A DNA stretch of 54,267 nucleotides, counting the filler, from Stramenopiles sp. TOSAG23-2 (lineage: Eukaryota), in assembly GCA_900128395.1 (NCBI GenBank). It is 4 parts of 4 records of this genome, joined end to end, with 100 filler letters (N's around TTAATTAATTAA, not from the genome) between each part and the next. Parts side by side here need not be neighbours in the genome. Positions count along the whole stretch, not along the records: positions 27,281 to 40,728 come from LT649800.1; 3 more parts are not named here. One strand, 5' to 3'. Positions 1-54,267 of the stretch are shown here, piece by piece (the stretch's first letter is position 1; the number at the start of each line of letters is the position of its first letter). The notes below the pieces were generated by a model. The model was not told where the DNA came from. It did no database searches and saw only the letters and a program-made list of their open reading frames with translations. The position numbers and the translations under genes are program-made.

Positions 1-16
1 AGCAATAAACCCCTAA

Positions 17-112
17 TAGGCCGTGCACAGCATTACGGATTTTTGTTTTGATAGGTATAATTAGACTACAAAAGTACAAATAAAAAAATCAAAATAGTGC
101 TGTGACGGCCTA
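17..112. mobile_element. MITE-like element with imperfect TIRs flanked by TA
   Basis: TAGGCCGTGCACAGCATTA (17-35) vs reverse complement of TAGTGCTGTGACGGCCTA (95-112); AT-rich interior. Confidence 0.45.
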
Positions 113-529
113 AATAAAATGGCTCTTTAAATTCCCTATCAAATAATTTTCAATCCACTATTAAAGATTGAATTATTTATCTCATTTCAATTGTTCATGT
201 AGTAGTCTAATATTTGTACTTTAAATCCTAGGTCAAAAAAAGTGCCATATATCCCCTGAGTAAATACGCTACGCTCCGATTCTTGAGGTGCGTAGTGGAT
301 TTGCTCGTTAAGGTTTCCTGAGTACCGTACATCTTCGCAATTACCTCTACAAGATGTATATTTATATTTCATATATTATGTAACACATATAGGACTCCCA
401 CATTTTGTGTATTATAATCTTAAAGGTAAGAGTAAAATTATCAAGTAGAGAGATATTATTATGTTATATGAACATACTCTTCTGTATACACATGCACGCA
501 CATGCACACACATTAACCATATGAGTTAG

Positions 530-1194
530 GCACCAATGACTATCTATACTTATTTATTATTGGAGAGAATGTCGCGTCTACCAATAACCCTGCTGGTATT
601 CGCTCTTCTATTGGGGCAAAAAAAATATCATCGGTGTTAGAGATTGGAGGTGGTTTTGGTGGTTTTGCCGTGATAGCAACAGATATTTTCAAATTCGACT
701 CGTACACGATTGTTGATATTCCTGAAGCCTTAAACGTACAAAAAAGGTTTTTGTCCCATTTTCCTCATATTGCTTCAAAAATGAAGTATGTAGATGGAAA
801 GAAAATTCATCAAGCAGTGATGGATCCAAATCAAGAAGTTGCACCCACCGCATATGATTTATGTATATCTACATATGCATTTTCAGAGTTGATCTTGGAA
901 TACCGTGAAACTTATTTTGAAATATTTGTTAAAAATTGTAAATATGGATTTTTTATTGATAACGGCGGATGTTTTGAACATCTAAAACTAGCGCATTCAA
1001 GTTTAGGTGTTGCTGCAATGGCAAAAAGATTGGAGAGCCATGGGTTAATAGAGACGGAAATTGTAGATGAAGTACCATCTTCATCAAAAGATTTGAATTG
1101 CAACAATTATGAAATGTACTTTTGGCCAAAAAAGAGAGGCGCTAATTTCAAACGAAAAAAATCCTCACCATACAACGGAAGGAATAGTATTTGA
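530..1194 (+). CDS. SAM-dependent methyltransferase (putative sugar O-methyltransferase-like), 5' part uncertain
   Basis: VLEIGGGFGG motif I, YTIVDIPEAL, YDLCISTYAFSEL; 634 is GTG and the frame is open upstream to a TTAG acceptor (529); an in-frame GTAAG donor at 426 suggests a small upstream exon 393-425. Confidence 0.7.
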
Positions 1195-1756
1195 TGGCAA
1201 AGAAAACGAATTTGCATTGCTATCAATCGATGTAGATTCACACGATTTACAAATTCTGAATACGTTACGAAAGTTACGCCCGCGAGTAATTATTTGCGAG
1301 TACAACCCAACTTTACCCCCATCGGTGATACTTCACCAAAAAAATGAAATTGAGGATGGACCAAAAGCCTTCGGCGGCAATCATGGTATGGGAGCATCTA
1401 TGGGTGCGATTTGGGGTGCTGCAAAAAGGCAAAGATATACGCCGGTAGCATCAACGGTTACCAATTTAATTTTGGTACGAGATGATCTTGTCACCCCAAT
1501 ATTAGATTTAGGATTTGAGGTCTCATTTGACGCCCTACGCACAAGTAATGAGCACATTTTAATGTATTTTGCCACTGATTTTAATGGTTCACCCCTTGTA
1601 GTAACATCCAATAATTACGGAGCACCATTTGGTGTTAGGAAGAAGCCATTAGATGCTAAGTTGATAGACTCAAATAGTCATAATTTATCTTTTCCAGAAA
1701 TGACAAATCAAGTATTCTGGGTTGAAGACTTAAAAAACTTAATTTGTGACGATTGA
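1109..1756 (+). CDS. FkbM-like methyltransferase C-terminal half (overlaps previous ORF in another frame)
   Basis: FALLSIDVDSHD...PRVIICEYNP...GAS..A....AK...Y......NLILVR pattern; N-terminal SAM-binding motif not visible. Confidence 0.55.
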   Translation: MKCTFGQKREALISNEKNPHHTTEGIVFDGKENEFALLSIDVDSHDLQILNTLRKLRPRVIICEYNPTLPPSVILHQKNEIEDGPKAFGGNHGMGASMGAIWGAAKRQRYTPVASTVTNLILVRDDLVTPILDLGFEVSFDALRTSNEHILMYFATDFNGSPLVVTSNNYGAPFGVRKKPLDAKLIDSNSHNLSFPEMTNQVFWVEDLKNLICDD

Positions 1757-2376
1757 ATATTTCAAATCAGCTAAAATATCTTACAACAAAGAAGTGCCTA
1801 AATAAAAAAAATAATATATATTATTATAATAGAATTATATTTTGATGGAAGAAATGGACTTGGATTAAATGCAGCAAAAATCCAATTATTATTTTCATTT
1901 TTTACAATACAAAATATTATACTCAATATATTTACCTACGATATTAAAGACAGAAGGGAAATAGCATTGAAAAAGTGGTTTTTGAAGGTATTAATTTTAC
2001 GTAATTTATACAAATTTACGTACAGAAAAAATCATTCACATCATTGTACCATTACCTAGTCAAATCCCAAGTTTTCTCCTATCAAATGATATAATTTATA
2101 CCTTACATGGAAAATTAGAGTACCAAAACATGACACTAGCCGGGCTAGCACACTACAACATCGAAGGAAGAAAAAGGAAAAAAAAAAAGGGAATGCCTAA
2201 ATATATATATGTTCGTCTGTTGTTTGATGTGAAGATGAATTAGAATTTGGTGTGAATTGTTTTGAAAGAAATACTATTATTTATTTTTTAACTATAATAT
2301 ATATTACATTAATATTTATACATGAAAAGAGGTACGGTACACTAATTATAATATAATAAATTACTTTCAATCAGTC

Positions 2377-3858
2377 ATGAGGTATATAAAATTTATATAT
2401 GTACATACAATATTATATGTCAATGTGATTATATTGATATCAACTTTTTTTAATAGTATACAGAATACGAAGACGAATAATCAATATTTTAATAGTTTCA
2501 TAATAACAGCCAGTGGACAACCAAATCAAGCATATGGACGTGGCGTCGGCCCTAGAGGTGGGTTTGGATCCGATAATGGATACATGATTAGAGGACCTTT
2601 GGATAGACCACAGCAAGTTCCGCCTGAACCTTGTCGTATGAATACTATATCTATTAGACGTCAAGATGAAGTTGCTGGTGGTTTATCACTAGCCAAAACG
2701 TTGTATCACGTTGGATGGTATACTGGCTTGGAACACGTGACTTGGTGTCATAAATACGATCCAAACGACCCAGCAGATGCTGATAAATTGCCACCCATGG
2801 ATAAACAAAATTGTGTGGAAAACAATGCATTGCAAGGAACCATTATGAATAACGTGAATTTACCAATGAAAGATGCAACGAAACATTTTTTCTCTTGCAT
2901 GGATTCACGTGCAGCATATGCTGGTTTAGGTACACCCGGTGGGGATGCTGGTGAATTGATCAACGTATTAAATGCTATAGAAACAATCATTGGTAACCCA
3001 TTTACACCGGACGATATAGCTAATTTTTTCAAGCAATATTTAACCGAAATGGGGCAAAGTGGAAAAAATTATTTTTCAATGTGCTCTGATAAAGCAGCCG
3101 TTGAAGCGTGGTTTAAAGCGGCAAATATAGTTGGTTCTGGACCTTTGTTGCAACGTTGGAATCCACTTGATACACAAGGTCGCAGGAGATTGTTGAAATT
3201 GTCCATTGATCCAAAGCATGTAGGTTGCAAGCATTTGCAAAGTATGTTAAATGCACCAGAGAAATACAAAGTTCGAAAAGGTTTGGTTGAAGGTGTTATA
3301 AGTGCTTTTTATGCGATATATTTCAATCCATTCAATTCATTACGTCAACATTTACTTTTTCCAGTAATGGATGGTGTTCAAGCCCCAACTGCAGTTTTAA
3401 ATGTACAATCACCCCCTTCCTGTCGCCCATTGTCACCATTAGTAGCACCAAAAGTACATAGTGCAACACCACATGTTGGTGGCGATATCAAATACGATAT
3501 GAAACAAGGTGGTGGTGGTGCAAGCAGTTTTATCGAGGAAAGTAAAAAAACTACTAGAATTTTAAGAAGTAATAGTAAAAATCGTCTTGCTGATGATAAT
3601 AAACCAGCAGCAGCACCAGGAGGTACAGATGGTGCCAACCCTGCAGATGCTATTAATATAGGCGAACAAGTTTTTGTATATCATTACGTCGCGGTCAGTG
3701 ATTATCGTAGGACGTTAGCAGAATTTTTCTCACGTAAATTTGGTTTACATCCTGATATTGTTTTAGGTAAATTAAATAATTTAGGCCGATTAGGTTTTGA
3801 AGAAGATGTCAAAACATTAGCAGCAGGCAAACCACATTATATTGTTTCGTTTTATTAA
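2377..3858 (+). CDS. Secreted/anchored zeta-class (CDCA-like) carbonic anhydrase-fold protein
   Basis: Hydrophobic N-terminus; FSCMDSR...GTPGGDAGE...MCSD...HVGCKHL parallels the CxDxR/PGG/HxD/GCG motifs of CDCA-type enzymes. Confidence 0.65.
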   Translation: MRYIKFIYVHTILYVNVIILISTFFNSIQNTKTNNQYFNSFIITASGQPNQAYGRGVGPRGGFGSDNGYMIRGPLDRPQQVPPEPCRMNTISIRRQDEVAGGLSLAKTLYHVGWYTGLEHVTWCHKYDPNDPADADKLPPMDKQNCVENNALQGTIMNNVNLPMKDATKHFFSCMDSRAAYAGLGTPGGDAGELINVLNAIETIIGNPFTPDDIANFFKQYLTEMGQSGKNYFSMCSDKAAVEAWFKAANIVGSGPLLQRWNPLDTQGRRRLLKLSIDPKHVGCKHLQSMLNAPEKYKVRKGLVEGVISAFYAIYFNPFNSLRQHLLFPVMDGVQAPTAVLNVQSPPSCRPLSPLVAPKVHSATPHVGGDIKYDMKQGGGGASSFIEESKKTTRILRSNSKNRLADDNKPAAAPGGTDGANPADAINIGEQVFVYHYVAVSDYRRTLAEFFSRKFGLHPDIVLGKLNNLGRLGFEEDVKTLAAGKPHYIVSFY

Positions 3859-4022
3859 AAAAAAAAAAAAAAACAAGGAGAAAAAAGAAAAAAGAGAAAA
3901 AGGAGCGCGAGAAAAAAAAACATTAGCAGCAGGCAAACCACATTATATTGTTTCGTTTTATTAAAAAAAAAAAAAAAAACAAGGAGAAAAAAGAAAAAAG
4001 AGAAAAAGGAGCGCGAGAAAAA
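3811..4022. repeat. Exact ~106-bp tandem duplication of the gene 3' end and UTR
   Basis: AAAACATTAGCAGCAGGCAAACCACATT...GAGCGCGAGAAAAA occurs twice; probably an assembly artefact. Confidence 0.85.
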
Positions 4023-4245
4023 TGTACGAAACCGTTACGTAATATACATATTTTGTGTGTCATATATTCGTTAAAATTATATACGTAATTTTTTGTACCG
4101 AATTCGTGTAATATATTAATACTTCGTACGTTTGTGTACATATGATATGATATGTGTACATATGTATGTGTATTATGTATTATGATAAAAATGATATTAT
4201 ACCTTAAATAAATTTTATAGCCAGCCAGGCCACAGCTAGTATTTT

Positions 4246-6033
4246 TTAGAAAAGTCCAACTTCCTTCTTTGCTCTTATTCTTTTCCATTTTGGTAATGCA
4301 TCGAATTTATCTTTTGACATATTGAATGTAGAATTAAATTCAGCATCTGATAAATATTGTTCACGCCTAGCCATATCAATACCTGCAGGACATTTACCTA
4401 TTTGCAATTGTTCTACTGAATATACTAAACCAGAGGAAGGGGACGATGGTGATTTTGTTGTAGTAGTAGCAGTAGTAGTTGTTGTGTTTTTGTCATCATC
4501 CTTTTCGTTTTTATTACTATTATCTTTCATAACAGGGGCAATTTTCTTTTCATTTTCTTGAGCTTGCTCTTCTTTTACACTTTGCTTTGCTTTGTCAACT
4601 TTTTCCAAATATTCCTCTGCAATGATAGAAGATCGCCCAGATTTACGCTTAACAACTGAAACTTTTCTTTCATTTTCAACAGCTGCATTATTAATTTTTG
4701 GTTTTGCCATTTTAATTACTTTTTCAGGTGCAGGAGGTGGTACAGTTACTTTTGCAGGTACATCTTTGACTTCTTCAGCAATAGGTTTCTTTTTCGCAGT
4801 TGTTTCAACAACAGCTTCAGCTTTAGCCTCAACAACAGCTTCAGCTTTAGCCTGTTCCTTTTCTTTAACTTGCTTATCACTTTTTTTAACAACTTTTTCA
4901 ATAGCTTTTATCGATGTACCGTCTAATGATTCCAATGCTTCAACAACAGCTTCAGCTTTAGCCTGTTCCTTTTCTTTAACTTGCTTATCACTTTTTTTAA
5001 CAACTTTTTCAATAGCTTTTATCGATGTACCGTCTAATGATTCCAATGCTTTTTTCGCTATCTCATTTGATGGATCTACTTCAATTAGATCTTTAAATAC
5101 CTGCTTTCCTTCTTCTAATTTACCACCTTTGACTAAGGAGACAGCTAAATTTTGCATTAAAGGACTTTGTCCAAATAAATCAAATTCTTTTCCATCATAT
5201 GCTTTCCTTAATAATTTACTTGATTCTGCATATTCTCCTTTTTCACACAACATTGTACCAAGCGCAGCACATGCTTTAAAATGATTCTCGTTGGTCTTTA
5301 TTATTTCCCGAAATTGTTCTCCGGCCTGATCATGTTTGTCATTTTTATATAATAAAACGGCATAGCCAAATCTTCGTTCCTCCGTCGGCGCTAATTTCAT
5401 AACATCTTCAAACATCTGTATTGCTTCTGGTGGCTTTCCTTCCCTTCCAAGCTCATGACCACGATACGTCATTGCAATAGCTTTTAAGTTTTTTTTTTCT
5501 GGATTTTTATTGCTATCATCAAATTTATTATAATCATCGATCGCAAGTTGAAATTTTTTTAATTTTAAATAAACGAAAGCACGATCATCGTAGCCTATAG
5601 GATTATTTGGTTCCACTTCAATTGCGGCATTTACAGTCTCCAGGGCATCGTCAAACTGATCAAGGCTGCATAATACTTCACATTTACCACAAAGTGCAGG
5701 ATAATATGTGCTATTTGATACTAACACTTTATTAAATGTTTCAAGTGCTTCGTTAAACTTATTTAATGCTTTTAATGTTACACCTTTGTTAAACAACGCT
5801 TGTAAATACGTATCATCATAGGACAATGCACTATCAAATGCTTTCAACGCATCTTCAAACTTGGACATACGCTGATAAGTAGCGCCAATATTCGTTTGAA
5901 TAATTCTTAATGCTTTTTCATTGGTGGTCATTTTTAAACACTCTTGAAAACTTGTTAGAGCAGCACTGAAATCGTTCGAAGCAAACGAAGTAGCTGCAAG
6001 TTTCATTTTATCTTGTAACGTTGTATTTGCCAT
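4246..6033 (-). CDS. TPR-repeat protein with C-terminal villin headpiece domain
   Basis: Multiple TPRs in the first ~335 aa; C-terminal REQYLSDAEFNSTFNMSKDKFDALPKWKRIRAKKEVGLF is a canonical villin headpiece. Confidence 0.85.
   Translation of the reverse strand: MANTTLQDKMKLAATSFASNDFSAALTSFQECLKMTTNEKALRIIQTNIGATYQRMSKFEDALKAFDSALSYDDTYLQALFNKGVTLKALNKFNEALETFNKVLVSNSTYYPALCGKCEVLCSLDQFDDALETVNAAIEVEPNNPIGYDDRAFVYLKLKKFQLAIDDYNKFDDSNKNPEKKNLKAIAMTYRGHELGREGKPPEAIQMFEDVMKLAPTEERRFGYAVLLYKNDKHDQAGEQFREIIKTNENHFKACAALGTMLCEKGEYAESSKLLRKAYDGKEFDLFGQSPLMQNLAVSLVKGGKLEEGKQVFKDLIEVDPSNEIAKKALESLDGTSIKAIEKVVKKSDKQVKEKEQAKAEAVVEALESLDGTSIKAIEKVVKKSDKQVKEKEQAKAEAVVEAKAEAVVETTAKKKPIAEEVKDVPAKVTVPPPAPEKVIKMAKPKINNAAVENERKVSVVKRKSGRSSIIAEEYLEKVDKAKQSVKEEQAQENEKKIAPVMKDNSNKNEKDDDKNTTTTTATTTTKSPSSPSSGLVYSVEQLQIGKCPAGIDMARREQYLSDAEFNSTFNMSKDKFDALPKWKRIRAKKEVGLF
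4829..5050. repeat. In-frame 111-bp tandem duplication inside the TPR-VHP gene
   Basis: ALESLDGTSIKAIEKVVKKSDKQVKEKEQAKAEAVVE encoded twice with apparently identical DNA. Confidence 0.85.
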
Positions 6034-6634
6034 TTTTTGGTATATATACTATATATAATTTAATTATATCTCAAATAATAATATAAATAGACAGAATAAA
6101 ATGGGTGTATTACCACACAATAATCATATAATATATATATTTATATGTATGTAAATATATAATGGTAGTTCAAATAAAGAACTAAAACTATATGACATGG
6201 ATATAGTAAATACGTACAAATATCGATATATATATATATACGACAGTTTGTAAACCATCCATGCACCATCATTATTTGTGTATCTTTTATGTCGTCGTCG
6301 CGTCAAATCACCACTAGTAGTCAGAAGCTATTCCAATACTGTAGTAAGCCGCCAGCAGTCGTCTCGAAAGGAAAATCTTTTTTTTTCTTTTTGATAGATC
6401 GGATCCTCTTCCTCTAATACCTTAAACTTACTGTCCTGTAGTCGACTACCTTAAACTCAAAAAAAAAAAAGATAAAGGGCATCATTTTCTTCTTCCATCT
6501 CTACTACATCCAATGTGCCAATTCTAATTCATTCAATTTCAAAAAAATATAAAAAATTGAAGTAAACAACAACTTTCAAAGAGGAAACAACTTAAACTGG
6601 ACGAAAGAAGATACAGTTTTCAAATAGCAGAACG

Positions 6635-9038
6635 ATGATGAACGGAAGTAGCAGCAGCACTACCACCACCACCACCACCACTACTACCACCACCACCAAT
6701 AATGTAATTAGTTTATTGAATGATGATGATGATGATGATGACAATAATAATAATAATACCACTTTGAATTTAACAATAAAACACTATGAAAAACAATTAC
6801 AACAAGTAAACAAAGACATCAATCAATACGAAAGTAAATTAAGACCATTGAGATCAAGGCGAGAACAATTAATAGATATTATAAACAAGAAAAAAAACGA
6901 GCTTGAATTATTACCAACGAGTAGGCCAGGTAAATTTTTAGAAAAGTTTCCTTGGGATAACGATGTAAAAGAAATTTTAAGAAATATATTTAATATTCAT
7001 CAATTTCGTAAGCATCAAAAAGAGGCAATAAATGCAGTACTTTCAAAAAAGGATACATTTGTCGTAAAGCCAACGGGTGGTGGAAAAAGCCTAATATTTC
7101 AAGCACCTGCAGTACTCGAGGAAGGATTCACCCTTGTTGTCTCCCCATTAGTTTCATTATCTTATGATCAATCATTGTACTTACAAGAATTAGGAATTAA
7201 TGCCAAAGTCTTAGATGCGTCAACAAGCAAGGAGGAAGTCAAAAATATATTTAATGAAATGATTATCAATAAAAAAAATCGTGATGTTGATTATAATTTA
7301 GAAATGATGAAGATTTTGTATGCAACACCAGAAAAAATTGTTAAGAGCAAACGTTTTTTCCAGAAAATCCAAGTAGCAGCTAAATTAAAAAATTTAACTC
7401 GCATTGTTATAGATGAAGCGCACTGTGTGAGTAGTTGGGGTTGCGATTTTCGACCAGCCTATCGTCGATTAGATTTATTGCGAACGTCCAAAGATGTTGA
7501 TCAAATACCTATATTAGCATTAACAGCTACTGCAACGAAAAACGTTCGAAATGATGTACAAAAGATATTAAAAATGAAACACACTGAACTGTTTTTAGGA
7601 AGTTTTAACCGTACAAATCTATTCTATTCCGTAAAGGAAAAACCTTCAAATTACGATAAATTTGTCTCAAATATCATAGATGAAATAAATATATGTAAAA
7701 CAACCTACAATCGTAATATTGATCCGTGTGGTATAATATATGTTTTGTCCAGAGGTGATGCAGAAAAATTATCAAAAACGTTGAATAGTAATTATCACTT
7801 GAGGAGTAAGCCATACCATGCTGGTTTAGAAGATGATGCGAAGAAGTTAGCACATGAAAGTTGGAGAGATGGAACGATAAATATCATCGTAGCAACTGTT
7901 GCCTTTGGTAAGTTAATTCTATTCCCCTACACCAATAAAAGATTTCCTCTCTAACGCCTCATTCTTTCATACGCTACGCTCAACAGGTATGGGAATTGAT
8001 AAACCAAATGTACGTTTTGTTATTCACTCGACATTGTCAAAATCAATGGAAACGTATTTACAAGAGTCTGGAAGAGCTGGTAGAGATGGAAACTTGTCAC
8101 GTTGCACGTTGTTTTATCGTGGAGAAGACATAGCAAAAGTAAGCTCACTTATACATGATAGCAATAATAAAGATGTCGCACAACGAAATTTATATAATTT
8201 TATTTGTAAATATTGTGAATATGATGGAAAAACTTGTAGAAGAATCTCAATGGCTAGAGTCTTAGAGGAAGAGGAACCAGAAAATATTAAATGCAACAAT
8301 TTATGTGATATATGTTGTTCAAAGGATCTAGATTCTGTAGAATACGATGCTACAAATGCAGCTATTCAGGTAATTAAATTATTACAATTAATTAAAATGA
8401 ATAATGTGCGAGAAAATATTTCAATGATTCAATTGTTAGACAGTTGGCTGGGGAATGGTAAAATTATAAAAGAATTGAAACAGTTTGTAGATGATACTGC
8501 GCTTGTAAAATTAAAAGCACCTAAAAAGGAAGTTGCAAATAATAAAAGTAATTTAATGAAAATTATTGTAAAAATGTTGACAGAAGGTTATTTAGAAGAA
8601 ATTTTTATTGCGAATTTATATAATTGGAATGTTTATGTTGATGTAAGCAACAAGGGAAATATGTTTTTAGGACAACAACAATCATTGAGTAATAGTCGTT
8701 TTGATAGCAACAGCAGTAGTTCTAGTCGTGGCAATAATAATTCTAATAACGCATTGATGATAGTTCTAGATCCACATAATAAAAGAAAGGAAAGCTTTCC
8801 TAGTAGTAAAAAAAAAAGAAAAAATAATGGTGGTAGTAGCAGTAAGAATAATAGCAGCGGCAGCAGTACAGTATCATCTGCCAATAGTAAAAAAAAGGGA
8901 ACAAAGGAAAGAAAAAAAAGAAGGAAAGAAAAACATATTGTAAAAAATAATGATGGTAATGATGTACAAGTAATAAATTTGATAGATGATGATGATGCTA
9001 CAAATGCTGTATCATCAAGTGATGATTTTGAAGTCTAA
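6635..9038 (+). CDS. RECQL: RecQ helicase, RECQL/RecQ1-type; exons 6635-7907 and 7987-9038
   Basis: PTGGGKS, DEAH, ALTAT, YHAG; splicing restores VATVAFG|MGIDKPNVRFVIH; QESGRAGRDG; Zn-binding CRR...CDIC; YATPEKIVKSK typical of RecQ1. Confidence 0.93.
7908..7986 (+). other. Spliceosomal intron (79 bp)
   Basis: GTAAGT donor, CTAAC branch at 7951, CAG acceptor; joins the two RecQ ORFs in frame. Confidence 0.93.
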
Positions 9039-9749
9039 AAGACACAAAATATTTATATATAGTAAATATTATGCCATTTATGCAACTGAATATGGACGAT
9101 AATTGCATATTCTGTATCAATTATATCTTCATTTTTAATTGCATATGGATGGGTATATCGCGAAGATCTTAAAAGTAAATTTTCAAATAAATGTCAAACA
9201 AAAAAGGAGCAGGAAAGGTAATTAACATAATTAAATGTGTGGGTGGTGGTCAGTGGAATGACGGATTTATGTATAATAGAAAGGAGGGAGAGAGAGAGTA
9301 ACACAAAAGTATTACTCGTAAATTTACACATTAGCTACACAATCAATATGTGTTGAAGGATTGAATTTTAATTTTTGCATTTTAATTTGGTATCAAATTC
9401 TTCCTTATCTATATCCATTTTCTATAATATACTGCTTTCTCTGCAATTGCAATCGACACAGCATTGCCTACAATCCAATTATAGCTAATAATAATAGCTT
9501 TTTTACATTGTTTTTTACTGCTGTGGTTATGGTGTTGTTGGGGGTTTTTGTTTTATCTTATTTACGGCACTATTATATTATTATAGCATAAGCAGGTAAA
9601 TACAATTGAATAATATATATTACTTGATATTTATTTATTATAATATAATTATGTAATATAAATGCAACTGCATATATCTGTATAGTTATCTAGTTATCTT
9701 CATTAACAACAAACAACTAACAAATACTATATTATATGTATGAAAGGAT

Positions 9750-10925
9750 ATGCCTCGTCAATCATCAAGGATTGCTAATTGTGCAGCAGATGGGACACCA
9801 TATCCATCAGATTTTTTAAAAAATAGAAAAAAAACATGGTGGCATTTCCCAAAATTATATTTCAGTTTTATGCATGAACGCATCAGTATTAATGATGCCA
9901 AAAGTATCTCTGGAACGGGAAAAGGAAGTCCAAACTGGACTGGAAATATAAATGGAACAGTAATAAAATTGGCAAATGGAGATTTATATGATGGTGAATG
10001 GAATATAACAGAACCCTTGCAAGCAGATTGGAATAAGGGCAAAGCAAGGTTTGAAGGTAAAGGAATTTTTTATAATACTGCAGGTAAATCAGCAGGCAAA
10101 TATTATATTGGTAATTTTTCAAACAATGAGTGTGTTGGCATAGGATATACAGCATATAGGCAGGATCAGAGAGGAAATTTATTTAAAATGCCTACAAAAG
10201 GCTTATACAAAGAAGACAGTACAGACACAGAGAAAAATATTGGCTGGGATGAATTTGAAATTGCTATTAGCAACTTGGCATCATCATCTGGATCAAATAG
10301 TGGATCCAATTCTAACAATTCCAGCAACTTGTCAACATCATCTTCATCAAATGAAAATCCAACAACAACAACAACAACTATTACTACTACTACAACTACA
10401 AGCAATGCATCAGCATCATTGTCTCAAGTGAATGGATCAAGTTCAAGTAAGAAATCTTTAAAAAGAAAAAAGCATGATGGTGCTTCAACAAAAAAGAAGA
10501 AGATATGTAAGAAGCCAGAAACTAGAGAGGAGGAGAAACATGATAATGGTTTTGACAACAGTAGTAATAACAATAATAGTGTGATAGATAAAGTTGAAAA
10601 GGCATTAGAGGACTTAGAGTACGACATTAAATCTATCAATGTTGCTTGTAGTGATGATCAAGACATGAAAATTGACATGTTAAAAAGTGCATATAATGCA
10701 TATGATAAATATGATAAGAGTATTTGTGAAAATCATATTTGGACTGTAATGGAATATAACATATTGTTCAGAATGGAAATGACAACATATAAAAAGTTTG
10801 CAACCAATAAATGGATTGAAGGAGCTGCTTTGGCAGAAAGGAAGGCCAATGCATCAAAGAAATGGCAAAAACGTGCAACAGCATACAGGAGTAAAAGCAA
10901 GACTGGTGCAAAACATGAGATATAA
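9750..10925 (+). CDS. Hypothetical protein with degenerate MORN-like repeats and low-complexity linker
   Basis: NGDLYDGEW, GKGIFY, KYYIGNFSNNECVGIG; 391-aa ORF. Confidence 0.6.
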   Translation: MPRQSSRIANCAADGTPYPSDFLKNRKKTWWHFPKLYFSFMHERISINDAKSISGTGKGSPNWTGNINGTVIKLANGDLYDGEWNITEPLQADWNKGKARFEGKGIFYNTAGKSAGKYYIGNFSNNECVGIGYTAYRQDQRGNLFKMPTKGLYKEDSTDTEKNIGWDEFEIAISNLASSSGSNSGSNSNNSSNLSTSSSSNENPTTTTTTITTTTTTSNASASLSQVNGSSSSKKSLKRKKHDGASTKKKKICKKPETREEEKHDNGFDNSSNNNNSVIDKVEKALEDLEYDIKSINVACSDDQDMKIDMLKSAYNAYDKYDKSICENHIWTVMEYNILFRMEMTTYKKFATNKWIEGAALAERKANASKKWQKRATAYRSKSKTGAKHEI

Positions 10926-11047
10926 GGAGGAGGTTTTATTTTTAATATGTATTATATATAATATGTATTTTCGTGCTCGTATTTTTTTTAGCACCTTATC
11001 ACAATCACACGCTCTCACACACAAAATTCCTTTTCTCACACAGAAGT

Positions 11048-13123
11048 TTAAAGTAATCCCGCTTGCATTTTACTTAAATTTTCTTCAAACTCATCTTTAT
11101 TTGTTAAATTTTGCTTCGCTCTCCATGTTATATTAGTAACTTTACTAACATCGCCAGGTTTTTGACTTTCAAACCTTATGTAATCCAACCACATTTCTTC
11201 ATTATTTGCACCATTAACAATAGCACTTTCAAATAATTTACGTATAAAACCAACATTTGCGTTTAAACCATTTAGTGTCATTTCCGTATAAATTGCAATT
11301 TTAAATATTTCCCATGGACAGACTAGAAAAATTGCATTTACTTTATCATTTTTACTTATGATTTCATTGATAAATTTATACAACAGATTTTTCTCTTCTT
11401 TGTTTTCAATGATTAAATCGATAAAATTTTGTGCTAACACAATTTTATTTGTATCTTCCAAATTACCATTTCTTAAACGAGTTATAATGTGATCTGACAC
11501 TTCACTCAATGTATTTTTCATTGCATCCTTATATTGCATCCATTTTAACTCAACATTCAGAGAGTTTTTAGACTTTGGTAACATTTTACTAACAGCTTGT
11601 TGAAATTTTTCTTCAATATAATTCAATGCAATAGGGCTAGAATCATATTGTAAATTATGAAGCATTACATCAATTAAATAAAGCCAACTAGTTGCTTCTT
11701 TTGGGTAGTTATCAACACATTTTTGTGCAATATCAATTGCTTTTAAACCATTTTTTGTTTTTACATTATCTTTCTTCGATACCTTGTTTCGTTTTGCTTT
11801 TCTACTATTATCCTTTTTTCCATCAATATCATGGAAGCGTGAGCTAATACGTATCCATTCACCATATTGATCTAAAGTTATTTTATCTTCATTTTCAAGC
11901 AAATAAAAACAATCCTCTATTTCTTTTCCTTTACCATACGACAACATAAATTTTAAATAATAATCGTGCATTTTAACCGTTGGTAAAACACTTAATGCTT
12001 TTTTATAAATAGTTATAATCTTTTCTTTTGTCATTACGTCAATCTCATAAATATTATTAGATCTGGAGCGTTTTTTATTGTTATCATTATCGTCGTCATC
12101 ATCTTCTTCTTTTTCTTCACTATTATTATCATCCGTTTTTTGTAAAAACCATTTTGCACGTGCTTCCCAACATTCCTCGTTATTATTGAACTTCGCATCC
12201 TTTTCAAATAAATTTAAGAGATGATCTGTTACATTTGGAATATCATTATAAAAGGTAGCGCTTATATTTAGACAATCTAATGCAAATTGTATGCATTCGT
12301 TTGAATCTTGAATTTTCTGAATAGCATTATTAAAAACAATTGTAGCCATTCTACCTTGTATCATTTTTATTTTTCCATCTTCTTGGATTTTATTCTTATT
12401 GTTACTCTTAGTACCATTTCCAGCATCATAATCATCATCTTCACCTGGAAGTTGCGGAATTGATAATTTTGTCTCTGATATCGCTTCATTTTCAACACTT
12501 GTTTCTGCTGCAGAATTATCCAAACCGAGTATACGACGTCTTTCTTTTATGATGGATGCAAAACTTAATTCTAACTCAAATAATTCACGATATAGTGTTG
12601 GATTACCTTTGTTTAAACGTAGACCTCTAGTTAAAAGTATACGTGCAGTATCAAAGCTTTGGTTTCCGTTACATTCCCACTCCGCGGCTTTCACCCACAG
12701 TGAAATATTCAATGGATGAAGACGTAAAGCTTTTGGAAATAAACGTCCTATTCTTTTTCCACTTTTAGTAGCTATTGCATGGTCAATACACATTAACCAT
12801 AAAGAAATATTTTGTTGAAAACGTTGTAATGCACGATCAAAAATAAATTGTACACGCCTTGTGCATGAAAAATCTGACAATGTATTTTTTTGCAGTTTCA
12901 TTCGCTCCTTTCTTAAAAGTCTTAATTTATCAATCGATTTTTCATATTCAATATATCTTAAAAAGTCTTCTAATGTTTTTCCACGCCTTTGCAACCTATA
13001 TTCATAATCCCGGCGTTTATTTGTAATACTTCTTATTTCATGTTCGTTAAACAATCCTCTTTCTTGCAAATCTTCTAATTCCGGTATGGAACGTTCTAAT
13101 ATTTTTTGTACATTGTCTGCCAT
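11048..13123 (-). CDS. UTP6: U3 snoRNA-associated protein 6 (HAT repeats)
   Basis: N-terminus MADNVQKILERSIPELEDLQERGLF...KRRDYEYRL...DFLRYIEYE; HAT repeats (LWVKAAEWE, ARILLTRGLRLN). Confidence 0.9.
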   Translation of the reverse strand: MADNVQKILERSIPELEDLQERGLFNEHEIRSITNKRRDYEYRLQRRGKTLEDFLRYIEYEKSIDKLRLLRKERMKLQKNTLSDFSCTRRVQFIFDRALQRFQQNISLWLMCIDHAIATKSGKRIGRLFPKALRLHPLNISLWVKAAEWECNGNQSFDTARILLTRGLRLNKGNPTLYRELFELELSFASIIKERRRILGLDNSAAETSVENEAISETKLSIPQLPGEDDDYDAGNGTKSNNKNKIQEDGKIKMIQGRMATIVFNNAIQKIQDSNECIQFALDCLNISATFYNDIPNVTDHLLNLFEKDAKFNNNEECWEARAKWFLQKTDDNNSEEKEEDDDDDNDNNKKRSRSNNIYEIDVMTKEKIITIYKKALSVLPTVKMHDYYLKFMLSYGKGKEIEDCFYLLENEDKITLDQYGEWIRISSRFHDIDGKKDNSRKAKRNKVSKKDNVKTKNGLKAIDIAQKCVDNYPKEATSWLYLIDVMLHNLQYDSSPIALNYIEEKFQQAVSKMLPKSKNSLNVELKWMQYKDAMKNTLSEVSDHIITRLRNGNLEDTNKIVLAQNFIDLIIENKEEKNLLYKFINEIISKNDKVNAIFLVCPWEIFKIAIYTEMTLNGLNANVGFIRKLFESAIVNGANNEEMWLDYIRFESQKPGDVSKVTNITWRAKQNLTNKDEFEENLSKMQAGLL

Positions 13124-13575
13124 ATCTTGTTATTTCCTTTTATATTTATTTTGTTTCTGTGTTTTCCTTCGTTTTTTATTTTGCATTTTCTTTCCATCTT
13201 TATCCTACAAGTATCTTGTGGATATTATTGATTATTTTATTTATATTATGGTGATTATTAAAGCCCGTGGGATTCCATAGTCCTACGGCTTAAGGCAGGC
13301 ACATGTTTGCTTAAAAGTTAAAATAACAGGAGAATAGCATTGTTTTTTTGACCGAAATATTTGATGAAAACCGATAATTTTGAGCTAAATGCATAAATCT
13401 CACATTTTTCAACATGGACACAGCATGGGCTGTACGGAAACCCGTACAGGATAAATGCAAAAAAATCTATTGATCTAAATGTCTAATTTTATCGGAGATT
13501 TTACACTCATAAATACACGCTAATGATATTCCCCTATTGTTTATTAGCCCTTTTTTACCTTTTTTTTTTCTTTTT

Positions 13576-13675
13576 NNNNNNNNNNNNNNNNNNNNNNNNN
13601 NNNNNNNNNNNNNNNNNNNTTAATTAATTAANNNNNNNNNNNNNNNNNNNNNNNNNNNNNNNNNNNNNNNNNNNN
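13576..13675. other. Artificial contig linker
   Basis: N44-TTAATTAATTAA-N44 (stops in all six frames). Confidence 0.97.
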
Positions 13676-13912
13676 AACCTATCTGATAATAATATTACTG
13701 ATGATAGTGGAATACAAAGTATTATTGATGGATTAAAAACAAACAATACATTAGATTTCTTGCGCCTAGAGAATAATCAACTTAGTGATAATATGATATC
13801 ACAATTAAAAGCTATACAACAATATAAAAGACAATTAAAAGCTATACAACAATATAAAAGGAGAGGATCAAACGGGTATCAACAAGTGGAATGGATGGTG
13901 ATATGGACATAA
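13676..13912 (+). CDS. RI-like leucine-rich repeat protein, C-terminal fragment (cut by contig start)
   Basis: Own translation: NLSDNNITDDSGIQSIIDGLKTNNTLDFLRLENNQLSD...WT*; contains a 30-bp tandem duplication (13801-13860). Confidence 0.75.
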   Translation, partial: NLSDNNITDDSGIQSIIDGLKTNNTLDFLRLENNQLSDNMISQLKAIQQYKRQLKAIQQYKRRGSNGYQQVEWMVIWT

Positions 13913-14086
13913 TAATTAATATATTTATATACTACCAACTACAATATATCCCTATATATAAAAGAGTAAGACACACACACACACTGTTACTTTATTCGTA
14001 TTATCCAGCATTCTTGGTACAGAATAAGGTATGACAAAAGTCAACGACCAGATGGAAAATTTTCTCGACGTTTCAATGTTGGTATT

Positions 14087-15376
14087 ATGTCTGACATGGA
14101 CATAGAAACCCAAGGGCAACATCACCCAATTTACACCATCTATTACCCGCATACGAATATGCACCATCGAAGGCGTAATATAATTTTAGATGAAACAATG
14201 AGCCACAGTATCAGTCGTGTATCTCAATTGAGAAAAGGCAATTTGTATATCAAATTAAACGAACACGAAAATAATCAAATTGATTTCCCAGAAATATTGC
14301 CTCCATTCGAAGGGGTTGATACGTGGAAACAGGATATATCGAATAAAGACGACTATGTCTGGGAACCAGCGGAAAATGCTGTGTTTAAAACTGTCGGAAA
14401 GACACCAGTAGATCCAACTGAAAGTACAAAAAGGATAAAGCAACAAATGCAAGACTTGAAGAAACGTTTAGAAGTAATCAAGCAAAATGAAGCTCAAAAG
14501 AAAGCTAATCTGCTAGCAAGAAGAGGTGGTCCAAGAAGGAGCAATAGAAACCGAAATAACAAGGTTAAAGCCTATCTAGCTGAAAAAAGACGTAACAATA
14601 ACAGATATAAATATATCTGGCGTCGTGCAGATAAACAGCATGCATATCATGCAGTAGTTTTTAAAACTAAAGTCCTAAATATCCCTCGTCCAGGTGAGGA
14701 AATGTCTTTAGTTCCAATTGGTTCAACAAATGATATGGGTGGAATGAGAAAAAAATTAATGATTACAAATAAAACACCAATATGTAATAATATATATGAA
14801 AAAACAAATGGTAAAGAACGTGGATATGGTATCATAACATTGGAAGATATTAAAAAAGGGGAACCTATTTTAGAATTTGTTGGTGAATTATTGACACATG
14901 AACAAGCAATGAAACGTGAAGAATATTATACAAAAATGAATATTAATTGTTGTTATCAATTGAAACTTGGATATGGTGCATGTCAAAATGTAATTGATCC
15001 AACATTATATGGAAATTTCGGTAGATTTGCAAATAGTTCCTGTAATAGTAATATGATATGTAAACGTTTAGAAGAAACAGAGTTATTTAAAAATGAAAGA
15101 AATTGTCGATATATACGTCCAATGTTTTATGCAGCAAGAGATATAAAAAAAGGGGAAGAATTAACATGGATGTATAATAACCACAATGGTAGTGGTGGTA
15201 GTAGTAGTAGTAGTAGTAATAATAATCGAAGATCATCACGTAAAAGGAAAAAATCAACAGGAGGAGAAGAAGAAAAGAAGAAGGAAGCCTTGTCATCATC
15301 ATTGTTTGATGGCGGTATAGGTGATGGTGGATATCAATGTTTTTGTGGTGAAATAAATTGCAAAAGTACATTGTAA
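14087..15376 (+). CDS. SET-domain lysine methyltransferase with post-SET
   Basis: RGYGIITLEDIKKGEPILEFVGE, IDPTLYGNFGRFANSSCNSN, AARDIKKGEELTWMY, CFCGEINC; frame stays open upstream to a CAG at 14008, so the 5' end may be incomplete. Confidence 0.85.
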   Translation: MSDMDIETQGQHHPIYTIYYPHTNMHHRRRNIILDETMSHSISRVSQLRKGNLYIKLNEHENNQIDFPEILPPFEGVDTWKQDISNKDDYVWEPAENAVFKTVGKTPVDPTESTKRIKQQMQDLKKRLEVIKQNEAQKKANLLARRGGPRRSNRNRNNKVKAYLAEKRRNNNRYKYIWRRADKQHAYHAVVFKTKVLNIPRPGEEMSLVPIGSTNDMGGMRKKLMITNKTPICNNIYEKTNGKERGYGIITLEDIKKGEPILEFVGELLTHEQAMKREEYYTKMNINCCYQLKLGYGACQNVIDPTLYGNFGRFANSSCNSNMICKRLEETELFKNERNCRYIRPMFYAARDIKKGEELTWMYNNHNGSGGSSSSSSNNNRRSSRKRKKSTGGEEEKKKEALSSSLFDGGIGDGGYQCFCGEINCKSTL

Positions 15377-15693
15377 AAAAGATATTTCAAACGACGTTTA
15401 AATTTAAAAAATATTAATACACTGTGAGAGAGAGAGAGAAGAGAGAGAAGTGCGAGTGTCGTGTAAAAAATAATTCAATTTTTTAAGATATATATCATTT
15501 ATTCATATTTTTTAATCATTAAAAAATATTCACACACTCCATGATACATGATATCATAAAAAAAATGACGGTTCGTATATATATATCTCCATATTCACAC
15601 TATGCTTCGTATTATCATGTAGATATATTAGAGATGCGCTATAATATTCGTACTTTTTTACTATTCGTACAATATTGTGTGCGTACATAAAAA

Positions 15694-18306
15694 TCACTTT
15701 ACTAACCTCGGTTTCCCACCAACAATTCCAGGCAATGTTAATAAACGATTTGCTAATGGTTGTGGTGTACGTGATATGAAATGTAAAAATTCAATCCAAT
15801 CATTTATTACTTCCTTATTACGAAACAATCGTCCTTCCACTTTACGTAACATTTCTGCACTTATACGATTACGATATTCTTTATCATTACCAAATTTATA
15901 TAATTTATCAACAAAATCATCAATGGAATATGCTAAACAACAATTAATATCATCTAATTCCAATGCTTTTAAATAACCTTTTTCAATCCTCATCGTCATA
16001 CCTAATGAATGCCCTTCATAGACAACAAATGGTGTTCCGACGGAAAGTGCTTCCATAACAGTTACACCACTAGCAGTAGGATATGTAAACATGATTACTG
16101 CACCTAATTTAATAAAGGCTAAATAATCCTTCAATACCATAGGTTTTACCCATATAATACGTTGAAATACATCTGGTGGCATACTTTTTGACATACGTTC
16201 ATTTAATATATTTTTCCAAGTTGAACGTTTTCCATCAACCATTAAAAGTAAACCAAGTGGATCTTTTTCTAATAATTTTCTAATTGCTTCATCCATTACT
16301 GGATTTAATTTATACAATGAAGTTGGTATTAAATATAAATGTGGTTCGATGTTCGTAGTAGAACTAAAATAATCCATTGGAATGCCAAAATCACTATGTG
16401 TTTTATCCATTGCAGGTAATATGGGTGGTAAAAAATATGTACAAATACTTGGCATTAAATATAAACGTTCCACATAATGGGATTGTGCATATGGTGTTTC
16501 CATTAAATTTGAACTAATGAAATAATCGATTTTATCATTACCACTAGTAATACCATGACCCCAAAACATTACAGTGCGATAGGCTAAACGTGAAAACGAT
16601 AAGAAATATGCACTATGTGCCATGCCAATTTCACCATAAATCATTATATCCAATTCCAATCGTGCTATATTTTCCCTCATATAAATCGGATCTTCACTAT
16701 CTAATAATATATGATAATTTGCTTTATCAATAATTTCTTTTGTAAATTCATCTTCCATTCCACCCATTGGTGGTATGATGACAATCACATCGAATACAGG
16801 TAATTGTGATAATTCTGCAATAATACCACGGAGTAATTTACCAACACTATGTTCACGAAAATAATGGGAAAAAAATGCTACTTTAATTCGATTTGTTTCA
16901 GACAATGTGTCCCCCATACGTAATTGCAAACGATCTGGAACAATATTTGGACGTACATGGCTTGCAGTGAAGGAGCTTAAATGTGGTGCGCTAAGTTTCA
17001 ATATTTGATAATAATGTGCACGTGCAATTTGATCATGTAAACCATGAAATATTAAATGATATCCTAAATCTGTCACTGCTTCTGCATGATTATGTATAAC
17101 TAATTTTCCAGTAGTTGCATCCATTAATAATTCTTCTAATCCACCTAAATATCGTGCACGTGTTTTAAATACATCGCCAAGGGATTTATATACTCGAGGT
17201 AACAATGTTAAACGTTTAAATTTTGCAGCAGATGCACGTGGTATATTACCATTTTCTCTTGCAGCATCTTCCGCACGTTTTAATAATTCACGTGCTGTGT
17301 CTAAATCACCATTATCACTAATTTTATTTGCAAGACTATCTAATGATGGTATCATTTTTGGATCTATTTCAATTGCTTTTTTCCATATGTTCATAGCCTC
17401 TTCCTCTCTGTCATCACTAACACCATCTAATGCCGATCCTAAATTATTTAATAATCCAGCTTCATGTTGACGTATATTTGGATCATTTGATTTACGCAAG
17501 GTATCCAATGCAATATATTGTAATTCTACTGATTTTTCTTTCTCTCCAATTTTATTTAAATATGTTGCATAATTTGTCATTGCAAATATATTACCACCTT
17601 GTATTGCAATTTCATAATGTTTTTTACCATCATTACGTCTATTTGGAAAATTCATTAATAATAATGCTAAATCATTACGTATTCCATGTTCCTCCGGAAA
17701 TAAGTCTAAATATCGTTCATAATATTTCGTTGCATCTAAATATACTTTATCTACTGCATCTTTACTTTGCCCTTTTGCAATTAAATCAGATGAGATACTA
17801 TATTGATGTAATTTACCTAATAGCAATAATGATTGGCCATGTTTTGGCCATGTTTGAAGTGATGTTTCTAATAATTCTTTACATTCATTTGTTTTACCAA
17901 TTTGCATAGCATGATCTGCTGCAGTGGAATAATAATCTGGAATTAATTTATTACCATTTGTTGTTATTGTTGATGCTAATCCAATTGCTTTTTTAGCAAA
18001 TTCATATCCAGTTGTATGTTCTTGTTGTCGATATTTGATGGAAGAAAGTATATACCATATATCTGATTTGTCGTTATCATTTCCTTTGTCAATATGATTC
18101 ATTACTTTATTTTCTGCTGATATTATATCGCCTTTATTTATAATTGCAATAACATCGTTGATAATATTATCATATGAATTATTATTATTATTATTATTTG
18201 CTGTTGTTGTTGTTGTTGTTCCTTGTACATATTTGAAATAACATTGGATATTGATAAATATTATTATGAATAATAATATATTATAAAATGAGATGGAATG
18301 TTTCAT
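15694..18306 (-). CDS. TPR + GT41 (OGT/SPINDLY/HMW1C-like) glycosyltransferase with signal peptide
   Basis: First ATG 18306 (MKHSISFYNILLFIIIFINIQCYF); TPRs; RIKVAFFSHYFREHSVGK, LDIMIYGEIGM, RLAY...WGHGITSG, IDYFISS, LYKLNP, TVMEALSVGTP. Confidence 0.85.
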   Translation of the reverse strand: MKHSISFYNILLFIIIFINIQCYFKYVQGTTTTTTANNNNNNNSYDNIINDVIAIINKGDIISAENKVMNHIDKGNDNDKSDIWYILSSIKYRQQEHTTGYEFAKKAIGLASTITTNGNKLIPDYYSTAADHAMQIGKTNECKELLETSLQTWPKHGQSLLLLGKLHQYSISSDLIAKGQSKDAVDKVYLDATKYYERYLDLFPEEHGIRNDLALLLMNFPNRRNDGKKHYEIAIQGGNIFAMTNYATYLNKIGEKEKSVELQYIALDTLRKSNDPNIRQHEAGLLNNLGSALDGVSDDREEEAMNIWKKAIEIDPKMIPSLDSLANKISDNGDLDTARELLKRAEDAARENGNIPRASAAKFKRLTLLPRVYKSLGDVFKTRARYLGGLEELLMDATTGKLVIHNHAEAVTDLGYHLIFHGLHDQIARAHYYQILKLSAPHLSSFTASHVRPNIVPDRLQLRMGDTLSETNRIKVAFFSHYFREHSVGKLLRGIIAELSQLPVFDVIVIIPPMGGMEDEFTKEIIDKANYHILLDSEDPIYMRENIARLELDIMIYGEIGMAHSAYFLSFSRLAYRTVMFWGHGITSGNDKIDYFISSNLMETPYAQSHYVERLYLMPSICTYFLPPILPAMDKTHSDFGIPMDYFSSTTNIEPHLYLIPTSLYKLNPVMDEAIRKLLEKDPLGLLLMVDGKRSTWKNILNERMSKSMPPDVFQRIIWVKPMVLKDYLAFIKLGAVIMFTYPTASGVTVMEALSVGTPFVVYEGHSLGMTMRIEKGYLKALELDDINCCLAYSIDDFVDKLYKFGNDKEYRNRISAEMLRKVEGRLFRNKEVINDWIEFLHFISRTPQPLANRLLTLPGIVGGKPRLVK

Positions 18307-18392
18307 TGTAATAATTAATATGTAAATTAATATAATTATACACAATACACAGAAGATGATGATGATAATAACTAGATATGCCAAGTAGTATC

Positions 18393-18670
18393 GAAGTCAC
18401 TTGTATACAAAAATGTTTTGCTTTCTTCTGTTTTTCTATTATAGAAGTATCTTGCAATATGCAACTTGATTTTTTTTTTTTTTTTAGATGAATTAATAAT
18501 TATGTATAATTTACACCCCCCCAGAAAATAATGATAATTATTAATTAGATAATAACAAGTATAGTAAAAGGAAGTCGACACTTGTGTATACAAAAATGTC
18601 TTATTTTCTTATTTATCTTCTACTATAGAAGTATCTTGCAATATATTAATATGCAATTTGATTTTTCTTG
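18393..18670. repeat. Diverged direct repeat (~180-bp period) upstream of the GT41 gene
   Basis: GTATACAAAAATGT...TATAGAAGTATCTTGCAATAT...TGCAA(C/T)TTGATTTTT near 18393-18475 and 18571-18670. Confidence 0.7.
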
Positions 18671-19336
18671 TTTTTGATTGTGAGGATAATGATGTGAATT
18701 TTTACATTTTTTCCCTCTGCTAGAAGCCCACACACATATCTATTCTTCATTCAGTTTTATTTACTTTTTTTGGATTTTATTTATATAAACGCATTTTTCA
18801 CATTATTATAATTTCATTAGGATATTGATTTTAATAGGCATGAATTTTCATAGTCTAATTTATAATTGATATTGTGTTGATGGTATCATGGAATGTGAAT
18901 GGACGTATCTATTTACACTACTAATATTTATACTTTAATATTAATATTAGTAAGTATCATTGTACTTAGACATTTGATGTTTTTGATTTGAACATTTGAA
19001 CAACATTAAAAAAAACAAATTTTTTTTAATATTTTAATGAATGAAAAGATTAAGATTGGGTATGTCACTACACAAACATTGAAAAAACCAAATTGATATA
19101 TATATATATACAAAACCAACAAATTATTCAGAGTTAAACATTCAAAAACTCACCATATAATATTGAATATAGAGCAATTTAAATTATAAACGATACATTT
19201 ATATTTCGACCAGTACATCACAGGCAGTATACGACGAATTTCTTATACATTTAATTATTTTATCAAAAATATTGCATTATATTTATAAAAGAAAATATAT
19301 TATTTGAAATATATATATATATTGTATAATTATATT

Positions 19337-20444
19337 ATGGCATCCTTTGCAAAAGATGATAATAATAATGAGACAACACCATTAATAAATCCAGAAGGTA
19401 AAATATTTACAAATGAATGGTCGTCGGATTGCAATCCAGTAACAGGTTCAATATTGAATAAACAAAATTTACGTTTAGCAACATTTTATTATCCAGTAAA
19501 AGGAAGAAAAAAAGTTAAAGGTACCATTTTAGCAATACATGGTTATGGTGCTCATTGCCATTGGGAATATATGGGATATCCATACAATACGTATAAAAAT
19601 GGTTGGGTTGAAAGTTTCAATAACAATGGTTACAATGTATTAACATATGACCACCAATCACATGGTTTATCTCAGGATTTAATTCCAGGTGTACGTTGTT
19701 ATATTGATAGGTTTGATGATTTAATTGATGATGCATTACAAATATATTATGAACGAAAAAAAAATGCAAAGAAAAAAGAAAAATTATATGTATTAGGTAT
19801 TTCAATGGGTGGTAATATTGCTGCACATGTTGCTGTACGTTTAGGGAAAGAATTAGATGGTTTAGTCTTAGGTTCACCAATGGTCTCTGTTGAAAAATTG
19901 AAGAAAAAATGCATTAATGCAATTTTATTACCTATTTCCGGTTGTGTCAGTAAATGTTGGCCTACATTAGCAGTTGGTGCAAAAGCAAAAAATACAATGT
20001 ATCCTGAAATGGCAAAACATCGTGAAGAAGATCCATTAAGTTATTTAGGTATGATACGTGCAAGATTTGCAACAGAATCTATTGCTACGTGTGATTTAGT
20101 AAGTATATATTAATCGTATATATTTCTATCATCTATAGTTTGAATCCTTTTTTATATTCAAGTATGTATATATAATAGCTAACATTCTATGATACACTGT
20201 AACATTTGATAATATATAGATTCAAGAACTATGCCATAAAATTGTTACACCAACTTATATTGTTCATTCATCTAAAGATACATTTACGGATCCAGAAGGT
20301 AGTATTAAATTTTATGAGGATATTGGAAGTGAAGTGAAAGAATTGAATTTATTAGAAGAGCATAATTTTTGGCATGGAATCAATAAAGAACCAAATAATA
20401 AAGTTGTTGCAGATGGTATTATTGAATTTTTAAATGAGTTGTAA
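19337..20444 (+). CDS. Alpha/beta hydrolase, monoacylglycerol lipase/lysophospholipase family; exons 19337-20098 and 20220-20444
   Basis: HGYG, DHQSHGLS, GISMGG nucleophile; intron 20099-20219 (GTAAGT...CTAAC...TAG); exon 2 supplies HSSKDTFTDP (Asp) and FWH (His). Confidence 0.9.
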
Positions 20445-20924
20445 AGCGGTGGTATCTTGCTTCCGATCCTCGTCATGATTATGATGTTCCGTGTATATGT
20501 TGTGCATATGTCAAAACCAAAGAAATTAGATTATGAACAAAAATGGCTTATAACGTATCACACAAAACAAAAAATTAGTTCATATTACACACTTCGTTGA
20601 ATGGATCCCACAATATCCAACATCAAAAATCATATATTGAACGTAGAAGCGAACAGGTATCAATCGATTTAGAGAGAGACACTGAGATATATATATATAA
20701 TAAAATAAAAATAAAACCATTTCAAAACTGCAAGTATTAGGATTTATATATTATTTCCTTACACATTTTTAAAAATCAATTATAAATAATAATAATACGG
20801 TCTCTCAACCACTATATATATAGAATTATGCATTTATTTAAAAAAAGCCAATAATAAAATACAAATATGTAGACAACAAAAGATAGTACGTATGGAAAAA
20901 AAAGGAACAGATTGATAACCAAAT

Positions 20925-22235
20925 ATGAAATCGAGTCATTATAATAAAATACACGATTCATTTGATGAGGAACATGGTGCTAGTAATAATAATAATTATG
21001 GAAGTAATTCATCACCACCAACTTTAACAAATATTAATAATAATGAAGATAATTTAAATAATAATGAGGACAATAATAACACAACATTTGGATCAAAAGT
21101 AATATATTCAATCGTATTAATAGCAGGTGTATGTATCGCAAACTTATGGGAAAACGAAGCATTGCAAGGTGGTGAAATCACTTTGAAATACGTTCAACCT
21201 GGTATTATTATATATGTAAATCATTCATTTTTATTACTAAATTTTATTATTGGATTATACCTTTATAGCAAACGAACAAACACGCCATTAACAACTTTAT
21301 GTTGTAGTTTTGAATTAATTCAATCATCTTTAATTGATGCATCTGGATGGAGTCGAAAAGATGCATTGAAAAAAACTACGTGGTTAGCATTTTTGTATTT
21401 TGTGCCAAATCTCTTTTGGGCTGCTTCGTTAAATTATATTCCAGTTAGTATATCCGTAGCAATGCAACAATCTCAATGTGGCTTTGTATACTTATTAGGT
21501 GTATATTGGTCAGTGATCCCGGCAAATAGAATCAAATCAATTGCATGTGTTTTTTGTATTTTAGGCGTCATATTAATTAGTGTCGGTACAATTATGGCTG
21601 CAGACGATAGTGATAAAAATGGCTCGTCATCTTCTGGTAAAACTGGTGATGATGATGGTGGTGCTAGTAATAATAATGTGATACTTGGATTAATATTTGC
21701 AATAGTTTTTCCAACAACTATATCTTTCTTTTCCATCTATTTTAAAATGTTCAGTAAACATTGTATCAATTTAGAACGAACTTGTGTCTTGACGGGTGTT
21801 ATTGGTATTACAAATACATTTTTTATGATTCCATTTATTTTGTTACAACCTATATTAGGTTTAGGACCAGTAATTTTGCCTGACAGTGGAAGTACATTTG
21901 TTTTAATTGTCTATATAGGTTTCTTAGCATTTTTATATAATTTTTTTTACATGACTGGGATTAGTGTAATGGGGCCATTAACAACCTCACTTGGTGTTGC
22001 ATTGTGTCTTCCAACTAGTATTGTATATGATATGATATTTAAAAGCAGTAATGTATTGAATGGCGTTAGCTTTGTAGGTTGTGCATTTGTTTTTGGTGCT
22101 TTTGTTAGTATTATTAGAGCAGGTGATGGAGATTCCACAGCAGAAGTGAATAATAATAATAATAACAATAATGACGATGATGGAATAAACGCAACAAATG
22201 CCAGCATTGGGGATGAAGTAACAACAGAAATTTAA
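20925..22235 (+). CDS. DMT/EamA (SLC35F-like) transporter
   Basis: About 10 hydrophobic helices; SLNYIPVSIS, GISVMGPLTTSLGVALCLPTSIVYD. Confidence 0.75.
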   Translation: MKSSHYNKIHDSFDEEHGASNNNNYGSNSSPPTLTNINNNEDNLNNNEDNNNTTFGSKVIYSIVLIAGVCIANLWENEALQGGEITLKYVQPGIIIYVNHSFLLLNFIIGLYLYSKRTNTPLTTLCCSFELIQSSLIDASGWSRKDALKKTTWLAFLYFVPNLFWAASLNYIPVSISVAMQQSQCGFVYLLGVYWSVIPANRIKSIACVFCILGVILISVGTIMAADDSDKNGSSSSGKTGDDDGGASNNNVILGLIFAIVFPTTISFFSIYFKMFSKHCINLERTCVLTGVIGITNTFFMIPFILLQPILGLGPVILPDSGSTFVLIVYIGFLAFLYNFFYMTGISVMGPLTTSLGVALCLPTSIVYDMIFKSSNVLNGVSFVGCAFVFGAFVSIIRAGDGDSTAEVNNNNNNNNDDDGINATNASIGDEVTTEI

Positions 22236-22454
22236 AATTTTACGCATATGCATGATAGCGGCCATACATTTTATATTTTAAATATGACATTAAGCCTTGT
22301 CAAAATAAAGTATACGATTCGTAAAAAACACACGCGAGAGTATCACAATATTTTTTAATTTTTTTTTTTTAATTTTTTATATTTTTTATTAAAAAGAGAT
22401 GCAGATATCGTATCATATAATTAATGATATATGGTAAAATCTACGAACGGGTCG

Positions 22455-22505
22455 TAAGTTATTTACGATAATTTTTTACTTCCCGGTGCTAAGTAATATG
22501 CTCAA
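22455..22505 (-). repeat. Truncated copy of dispersed repeat family A
   Basis: TACTTCCCGGTGCTAAGTAATATGCTCAA matches 28044-28079. Confidence 0.75.
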
Positions 22506-22606
22506 AATACATATAATTTATCAATATATTAACCACATCTGAATCGTAGCATGCACAGCGTATTAACATATTACATAAACTCACACCTTTATATATACAC
22601 ACACAC

Positions 22607-23365
22607 TCAATTCAACGCTTTATCCGTCTCTTTTGCATCAACTAATTTCTTTTTTGGCCCCGACATCATCTGCTTTAATTTTTCTAATTCATCCATTAAT
22701 TTTTCTGCTTCTTCATATGCAGCCTCTTCTGCATCTTCATCATCTTCTTCCATTGCAGCCATGGCACGATTATTTGCATCTTCGATATTTGCTTGTAATT
22801 CACTAATTTTTGCATCAATATCAACTGCATTTGCTTCAGCTTCGATTTTTTTAATATACTCTTTCTTTTCCTTATTTAAACGCTTTACCTCTGCTCTAGC
22901 AGCTTTCCATGCAACTTTGTCATCTTTTGATGCATTCACTTTTGCTTTTGCTTCTAAAATTGCTTTTTCAATTGCCATCAGTGGATCATCCTGTCCTTCC
23001 TCATCTGGCATATTTTCTGGAACAAATGTCAAATCAACAGGTGTAATTTCACCTGATTTTATTTTTTCCATTTTTCGTTTTAAAATTTCTAAATTTAATC
23101 CAAAACCAATATCTTCATACCCTTTTATAGCTTCAGTAAGTAATTTGTCATCGCACTTCCAAACACCTATAAAATCCTTAAGGACATTGACGCATACAAT
23201 CATACAATTAATTTCTAATGTATATGCAAGTGCGTCTTCCATGCGTTTCAATTCAGCTGCATATGGACGATCTTCTAGCAATAAGCTTATTTGAGCCGAT
23301 ATGGCTTGGCCACTGCAACGATACATTCCAGGCAAAGTTTTTGCATGATTATCAACTGTTTCACG
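22607..23365 (-). CDS. Unknown coiled-coil protein, 3' portion; 5' part disrupted by a foreign 93-bp insert
   Basis: Long E/K/A-rich ORF; its apparent N-terminus is a copy of lipase sequence. Confidence 0.6.
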   Translation of the reverse strand, partial: RETVDNHAKTLPGMYRCSGQAISAQISLLLEDRPYAAELKRMEDALAYTLEINCMIVCVNVLKDFIGVWKCDDKLLTEAIKGYEDIGFGLNLEILKRKMEKIKSGEITPVDLTFVPENMPDEEGQDDPLMAIEKAILEAKAKVNASKDDKVAWKAARAEVKRLNKEKKEYIKKIEAEANAVDIDAKISELQANIEDANNRAMAAMEEDDEDAEEAAYEEAEKLMDELEKLKQMMSGPKKKLVDAKETDKALN

Positions 23366-23458
23366 ACATTTACTGACACAACCGGAAATAGGTAATAAAA
23401 TTGCATTAATGCATTTTTTCTTCAATTTTTCAACAGAGACCATTGGTGAACCTAAGAC
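23366..23458 (-). repeat. Exact inverted 93-bp copy of lipase coding segment 19865-19957
   Basis: Encodes the identical VLGSPMVSVEKLKKKCINAILLPISGCVSKC. Confidence 0.95.
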
Positions 23459-23871
23459 CATATACCCAAATCCTCTTCTCCTTTCTTCTTTAAATACGCG
23501 TAAACTTCCAATGCAATAAATATATATACAATTAGTTGTATATGATTCTTCGTTAAATTAAGTAAGATAGATTGATATATATAAGTATAACTATAATTAG
23601 AAATGATCCATATAGAATCACAAATACAGATATATATATTATTTCATATATTAATATCTATATCCTGTAAATATATCAATATTTCTATGTCCAATAGCAC
23701 AACCACAATACAATGATGTGCACATGTGTGTGGGTTTTTCGTTTATCGTTTTAGTTTGTCATCGTGTTTCCGTTTTTAATAACACCCACACAGCACCGCC
23801 ACAGCAAATTGTAAAAATGAAGAAGCATTTTTTCCGATGATAATTTACCTGTTCTTACAGCTTACAGACGA

Positions 23872-24146
23872 CTATGAAACATTTTGACGGCTTGTATCCC
23901 TTGCTGTGTCAATGCTATTAATTAGCAGGTGCATAGCAGTGAAAATGGATGGAAAATTGGGACGTGATTTATATAGAAATAATTGATCACTAACAAGTAT
24001 AAGCTTCCTATCAAAAGGCAAAAATGATTTTATATAGATTTCCCCCACTATGCACCTGCTAATACATATAGTATCCCTTGCTATGTATCTGCTAATTAAT
24101 AGCATTGTGACACAGCAAGGGATACAAGCGTCAAAATGTTTCATAG
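23872..24146. mobile_element. Foldback/MITE-like element with ~60-bp TIRs
   Basis: CTATGAAACATTTTGACGGCTTGTATCCCTTGCTGTGTCAATGCTATTAATTAGCAG vs reverse complement of ~24089-24146; internal subrepeats. Confidence 0.7.
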
Positions 24147-24499
24147 CGTGTTAGATTTATACTTGAAGTGGAAATTAGACTATTAAAAAGATTTCTCCGG
24201 ATGATTTTTTCTTCTTGTTTTTTTGGATGGAAAAAAGTGAGGGGCGGGTCACAGAAATACATATAGAAATGAATATGAATGTGTACACATGAAGGATTGA
24301 CGATCATGCTTGTGTAGATAAATAGATTATTAACATTGTTTATACAAAAAACATTCTAACATTTAAGAAGCGAGTCACTCTCTCTCTCTCTCTTTGTCTG
24401 TGTGTGCGTGTGTTTTTGTTTGTAACACGAGTTTGTTTATTTTGTTGGTTTTGGGGTTTTTCATTATTTTTTTTTTTAGTTTGTTACAATAATTAAATT

Positions 24500-25991
24500 A
24501 TGAATCGTTATTATTATTATTATCATTATAACATGATGTTCATAATATTATTATTATTATCATCGTTCTCAATATCAAATGCCATTGATATAGATATACA
24601 TAAACATACAATCAGAAATAGACTTCATATACATAAAAAAAGTCAACTTTATCATCGTAGTAGTAGTAGTAGCAGCAGCAGCAGAACGAATAATGAACGA
24701 ACAAATAATGTATTAGAACCAGCTTCATCAGAAGAAATGGAAAAAATGATGTCATCCTCAGGGATTATACAAACAAAAACCGATCATTATAATAATAATG
24801 GAATAAATATAGAAGATAAAGATGATCATCAACAAACATTAAAAGAAATAGAAGATAAACGACAATTTAAATTTAAAACAGCAAAGGAAGTCATTGTACA
24901 ATCACAATTGACAAATGATTTATTAGCATTAGAAACGAAAACATTATGTGATGAAGAATATATAAATACGATGGATATAATTACTGCATCTGATCCATGG
25001 GGTATGATGGCAGAAGATTTATATGATGAAAAAGTTGCAAGAAACATATATGTTGAAACATTGGCGGAGTCGTTACGTGTGAAAAATATACAAGTTGCAT
25101 ATTTATCAAAAACTATTGAAGTATTATCTCGTCAACGTTATCGATTGTATAAAAAATTTACAAGAAATATATTATCACAAATAAACATATACCAAGCACA
25201 ATTTGCATTGCAAGGTACTTTATATGAAATGAAATCGTTTAAATTAACACCAGATGAATTAAAATCATTATTAAAAACATCATATACAGAAGAAATGAAT
25301 AATTTAGATAAATTATATCGCCAAGCCGCGGATGTAAGTACATTAACTTATATATATACACACACACAATCATTTTATCCCTCTAACAAGATTTAATAAT
25401 TACATTTCATAGCTTTATGATTTAACATTAAAACGTCGTGATGAATTAGATAACAATTTACAAACAGCACGTAAATATGTATATGAAATTCAAATAAAGG
25501 AGGAAAAAGAAATGAAACAATTATATAAATATTCGGAAATGATGGATGAAAATTTATATGCTGCATGTTCCGGGTTTCGAAATACAACTAGTCAAAGCGT
25601 ATCTGTTCTAGTAAAAGCATTAAGTAGTTTAGAAGATGGTGCTATGTTATCTCAAGCATCTTTTGACATTGGTAGACCTGAACATGTATTTAATTTCAGT
25701 CAATTATTAACACGTCATGAAATGGAGGAAAAACAAAGTCAAAAAATGGATATCATGAATAAAGATGATGATAATAATAATAATAGCAGTAGTAGTACGA
25801 AGAAGAAGAAGTCTTCCTCCAATAAGAAAAAGGAGAAGAAGAAGAAGAAGAAGAAGAAGACGAATAGTGATAAAGGCGATGCTATTACAATTATGCAAAA
25901 ATTAAAACAGGAAGAAAAAGAGGACGAAGCAGATAAAGGAAAACATCCAACAGGTTTATCAACATTTTTCAATCGATGGTTGCGTTTATAA
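24500..25991 (+). CDS. Secreted hypothetical coiled-coil protein; exons 24500-25333 and 25413-25991
   Basis: Signal peptide MMFIILLLLSSFSISNA; intron 25334-25412 (GTAAGT, CTAAC, CATAG) joins the two ORFs in frame. Confidence 0.75.
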
Positions 25992-26321
25992 AAAGGAGAT
26001 CTCTCCAAGAGAAGTACACGTATTATGTAATCATAAAAAATGTACACGGAAGCTTCGTAGAGGAAAATTAACGTAAAATATTTTTAAATTTACGACCAGC
26101 AGGTTCGTATTATATCATTTATATCAAATACATAAATTACGAGGAAACGAATTTATATGACCATAATATTAATTAAAAAATTAGAAGAGAGATAGTCTTT
26201 TTGTAGTTTTTTGTGTGGATTTATAAAATGTTTCATTTTTTTTTAATTCTTTATTAATACATTTTTAAAAATAAAACACACACACACACACACAGCAGTG
26301 TTATTCTCAATTCTCAATTTT

Positions 26322-27180
26322 TCATACACTTGCCTGCTTGCTATTTTTATCATCTCCATTATCACCAACAACAATAGCTTTAGCATTGTTAATAGTATCT
26401 GTTAATTCTATTTCTACATCATCACCTTCATCTTCTTCTGTATTTTTTTTTTGTTGAACGACCTGTTTTTTGCCACGAGTATTTACTGCATTTTTTGCCT
26501 CTGTTGCATTGAAATAAAACGTAATGGCAGCAATAAACAATATTACAGTAACCCATAAATATGAATAAAAACTTTCAAAGTTATTTCCAGAACCATATAA
26601 TACTACTGATATGATAGGTGAACACATTTTACCAAGTTCACTAAATGTTTTCGTTATTCCTTGTACGGTTGCAACTGCATCCGGTGCATGTTTTTCTGCT
26701 AATGAAGCTGTTACCATATTCATTGCTGGCATACATGTTATAGCTGAGATAAAAAATATTGCAGTAAATACCATCCAAATATATAAATTGTATTCAAAAA
26801 AAAACGAAGTAGCAAATACAATACTAGCCGGCAATAAAAATACAGGAAACATTTTATGCGGTCCAAGTGTTTTAAATGCCCATGGAAAGATTTTAACATT
26901 AGCAATTATCATACAAACCATTGTAATGATATGAAATCCAGCCAATCCACCTGGCGTTAATTTATGTTTCTGTACCATCATCGTCATGCCAACTGCTTGA
27001 TTATGTCCTACAGCAGAACCAACTGCAATATTTATAAAAGCAACGCATTTAAAAGTGGTTGTTTGTAAAACTTTTTTTGGATTTGGTTTCTTTTTTTTCT
27101 TTATTTTGCTATCTTTATTTTCTTCACCGCTTTTATTATCATTATGAAGAACAACAATTGCTTCTGGATCTGGTACTTAT
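26322..27180 (-). CDS. MFS transporter, C-terminal half (cut by contig end)
   Basis: About six TM helices; VATVQGITKTFSELGKMCSP; frame open upstream toward the gap. Confidence 0.75.
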
Positions 27181-27280
27181 NNNNNNNNNNNNNNNNNNNN
27201 NNNNNNNNNNNNNNNNNNNNNNNNTTAATTAATTAANNNNNNNNNNNNNNNNNNNNNNNNNNNNNNNNNNNNNNNNNNNN
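27181..27280. other. Artificial contig linker
   Basis: N44-TTAATTAATTAA-N44. Confidence 0.97.
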
Positions 27281-27335
27281 TATTTTCATAAAAGTTGAAT
27301 ATGCTAGCATCTTCATTAAATAAACCCACGCCGAT
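27281..27335 (-). repeat. Exact inverted copy of 27489-27543 at contig start (likely chimera)
   Basis: 55-bp reverse-complement identity. Confidence 0.9.
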
Positions 27336-27425
27336 CTTACGTATCATGATACTGAGTTAAATGCAAAGATAGACTTTAAGTATCTTGCGCAACAATATGG
27401 GCTTGATGATATAGATTTCTGGCCT

Positions 27426-27848
27426 TTGTATTTTAACCACAATAAACCAGATTTGGTATACATCAGCAAAGGAAATCATGACATTAGAATCGGCGTGGGT
27501 TTATTTAATGAAGATGCTAGCATATTCAACTTTTATGAAAATACGTTAACTTTGCTTGGTACAATACGCCGATATTATGACGGGCCGATCATATGGAGAC
27601 ATAACTATTGGTGGTGTTGTGGCCCAGGAGCGTCACACCCTACCTTCCGTTACCGTGCTGCGGTACAAAAAATATTGAAACAATATCCAAATGTTATACC
27701 ATTAGATGGGTATAGAATTACTGAAAATGGATGTGGAAATGAAGGCCAGCCTGGAAGACCATCTGATACGGTACATTACCCTGCGAAGATATCGCCATTG
27801 GTATGGGAAAGTGTGGTAAGATACGCATGTCGTGAGTGTTGCCAGTAA
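27426..27848 (+). CDS. SGNH/PC-esterase-like protein, C-terminal fragment
   Basis: PDLVYISKGNHD, PIIWR, LDGY, DTVHYP (DxxH); start is TTG, so the N-terminus is missing. Confidence 0.65.
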   Translation: MYFNHNKPDLVYISKGNHDIRIGVGLFNEDASIFNFYENTLTLLGTIRRYYDGPIIWRHNYWWCCGPGASHPTFRYRAAVQKILKQYPNVIPLDGYRITENGCGNEGQPGRPSDTVHYPAKISPLVWESVVRYACRECCQ

Positions 27849-28004
27849 TATTTGGCCAACAAGGGCACTGATTATGCTAATTTTTACAAGAGAGTTATTA
27901 ATTAGAATTTTCATACTGTGTATCATTGTGTCATTTTCTAAATACGAGTATATTATACATATTGTTCACACAGTACGTTTTATGGCATCTTCTTGGCTTT
28001 ATAT

Positions 28005-28221
28005 TTAAGATGGTTAAAATCTAAAGTTAATAAATAATTTTACTACTTCCCGGTGCTAAGTATATGATAATATGCTCAATACTCAATCGCAAGAATAATA
28101 TTCTATGATAAATCCTACTATGATACAGTATGATACTCGTATTAGTAAAGCTCTAATGCACCTTCTGCAAACTAAATACTCTACAAGTATGAGTGGGTTT
28201 CTATCCTTCCGTGCGCACTCG
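28005..28221 (-). mobile_element. Repeat family A copy flanked by a 14-bp direct repeat (TSD)
   Basis: TCTTGGCTTTATAT at 27991-28004 and 28222-28235; body is the reverse complement of 28360-28533. Confidence 0.7.
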
Positions 28222-28359
28222 TCTTGGCTTTATATATAAATGTACGCGTATTTATAAAAAACAAATCGGGAATAGTTACCGGTTGTTGTTCACAACAGGA
28301 TCTTTCACTTCGACAACCTCACCGTTTTCGAATGGACCCGACGTCCAGCGCGTTCAACA

Positions 28360-28533
28360 AGTGCGCGCGGAAGGATAGAAACCTACTCGTGCTTGTAGAG
28401 TATTAGTTTGCAGAGGTGCATTAGAGCTTTACTATAGTATCATAGGATAGAATATTATTCTTGCGATTGAGTATTGAGCATACTACTTAACACGGGAAGT
28501 GTAAAATTATTTATAACTTAGATTTTAAACATC
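28360..28533 (+). mobile_element. Repeat family A copy in opposite orientation, followed by an A-rich tract
   Basis: AGTGCGCGCGGAAGGATAGAAACC...TAACTTAGATTTTAAACATC then ATAAAAACAAAACAACA. Confidence 0.7.
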
Positions 28534-28893
28534 ATAAAAACAAAACAACACTGGCATTCCATCCAATCTATGATTGTTATTGAGCAACATACATGATATT
28601 AGGAAGAATGACAATAATAATAACATGATTTCAAATGAATATAAACCGAATTTACTTGATATGTTATCCTTAAACTTGGGTTTCATTATATAAATGATTG
28701 ACTGGTATTTTTACCCATTTTAAGGCAAAATCAATTTTACTATACATTGTAGTGTACGGAGTAAGGAGTGACTTTTATAGCTGTACGCAGTGCTACCCTC
28801 TAAACCGTGTCAAAACTAAAACTGTGCAAACCGTGTCAAAACTGTGCACTTAACACTATTCACTATGGGGAAAATATTCATAATTTTTTCTAT

Positions 28894-29087
28894 ATTTTCG
28901 GATATTTGCTATTTTTTCCAAAATATATGAAAAATAAAATTGGCATTTTAGAAAACGATACGTAGTAAAAAAAAAAAAATAAGAGANNNNNNNNNTATTT
29001 TCGGATATTTGCTATTTTTTCACAAATATATGAAAAATAAAATTGGCATTTTAGAAAACGATATGTAGTAAAAAAAAAAAATAAGAG
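28894..29087. repeat. Near-identical ~90-bp duplication either side of a 10-N gap
   Basis: TATTTTCGGATATTTGCT...AATAAGAGA twice; unmerged scaffold overlap or haplotypes. Confidence 0.85.
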
Positions 29088-29202
29088 ATTAGACTGAAAA
29101 ATGAATAGAAAGCATTTACAAATCAATTGAACACGTGTGATACAAACAACAACATATTCGTAAATTATACAGTGGAACCAGTCAAAGCAAGAAGAAGGAA
29201 TC

Positions 29203-31335
29203 ATGGATGAAAGTGATGATGTAGGTATTGACGTCCCGTTTATTTCGTGGTTGAATCGCCGTGAGATTTTAAATACAACGACGTGTGACGAAGATTGTGT
29301 AAATGAACATATGATTTTAGAGGTAATACCGACGTCTTTAAAGAATATACATGGTGGTCAACTTACTTCCGTTTGTACTATACTAGGCGATTCAAGAACT
29401 GGGAAATGTGTTGTTGTTGACCCAGGAACAGATGAGCCAGATATGATAATTGATATTATACATAGTCGCGGCTTAACCTCTATCGAGTACATATTAATAA
29501 GTCATGCACATATAACTTCATATTTTGCTGCATTTGCCTTACAGAAAGTATTTCAAACGGCACAAATTGCACTTCATAAAGATGATTTATTTCTATGGCG
29601 TTCGGCAGAAGTCCAATCAAATTTATTTGGTGTTGTGTTGCCAGGAGCGCCGAAAATTATGCCACCGCGATTTAGTGTTGATGAAACAAATTTTATGATG
29701 CCTGGCTCAAGAGGAATCGCTGTACAAAAATTGCAGCAGTGTTTGATAACGTTGGGACATATGGATAAAAGTGCTATTCAAGCTCAGTCAGGTGTATTTC
29801 GTCAAAGGACTGCTGAAGCTTTAAATCGTTTTAGGCGTTCTGTTGGTTTGATGGATGTGGTAGATGATGAAGGTGCGCAAAGTGATCGGGAGAAGCTAGA
29901 AGCATTGAGAAATTCAATGTATGGACATGCTGAATATGAAGCAATGGTAGAAGAGCTAACGTTATACTTTACGAATTTATTTGACAACGAAGAAGCCGAA
30001 AGAATAATGCAACAGGCTGGATTTGATGATGAGGCAGAGGCAAGAGGAAAAGAAGCTGTTGTGGGGGATGAGGTGAAAGGTAATTTCTTAAATCGTGGAA
30101 TATGGTTACCAGCTACCATTACAAGGGTAAGGAGAAATAATACTGTAGATCTACAATTTCATCATGGGGAAGAGGAACCTGGGGTTATTCGATCTAGAAT
30201 CGCTGGTGCTGGTAAGTGAATTTATTTATATTTCCCCTAATCAAATATAATTTTTATACATTACATTATTATTTAAAAATAATAATTTTTTTCTAACCAA
30301 CATGACATATTCGATTTTCTCTCTTTACTATGTATATATATATATATATACTCACACACTTACGCTCCGCAAGCATGGTGGAAAACAGATGGAACAGATT
30401 ATGAATGGTGGAGTGATCCCGATATTATATTGGAGCATGGAGAATTGTTGGAGGTAGAAGGCTGTAAAGACCTCAATGTGATGGTGCTGCATTCGCCAGG
30501 GCACACACCAGGTAGGTATATATTTTTATTCCATCATTATCAATAATAGAAAATGTGAAAAAATCTCTTCAATAGAATTAGATTACAAAATATAAGAGAT
30601 AATATACATCTTACGTCAAAAATGTTGCATCTTTAATGACTAACATGTATAATATTTTTCTTATATGCATCTATTTATATGCATATCGATGATATGTATG
30701 GCGTATGAAAAATACTAATCAATTGTTTTGTAGGAAGTGTATGTTATCACTTTATTAATGAGGAACTTTTGTGTACCGGACACACCCTTTTAAAAGGTGG
30801 CACAGGGCCATTAACTATAGGTGCAAATGTAACATCGTTGCTGAAAGAGGGGATACCACGTATAATGAAATTGTCAAGAGCAAATGCAGCATTAGACGAC
30901 GAGGAAAAAATGATTAAAGTATCCCCTTCAATGGGCCCAACAACATATTTGAATAATGAAATCGAGGACAATCCAATATTTAAAGCAAAGCAAAGGGAAC
31001 CTCAGCGTAGACCACCTCCCGTGAAACCGGAAGTTTCTACATTAAAAGTACCAAAAAGGATTGGGTGGGGCCCTGGTACACGGGGTCAAAATGTCTCAAT
31101 GTTACAATGGATTTTGATATATTTAGGATACATGTTGGAGGAAGACGTTGCATTTGCAGTGGGGTTTTTTGGTCCAAAAACTCGGTTGGGACTGCAAAAA
31201 TTTCAAGCCGAAATGGAAATTGTCCCAAATGAACCAGCAACATATGATAAGAAAACTAGAGAAATATTGAAAAAGACAGTAGATGAATATTTGTCGTCTT
31301 CTCCTAATAAAAAGAATAACAGATCAAAATTATAA
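29203..31335 (+). CDS. Metallo-beta-lactamase-fold (glyoxalase II/YcbL-like) protein with two peptidoglycan-binding domains and a Tudor-like domain; exons 29203-30211, 30374-30511, 30734-31335 (582 aa)
   Basis: VVVDPG, ILISHAH, LHKDD; exon 2 (absent from ORF track) PDIILEHGE...LHSPGHTPG; exon 3 SVCY...CTGHTL; PGBDs PGSRGIAVQKLQQCL..LG...GVF...T..AL..F and PGTRGQNVSMLQWIL..LGY...GFFGPKTRLGLQKFQ; both introns GT-AG, phase 1. Confidence 0.85.
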
Positions 31336-31427
31336 AGAAGATTTATAATAACGGTATTTTAAAAGATTGAGGGGAAGAAATAAGAAATGACAATTATTTT
31401 GCGTTGTTGTACAGCTACATATTAATC

Positions 31428-31484
31428 TATCATATCATATCATATCATATCATATCATATCATATCATATCATATCATATCATA
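31428..31484. repeat. (CATAT)n microsatellite
   Basis: About 11 perfect units. Confidence 0.95.
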
Positions 31485-32240
31485 GACATTTTTAAATTGC
31501 TTTATGTATATATATATATGAGTAAGAGAATTAATATATTCGTATGACATATCATACGTACATAATGATAATATACTCGTACGAATTCGTACTATATTAA
31601 AAGAGTATCAATTTTGCAGCGGGGCATGAAAGCTTTACTATTAGTAGGCAAGGTGGCAAAGATAACCTTTCGCCAATGCCAAACGGAAGATCTGAGATCC
31701 GCGAGATAAACTTTTTCCACCCTAGTTGGAGAGGATGTTTCGAAATTTTTTCTAAATGTAAGCGAAGTTTTGTTAACAAGTCTTTTCAAAAGTTTTAGAG
31801 AGATTTTTTTTAAATTTTGGATTAAATAAGTGGAATTGTGTTTTTTTATGTTCTACGCGCGTATACGTACATATTTTAAAAAAAGTTAATGCATGTATAT
31901 ATATACGTATATTATATATATGCATATAAATTGTACGTCCCGTACTTTGTAAAATACTACGAAATGAATTATTAATGCTAAAAATAATTACACACTGCTG
32001 ATGTGTCATCACAGAAATTTATTATGATAATAGATTTTGCCGTAGGCTGAGAAAATAGTGGAAAATATGCCAATGAAACAACTACAAATTCATATTATAT
32101 GTACATCATATATAAAAAACTATCATAAAAGTAAACTCTGGTAATAAAACAGAGAAATTCTTGGGGCAAGTTCGCAGCTGCCTACCACGACGCTCTCCTG
32201 GAGGTCCAAGATAGCGTAGCTACCGTAGGGACTCCATTGA

Positions 32241-32309
32241 GATTGAGTATTGAGCATATTACTTAGCACGGGAAGTAAAATTTTATATTTTATAACTTAG
32301 ATTTGAACC
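32241..32309 (+). repeat. Truncated copy of repeat family A
   Basis: GATTGAGTATTGAGCATATTACTTAGCACGGGAAGT...TATAACTTAGATTT matches 28465-28526. Confidence 0.8.
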
Positions 32310-32413
32310 TTTATTTATATTTTAATATTATTTATAAAATATTTTAAATAAATAATTGCATCTATTTTAATTTACCTCCAACAATGTTTTTATATCTTAA
32401 AAATATTGGCACC

Positions 32414-32490
32414 ACACTCTGTGGATTTCAATTTGAACTCTATTGCAGTGTTACGATTCGTTGTCCATCTTTCAGTTTAGTGGGACAGAT
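32414..32490 (+). repeat. Dispersed repeat family B
   Basis: ACACTCTGTGGATTTCAAT..GAACTCTAT...TTGTCCATCTTTCAGTTT also at 45649-45720 on another contig. Confidence 0.8.
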
Positions 32491-32999
32491 ATTATATTAT
32501 CTCAGTTATTGTATTCTTTCTGGAGAGTAGAAATTATCACATATATATATATGTGAGTAAATTAAAAAATAAGTTATGCCTTAAATTAATATATGATATA
32601 AATATATACTTCGTAAATAAAAATAATAAATTAAAAATAATGCATATTAAATTTTTATTTTATATAGTCTAGTCTAGTTATGTAGGATCTATAAAAATAG
32701 AAATTATATAAAAAGAAAAAAGATCGTAATTCTTGCAAAATTACGATGCTGTTTTTATATATTTTTTTATATAAAATAATAATATTTTTAAAAAATTTTT
32801 TATAAAATAAATAAATAAATTATATCATAATATGCATACAAATAAAACTTAGATTTTTAAAGATCATTATTACGAGAAGTAATATTTAAATAATACTTCG
32901 TATTGAATAATTAAAATGCATATGCAATTGACTCACATCATAATTTCTACTCTCCAAAAGAATAATGTAACTGAAGCAACCTGATCTATCTCACACTAT
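32478..32999. mobile_element. Degenerate ~520-bp foldback (family C)
   Basis: Arms TCAGTTATTGTATTCTTTCTGGAGAGTAGAAATTAT / ATAATTTCTACTCTCCAAAAGAATAATGTAACTGA; central palindrome ATCGTAATT-N7-AATTACGAT near 32735. Confidence 0.65.
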
Positions 33000-33215
33000 A
33001 ATAGTGTGTCAATACCTCATATATATATATATATGATATTCATATTTATAAATTTTAACCATCCTATGAATAATTTAAATAATATATATATATACGAACC
33101 GTATGTATACTATTGTATATAGCATTTCTACGCTTTTGGGCTCTAACTACATGTCGTGTATACGGTGCATTATGCGCGCGTGTCTCTTTTTTATTTTGTT
33201 TTGTATTTTGCAAGA

Positions 33216-34052
33216 TCAATTGCTAGGAGCTGTTTGACAATGCAATGGTAATCTATGATCTCCATGATTAATAAGATGTATAATTTCTCTCAACAAGAAA
33301 AAAGACGCTGTAAATATACATGCAACAATGATTAATGACAAGATAGCATCTAATTTATCTTCTTTGATACCCCATGACAAAATTTTCTGTTGTTCTAAAT
33401 AAATTATGCATGCACCCATTGTTACAAGCAATGAACGTATGAAATCAGTATAAATGTGCGCCATTGCAGACGCCATATTGACATTTATCCGATTTTCACT
33501 GTCTTTTGTCTTTGCAAATACACAAAATATAATCATTGTTCCAATATCACAAAATAATCCAACGATAGTAAAAATTAATAGGATAGTAGAATCTATTTGG
33601 GTTGTTTCTGCATCATTTGGTCGTGTCATCCTATGCATTGCAGTAGATAAAATGTAAAAACCAACTATTAATAAACCAATTAACGAAAAAATTGCAGCGC
33701 CCATATTTAAACGAACAATATGCGTCCTGGAGCTAGTACCGTATTTATTACTATGGATAACAACATATTCAACATATAAATTTACGATATACGTAGTCAA
33801 ATCAACAGTATTTTGAATGGCATCTGCGGTTAAAGCTAGACTGTGACTAACATATGCAGCGAAATATTGCCCCAAAGTTACTAAACCTACTAAAACTATG
33901 ATACCAATCAATACTGTAGTATTATCAGCCGCACCATTTTTATTATTATTACTCAGAAGTGTTTTTTCATCTATTTTATTATTCGTATTTTCTATAAATT
34001 TAGAACGCTCGTCAACATTTCCCTCATCAATTAAATTGGATAGATTGTTCAT
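33216..34052 (-). CDS. Cation diffusion facilitator (ZnT/SLC30-like), TM domain only
   Basis: SHSLALTADAIQNTVD, NVNMASAMAHIYTD, LDAILSLII; six TM helices. Confidence 0.85.
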   Translation of the reverse strand: MNNLSNLIDEGNVDERSKFIENTNNKIDEKTLLSNNNKNGAADNTTVLIGIIVLVGLVTLGQYFAAYVSHSLALTADAIQNTVDLTTYIVNLYVEYVVIHSNKYGTSSRTHIVRLNMGAAIFSLIGLLIVGFYILSTAMHRMTRPNDAETTQIDSTILLIFTIVGLFCDIGTMIIFCVFAKTKDSENRINVNMASAMAHIYTDFIRSLLVTMGACIIYLEQQKILSWGIKEDKLDAILSLIIVACIFTASFFLLREIIHLINHGDHRLPLHCQTAPSN

Positions 34053-34695
34053 TGCTCATCAAATATGTACTATAAACTCCTATATATATATATATATGTT
34101 ACAAATATGTATATATTACTATATTTATCAATTAATATAGATATGACTATAATACAAATATATGTAAAACTCTATGTATATATGATGAATTCATATATAT
34201 TGTCCGTTGTACAAACTGATATGAATAGATATACCAGTAATAAATATTAATTAATAACCTACTTATACCAGGTACTCTATGTACTACTACTCCAGGGTGC
34301 CCAGTATGTGGCTAATAATAATATATATCTATTGAATATTATTCTACCTTCGGGAAGACTCTGCGCTTGCCAGAGTAATTAGCAGTAATTCTACCTGGTC
34401 CTAGCACTACTTGTAAAAAAATTATATAAAAAATGATGATGAAAAAAAAATAAAAAAAAAAGTCGTCTAATAAAAATAATATTAATAATACGAAATGTAC
34501 GATCAGTGGATTGATATTGTAAAATACATATTACAGTTATTCTTATTGATTAATAATACATTACAACTAAGAAGAACAACACATAAATATTTATATATAG
34601 ACTATTATATATAGAGAGAGACATATATATATACAATAAGTCTATTTTTATTTTATTAATCATTCCTTAATGATAATAATAGAATAAATAGAACG

Positions 34696-36321
34696 ATGAA
34701 GTTACTTATCTTAATATTAATATTACTCGTGCAACTTGGAAATGGACAAGACAATCTTGTACCAAAATTTACAGATGTCGTACAACAAGTATTTGATGGA
34801 ACTTTAGATGGTTTGATAATAAATGGCGATGTTAAAGCCACTAGTAAGACTGATTTGTCATTTGAAGCAAGATTTATCGTCAAACGGGATAATAGTCTTG
34901 GCATAGAAGTCGCTTTTAAAATAGAAGATGGGAAATGTGACTATCAAAATGTTAAAGTTACGTATGGTGCATCCATTTTGATGGGTGGGGACCTGAAAAA
35001 ATCATTAGACTTAATTTGCAAGTTTTCATCGGCTAGTATTTGCGATGACACTTCGAAGATTGTTGTATCGGAGGATACAATGGTATATAATTTATTGTCT
35101 ACTTCCAACGGCGCAGTATTGAGTGAAATTACTTTAAATACTGAAACTTTAGTAAATATATCGCAACCGGTAAAATCCGCTTTAAATTATTTAGGTGCAA
35201 AGGCAGAAATTAAAATTTTAAATCCAAATTTGATGGTTGCTGGGATGAACTTTTCAGTTGAATTCGATGCTTCTGCATTGAAACCTGGGTCTGGCATTTG
35301 TGCTACAGCAGCTGGTTCAACAATATGTTCAAATTATGAGATTGATGTAGAAAATTTCAATTTAGGAAAAGAAATGTTGCTATGGCTTCGTACAAATAAC
35401 AATAATTATAAAAATGGGGAGGCGCTATCCTGGCTACAACCGGATGGAACGTTTGTTATAGGAACAAATAGTTTAAGTTGTTTACCAACTCCAGGTGCGT
35501 TTTCATTTAATGTGAAAGGTGATGATTTGGCAGATATATTGGGAAATACCAATAATCTTCGCGATGCGTTGGTAAAAGTAGCAAATGATTGTTTGCCATC
35601 AGGTTATTCTATATCGGATAATGCGTTTCAAAATATTTCAATTACTCAAAATCCAGATGGCACATATACGGTGAATGGGTTGGCATATAGTGGCGCTGCA
35701 AAAGATCCTGCTGGTGTATTAGCCGCTACGCGTAAATGCATTGAAGACAATGCAAATGATTTGGTTATCAATGGAAAGACGGTGAAAATCAGTGGATTTG
35801 AAGGGGATAAAAATTGTGCAGCTTCACGCGATCGAGGCAGTAGTAATGTCTGTAATACAAAAAGTCCACCCGCATCACAAATGAGAGATGGGGACCAAGT
35901 CGTAAAGAATAATGATGCTTTGGATAATAAGGGCAACGGAAATTTCAATATGGTTGAAGTTATTATTATAACAATGATATTAACGTTGCTTGTCGTTTTT
36001 ATAGCATATGTTGGCTTTGTAAAATATAAAAATTATAAAAGACGTGTAAATGTAAGTTCCGAAAATGCACCAAATGCTAGAAGTAATGTCGACGGGGTGG
36101 ATCATTTTGAAAGAAATTCAACATTTCAATTAAATTTTAATCCAGTGAATATCCGTATGAACAATACGAAAAATAGTAGTAGTAATAATGCAAAAATAGG
36201 AAATCATATGAAATTGGTTGATGAAGAAAATAATGGTAAAGTCTCAAGCAATAGTAATAGTACCAGTTCCAGCACTAGCTGGGAAGATGTAGCTATAGCA
36301 AAGCGAAATGCTGGGAAGTAA
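34696..36321 (+). CDS. Type I membrane protein of unknown function
   Basis: Signal peptide MKLLILILILLVQLGNG, Cys-containing ectodomain, TM VIIITMILTLLVVFIAYVGFV followed by KYKNYKRR. Confidence 0.75.
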   Translation: MKLLILILILLVQLGNGQDNLVPKFTDVVQQVFDGTLDGLIINGDVKATSKTDLSFEARFIVKRDNSLGIEVAFKIEDGKCDYQNVKVTYGASILMGGDLKKSLDLICKFSSASICDDTSKIVVSEDTMVYNLLSTSNGAVLSEITLNTETLVNISQPVKSALNYLGAKAEIKILNPNLMVAGMNFSVEFDASALKPGSGICATAAGSTICSNYEIDVENFNLGKEMLLWLRTNNNNYKNGEALSWLQPDGTFVIGTNSLSCLPTPGAFSFNVKGDDLADILGNTNNLRDALVKVANDCLPSGYSISDNAFQNISITQNPDGTYTVNGLAYSGAAKDPAGVLAATRKCIEDNANDLVINGKTVKISGFEGDKNCAASRDRGSSNVCNTKSPPASQMRDGDQVVKNNDALDNKGNGNFNMVEVIIITMILTLLVVFIAYVGFVKYKNYKRRVNVSSENAPNARSNVDGVDHFERNSTFQLNFNPVNIRMNNTKNSSSNNAKIGNHMKLVDEENNGKVSSNSNSTSSSTSWEDVAIAKRNAGK

Positions 36322-36697
36322 TATTATGTATGATATGTACCATCGAATATGATTATATATGATATTACAAATATCATAAATATATAAATATATGCATAAT
36401 ATGATATGATATATATCATATCTTATGATATCATATGATACGATATGATATGAAATGCATACGCATAATGATATATTTTATCATGCGAAGCGCGTAATAT
36501 ATTATATCATGTTTTAGATGATGGTTAAAATCTAAGTTATAGTCATCGTTGTAATCATGTATGATACTAATATATATATATATATATATTATGCATAATT
36601 TATAAAAGTAAAAAATCAATGATATGTGTATATGTTAGTCGAGCTTGCTCGACGCTTCGCTTGAGTATATGTGTTTATAAAATTAAGACCCGGACCA

Positions 36698-36763
36698 AGC
36701 CAGGCTGGGCAAGCCTGGCAAGCTGGCAAGCTGGGCAAGCCTGGCCGGGCTGGCAAGCTGAGC
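36698..36763. repeat. GC-rich GCAAGC(C)TGG tandem repeats
   Basis: GCCAGGCTGGGCAAGCCTGGCAAGCTGGCAAGCTGGGCAAGCCTGG... Confidence 0.8.
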
Positions 36764-37295
36764 ATGAGCTTTTCTACCAGAAAATCGATAAATCATAAAA
36801 TTAGTATACTGATAAGTACAATTTACATATGTATCACTATCAACATTCTTTCTTGATTATGACAAAAATTTATTTATTTTTGAAAAATTTGTAGCAAATT
36901 AAAATAATATTTTAAAAATACCCATAATATGACTATAATTTTAACATATGCATAGTATTACATTTAATGTATTTTTTGACATTTAAAATACCAAATTTAA
37001 AAATTTTGCTGCCGCAAGGCCGTTTAGGCCTTTCCTCTCCCCCTTGATTTTAGTAAATGACCCCCTCTCGGTCGGCCTTAAAAATTTAAAATAAGCACTC
37101 TGATATATGATATATACTGGTAATATCATAAATATTACTGCGTATTATCATGTACATATATATATCTGGACCTTCATATGATGCCCATTTCTGATCAAGA
37201 AAGGGTTGATAACTCATACATTATCATTTCATATATATATATATATGATATATGATATATGATATCAATATCAATATCATATCATACCGCGTTTT

Positions 37296-38636
37296 TCATA
37301 ACTTGCTAGAAACGAAACCACTACCACTACCATTATCAATCATAGTTTTCCTATAATCAAGCGCCCAATCCAGATGATACTGACCATGGATTTCTGATGC
37401 TTTATCAATTGAAATTTCATAATCATACCCTAAGCCATTACCAATATTTAAAAAATTATGATAAAGCCACATTTGGTTCGAAAAATTTTGAGGTGCATCC
37501 CTCCATATTTTAGTTGATTCTTCCGTATCTTCTTTAAAACGATGACCAACGTCATCGATTGCAATACAAGCAGGTCTACCAATGCCAACCATATCGGCAA
37601 GATCAGTTTTGATTGTATCTTCTAACTGATAACCATGAACATAACCACCAGTGACGCACAATTTGACCTTTCCCGCTTTTTTTGTCAATCTAATTGCACG
37701 TACTCTATCTGCAAACCAAGTTGTTTTCAAACTTTCTGGCACAAACGTTCCTTCAGGCGCATTGTCACCAACTACTACGCCCCGCGAAGCTCTCATTGCA
37801 CGGCCAAAGTCACCCGAAAATTCCACTAAATCAACTAAATTTTCTTGATCCAACCAACTTAATACTTCAGCACATTCTTTCCATTTGAAACCATTATCAT
37901 CTAAATCGGAACAATGAATTTTTACACTTACAATAAAATTTGGCAATACAACATTTCGTATACCACGTAAAATACGCAACAAGAGTCTTGCTCGATTTTC
38001 CAAGCTACCACCGTACATATCTGTGCGTTTATTGGTGGTAGGACTGAGTAGAGAGCATACCAAATAGCCATGGGCTGCATGAACTTGCATTCCATCCCAA
38101 CCACATTCATTTAACACTTTTGCCGTATGGACCCATTTTTTAACGAAAAGGTCAAAGTCATCAACTGTGCAAGCTCTGGCTTCCGCTGGCATTTCCAAAC
38201 CACTTCGTTTTCTAGTGCTTCCTTTTGGAATTACACCAGCAGGCCCAGCGTTTGGACCAACTGTAAGGTCTACCGTATATTGATTGACTTTTAGTCCTGC
38301 GTTTGATACTTGTCCAATAAAAATACTTCCACCAGCTTTTGAAACCTTTGCCCATTTTCGTAACATTTCTCTTTGAAGACCATCATATGTATGTGGATAT
38401 TCTAAATCAATTGCAACATTACCAGCACGCTCTAAATATCTCCGATCACATACAATATTTCCACTGATAATTAACCCAATACCAGCTTGGCCCCACTTTT
38501 CATAAAGTCGAATGTGACGATTTGTTACCCTATTCTCTGGTGATGCTAAACCTTCTGTGAGAGCTGACTTTAATAGGCGATTTGGACAGATGTGTGAACC
38601 AATTTTTATTGGTGTTTGCCATTGAAGAGATGCCAT
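37296..38636 (-). CDS. NADH:flavin oxidoreductase (old yellow enzyme family)
   Basis: PNRLLKSALTE, GLIISGN, GWDGMQVHAAHGYL, NKRTDMYGGSLENRARL, ADMVGIGRP; start at MASLQW assumed. Confidence 0.92.
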   Translation of the reverse strand: MASLQWQTPIKIGSHICPNRLLKSALTEGLASPENRVTNRHIRLYEKWGQAGIGLIISGNIVCDRRYLERAGNVAIDLEYPHTYDGLQREMLRKWAKVSKAGGSIFIGQVSNAGLKVNQYTVDLTVGPNAGPAGVIPKGSTRKRSGLEMPAEARACTVDDFDLFVKKWVHTAKVLNECGWDGMQVHAAHGYLVCSLLSPTTNKRTDMYGGSLENRARLLLRILRGIRNVVLPNFIVSVKIHCSDLDDNGFKWKECAEVLSWLDQENLVDLVEFSGDFGRAMRASRGVVVGDNAPEGTFVPESLKTTWFADRVRAIRLTKKAGKVKLCVTGGYVHGYQLEDTIKTDLADMVGIGRPACIAIDDVGHRFKEDTEESTKIWRDAPQNFSNQMWLYHNFLNIGNGLGYDYEISIDKASEIHGQYHLDWALDYRKTMIDNGSGSGFVSSKL

Positions 38637-39587
38637 GTTTTGTTGTTGTTGTTGTTTTTTTATATTGCAATGACTCATTTTTATCTTCATGGTAGAATAT
38701 ATCTTTATTATATACATTAATATTATGCATACTAACCTGCCTTATATAGGTATAGTAGAGATAGAGTTTAAATGCATGCGGACCCAACTACAAAAGCGGA
38801 CCGACGAAATCAAGCGGACCCAAATTGGATCAAAAAATGAATTTCAAAAAAGGATTTTGTGATTTTATTTTTTTTTAAATAAATAACTATGAAATATCAC
38901 TTTACAAAATATAATCGGATATTTTTATGATAAAAATAATAATAATCGGCATATATGGAGTCATATTTTGCCAAATTTTCCCATCCGGACCCTAATCTCT
39001 ATAACCCTATTCTACAACTCTAACATTATGCTATTCCTATGCTATATATATTGCCGATTTTTTTTACAGGGATAAGAATAATATCCGATAATTAATAATT
39101 ATAGTTTATATCCAGAAAGTGATTCTATGATTATTTTTAGATGATAAAAATTCCTGAAGGTTATCAAATTAGGCAAAATCCATCGGCTAGCTATTATTCA
39201 ACAGTAGGCGGCACGTAGCTGCTGATTAACTAACGACAGAGATTGTATTCTTACGTGGTATTCTAGCGCCTTCCAGCTTTCCTATATATATGTTTACATT
39301 TCGAAGAAAAACGAAGAAGGTTTTTTGGATAATAATTCTTTTTTGATGAAAAAAGTAGGGGATTGTGTGTGAGGTGCTGTGAATATTAATATAATTTTTT
39401 TTTAATATTACAACTAAATATCATGCAATTTTACACATATTACGACAAAAATATACATTATATAATATATACATAAACATAAATATATAAATGCAAGTAA
39501 AATAAATGACAAGAAAGAATACATTTTGTAAATTATAAGTATATTATTTTGTTCAAAGATATATATACATATATATTATACATCATC

Positions 39588-40094
39588 ATGAAATCGATTA
39601 GTAAAAGAAAAAGAAATATGCATGTATCATTATTTTTTTTGATCCTCATTGTATGTGCAGAAATTAATAATGTTCATGCTATTTTACAACAGCATAGGCA
39701 GAAATTATCAGATAAAACATCTGGTATAGTAATGACTTCGTCTAAAGAGGAAGAAAAGACAATGGATGTTGTGCCTACAATCGTAAAAACAAAAGTTACA
39801 AATAGTAAACCAAGAAATTCACTTACTGGTGCGAGTGGCGCTAGTTCTAGTAAGAAAATAGCTATTTCACCAACCGGAGGTGCCACTGCTGGAGCTTTTA
39901 CTGGCAGTGCCACTGGAAGTAATAGTCAAAATTCAGACCTGAATCAAAAGAAGGCAGGAATGAATATTGATTCCTCAGATTATGATAATGAGCCAAAGAA
40001 TAAAGTTTCTAAGATAATGAAAGTAAAAAAAAGTAGCAATGGTGCGAAACAGATGAATAGTACTACTAGTATGACTAATACGACATTGTTTTAG
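39588..40094 (+). CDS. Small secreted low-complexity (S/T/K) protein
   Basis: MHVSLFFLILIVCAEINNVHA signal-like segment. Confidence 0.55.
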   Translation: MKSISKRKRNMHVSLFFLILIVCAEINNVHAILQQHRQKLSDKTSGIVMTSSKEEEKTMDVVPTIVKTKVTNSKPRNSLTGASGASSSKKIAISPTGGATAGAFTGSATGSNSQNSDLNQKKAGMNIDSSDYDNEPKNKVSKIMKVKKSSNGAKQMNSTTSMTNTTLF

Positions 40095-40728
40095 AATATT
40101 ATATATATGTCATATTTAATATCATATATAAAAAAAAAGATTGAGTGTGAGAGAAAGAAGAATATTTAAATGTCATATTTAAGGCTGTAATACATTATAC
40201 TGATTTTATTTTGCGTATTCGATATGTGTATTTTAACTTGGTGATGTTCCTTTCGCTCCCCTAGCGTCTAGCGTATCCCCCAACATACTCGGTGTAGTCT
40301 TATTGTCTTATAATTACCTATATAATTGTGAAGTGCAGAGAAATGAGAAATAGCTCTAGAGTCTAGAGTAGTACTATGAAAAAATACCAACAATATTTAA
40401 CGTAGAACGTAGTACCTAGTACTGTATTATAGTGTGTTGTTCCGACTACACAGTCCATATTATTTAATATTTATTATATATCTGGTATTCTGATATATGC
40501 TAAAATGTCCTGATTTTGGACATTTTACGTCCACCAGTTACGAAAAAAGAGCATAAACCTATAAATACGTTAGATACGACATAATTTATTACATATATCT
40601 TCAATAACTATATCTAAACTAAACATTCAGACCAATTTTTATACATATAAATGTATTTTTACATGTTTATCGAACAATGTCTATGTGTATCTCCATGTTC
40701 TAATTCTGGACTTGAGAATTTTCATATA

Positions 40729-40828
40729 NNNNNNNNNNNNNNNNNNNNNNNNNNNNNNNNNNNNNNNNNNNNTTAATTAATTAANNNNNNNNNNNNNNNN
40801 NNNNNNNNNNNNNNNNNNNNNNNNNNNN
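40729..40828. other. Artificial contig linker
   Basis: N44-TTAATTAATTAA-N44. Confidence 0.97.
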
Positions 40829-41539
40829 TGTGCATGTCAACACGGACGTATGGATGATGTAGAATTATTTATGAATCTCCATCCTTTTCATCAGTATATT
40901 ACTAATCGTGATGTGAATGGCTACAGAGATGATATGACATTGAAAGATTACGTGAATCAAGAAGGTAAAGATAGTAATGGTTATGAATGGACACCTTTAA
41001 TGAAAGCTGCAAGAGACGAACATTTCCAAGTAGTTGAATATTTAATTGAACAAGGTGAAGCTGATCCTAATATTGCAAATAGTGGTGGAAAGAATGTATT
41101 ACATTATGTAGCAGGTTGGATCAGAACGAATACTGGTTTGATTCAGCTCTTGTTAAATAATATGTCTCTTGATAGTATTAACCAGGAGGACTACGATGGA
41201 GTAACTCCTTTAGACTGGTGTTATGCTTATAATACAAGTCCAATTTGCCAAGAAATCATTGCACTTTTACGTTCAAATGGTGGAATTGCAAACTATTATG
41301 ATGAAAATGGTAATTATATTGGTAATGATATAAGTTCAGAAGATGAAGAAGAAGCAGAAGAAGAAGAGGAAGAAGAAGAGGAAGAAGAAGAAAAGGAAGA
41401 AAAGGAAGAAGAAGAGGATCAAACAGAAGAAGAAGAAGAAGAGGATCAAACAGAATCAGAAGAGGAAGAGGATCAAACTGAAGAAGAAGAAGAAGACGAG
41501 ACGAGGAAGAAACAGAAAAAGCAGATATGCTACCTATAG
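40829..41539 (+). CDS. Ankyrin-repeat protein with acidic tail (5' truncated)
   Basis: WTPLMKAA, ADPNIAN..G.NVLHY, GVTPLD; frame open from the gap (CACQHGRMDD). Confidence 0.85.
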   Translation, partial: CACQHGRMDDVELFMNLHPFHQYITNRDVNGYRDDMTLKDYVNQEGKDSNGYEWTPLMKAARDEHFQVVEYLIEQGEADPNIANSGGKNVLHYVAGWIRTNTGLIQLLLNNMSLDSINQEDYDGVTPLDWCYAYNTSPICQEIIALLRSNGGIANYYDENGNYIGNDISSEDEEEAEEEEEEEEEEEEKEEKEEEEDQTEEEEEEDQTESEEEEDQTEEEEEDETRKKQKKQICYL

Positions 41540-41789
41540 GAGAGAGAAGAGAGAAGTAATTAAAACACTGTCCCCCCGGAAAAATATATAAAAAAATATT
41601 TTGAGAAAAATAATAAAATATTTTATTAATATAACAAGAAAAAATATTTAACAAAAAGCATGAACAAAAAAATAGGTGGGTGGTAAAACGCACGTGCACA
41701 CAACCCTCTGTACCACTTTTTTTTTACTCTCTTGAATTTACTCTATTCTTTTTTTGTCCCCCCCCACTCGCATCAACCAACCTGATCTC

Positions 41790-43124
41790 TCACTTCTCAT
41801 CCCAATGACTTGGTCTATAATATTTAGTTGTTCCTGGATGAAATTTAACTGGACGTACCGTCCCACGTGGTGAAATTGCAAATGTTTGTTGATGTACTGG
41901 CGATTTTGATAATTTCAGAAGCCTATTTTTCTTTTTTTGTTCCATACGGCTATGTAAATCAGCTCCGAATAAAGCTGCTTTTTGATATCTAGCTCTTTGT
42001 TTAATTTTAGTCTGTATACGACCTTGTTCATAATTATCAACAACCACATCCCGTTCCCTACAACGTGCTGTTAAGCTATCAACGTATTCTTTAATGTTAT
42101 CGAGCCTTCTATTTCGTTGTTGAATTTTACGGTGCGTTTCTTCTATTCCAGGAGGTTTAGTGCCTAATGCGTTATTCCAATCCATGACCATATTCATTGT
42201 TTCCATTTGTTCTGTAGCATCTGCATAATGATCCGATGATTGAGTTGGGATAATTAAACCGGGGCCAAAAGGTTTCGGTTTAATCGGGGCGGGAACTGGC
42301 ATTCTTTGTATTGGCGATTGCAAATCAAAAATATCATTAAGTATGTCCTTTGGTTTTTCAGGATCAAGTATGGCGGATTGTGCTTTCGATGTTTTTGCCT
42401 CTGTCATTAAAATAGAATCTGCTAGGTGCTTGGCACGTCCAAGTTGACTTGGCATGCACATGGATACAGATTGCATTGGTTGCATTTTTTGCAATGCGTT
42501 TACCAGATCTACTGGTTGTATAAAACCATCTTCGTTCAAATCACACATCTTAACTAGCCTTTCTATTTCTGACGTTGTTAGAGGTAAATCGAGTTCATGA
42601 AAATATTGCAACAAATGCCCAGTAGTTATCCAACCACTTAAATCTGGATCTAGTTGATGAAACAATTCAACAATCTCTTTTCTTTTTTGTGGTATTTTGC
42701 TTGAAACTTCTTCATTTAGCCCCAATTGTGCTAAAAATCTTTGATTCCTTGGTGCAGTTAATAATAAATATTGATTTTTTTCTTTTGTTGCACCAAATGG
42801 AATACCGGTACTATTTCGACTATCTAATATACCTATTTCTTCTAAAACATTTTTTACAGTATCTTTCCTACGACTGGCCAGTAGAGCATTTTTATTATCT
42901 TTTGTTGCAACCCAATCTCCATTTCCACCTTTCGTAGGCGTTGAATAATCTGGTGGTGTTTGTGTAGTATTATACATAACTTCTTCATTAGTAATTGAAG
43001 TACCCCCTGGAGTAGTCCGTCGTCGTCTCTGGATTGGTGAGGACATCAATTGATTAGGTTTTTCATTTGTCGGTCTATTAGGTTGACGCGGTGTTACGTT
43101 TCCACCATCATTGCTGTTATACAT
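41790..43124 (-). CDS. EF-hand pair protein
   Basis: FHQLDPDLSGWITTGHL and MCDLNEDGFIQPVDL. Confidence 0.75.
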   Translation of the reverse strand: MYNSNDGGNVTPRQPNRPTNEKPNQLMSSPIQRRRRTTPGGTSITNEEVMYNTTQTPPDYSTPTKGGNGDWVATKDNKNALLASRRKDTVKNVLEEIGILDSRNSTGIPFGATKEKNQYLLLTAPRNQRFLAQLGLNEEVSSKIPQKRKEIVELFHQLDPDLSGWITTGHLLQYFHELDLPLTTSEIERLVKMCDLNEDGFIQPVDLVNALQKMQPMQSVSMCMPSQLGRAKHLADSILMTEAKTSKAQSAILDPEKPKDILNDIFDLQSPIQRMPVPAPIKPKPFGPGLIIPTQSSDHYADATEQMETMNMVMDWNNALGTKPPGIEETHRKIQQRNRRLDNIKEYVDSLTARCRERDVVVDNYEQGRIQTKIKQRARYQKAALFGADLHSRMEQKKKNRLLKLSKSPVHQQTFAISPRGTVRPVKFHPGTTKYYRPSHWDEK

Positions 43125-44113
43125 AGCAATTTAATATCCAAAATTAATTGCTGGTTCTGTATATTTTTTTACAATTCCTATCTATTGATGAACAATCATC
43201 TACTTGTTAGATACAACTGAAGTTACTACTTGTATATCTAATATGTATTTGCATATTATTATTATTATTTTATTGTGATGATCTTATAATATGATCTCTT
43301 GCCATGCACTCTGGCACTCTTGCACTCTTCTCGGTTTTCACATATTTTATTATGTAATAATGCTGTGACAGTCTAAGCAACAAAATGCTTTTAAGTTGGA
43401 CAGGTGATAATAATAGTAATCCCCTGTAAAAGAGAATTTGGGAGTTACTGCGTTTTCTTTCCAGTCTTATACTGGCTTACTGGTTTACCACTCCAGGTTT
43501 CCAGCTTTCCACAGCTTTATCATTTTCTTTTCCGTTTATGTACAATGTACATAGGGTAAAAGCAGAAGACTTTAACCTTTTAACCTGTACTTACAAGTAT
43601 CAAACGAGAGGTACATTGTAAAAGTGTCTTATTATTATTGCCCCCACCTAATTTTCGTACCAGCTGCAAGTAAGATATGTATTATCAAGTTGGGGTTTTC
43701 TGTAGTTGCGTTTCTTTTTTTTTTTGAGTTGTTAGATGCTTTTTTTGTAAGTACCAAAATTATTAGTCTTTTTTCCAGTGTACCAGTGTCCAGTGTACCA
43801 GTTTATTTGTTGTTAACATAATACAAAACGGTTGAAAATACTAAAAGATTAAATTAACATGGCAATAGCGTTATCTGGAACTATCTCCGAAGATGATAAG
43901 AAAAAAAAAAACAACAAATAAATGAATATTGCAACTATATTATAACTAATCATAATAGAAGAAGATTATTACAATAATTGCAACACAAATACAAGTATTC
44001 TTTATAACTTTTAAAATAACTTATACAAAAATACAAGCAATATTGTAAACTACTCGTATATAATACTACATTTTAACAACAATTAAAGCTACATATAAAA
44101 AAAATATTACAAC

Positions 44114-45256
44114 ATGGGTGCCGGTGAATCACACGATCTAGTTGCTTCTGCAATACAGCCATATACCAATTGGGAACGGGGACAATGTGACGACTTGATA
44201 AAAAAATATAAAGGTGATCCAGATATGACTTTCGGTATTGATGAAAAAGCATGCACACGGTTATTAGGAGGTGATAACGATCAAGCAAACGCGTTGATTA
44301 AACTGTTTGGAGGGGGTGAACCGCATATAAACGCTTTAGAGCTACTATGTGCAATTGCTGTCTTTTCCAAAGGTGATAAAGAGAGTATAATTAAATCACT
44401 TTTCTCAGCCTTTGACTTTAACGACAAAAACAATATTTCTTCCGCTGAACTTATCATTATGTTTATTTCGACTTTGAGAGCTATGATATGTGCAATTAAA
44501 GACAAAGCCGCTGGCGATGATGGTCCTAGAGATGAAGACATTGAAAAATTAGTAGATGCAAAGTTCAAGGAAGATGAAGAAATTCCATTATCAGCCTTTG
44601 CATCCTTTTTAGAAAAAGAATTTTTCAACAAGAAAGGGAAAGGGTTAGGTGATGTAATGAACTTATCGTATGCTCTTTGTCAACAGTTTGGACTTGACAC
44701 GCCACTTCCTACTGCGCCAGCTGAGGAGACAAAAGAAGAAATAACAGAAAAGGGACCTACAGAAGAAGCTCCAAAAGAGGAAGCTCCAAAAGAGGAAGCA
44801 CCTACGGAAGAAGCACCAAAAGAGGAAGCTCCAAAAGAGGAAGCACCTACGGAAGAAGCGCCAAAAGAAGGTGAAGTACCTACGGAAGAAGCACCAAAAG
44901 AAGGTGAAGCACCTACGGAAGAAGCTCCAAAAGAAGGTGAAGCAACTACGGAAGAAGCTCCAAAAGAAGGTGAAGCACCTACGGAAGAAGCTCCAAAAGA
45001 AGGTGAAGCAACTACGGAAGAAGCTCCAAAAGAAGGTGAAGCACCTACGGAAGAAGCTCCAAAAGAAGGTGAAGCACCTACGGAGGAAGCTCCAAAAGAA
45101 GGTGAAGCACCTACGGAGGAAGCACCAAAAGAGGGCGAAGCAACCACAGAAGAGGCACCTAAAGAGGAAGAAGCACCAAAAGAAGGTGAAGCAACTACAG
45201 AAGAAGCACCTAAAGAGGAAGAAGCACCAAAAGAAGAGGCCCCAAAAACTGAATAA
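44114..45256 (+). CDS. Putatively N-myristoylated EF-hand protein (calcineurin-B/recoverin-like) with acidic repeat tail
   Basis: [23 protein letters not shown]; ([11 protein letters not shown])n. Confidence 0.8.
44755..45250 (+). repeat. Coding minisatellite (15- and 33-bp units)
   Basis: GAAGGTGAAGCACCTACGGAAGAAGCTCCAAAA units with synonymous variation. Confidence 0.9.
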
Positions 45257-45648
45257 GTGTATAAACCTGTACCAACAAAGAATGACAATAATATTAAAAA
45301 ATGTATAGTTGAAAAATAGAAAGTTACATATTATCCCCTGTGTAATAATATATGTATTAATGTCATATAATATGAAAAACACAACATATGCATCCCATAT
45401 ATATTTAATGCATATTCGTAGCGGAAAGGCAATTTTTGTATTACTCTTTAGAAAAGTACGAGTACGAGAAAGTCTTTCTCGGTTATTAACAAAAGATTCC
45501 TCTCGAGATGTATGATATGTAATACGTATAAAGTAAAGCGTATTTAGGTGTATTAATATGATTCCGTATGTATTTTTTAAAAAAATCTTATATTTCTTAT
45601 TTCTTACTCTGTGTACACTCGTATGATATATATTCTATATATCATGGA

Positions 45649-45720
45649 ACACTCTGTGGATTTCAATGAACTCTATCGCTATGTTACCGATTCATTGTCC
45701 ATCTTTCAGTTTCGTGAGAT
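45649..45720 (+). repeat. Dispersed repeat family B
   Basis: Matches 32414-32490. Confidence 0.8.
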
Positions 45721-45810
45721 ATCTAGATATTTTGAAAATTCTCTATTTATGACCCATATGCATATATATATATAATATATACATCTTCTCCGTTATTTTA
45801 AAACAAATTT

Positions 45811-48708
45811 TCAATATTGGCTCCGCTGCTTACGTGAAGATCTCCTCCTTCCTACACTACCACTACTACTGCCAAGAGCAAACATATTCGTACTATTGCT
45901 ATTTTTTCTAGACGAAAACCTGGTTCGCGAGGAACTACCTCCATCGTTGTTTTCGATGTCACCATTTTTAATAACATAATCAACATTTTCTACAAGTTGG
46001 TAGTTAGAAATAGAATCGTACACCCATTGCATTTTTAACACAGTTAGCTTTTTTCCTTGAACGAGTTCTAATGCCAGTTCTGGAATAAATTCTTTATTAC
46101 CTCTAACTAGTAAAAAGCAATTTTTCTCACCATTGGACTTATCTGATAAGCGATCCATTGGAAAAACTCTGCCATCACCTAATCGCAATAATAATTCAAG
46201 TTCATGCTGTTTGACTGGTTCATTTTTTGTACCACCGCAAATAAAAAATGTAAGATCATGAAACAGAGAGCCATTTGAACCAGAACTGTTCCGTGCTAAT
46301 CGACCTCTTTTTGGACCACCAGCTATATGTATTGCGGCGTTTTTATCGCCTTGGATTTCAAATGGTTCTTCATCAACCCATTCTTCATTCTTTTCACAGT
46401 TGAGAAGCCATTCATCATTAACAATCCATGCACCCATTAATATACCATGATACAATTTGCTTAAATTGGTTTTCCTATTTTTTACATACATAAGTAACTT
46501 GTCATTTTCATCGCCTCCATCGCTTCTTACGATTACGTGTGTTGCGGGATATTTGTCACATTGATTTAATGTTGTGTTGATACGACCACCGAATGATTTA
46601 CATAACGTCCGAGCAACTTTAACTAGATCTTTTGTTCCACTTCCGACAAACATTAGTACAAAATTATTATTTGTTTTACTGTTACTTGACATTACAGCAG
46701 ATGATGAACTACTGTTCGGTGCTTTCTTGTTGGATACTGTACTCGCACTAGTAACAACAGATGTTGCAGTACTAATTTTAGTTTTACTAACATTTTTCTT
46801 CTTCTTTTTAGCATTGATTTTCTTATTTTTTGCTTTACCTATTTTCAAAATCGAGCTGGTTCTATTCAAAGGGCTTTTCTTGTTTTTCTTGCTACTTTTT
46901 TTACCGTCGCTGTTTCTGCTGCTGCTGTTACTACTACTATTATTCGATGAAACAGGTGTGCTACCATTTACGTAATTTTCATTTTCACCATCTACATCAT
47001 CAGGTAAATTAAATTTCACAGAGCGCCTAGGACGTTTTTTGCCTTTTTTCTTCGCTGAGAGAGATGACTTCTTCTTCTTCTTTTCATCACGATTAGTAAT
47101 AGTCGTATTATCAATATCATCTTTAGTATTATCATTATTATTATTGGTTTTCTCGTCATCTTTCTCGTCCGATAAAATATTTGCGGGAGATTTTTTCTTT
47201 TTCTTACTACTATTACTACTACTGTTTTTGTTCGTCTTGCTGCCATTGCTAGCTTTTGATGTTGCTTTTTCAGTGCGTTTTCTTTTCTTCTTTTTACTAC
47301 TACTTCTCTTTTGGTCGACTCTAAAGAATCTAGGAGAGGTTTGAATCAGTGGTTCGTACGTTGAACGTTGCCTCCTTGCTCGTTTCGGTCTACCAGCGCT
47401 ATGAATATCATTAATTTTTTCCACTATTCTACGGCGCGTAACTTTTTGTGTTCTTTTACTCAATATCAATCTAATCGTATAAAGTTCGTCGTTTTCAATA
47501 TCCATTACAATGCCTTGGCCACCATCAAGTGTATTTCCTGGGGACCAGTCTGCTTTAATATTTACACAATCGCCGACATGCAAGGGTCCATCGAATTCTT
47601 CAATAACCTTTGTGTCGTTTTCATTATTATCTTTGTTATTATTTTCGATTGGAGTATTTTCATCATCATTCGTCGTCGTCGCTGTTGTAGTGGTGGTGGT
47701 AGTGGTTGTCGTCGTCGTCGTCGTTACTATTGATGTAGCATCTTCCTCTACATCAACTACACCCAACTGTTCAACAATTTGTGTTATTTGTTTATTACTA
47801 TCATTAACTTCTTCCGTAACGTTGTTGTTGTTGGTATCGTCATTATTGATTACATTCTCCTGGTTACTATTATTGTTTTTACTAACAATATTACCATTGA
47901 TTATATTATCTACTTCATCTTCTTCGTCTTGATTAAATAATTGCGATGAATCTTGAGAAAGCATAGGTGAATTTGCAGTTTTATTTAGACGTTCTAAAAT
48001 ATCATCAACTTCATCCTCATTATTGTTTTCATCATTTTCATCCATTTTTTCATTTTCATCATCTAAATATTCATCAAGACCACCACGAAATGCAGCTACT
48101 AATTGCGAAGCAGTTTCTGGTTGCGTCAGCATCGATGGTGAATAACTTCCTTCTCCTGTATTATTTCCGTTAGTGTTGCTATTATGATGAAGTTTTTGAA
48201 AATTACGAACGATTCGCTGCATGCATTCGTAATCGCTTACGTTCCGCTTCGTGGCCGGGGCGCGGCATTCGGGGCATTTTGGCTGATAACCAATACATGT
48301 AACAATGCATTGACGACAAAATGCATGTCCGCATGGTAGTCTAGCTGCATTTTTATATAAAGAACGACATATTGGACATAATAATTGATCACCAATTCTG
48401 GATAGTGACATTGCAAATTGTTCAATTGCTTCATCTAATCCAATATCTTCATTGTCTGCGTTATTATTCGTTATAGTTTCTTCCACATCGTCTTCTTCTT
48501 CCACTCCATTTTTTGTAATATTATCGATTAAAGTATCACTATTATCATCATCATCATCATCATCACTTAATTTTCTTTCTGGTTCCTCCTCCGCTTGTTC
48601 TTCTACTATTATTTCTTCCATATCATTTTTCAAATTTGTAGTTGTATTTGCGTTATTTGGTGTATTATTTCTTGGGCTTCTGCGGTTGCGTACACGAATA
48701 CGTGGCAT
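45811..48708 (-). CDS. BRCA1/BARD1-like protein (N-terminal RING, C-terminal tandem BRCT)
   Basis: CPICRSLYKNAARLPCGHAFCRQCI...CPEC; BRCT ATHVIV...GILMGAWIVNDEWL..C, LFHDLTFFI, WVYDSIS. Confidence 0.85.
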   Translation of the reverse strand: MPRIRVRNRRSPRNNTPNNANTTTNLKNDMEEIIVEEQAEEEPERKLSDDDDDDDNSDTLIDNITKNGVEEEDDVEETITNNNADNEDIGLDEAIEQFAMSLSRIGDQLLCPICRSLYKNAARLPCGHAFCRQCIVTCIGYQPKCPECRAPATKRNVSDYECMQRIVRNFQKLHHNSNTNGNNTGEGSYSPSMLTQPETASQLVAAFRGGLDEYLDDENEKMDENDENNNEDEVDDILERLNKTANSPMLSQDSSQLFNQDEEDEVDNIINGNIVSKNNNSNQENVINNDDTNNNNVTEEVNDSNKQITQIVEQLGVVDVEEDATSIVTTTTTTTTTTTTTTATTTNDDENTPIENNNKDNNENDTKVIEEFDGPLHVGDCVNIKADWSPGNTLDGGQGIVMDIENDELYTIRLILSKRTQKVTRRRIVEKINDIHSAGRPKRARRQRSTYEPLIQTSPRFFRVDQKRSSSKKKKRKRTEKATSKASNGSKTNKNSSSNSSKKKKKSPANILSDEKDDEKTNNNNDNTKDDIDNTTITNRDEKKKKKSSLSAKKKGKKRPRRSVKFNLPDDVDGENENYVNGSTPVSSNNSSSNSSSRNSDGKKSSKKNKKSPLNRTSSILKIGKAKNKKINAKKKKKNVSKTKISTATSVVTSASTVSNKKAPNSSSSSAVMSSNSKTNNNFVLMFVGSGTKDLVKVARTLCKSFGGRINTTLNQCDKYPATHVIVRSDGGDENDKLLMYVKNRKTNLSKLYHGILMGAWIVNDEWLLNCEKNEEWVDEEPFEIQGDKNAAIHIAGGPKRGRLARNSSGSNGSLFHDLTFFICGGTKNEPVKQHELELLLRLGDGRVFPMDRLSDKSNGEKNCFLLVRGNKEFIPELALELVQGKKLTVLKMQWVYDSISNYQLVENVDYVIKNGDIENNDGGSSSRTRFSSRKNSNSTNMFALGSSSGSVGRRRSSRKQRSQY

Positions 48709-49357
48709 CTTTTTTTATCGATGTATATCTTATATATATATCCAATGTGATAAAATTCAAACAAATAAAATATATTGTTTTCTATTATTGATTCTACTTC
48801 TATATATATTTTGAATATTATTTTCATTCATTATTTATTATTTATTTATTTCTATGGCACTTTGCATCGGTGCGCTGCTGATGTGCTGATGATGATTTTT
48901 TTTTTCAATCGATCAATTTTGAGGCACCATGGCACTAGCTCAACAGTTGAGTATAATATTTCGTATACTTATATTAATTATGCTATCAACTATTCCAAGC
49001 GCATGCCGATGGCATTTCCCGCCTTTCCAGCCTTTCCCTCTGCGACAACAAAATTAAAAAACACAAAACAAGAACAATATAGGATTCAAATAGCATTGCG
49101 AGTGTGATAATCATCCATCCTCTGCATAGCATCTTTCTCAATCAAAAAAAAACTAAAACTAAAAGAAGTATCAATATCAAATACTGTGAAACAGAGAAGG
49201 AAATAGAGTGAACAATACGTAAAGCATAGTATATAGATATATTTAAACGGAAGAAGAAAAGACGGGGAAAAAAGGAACAAGTATACCCTCCAGTGTACCG
49301 CGAAAAACAATAATAATAAAAACAGTAAACACGAGAAGAAGAAGAAAAATAATAATA

Positions 49358-50458
49358 ATGTCGTCTGAAAGTGAATTTGAGTCCTCTAGTGAAGAAAGCA
49401 GCAGTAGTGAAGAAGAATTAGGTTCTGATTATGACCCGGCAGACTTTGAATCATCAGAGGAAGAAGACGATTCTGATGATGAAGATTTCGAAGTACCGAC
49501 AAAAGGGAAACGTAAAGCACCAGCGAAAAGTAAAGCTGCGCCTGCAAAAAAGAAAGCAAAAACTGCACCAAAAAAAGCACCACCTGCGAAAAAAAAGACA
49601 CCAGTAAAAAAGAAAAAAGCATCAACGAAAACGACAACAACAACATCAAGTGATGGTGGGTCAGCATCGAAAGAAAATAAATCTGTTGCAAAAAATGCTA
49701 CGTCTAGAAAAGAACCGGTTAAAAAGCAGCCACCTGCAAAGAAGAAAGCCTCTGCAAAGACAAAAGCGCCTGCGAAGAAAAAAGCACCCGCAAAGAAAAA
49801 GCTTACAGCAAAACAATGTGAACCAGAAATTATCGAATATTTAAACAATACAAATCGTCCGTATTCAGATAAAGAAATATACGACAACATGCACAAACCA
49901 ATGCCATATGCAAAATTCAGAGTCTTACTTGATAAAATCCATCAAGAAGGAAAAATTGGGCATCGCACAAATGGTAAATTTAAATTGTACTGGCCACAAC
50001 AAAATCAATTTGAAACTTTGTCAAAAGAAGCAATGGATGCATTGGATGTTGAAATTGTTGAAAAACGCGAGCTTGAACGTGAATTAAACAAAGGATTGAA
50101 AACTGCAAATTTTACGATCAGCAATTTACGCAATCAACAAACATTAGATGAATTAAAAACAAATTTAAAAAAGGTTAAAGAAGAACATGAGATGAAAGCG
50201 AAAAAATTGAATGAAATTAAAAGCAACAGTGCTGAAATTGACCCAGAAGAACGTGAAAAATTGACAAAGGAAGTCAAAAGATTGAAAAAAATGTGGCGTG
50301 AACGAAAAAATAATTGTTTAGATGTCTTTGATCAAATTATTGATAGTTCATCAAAAAAAGAGAAACAAGTCTACGAAGAATATGGTCTTGAAACTGCAGA
50401 AGAAGCAAATCAACCTACGTTGAAAGAATTTGGAATCACAATAAAGGAACTCATTTAA
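49358..50458 (+). CDS. HOP2: Homologous-pairing protein 2 (TBPIP/PSMC3IP) with acidic + Lys/Ala/Pro-rich N-terminal extension
   Basis: IIEYLNNTNRPYS..EIYDNMH, GKFKLYWPQQNQF, coiled coil, WRERKNNC, EEYGLET. Confidence 0.88.
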   Translation: MSSESEFESSSEESSSSEEELGSDYDPADFESSEEEDDSDDEDFEVPTKGKRKAPAKSKAAPAKKKAKTAPKKAPPAKKKTPVKKKKASTKTTTTTSSDGGSASKENKSVAKNATSRKEPVKKQPPAKKKASAKTKAPAKKKAPAKKKLTAKQCEPEIIEYLNNTNRPYSDKEIYDNMHKPMPYAKFRVLLDKIHQEGKIGHRTNGKFKLYWPQQNQFETLSKEAMDALDVEIVEKRELERELNKGLKTANFTISNLRNQQTLDELKTNLKKVKEEHEMKAKKLNEIKSNSAEIDPEEREKLTKEVKRLKKMWRERKNNCLDVFDQIIDSSSKKEKQVYEEYGLETAEEANQPTLKEFGITIKELI

Positions 50459-50803
50459 ATTTCGATTTAATATTATATAATATATTGATATATTGATATT
50501 GAAATTGCTCACTAAAATGAGAAATATGTATGATATATATCCATATACGTCGTATATATATATATAATTGATATGATATATGATATGATATATGCATATA
50601 TATATATATACGTCATATATATATATATAATAATATGATACAGTAAGAGTGGAGATCATGTTATCAAAAACAAAGAAAATTACGAGAGAAGTTAAGCTTC
50701 CCTCTCGCCCGGTTCTTTTTTATAAAAAAAAATGAAATTAATATGTTATACACCGATAATATATATTAATATATATCATATATATATATCATATATTATA
50801 ACA

Positions 50804-51113
50804 AATGTGATTTACAACTTTATGAAGGAGTAGCTCTTTCGTCTAACTCTAAATCACAGACAGAGGAACAATCTTTTGAATACTAAATAATTTTTACTAA
50901 ACTTTATAAATCATTTTTGATTTGAGATGTTAATGAACGGGAGTAAAAGAAATTTAATACAAAAACATTTAGATTGATTAAACAATGTGATTTACAACTT
51001 TATGAAGGAGTCGCTCTTTCATCTAACTCTGAATCACAGACTGAGGAACAATCTTTTGAATATAAAAATCATTTTTGATTTGAGATGTTAATGAACGGGA
51101 GTAAAAGAAATTT
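50804..51113. repeat. Tandem duplication (180-bp period) containing a conserved hairpin
   Basis: Copies at ~50804-50955 and ~50984-51113. Confidence 0.9.
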
Positions 51114-51251
51114 TATATAATATATGAATAAGAGAACATTTTATATATATCATAATATGATATTTTTTGTACATAAACTTCTAAAAACACGAACACATCT
51201 CACCATCTCACTCTCCCCTCTCTCTCTCTCAACCTTCTTCACTCAAGTTTA

Positions 51252-52586
51252 TCAATCAAACAAAAAGTCAGCAGAAAAACCTGGGACAGTACGTACATTT
51301 TCATCGGATATTGCTGGAATATTATTATCATCTTTCTTCTTTTTAGTTGTAATACTACTTTTCTCTGAAAAAGATTTTATAATTTCACGATTACTGCCAC
51401 TACTGCTTGTTGGACGACTGTTTGGTTGACTATTACTGCCTTGACTTCCGTTTGATTTAACAGAGCGCGATGATGATGGACGATAACTGGACATAAACGG
51501 TGCCATAGTAAACCCAGTCGAAGCTTCCGGCATAGTTTGTCTCATTGCCATTTCCCACCTAGACAAACCTAATGAGTTCCATAAATCCTTTTGACTTGCT
51601 TTCCCATGCCAGCGACCATTTACTTGAGCAGCTCTGCATAAACTAGTCGAATCCAGAAACGATAAGACATTCAATAACAATCGACCAACTAAACACTTTG
51701 CAGGACCACCCGATGTTGGTTTAATTGTCTTCACATCATCAAATGCAACTTCCGTTCTTTTATTTAAACAATCATCCCGTGCAAGGTCTTTAAATTTACT
51801 TTTTATTTGATTATCTGCACCACGTTCTAATAATAATCGGACTACGGTTGGAAAACCACGTCGTGCAGCATAAAACAATGCTGTCTCACCAAAATTATTT
51901 CTGAAATCTACATTTGCACCTTTATCAAGTAACATTTCTACAATATTATGATATCCTTTATACGATGCTAACATTAATGCAGTTTCACCATCCTCCGTTT
52001 TAACATCAATACTAGCACCAAAAAATAAAAGTCGTTCAGCAATATTAATATGTCCACGTGTCACTGCATAATGTAAAGGTCGATAGCCATTTAAACCTGT
52101 ACATGCATCTGGGTGGAAACCTTTTACCAATATGCTCATCACCCCTGCAATATTGCCTGTCTCTGCTGCTGATAGAATATCGTTTTCACTGGCTAAGTTT
52201 TTCCCTGCTTTTGTTAAAATGTTTAACAATGGGTCTGTCCTAGCTGTCTCCAATAACAGTTCTGAAGTATTATTATCATTATTATTTGAAAGTTTCAATT
52301 TATTCAAAAATTTAGTATTTAAATTGTCATTTTTTGCTTTTCTTGGCTTTATTGACAGTATGCTCCCAACTTCTACTTTTGATTCAGAATTTAAAGTTTT
52401 TTCCATAGTATTGCCATTCTTATTAAGCTTGGAATCTTCCTGACTATTATTATTATTATTATTATTTTCTTGACATTTTGAACCAGCAGTTGTTTTTTTA
52501 ACATTTCCATAGGATAATAATGTTTTCCTTGCCATATGCTTTGGCGGTGGTTTGTGAGGTGGCGATACAAGAAAGGCCTTCTTCAT
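51252..52586 (-). CDS. Ankyrin-repeat protein with C-terminal F-box
   Basis: About four ANK repeats (GYRPLHYA, GETALMLA, GETALFYA); F-box-like LVGRLLLNVLSFLDSTSLCRAAQVNGRWH..ASQKDLW; first ATG at 52586. Confidence 0.85.
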   Translation of the reverse strand: MKKAFLVSPPHKPPPKHMARKTLLSYGNVKKTTAGSKCQENNNNNNNSQEDSKLNKNGNTMEKTLNSESKVEVGSILSIKPRKAKNDNLNTKFLNKLKLSNNNDNNTSELLLETARTDPLLNILTKAGKNLASENDILSAAETGNIAGVMSILVKGFHPDACTGLNGYRPLHYAVTRGHINIAERLLFFGASIDVKTEDGETALMLASYKGYHNIVEMLLDKGANVDFRNNFGETALFYAARRGFPTVVRLLLERGADNQIKSKFKDLARDDCLNKRTEVAFDDVKTIKPTSGGPAKCLVGRLLLNVLSFLDSTSLCRAAQVNGRWHGKASQKDLWNSLGLSRWEMAMRQTMPEASTGFTMAPFMSSYRPSSSRSVKSNGSQGSNSQPNSRPTSSSGSNREIIKSFSEKSSITTKKKKDDNNIPAISDENVRTVPGFSADFLFD

Positions 52587-53125
52587 CGTATACCCTTGTA
52601 GATCTATAATTTTGTTTACTATTCTCCAATTTTTATGAAACGAAATGATTATTACTATGTTTAAGACTTTGATATATACATCTAAATATATATTGTCATT
52701 CAAAAATAATTGTATTTATTTATTTTTTGTTTTTTTTTGTTGTTGTTTGTTGTGGTGGTTTTTTTGATAACGGTTTGCTGGTTTGCCACTTGGCACTTTG
52801 ACTTGGCACTCATACTCTGGTACACCTTAAATTCTTAAGAAAAAAGAAACTTTGGTAAATCCATCTCTCTGGTAAATCAGTAGTAAATAGAAAATTTTGA
52901 TACTGTTATGTTAATGTTATATTAGTCTATAGATTTAAGTTGCTATTAATACTTTTTTTACAGGTATAATACTATTAATACAAATGCTTACTACAATATG
53001 CATATGTTATTAATACATCACACAACTGAATAAGAACCGATATATATATAGTATATTCTTAAACATTTAATAGACATACGAATTCCTACTTTTTAATGTT
53101 AATTAACACCCAAACTTTATAAAAC

Positions 53126-53875
53126 ATGTGGTTTAGCTGCGATGAAATTAAACAGCGGCCTAAGCGCCGCGTAATATTACAACCGGAAACGAGTGTAAGT
53201 CAAATTTTTAAAAGCAATAATACTAGTCCAAAACACAGATCGTCTGTTAGAGTTAATGTTCATAAATACGAGAAAAAAATACACGATGATATACGGCATG
53301 AAGCTTTTGCTGTACTATCAGATACAAAGAAGGGTGACCCTATACTTCGACACCCTATAAGAGGTACCTTGGCTAGGAAAAAAATATTAAAAACATCAAC
53401 ATTAACATATGATGATGATACAGCTGCTGGTTGCCGTCCATCTAATTTATTACGAGGAGAAGGTGATTCTGTTACGGCATGGAGGCCATCACTTATTAAA
53501 AATGTTGGCCATACGAATGATAATATCACCGTTGCTGGAAAAGCCTCAAAGGATGTTGTATATCAACATGCAGCAAGGGATAGCCCTCATTACTCAGGAA
53601 TAAAAACTAATAATTTTTCAGCAATATCAAGAGCTGATGAAAGAAATATTGTTGTTGACGATATATATGAAAACGAATACAAACAAAAGAAGAAATTTAC
53701 TAGACGAGATAGTTTATCCTCAAATTTATTAGTATCAGATGAAACACATTTGAAACAAAATTTATCTACACCACGAAAAAGTAGTAAAAAAATAGATTTG
53801 CAATTGTCATTTGAAAACTCTGTTTCTCCCAAGCATACATCTTACAGAGTTATACATACAAACATCGATGTTTAA
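53126..53875 (+). CDS. Hypothetical protein
   Basis: 249-aa ATG-initiated ORF with coding-like composition; no motif recognised. Confidence 0.55.
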   Translation: MWFSCDEIKQRPKRRVILQPETSVSQIFKSNNTSPKHRSSVRVNVHKYEKKIHDDIRHEAFAVLSDTKKGDPILRHPIRGTLARKKILKTSTLTYDDDTAAGCRPSNLLRGEGDSVTAWRPSLIKNVGHTNDNITVAGKASKDVVYQHAARDSPHYSGIKTNNFSAISRADERNIVVDDIYENEYKQKKKFTRRDSLSSNLLVSDETHLKQNLSTPRKSSKKIDLQLSFENSVSPKHTSYRVIHTNIDV

Positions 53876-54224
53876 TTTTGTCATGTCCCCGTTTAAAGTG
53901 CATATAATGTTCATACATACACGGCTTCGTACGATATTTATAAAAAAAAGTTTCTGGTAAAGTTCACTGGCTTTTTCTAGAGAGATCCTTTTTTGGTGTA
54001 GTCCAGTAGTGCTAGAGATAAGATTAACGAAATGTAAATTTACGAATATATTCGTACGAACATTCGAACGTATTTTGTTACGAATATTACTTTTTTATTT
54101 AAAAAAATATAATGTTTATAAAAAATCTAAAGAAGTGTTATTATCTCATACGAATATTATACGAAGTTCGTATTTATAAATTCATTTAATTTACGCATAA
54201 TTAATTGTTTTATAATTTACTCAT

Positions 54225-54267
54225 GATAATTCCTACTCTTCAAAAGAATACAATAACACTGAAATAA
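54225..54267 (+). repeat. Copy of family C foldback arm at the window end
   Basis: GATAATTCCTACTCTTCAAAAGAATACAATAACACTGAAATAA resembles the reverse complement of 32497-32538. Confidence 0.75.

Follow-up and report, generated by a model that had tools for sequence, protein, structure and literature searches.

The closest described relatives of the MBL core considered here are the YcbL/GloC-type glyoxalase II enzymes and TTHA1623, which are small, single-domain, MBL-fold thioesterases. The complete MBL signature comprises HxHxDH followed by a His, an Asp and a further His, giving seven metal ligands. Tudor domains are usually cytosolic or nuclear. In Tudor-SN (SND1/p100) the fold of an enzyme, in that case a staphylococcal nuclease, is interrupted by a Tudor domain. 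Three-helix PG_binding_1 modules (hereafter PGBDs) occur in exported bacterial and phage wall enzymes, alongside a domain that cleaves or builds the wall. Matrix metalloproteinases have a pro-domain of the same Pfam family, in which the module does not bind murein and a cysteine-switch motif follows the third helix. The metal site of another MBL-fold protein, LACTB2, is complete. LACTB2 has a predicted type-1 peroxisomal targeting signal (PTS1) and has been detected in peroxisome proteomes, according to PMC8919083.

The window (the whole stretch of DNA analysed, 54,267 nt, from Stramenopiles sp. TOSAG23-2) contains a gene on the plus strand at 29203-31335 that unites MBL, PGBD and Tudor modules in one polypeptide. 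These are three known modules in an arrangement not found elsewhere in the searches run, and together they constitute a new domain architecture.

A transcribed and spliced nuclear gene

Joining of three exons gave 1749 nt in frame, encoding 582 amino acids and a stop. Exon 1 (29203..30211, +) encodes residues 1-336 and the first base of codon 337, and contains an acidic N-terminal extension, the MBL N-half, PGBD1, a helical linker and the Tudor domain. Its start is the first ATG after an in-frame stop, and P0157, a publicly available gene call of 582 aa from a 1893-nt contig, begins at the same Met. Intron 1 (30212..30373, +; 162 nt, GT..AG, phase 1, 22% GC) is followed by exon 2 (30374..30511, +; 138 nt), which encodes a Trp-rich segment and then the first part of the MBL C-half as far as H-S-P-G-H-T-P-G. 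Intron 2 (30512..30733, +; 222 nt, GT..AG, phase 1, 23% GC) splits the conserved HTPGS motif between Gly and Ser. Exon 3 (30734..31335, +) supplies the rest of the MBL C-half, a basic/proline-rich linker, PGBD2 and a tail with -SKL, and ends with the stop codon (31333-31335, +). The GC content of the introns was 22-23%, against 38-46% in the exons.

The original prediction had proposed this three-exon model and its 582-aa product, with both splice junctions to be checked in RNA. Both introns were spliced out in RNA contigs from all three RNA runs examined (three marine metatranscriptome studies), namely record 15 of X7 (1778 nt), record 19 of X8 (1564 nt) and record 5 of X15 (738 nt). Each contig was contiguous across ...30210, 30373-30509 and 30732..., with a boundary ambiguity of 1-2 nt. 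Contigs of the DNA run X3 (29893-30271 and 30505-31418) retained the introns, intron 1 being present in DNA contig record 11. In the joint tally, which listed the intron 2 joint only, the joint 30509 to 30732 occurred in 3/3 RNA runs and in 0/1 DNA run; the intron 1 joint, missing from the tally because a repeat at 30322-30363 was skipped, was read from the contig alignments. The gene stretch was present in 20 runs of 11 studies, seven of these runs (from five studies) being RNA. Among the runs examined, the gene was represented in poly(A) or oligo-dT libraries (X7 and X15; two studies), and further RNA runs contained it as well.

P0157 aligned gaplessly and colinearly with the model and was identical at 569/582 positions; none of its 13 substitutions fell at the seven motif positions or in SKL. 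The RNA contigs differed from the window at five nucleotides, four of them synonymous and one causing E230D. A further cluster member, P0158, had a frame change after residue 351. The neighbouring genes were ordinary eukaryotic genes, which together with the two spliced introns agrees with the earlier assignment of the gene to the host. The gene is real, transcribed, spliced and nuclear, and belongs to an uncultured marine protist. It is lineage-restricted, and the type of its Tudor domain points to a stramenopile host.

The MBL core and its accessory modules

With Pfam Lactamase_B (PF00753), P0157 scored 56.2 bits (cut-off 22.7) in two stretches, and exon 1 alone scored 37.2 bits. The N-half of the fold lies at 29362..29667 (+; residues 54-155), as delimited by Lactamase_B and by alignments to 2xf4 and 2zwr. 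The C-half comprises one piece at 30418..30511 (+; residues 352-383) and another at 30734..30981 (+; residues 384-465), the latter delimited by alignments to 2xf4, 2zwr, 7ev5 and relatives. Ten PDB sequences matched at E <= 0.1, including 2xf4, 2zwr, 7ev5, 6rz0, 7l0b, 1xm8 and 2qed. The nearest solved relatives were YcbL (2xf4, E 4.4e-11) and TTHA1623 (2zwr, E 2.3e-9), each aligned on either side of the insert. Residues 56-144 corresponded to YcbL 13-99 and residues 352-411 to YcbL 107-163, leaving an insert of about 200 residues where YcbL has about 7. A YcbL/glyoxalase-II-like fold interrupted by an insert, as originally proposed, is therefore what the alignments support.

The metal site departs from the canonical pattern. 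A degenerate motif 2, H101-A-H103-I-T105-S106 (HAHITS; 29503..29520, +), replaces HxHxDH, H399 (30781-30783, +) stands in place of the bridging Asp and M449 (30931-30933, +) in place of the last His. Three of the seven ligands are kept, these being the site-1 histidines H101, H103 and H380 (30502-30504, +). The changes (D to T105, H to S106, D to H399 and H to M449) remove all three site-2 ligands and the bridging Asp, and because of this the protein was not classed as a glyoxalase II enzyme. With 3/7 ligands at the metal centre a standard binuclear hydrolase was excluded, and canonical binuclear hydrolysis by the MBL pocket has probably been lost. The T-S change was common to P0038 and P0141, the only two close relatives (approximately 40% identical), both of which also kept H-x-H; D-H was present in the remaining 13 of the 15 relatives aligned. 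The altered motif is therefore conserved rather than decayed. The N-terminus of P0172, a relative with the canonical metal motif, matched the SAP-like ARMET_C weakly (16.8 bits, below cut-off). The loss of metal ligands had gone unremarked in the original prediction.

The first part of the insert is PGBD1 (29704..29850, +; residues 168-216), a predicted three-helix module of PG_binding_1 type, and a second PG_binding_1-type module, PGBD2 (31069..31266, +; residues 495-560), lies C-terminal to the MBL core. The whole protein P0157 scored 37.2 bits with PG_binding_1 (PF01471; cut-off 23, E 3.4e-9) in two stretches, which upholds the earlier recognition of two such modules, one inserted and one C-terminal. 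Scored singly, the modules fell just under the cut-off of 23 (PGBD1 17.4 bits, PGBD2 22.7 bits); they are 34% identical to one another. Matched with phmmer, the best detectable relatives of the PGBDs had 4-8 PG_binding_1 copies, and the only named cluster among these was a Clostridiales 'peptidoglycan-binding protein'. PGBD1 was predicted by AF2 as three helices with a pLDDT of about 90. Local Foldseek matches of this model covered 48-52 columns at 1.3-1.7 Å in the PGBDs of YcbB (6ntw), a phage endolysin (5nm7) and an L,D-transpeptidase (4lpq), with non-significant E values (3.5-5.0). A model of PGBD1 plus linker had no Foldseek match at E <= 0.001, and single-sequence PDB searches with the PGBD1 and PGBD2 pieces returned non-significant matches only.

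Two readings of the PGBDs were set aside. A zymogen lid of the matrix metalloproteinase type is not consistent with the sequence, as no Cys follows either PGBD and the sole Cys of PGBD1 lies in the first helix. Horizontal transfer of the PGBDs from bacteria was not adopted, since the high rank of bacterial multi-copy proteins reflects summed repeat scores and is uninformative on origin.

PGBD1 is followed by an acidic helical linker (29872..30015, +; residues 224-271), predicted by AF2 as three helices with a pLDDT of 57-68. Residues 226-283 include 15 acidic and 6 basic residues, and the linker had no Pfam match.

The Tudor domain (30058..30207, +; residues 286-335) is a predicted five-stranded barrel. 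No Tudor-type Pfam family matched P0001 or P0157 directly at E <= 1; the variant P0158 matched Agenet at 13.2 bits (E 0.13). Of the Pfam matches that had been anticipated, those to Lactamase_B and PG_binding_1 were thus above cut-off for the whole protein, and a direct Tudor/Agenet match was not obtained. The Tudor segment alone was matched by 120 of the 153 proteins retrieved, and all nine Tudor-segment relatives checked were strong for Agenet, Tudor_5 or 53-BP1_Tudor. The family profile matched the Tudors of PHF20, PHF20L1, KDM4A, SGF29 and 53BP1 in the PDB; a single-sequence search with the Tudor piece gave non-significant matches only. The AF2 model (pLDDT 83.5, five strands) had the second Tudor domain of PHF20 (3qii) as its top Foldseek match (target TM 0.91, E 9.5e-4). 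All listed Foldseek matches were Tudor or Agenet domains, including those of SND1/Tudor-SN, TDRD1/2/3, SMN, PHF1/19/20 and an Agenet reader. Homology to poly-Tudor/Agenet proteins and the predicted fold both substantiate the Tudor/SH3-like barrel described before, and the earlier coordinates of all three modules were accurate to within approximately 20 nt.

At the positions which we take to be cage-forming, F295, W301 and F319 are consistent with the family. L302 (aromatic in 38/40 relatives), H320 (acidic in 39/40) and H321 (Asp in 37/40) diverge from it. The predicted ligand pocket is altered at these three conserved positions. This divergence is an addition to what had been noted before.

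The full architecture was not recovered in any of the searches run. An exhaustive search of protein representatives did not contain it in the best 150 of 740 matches, which were crowded by multi-repeat Tudor proteins that could hide weaker proteins of mixed architecture. In word-index protein searches, exon 1 matched among longer proteins only the multi-PGBD protein P0004, and among near relatives a fragment of the gene itself (P0005) and P0006, an ordinary MBL; exon 3 had no match in longer proteins among 5469 candidates. The 12 loci that a metagenome locus scan returned encode ordinary MBLs of 26-39% identity, none with HxHxTS in the matched part. The ESM Atlas returned nothing usable for exon 1, and for P0157 bacterial MBL clusters only (0.77-0.78), which is a lead at most. 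A literature search, in which terms were matched loosely and absence is consequently not shown, found no account of a PG_binding_1, Tudor and MBL architecture among the papers listed. The earlier impression of an architecture without a recognised counterpart holds for the protein and metagenome searches run.

Predicted location and candidate functions

The protein ends in Ser-Lys-Leu (31324..31332, +) after a basic, low-complexity tail, making this tripeptide a candidate PTS1. SKL closes all six cluster members whose sequence extends to the C-terminus, but all are at least 97% identical and so provide no evolutionary test. Among the 67 stop-to-stop ORFs of at least 100 aa in the window, two end in [SAC][KRH][LM], both with SKL; besides the present gene, the motif closes an Old-Yellow-Enzyme-type reductase. 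This C-terminus had escaped the original prediction. The 40 N-terminal residues carry a net charge of -9 and hydropathy over 19 residues peaks at 1.37, so no signal peptide or membrane segment was assigned, in agreement with the earlier statement that no signal peptide was obvious. In PMC8919083, SKL-type tripeptides are described as recognised by PEX5, and an SKL-type tripeptide on a soluble protein, as found here, corresponds to the definition of a PTS1. The same paper places D-amino-acid oxidases in the peroxisome. It offers LACTB2 as a precedent for an MBL-fold protein with a predicted PTS1 in peroxisome proteomes, and also reports that tagged rat LACTB2 failed to target peroxisomes (PMC8919083). 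Most likely the protein stays intracellular and enters peroxisomes through its PTS1, as predicted from these sequence features.

Our preferred reading, which we hold at about even probability, is that of a remodelled, YcbL-like MBL mosaic with accessory binding modules that is intracellular and probably peroxisomal. The protein comprises a YcbL/glyoxalase-II-like core, split between its halves by PGBD1, the acidic helical linker and the Tudor domain and followed C-terminally by PGBD2 and then the basic -SKL tail, and would be imported into peroxisomes via PTS1. One metal is probably still held at H101, H103 and H380, with H399 nearby, and the pocket may bind a ligand or support mononuclear chemistry of a non-canonical kind. 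Both PGBDs and the divergent Tudor domain would then be binding or assembly modules rather than catalysts. Points that sit less easily with this reading are the single PGBD scores under the cut-off, the altered Tudor pocket, the unexpected presence of a Tudor domain in a peroxisomal matrix protein and the failure of tagged rat LACTB2 to reach peroxisomes.

A catalytically dead cytosolic or nuclear scaffold resembling Tudor-SN, which recognises a mark on a protein or brings a complex together and in which -SKL is fortuitous or masked, is a less likely alternative. It would account for the loss of four of the seven metal ligands and for structural matches of the Tudor domain to SND1/Tudor-SN, TDRD1/2/3, SMN, PHF1/19/20 and an Agenet reader. 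It also suits a Tudor type derived from poly-Tudor proteins, for which all five named examples are from stramenopiles, and the sub-threshold ARMET_C match (16.8 bits) of the canonical relative P0172. However, retention of H-x-H and H380, with the altered motif conserved at approximately 40% identity, is unexpected for a site without a role, and three conserved positions of the Tudor pocket are changed as well. An exact -SKL after a basic, flexible tail is, moreover, the strongest form of PTS1 (PMC8919083). The original prediction was that the protein may sense or process peptidoglycan of bacterial prey or endosymbionts; in this view the PGBDs would bind murein or muropeptides and the MBL core would act on them. 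The presence of two PG_binding_1-type modules is in keeping with this, as are the 4-8-copy PG_binding_1 proteins (one cluster named Clostridiales 'peptidoglycan-binding protein') as best detectable PGBD relatives, the local PGBD matches of the PGBD1 model in 6ntw, 5nm7 and 4lpq, and a host living in seawater alongside bacteria. Those structural matches are non-significant (E 3.5-5.0), however, and the family includes the matrix metalloproteinase pro-domain, which does not bind murein. The lack of a signal peptide or membrane segment leaves no obvious access to the phagosome lumen or the outside, the location predicted from -SKL does not favour peptidoglycan handling, and the binuclear metal site is lost. 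With no export route, a terminal -SKL and 3/7 ligands the proposal is weakened, and we regard it as unlikely.

That the gene is a young chimera, assembled by domain shuffling and transcribed without a selected function, is very unlikely. No orthologue with the architecture appeared in any search run, each of the three domain types deviates from the consensus of its family and P0158 changes frame after residue 351, all of which would fit a recent origin. Against this, 582 codons are open both in the window and in the 13-substitution variant, four of the five nucleotide differences are synonymous, the motif change is common to relatives that are approximately 40% identical, and the transcript is spliced and occurs in poly(A)/oligo-dT libraries (X7, X15) and further RNA runs. 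An extension of the preferred mosaic reading, in which a peroxisome-imported single-metal MBL enzyme uses its two PGBDs to capture muropeptides from digested bacteria, is highly improbable. If true, muropeptide capture would tie bacterial wall breakdown to the peroxisome and represent a eukaryotic peptidoglycan-salvage step without a described counterpart.

The gene is widespread and expressed in surface-ocean data (20 runs, 11 studies), and each of its modules is altered at positions that usually define its activity. It offers a test case for what a site-1-only MBL pocket does, for the role of peptidoglycan-binding-type domains inside eukaryotic cells and for a possible function of Tudor barrels beyond chromatin and RNA biology. 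If -SKL is functional, the protein would be an unexpected addition to the peroxisomal proteome of marine protists.

Comparison with known systems

The YcbL/GloC-type enzymes and TTHA1623 share with the protein the order of motifs and the C-terminal end of the MBL domain. Relative to YcbL, the protein has approximately 200 extra residues between YcbL positions 99 and 107, carries HAHITS, G-H for G-D and S-M-G for G-H-G, and additionally has an acidic extension at the N-terminus, a PGBD at the C-terminus and -SKL. The likeness to Tudor-SN lies in a Tudor domain that interrupts an enzyme fold, with Foldseek matches to 2hqe, 2o4x, 3bdl, 3omg and 5m9o. Here, however, the host fold is MBL rather than staphylococcal nuclease, Tudor-SN has no PGBDs and the Tudor pocket departs from its own family.

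The same type of Tudor repeat was found in stramenopile poly-Tudor/Agenet proteins (phmmer E down to 1.2e-116), the five named examples being from Pythium, Tribonema, Phaeothamnion, Ascophyllum and Laminaria. One of these, P0007 of Pythium insidiosum (2087 aa), had 29 stretches matched. The six poly-Tudor proteins examined had strong Pfam scores for Tudor-type families only and otherwise weak, partial matches. In contrast, the Tudor domain described here is single-copy, embedded in an MBL fold and changed in its pocket at L302, H320 and H321.

The PGBDs have the sequence pattern of the modules in bacterial and phage wall enzymes (YcbB 6ntw, endolysin 5nm7, Ldt 4lpq) and in multi-PGBD proteins; three helices are predicted for PGBD1 as in those modules, the structural matches being non-significant. 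Those enzymes are exported and linked to wall cleavage or synthesis, whereas the present protein is eukaryotic, predicted to be intracellular and built on a degenerate MBL core. LACTB2 resembles it in combining an MBL fold with a predicted C-terminal PTS1, and has been detected in peroxisome proteomes (PMC8919083), but was absent from the PDB matches of the protein at E <= 0.1 and has neither a PGBD nor a Tudor domain.

Gene model, transcription and genomic setting

The three exons of the original prediction, at 29203-30211, 30374-30511 and 30734-31335 (+), join in frame to 1749 nt, comprising 582 codons plus a stop. The start codon is the first ATG following an in-frame stop. Both introns (162 and 222 nt) are GT..AG and phase 1, with a GC content of 22-23% vs 38-46% in the exons. 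The region is eukaryotic and rich in AT, with GC at 25-37% in 2-kb windows. Neighbouring genes in the window are of ordinary nuclear kinds: UTP6, a RING+BRCT protein, a TPR+villin-headpiece protein, a DEAD-box helicase, a SET-domain protein, an MFS transporter, a cation-efflux protein, an Old-Yellow-Enzyme-type reductase, an EF-hand protein, Hop2 and an ankyrin+F-box protein.

The query-gene stretch was present in 20 public runs, which belong to 11 studies. Two of these, both small DNA runs, are its possible source, and most of the remainder are marine or seawater metagenomes. Seven rows, from five studies, are RNA. For the splicing check, contigs of three RNA runs (three studies) and one DNA run were compared to the window. 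In each RNA run, one contig (record 15, 1778 nt; record 19, 1564 nt; record 5, 738 nt) lacked both introns and carried exons 1-2-3 contiguously, and contigs of the DNA run read through both exon-intron borders. The second splice was recorded in the joint table for 3/3 RNA runs and 0/1 DNA run; skipping of a simple repeat within intron 1 left the first visible in the table of pieces alone. RNA contigs differed from the window at five nucleotides, four synonymous and one giving E230D. The protein collection held a cluster of 88 near-identical sequences, including P0157, a gene call of 582 aa whose contig measures 1893 nt; it is colinear with the query model and identical at 569/582 residues. Its sole name is glyoxylase-like beta-lactamase-superfamily hydrolase. 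The query gene is real and transcribed, and its domain identities are established.

Another cluster member (P0158, 366 aa) is correct across the junction of exons 1 and 2, then shifts frame past residue 351 and terminates 15 residues later; either a misassembly or a broken allele may account for it. At 28893-29081, approximately 120 nt upstream of the query start codon, a 9-N gap lies between two direct-repeat copies of 86 nt each (97% identical, 103-nt spacing). Summed depth in one DNA run (X3) was 1348 for bin 29000-29086 vs approximately 6 across the query gene, which may reflect a high-copy element or cross-matching of the A-rich end. A pentanucleotide microsatellite lies just 3' of the gene (31430-31480 and 31503-31539). 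RNA and DNA contigs touching 31503-31539 extend into unrelated sequence on either side, and this segment is probably a short dispersed repeat. Intervals 13576-13675, 27181-27280 and 40729-40828 share an identical pattern of 44 N, 12 bases and 44 N, one of them adjoining the MFS gene upstream of the query gene; such a pattern could by itself be taken for masking or for a gap in a scaffold, and at these positions they are the filler between joined records. The DEAD-box helicase (6596-9038, +) is divided between two overlapping ORFs, 6596-7954 (+; DEAD and the start of Helicase_C) and 7917-9038 (+; the end of Helicase_C), probably by a short intron or frame change.

PGBD and Tudor modules

PGBD1 (residues 168-216) matched Pfam PG_binding_1 at 17.4 bits and PGBD2 (residues 495-560) at 22.7 bits alone. 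Their joint score of 37.2 bits exceeds the cut-off of 23, and they are 34% identical over 64 residues. Among the matches listed in an exhaustive search, PGBD1 matched proteins with 4-8 PG_binding_1 copies. Its predicted fold comprised three helices (pLDDT approximately 90). Three further helices were predicted at low confidence in the acidic stretch that follows, for which no family was found. Foldseek with a 122-residue model of PGBD1 plus this linker found nothing significant; low rmsd was reached only in local matches, themselves non-significant (E 3.5-5.0), to PGBDs of YcbB, a phage endolysin and an L,D-transpeptidase.

A Tudor barrel occupies residues 286-335. The segment gave no direct Pfam call. 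Its AF2 model, built with 40 relative rows, had five strands and a pLDDT of 83.5, and every Foldseek match listed was Tudor or Agenet, the top one being PHF20 Tudor 2. The family profile also detected the PHF20, KDM4A, SGF29 and 53BP1 Tudors by sequence. Among the matches listed, 120/153 proteins collected matched this segment only, many of them very large and matched in as many as 29-30 stretches; the only strong Pfam matches in the large relatives checked were Agenet, Tudor_5 and 53-BP1_Tudor repeats. All five organism-named relatives were stramenopiles. Ten to 30 Tudor/Agenet repeats each, in up to 7637 aa, were counted in P0007, P0010-P0017 and P0022, and the named multi-Tudor relatives belong to an oomycete, a xanthophyte, a phaeothamniophyte and brown algae. 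The query departs from its own family at three conserved positions: L302 (Tyr or Phe in 38/40 relatives), H320 (Asp or Glu in 39/40) and H321 (Asp in 37/40).

No protein combining MBL+PGBD, MBL+Tudor or PGBD+Tudor was collected, besides fragments and variants of the query gene, among the best 150 of 740 representative matches (eukaryote-specific proteome sets not included), word-index protein searches, a metagenome locus scan, the ESM Atlas and the literature.

Predicted location, metal site and function

The query ends in a basic low-complexity tail followed by Ser-Lys-Leu, the canonical type-1 peroxisomal targeting signal (PTS1) read by PEX5 (PMC8919083). Charge and hydropathy checks found no signal peptide or hydrophobic segment (net charge of residues 1-40, -9; peak 19-residue hydropathy, 1.37). 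SKL ends all six cluster members that reach the C-terminus, which is no evolutionary test because these are near-identical to the query. PTS1-type tripeptides end 2/67 long ORFs within the window. The other such ORF, an Old-Yellow-Enzyme-type NADH:flavin oxidoreductase (37296-38741, -; Pfam Oxidored_FMN) also ending in -SKL, is a second candidate peroxisomal protein. On predicted location, the query is best read as intracellular and probably peroxisomal.

The MBL core matched Pfam Lactamase_B at 56.2 bits in two stretches, and its best solved relatives were YcbL (2xf4, E 4.4e-11) and TTHA1623 (2zwr, 2.3e-9). Query residues 56-144 aligned with YcbL 13-99 and 352-411 with YcbL 107-163; approximately 200 query residues therefore stand in place of approximately 7. 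With 15 relatives aligned by MAFFT, the core reached the family's usual C-terminal end at approximately residue 465. The HxHxDH motif reads H101-A-H103-I-T105-S106, the bridging Asp is replaced by H399 and the last His by M449, and H380 is retained. Judged from sequence, the metal signature is not intact: all three site-1 histidines are left and no site-2 ligand, under the ligand assignment established for glyoxalase II-type MBLs. The nearest relatives, fragments P0038 (196 aa) and P0141 (120 aa), approximately 40% identical to the query, share H-x-H-x-T-S; the other 13/15 aligned relatives have D-H. P0157 also keeps all seven metal-ligand positions as they are in the window. The change therefore has the look of a fixed, conserved trait of a small clade and not of decay. 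In P0172 and P0106, the closest relatives with an intact motif, the N-terminus is extended and matches ARMET_C (SAP-like) weakly (16.8 bits vs a cut-off of 23.5); the N-terminal extension of P0122 (Physarum) is of another kind.

A peptidoglycan sensing or processing role towards bacterial prey or endosymbionts, as originally proposed from the PGBDs, is unlikely: the query has neither a route to bacterial material nor a competent hydrolase centre. That the gene is young and without function is more improbable still, and the motif shared with P0038 and P0141 speaks against it.

We infer instead an intracellular function in which, on the simplest reading, the PGBD and Tudor modules would serve binding or assembly. 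The selective retention of the site-1 histidines, which relatives also conserve, points to a single-metal pocket still in use, for an unusual reaction or for binding. A catalytically dead, Tudor-SN-like scaffold, with which the loss of every site-2 ligand would be consistent, is the least doubtful of the alternatives, at roughly one chance in five.
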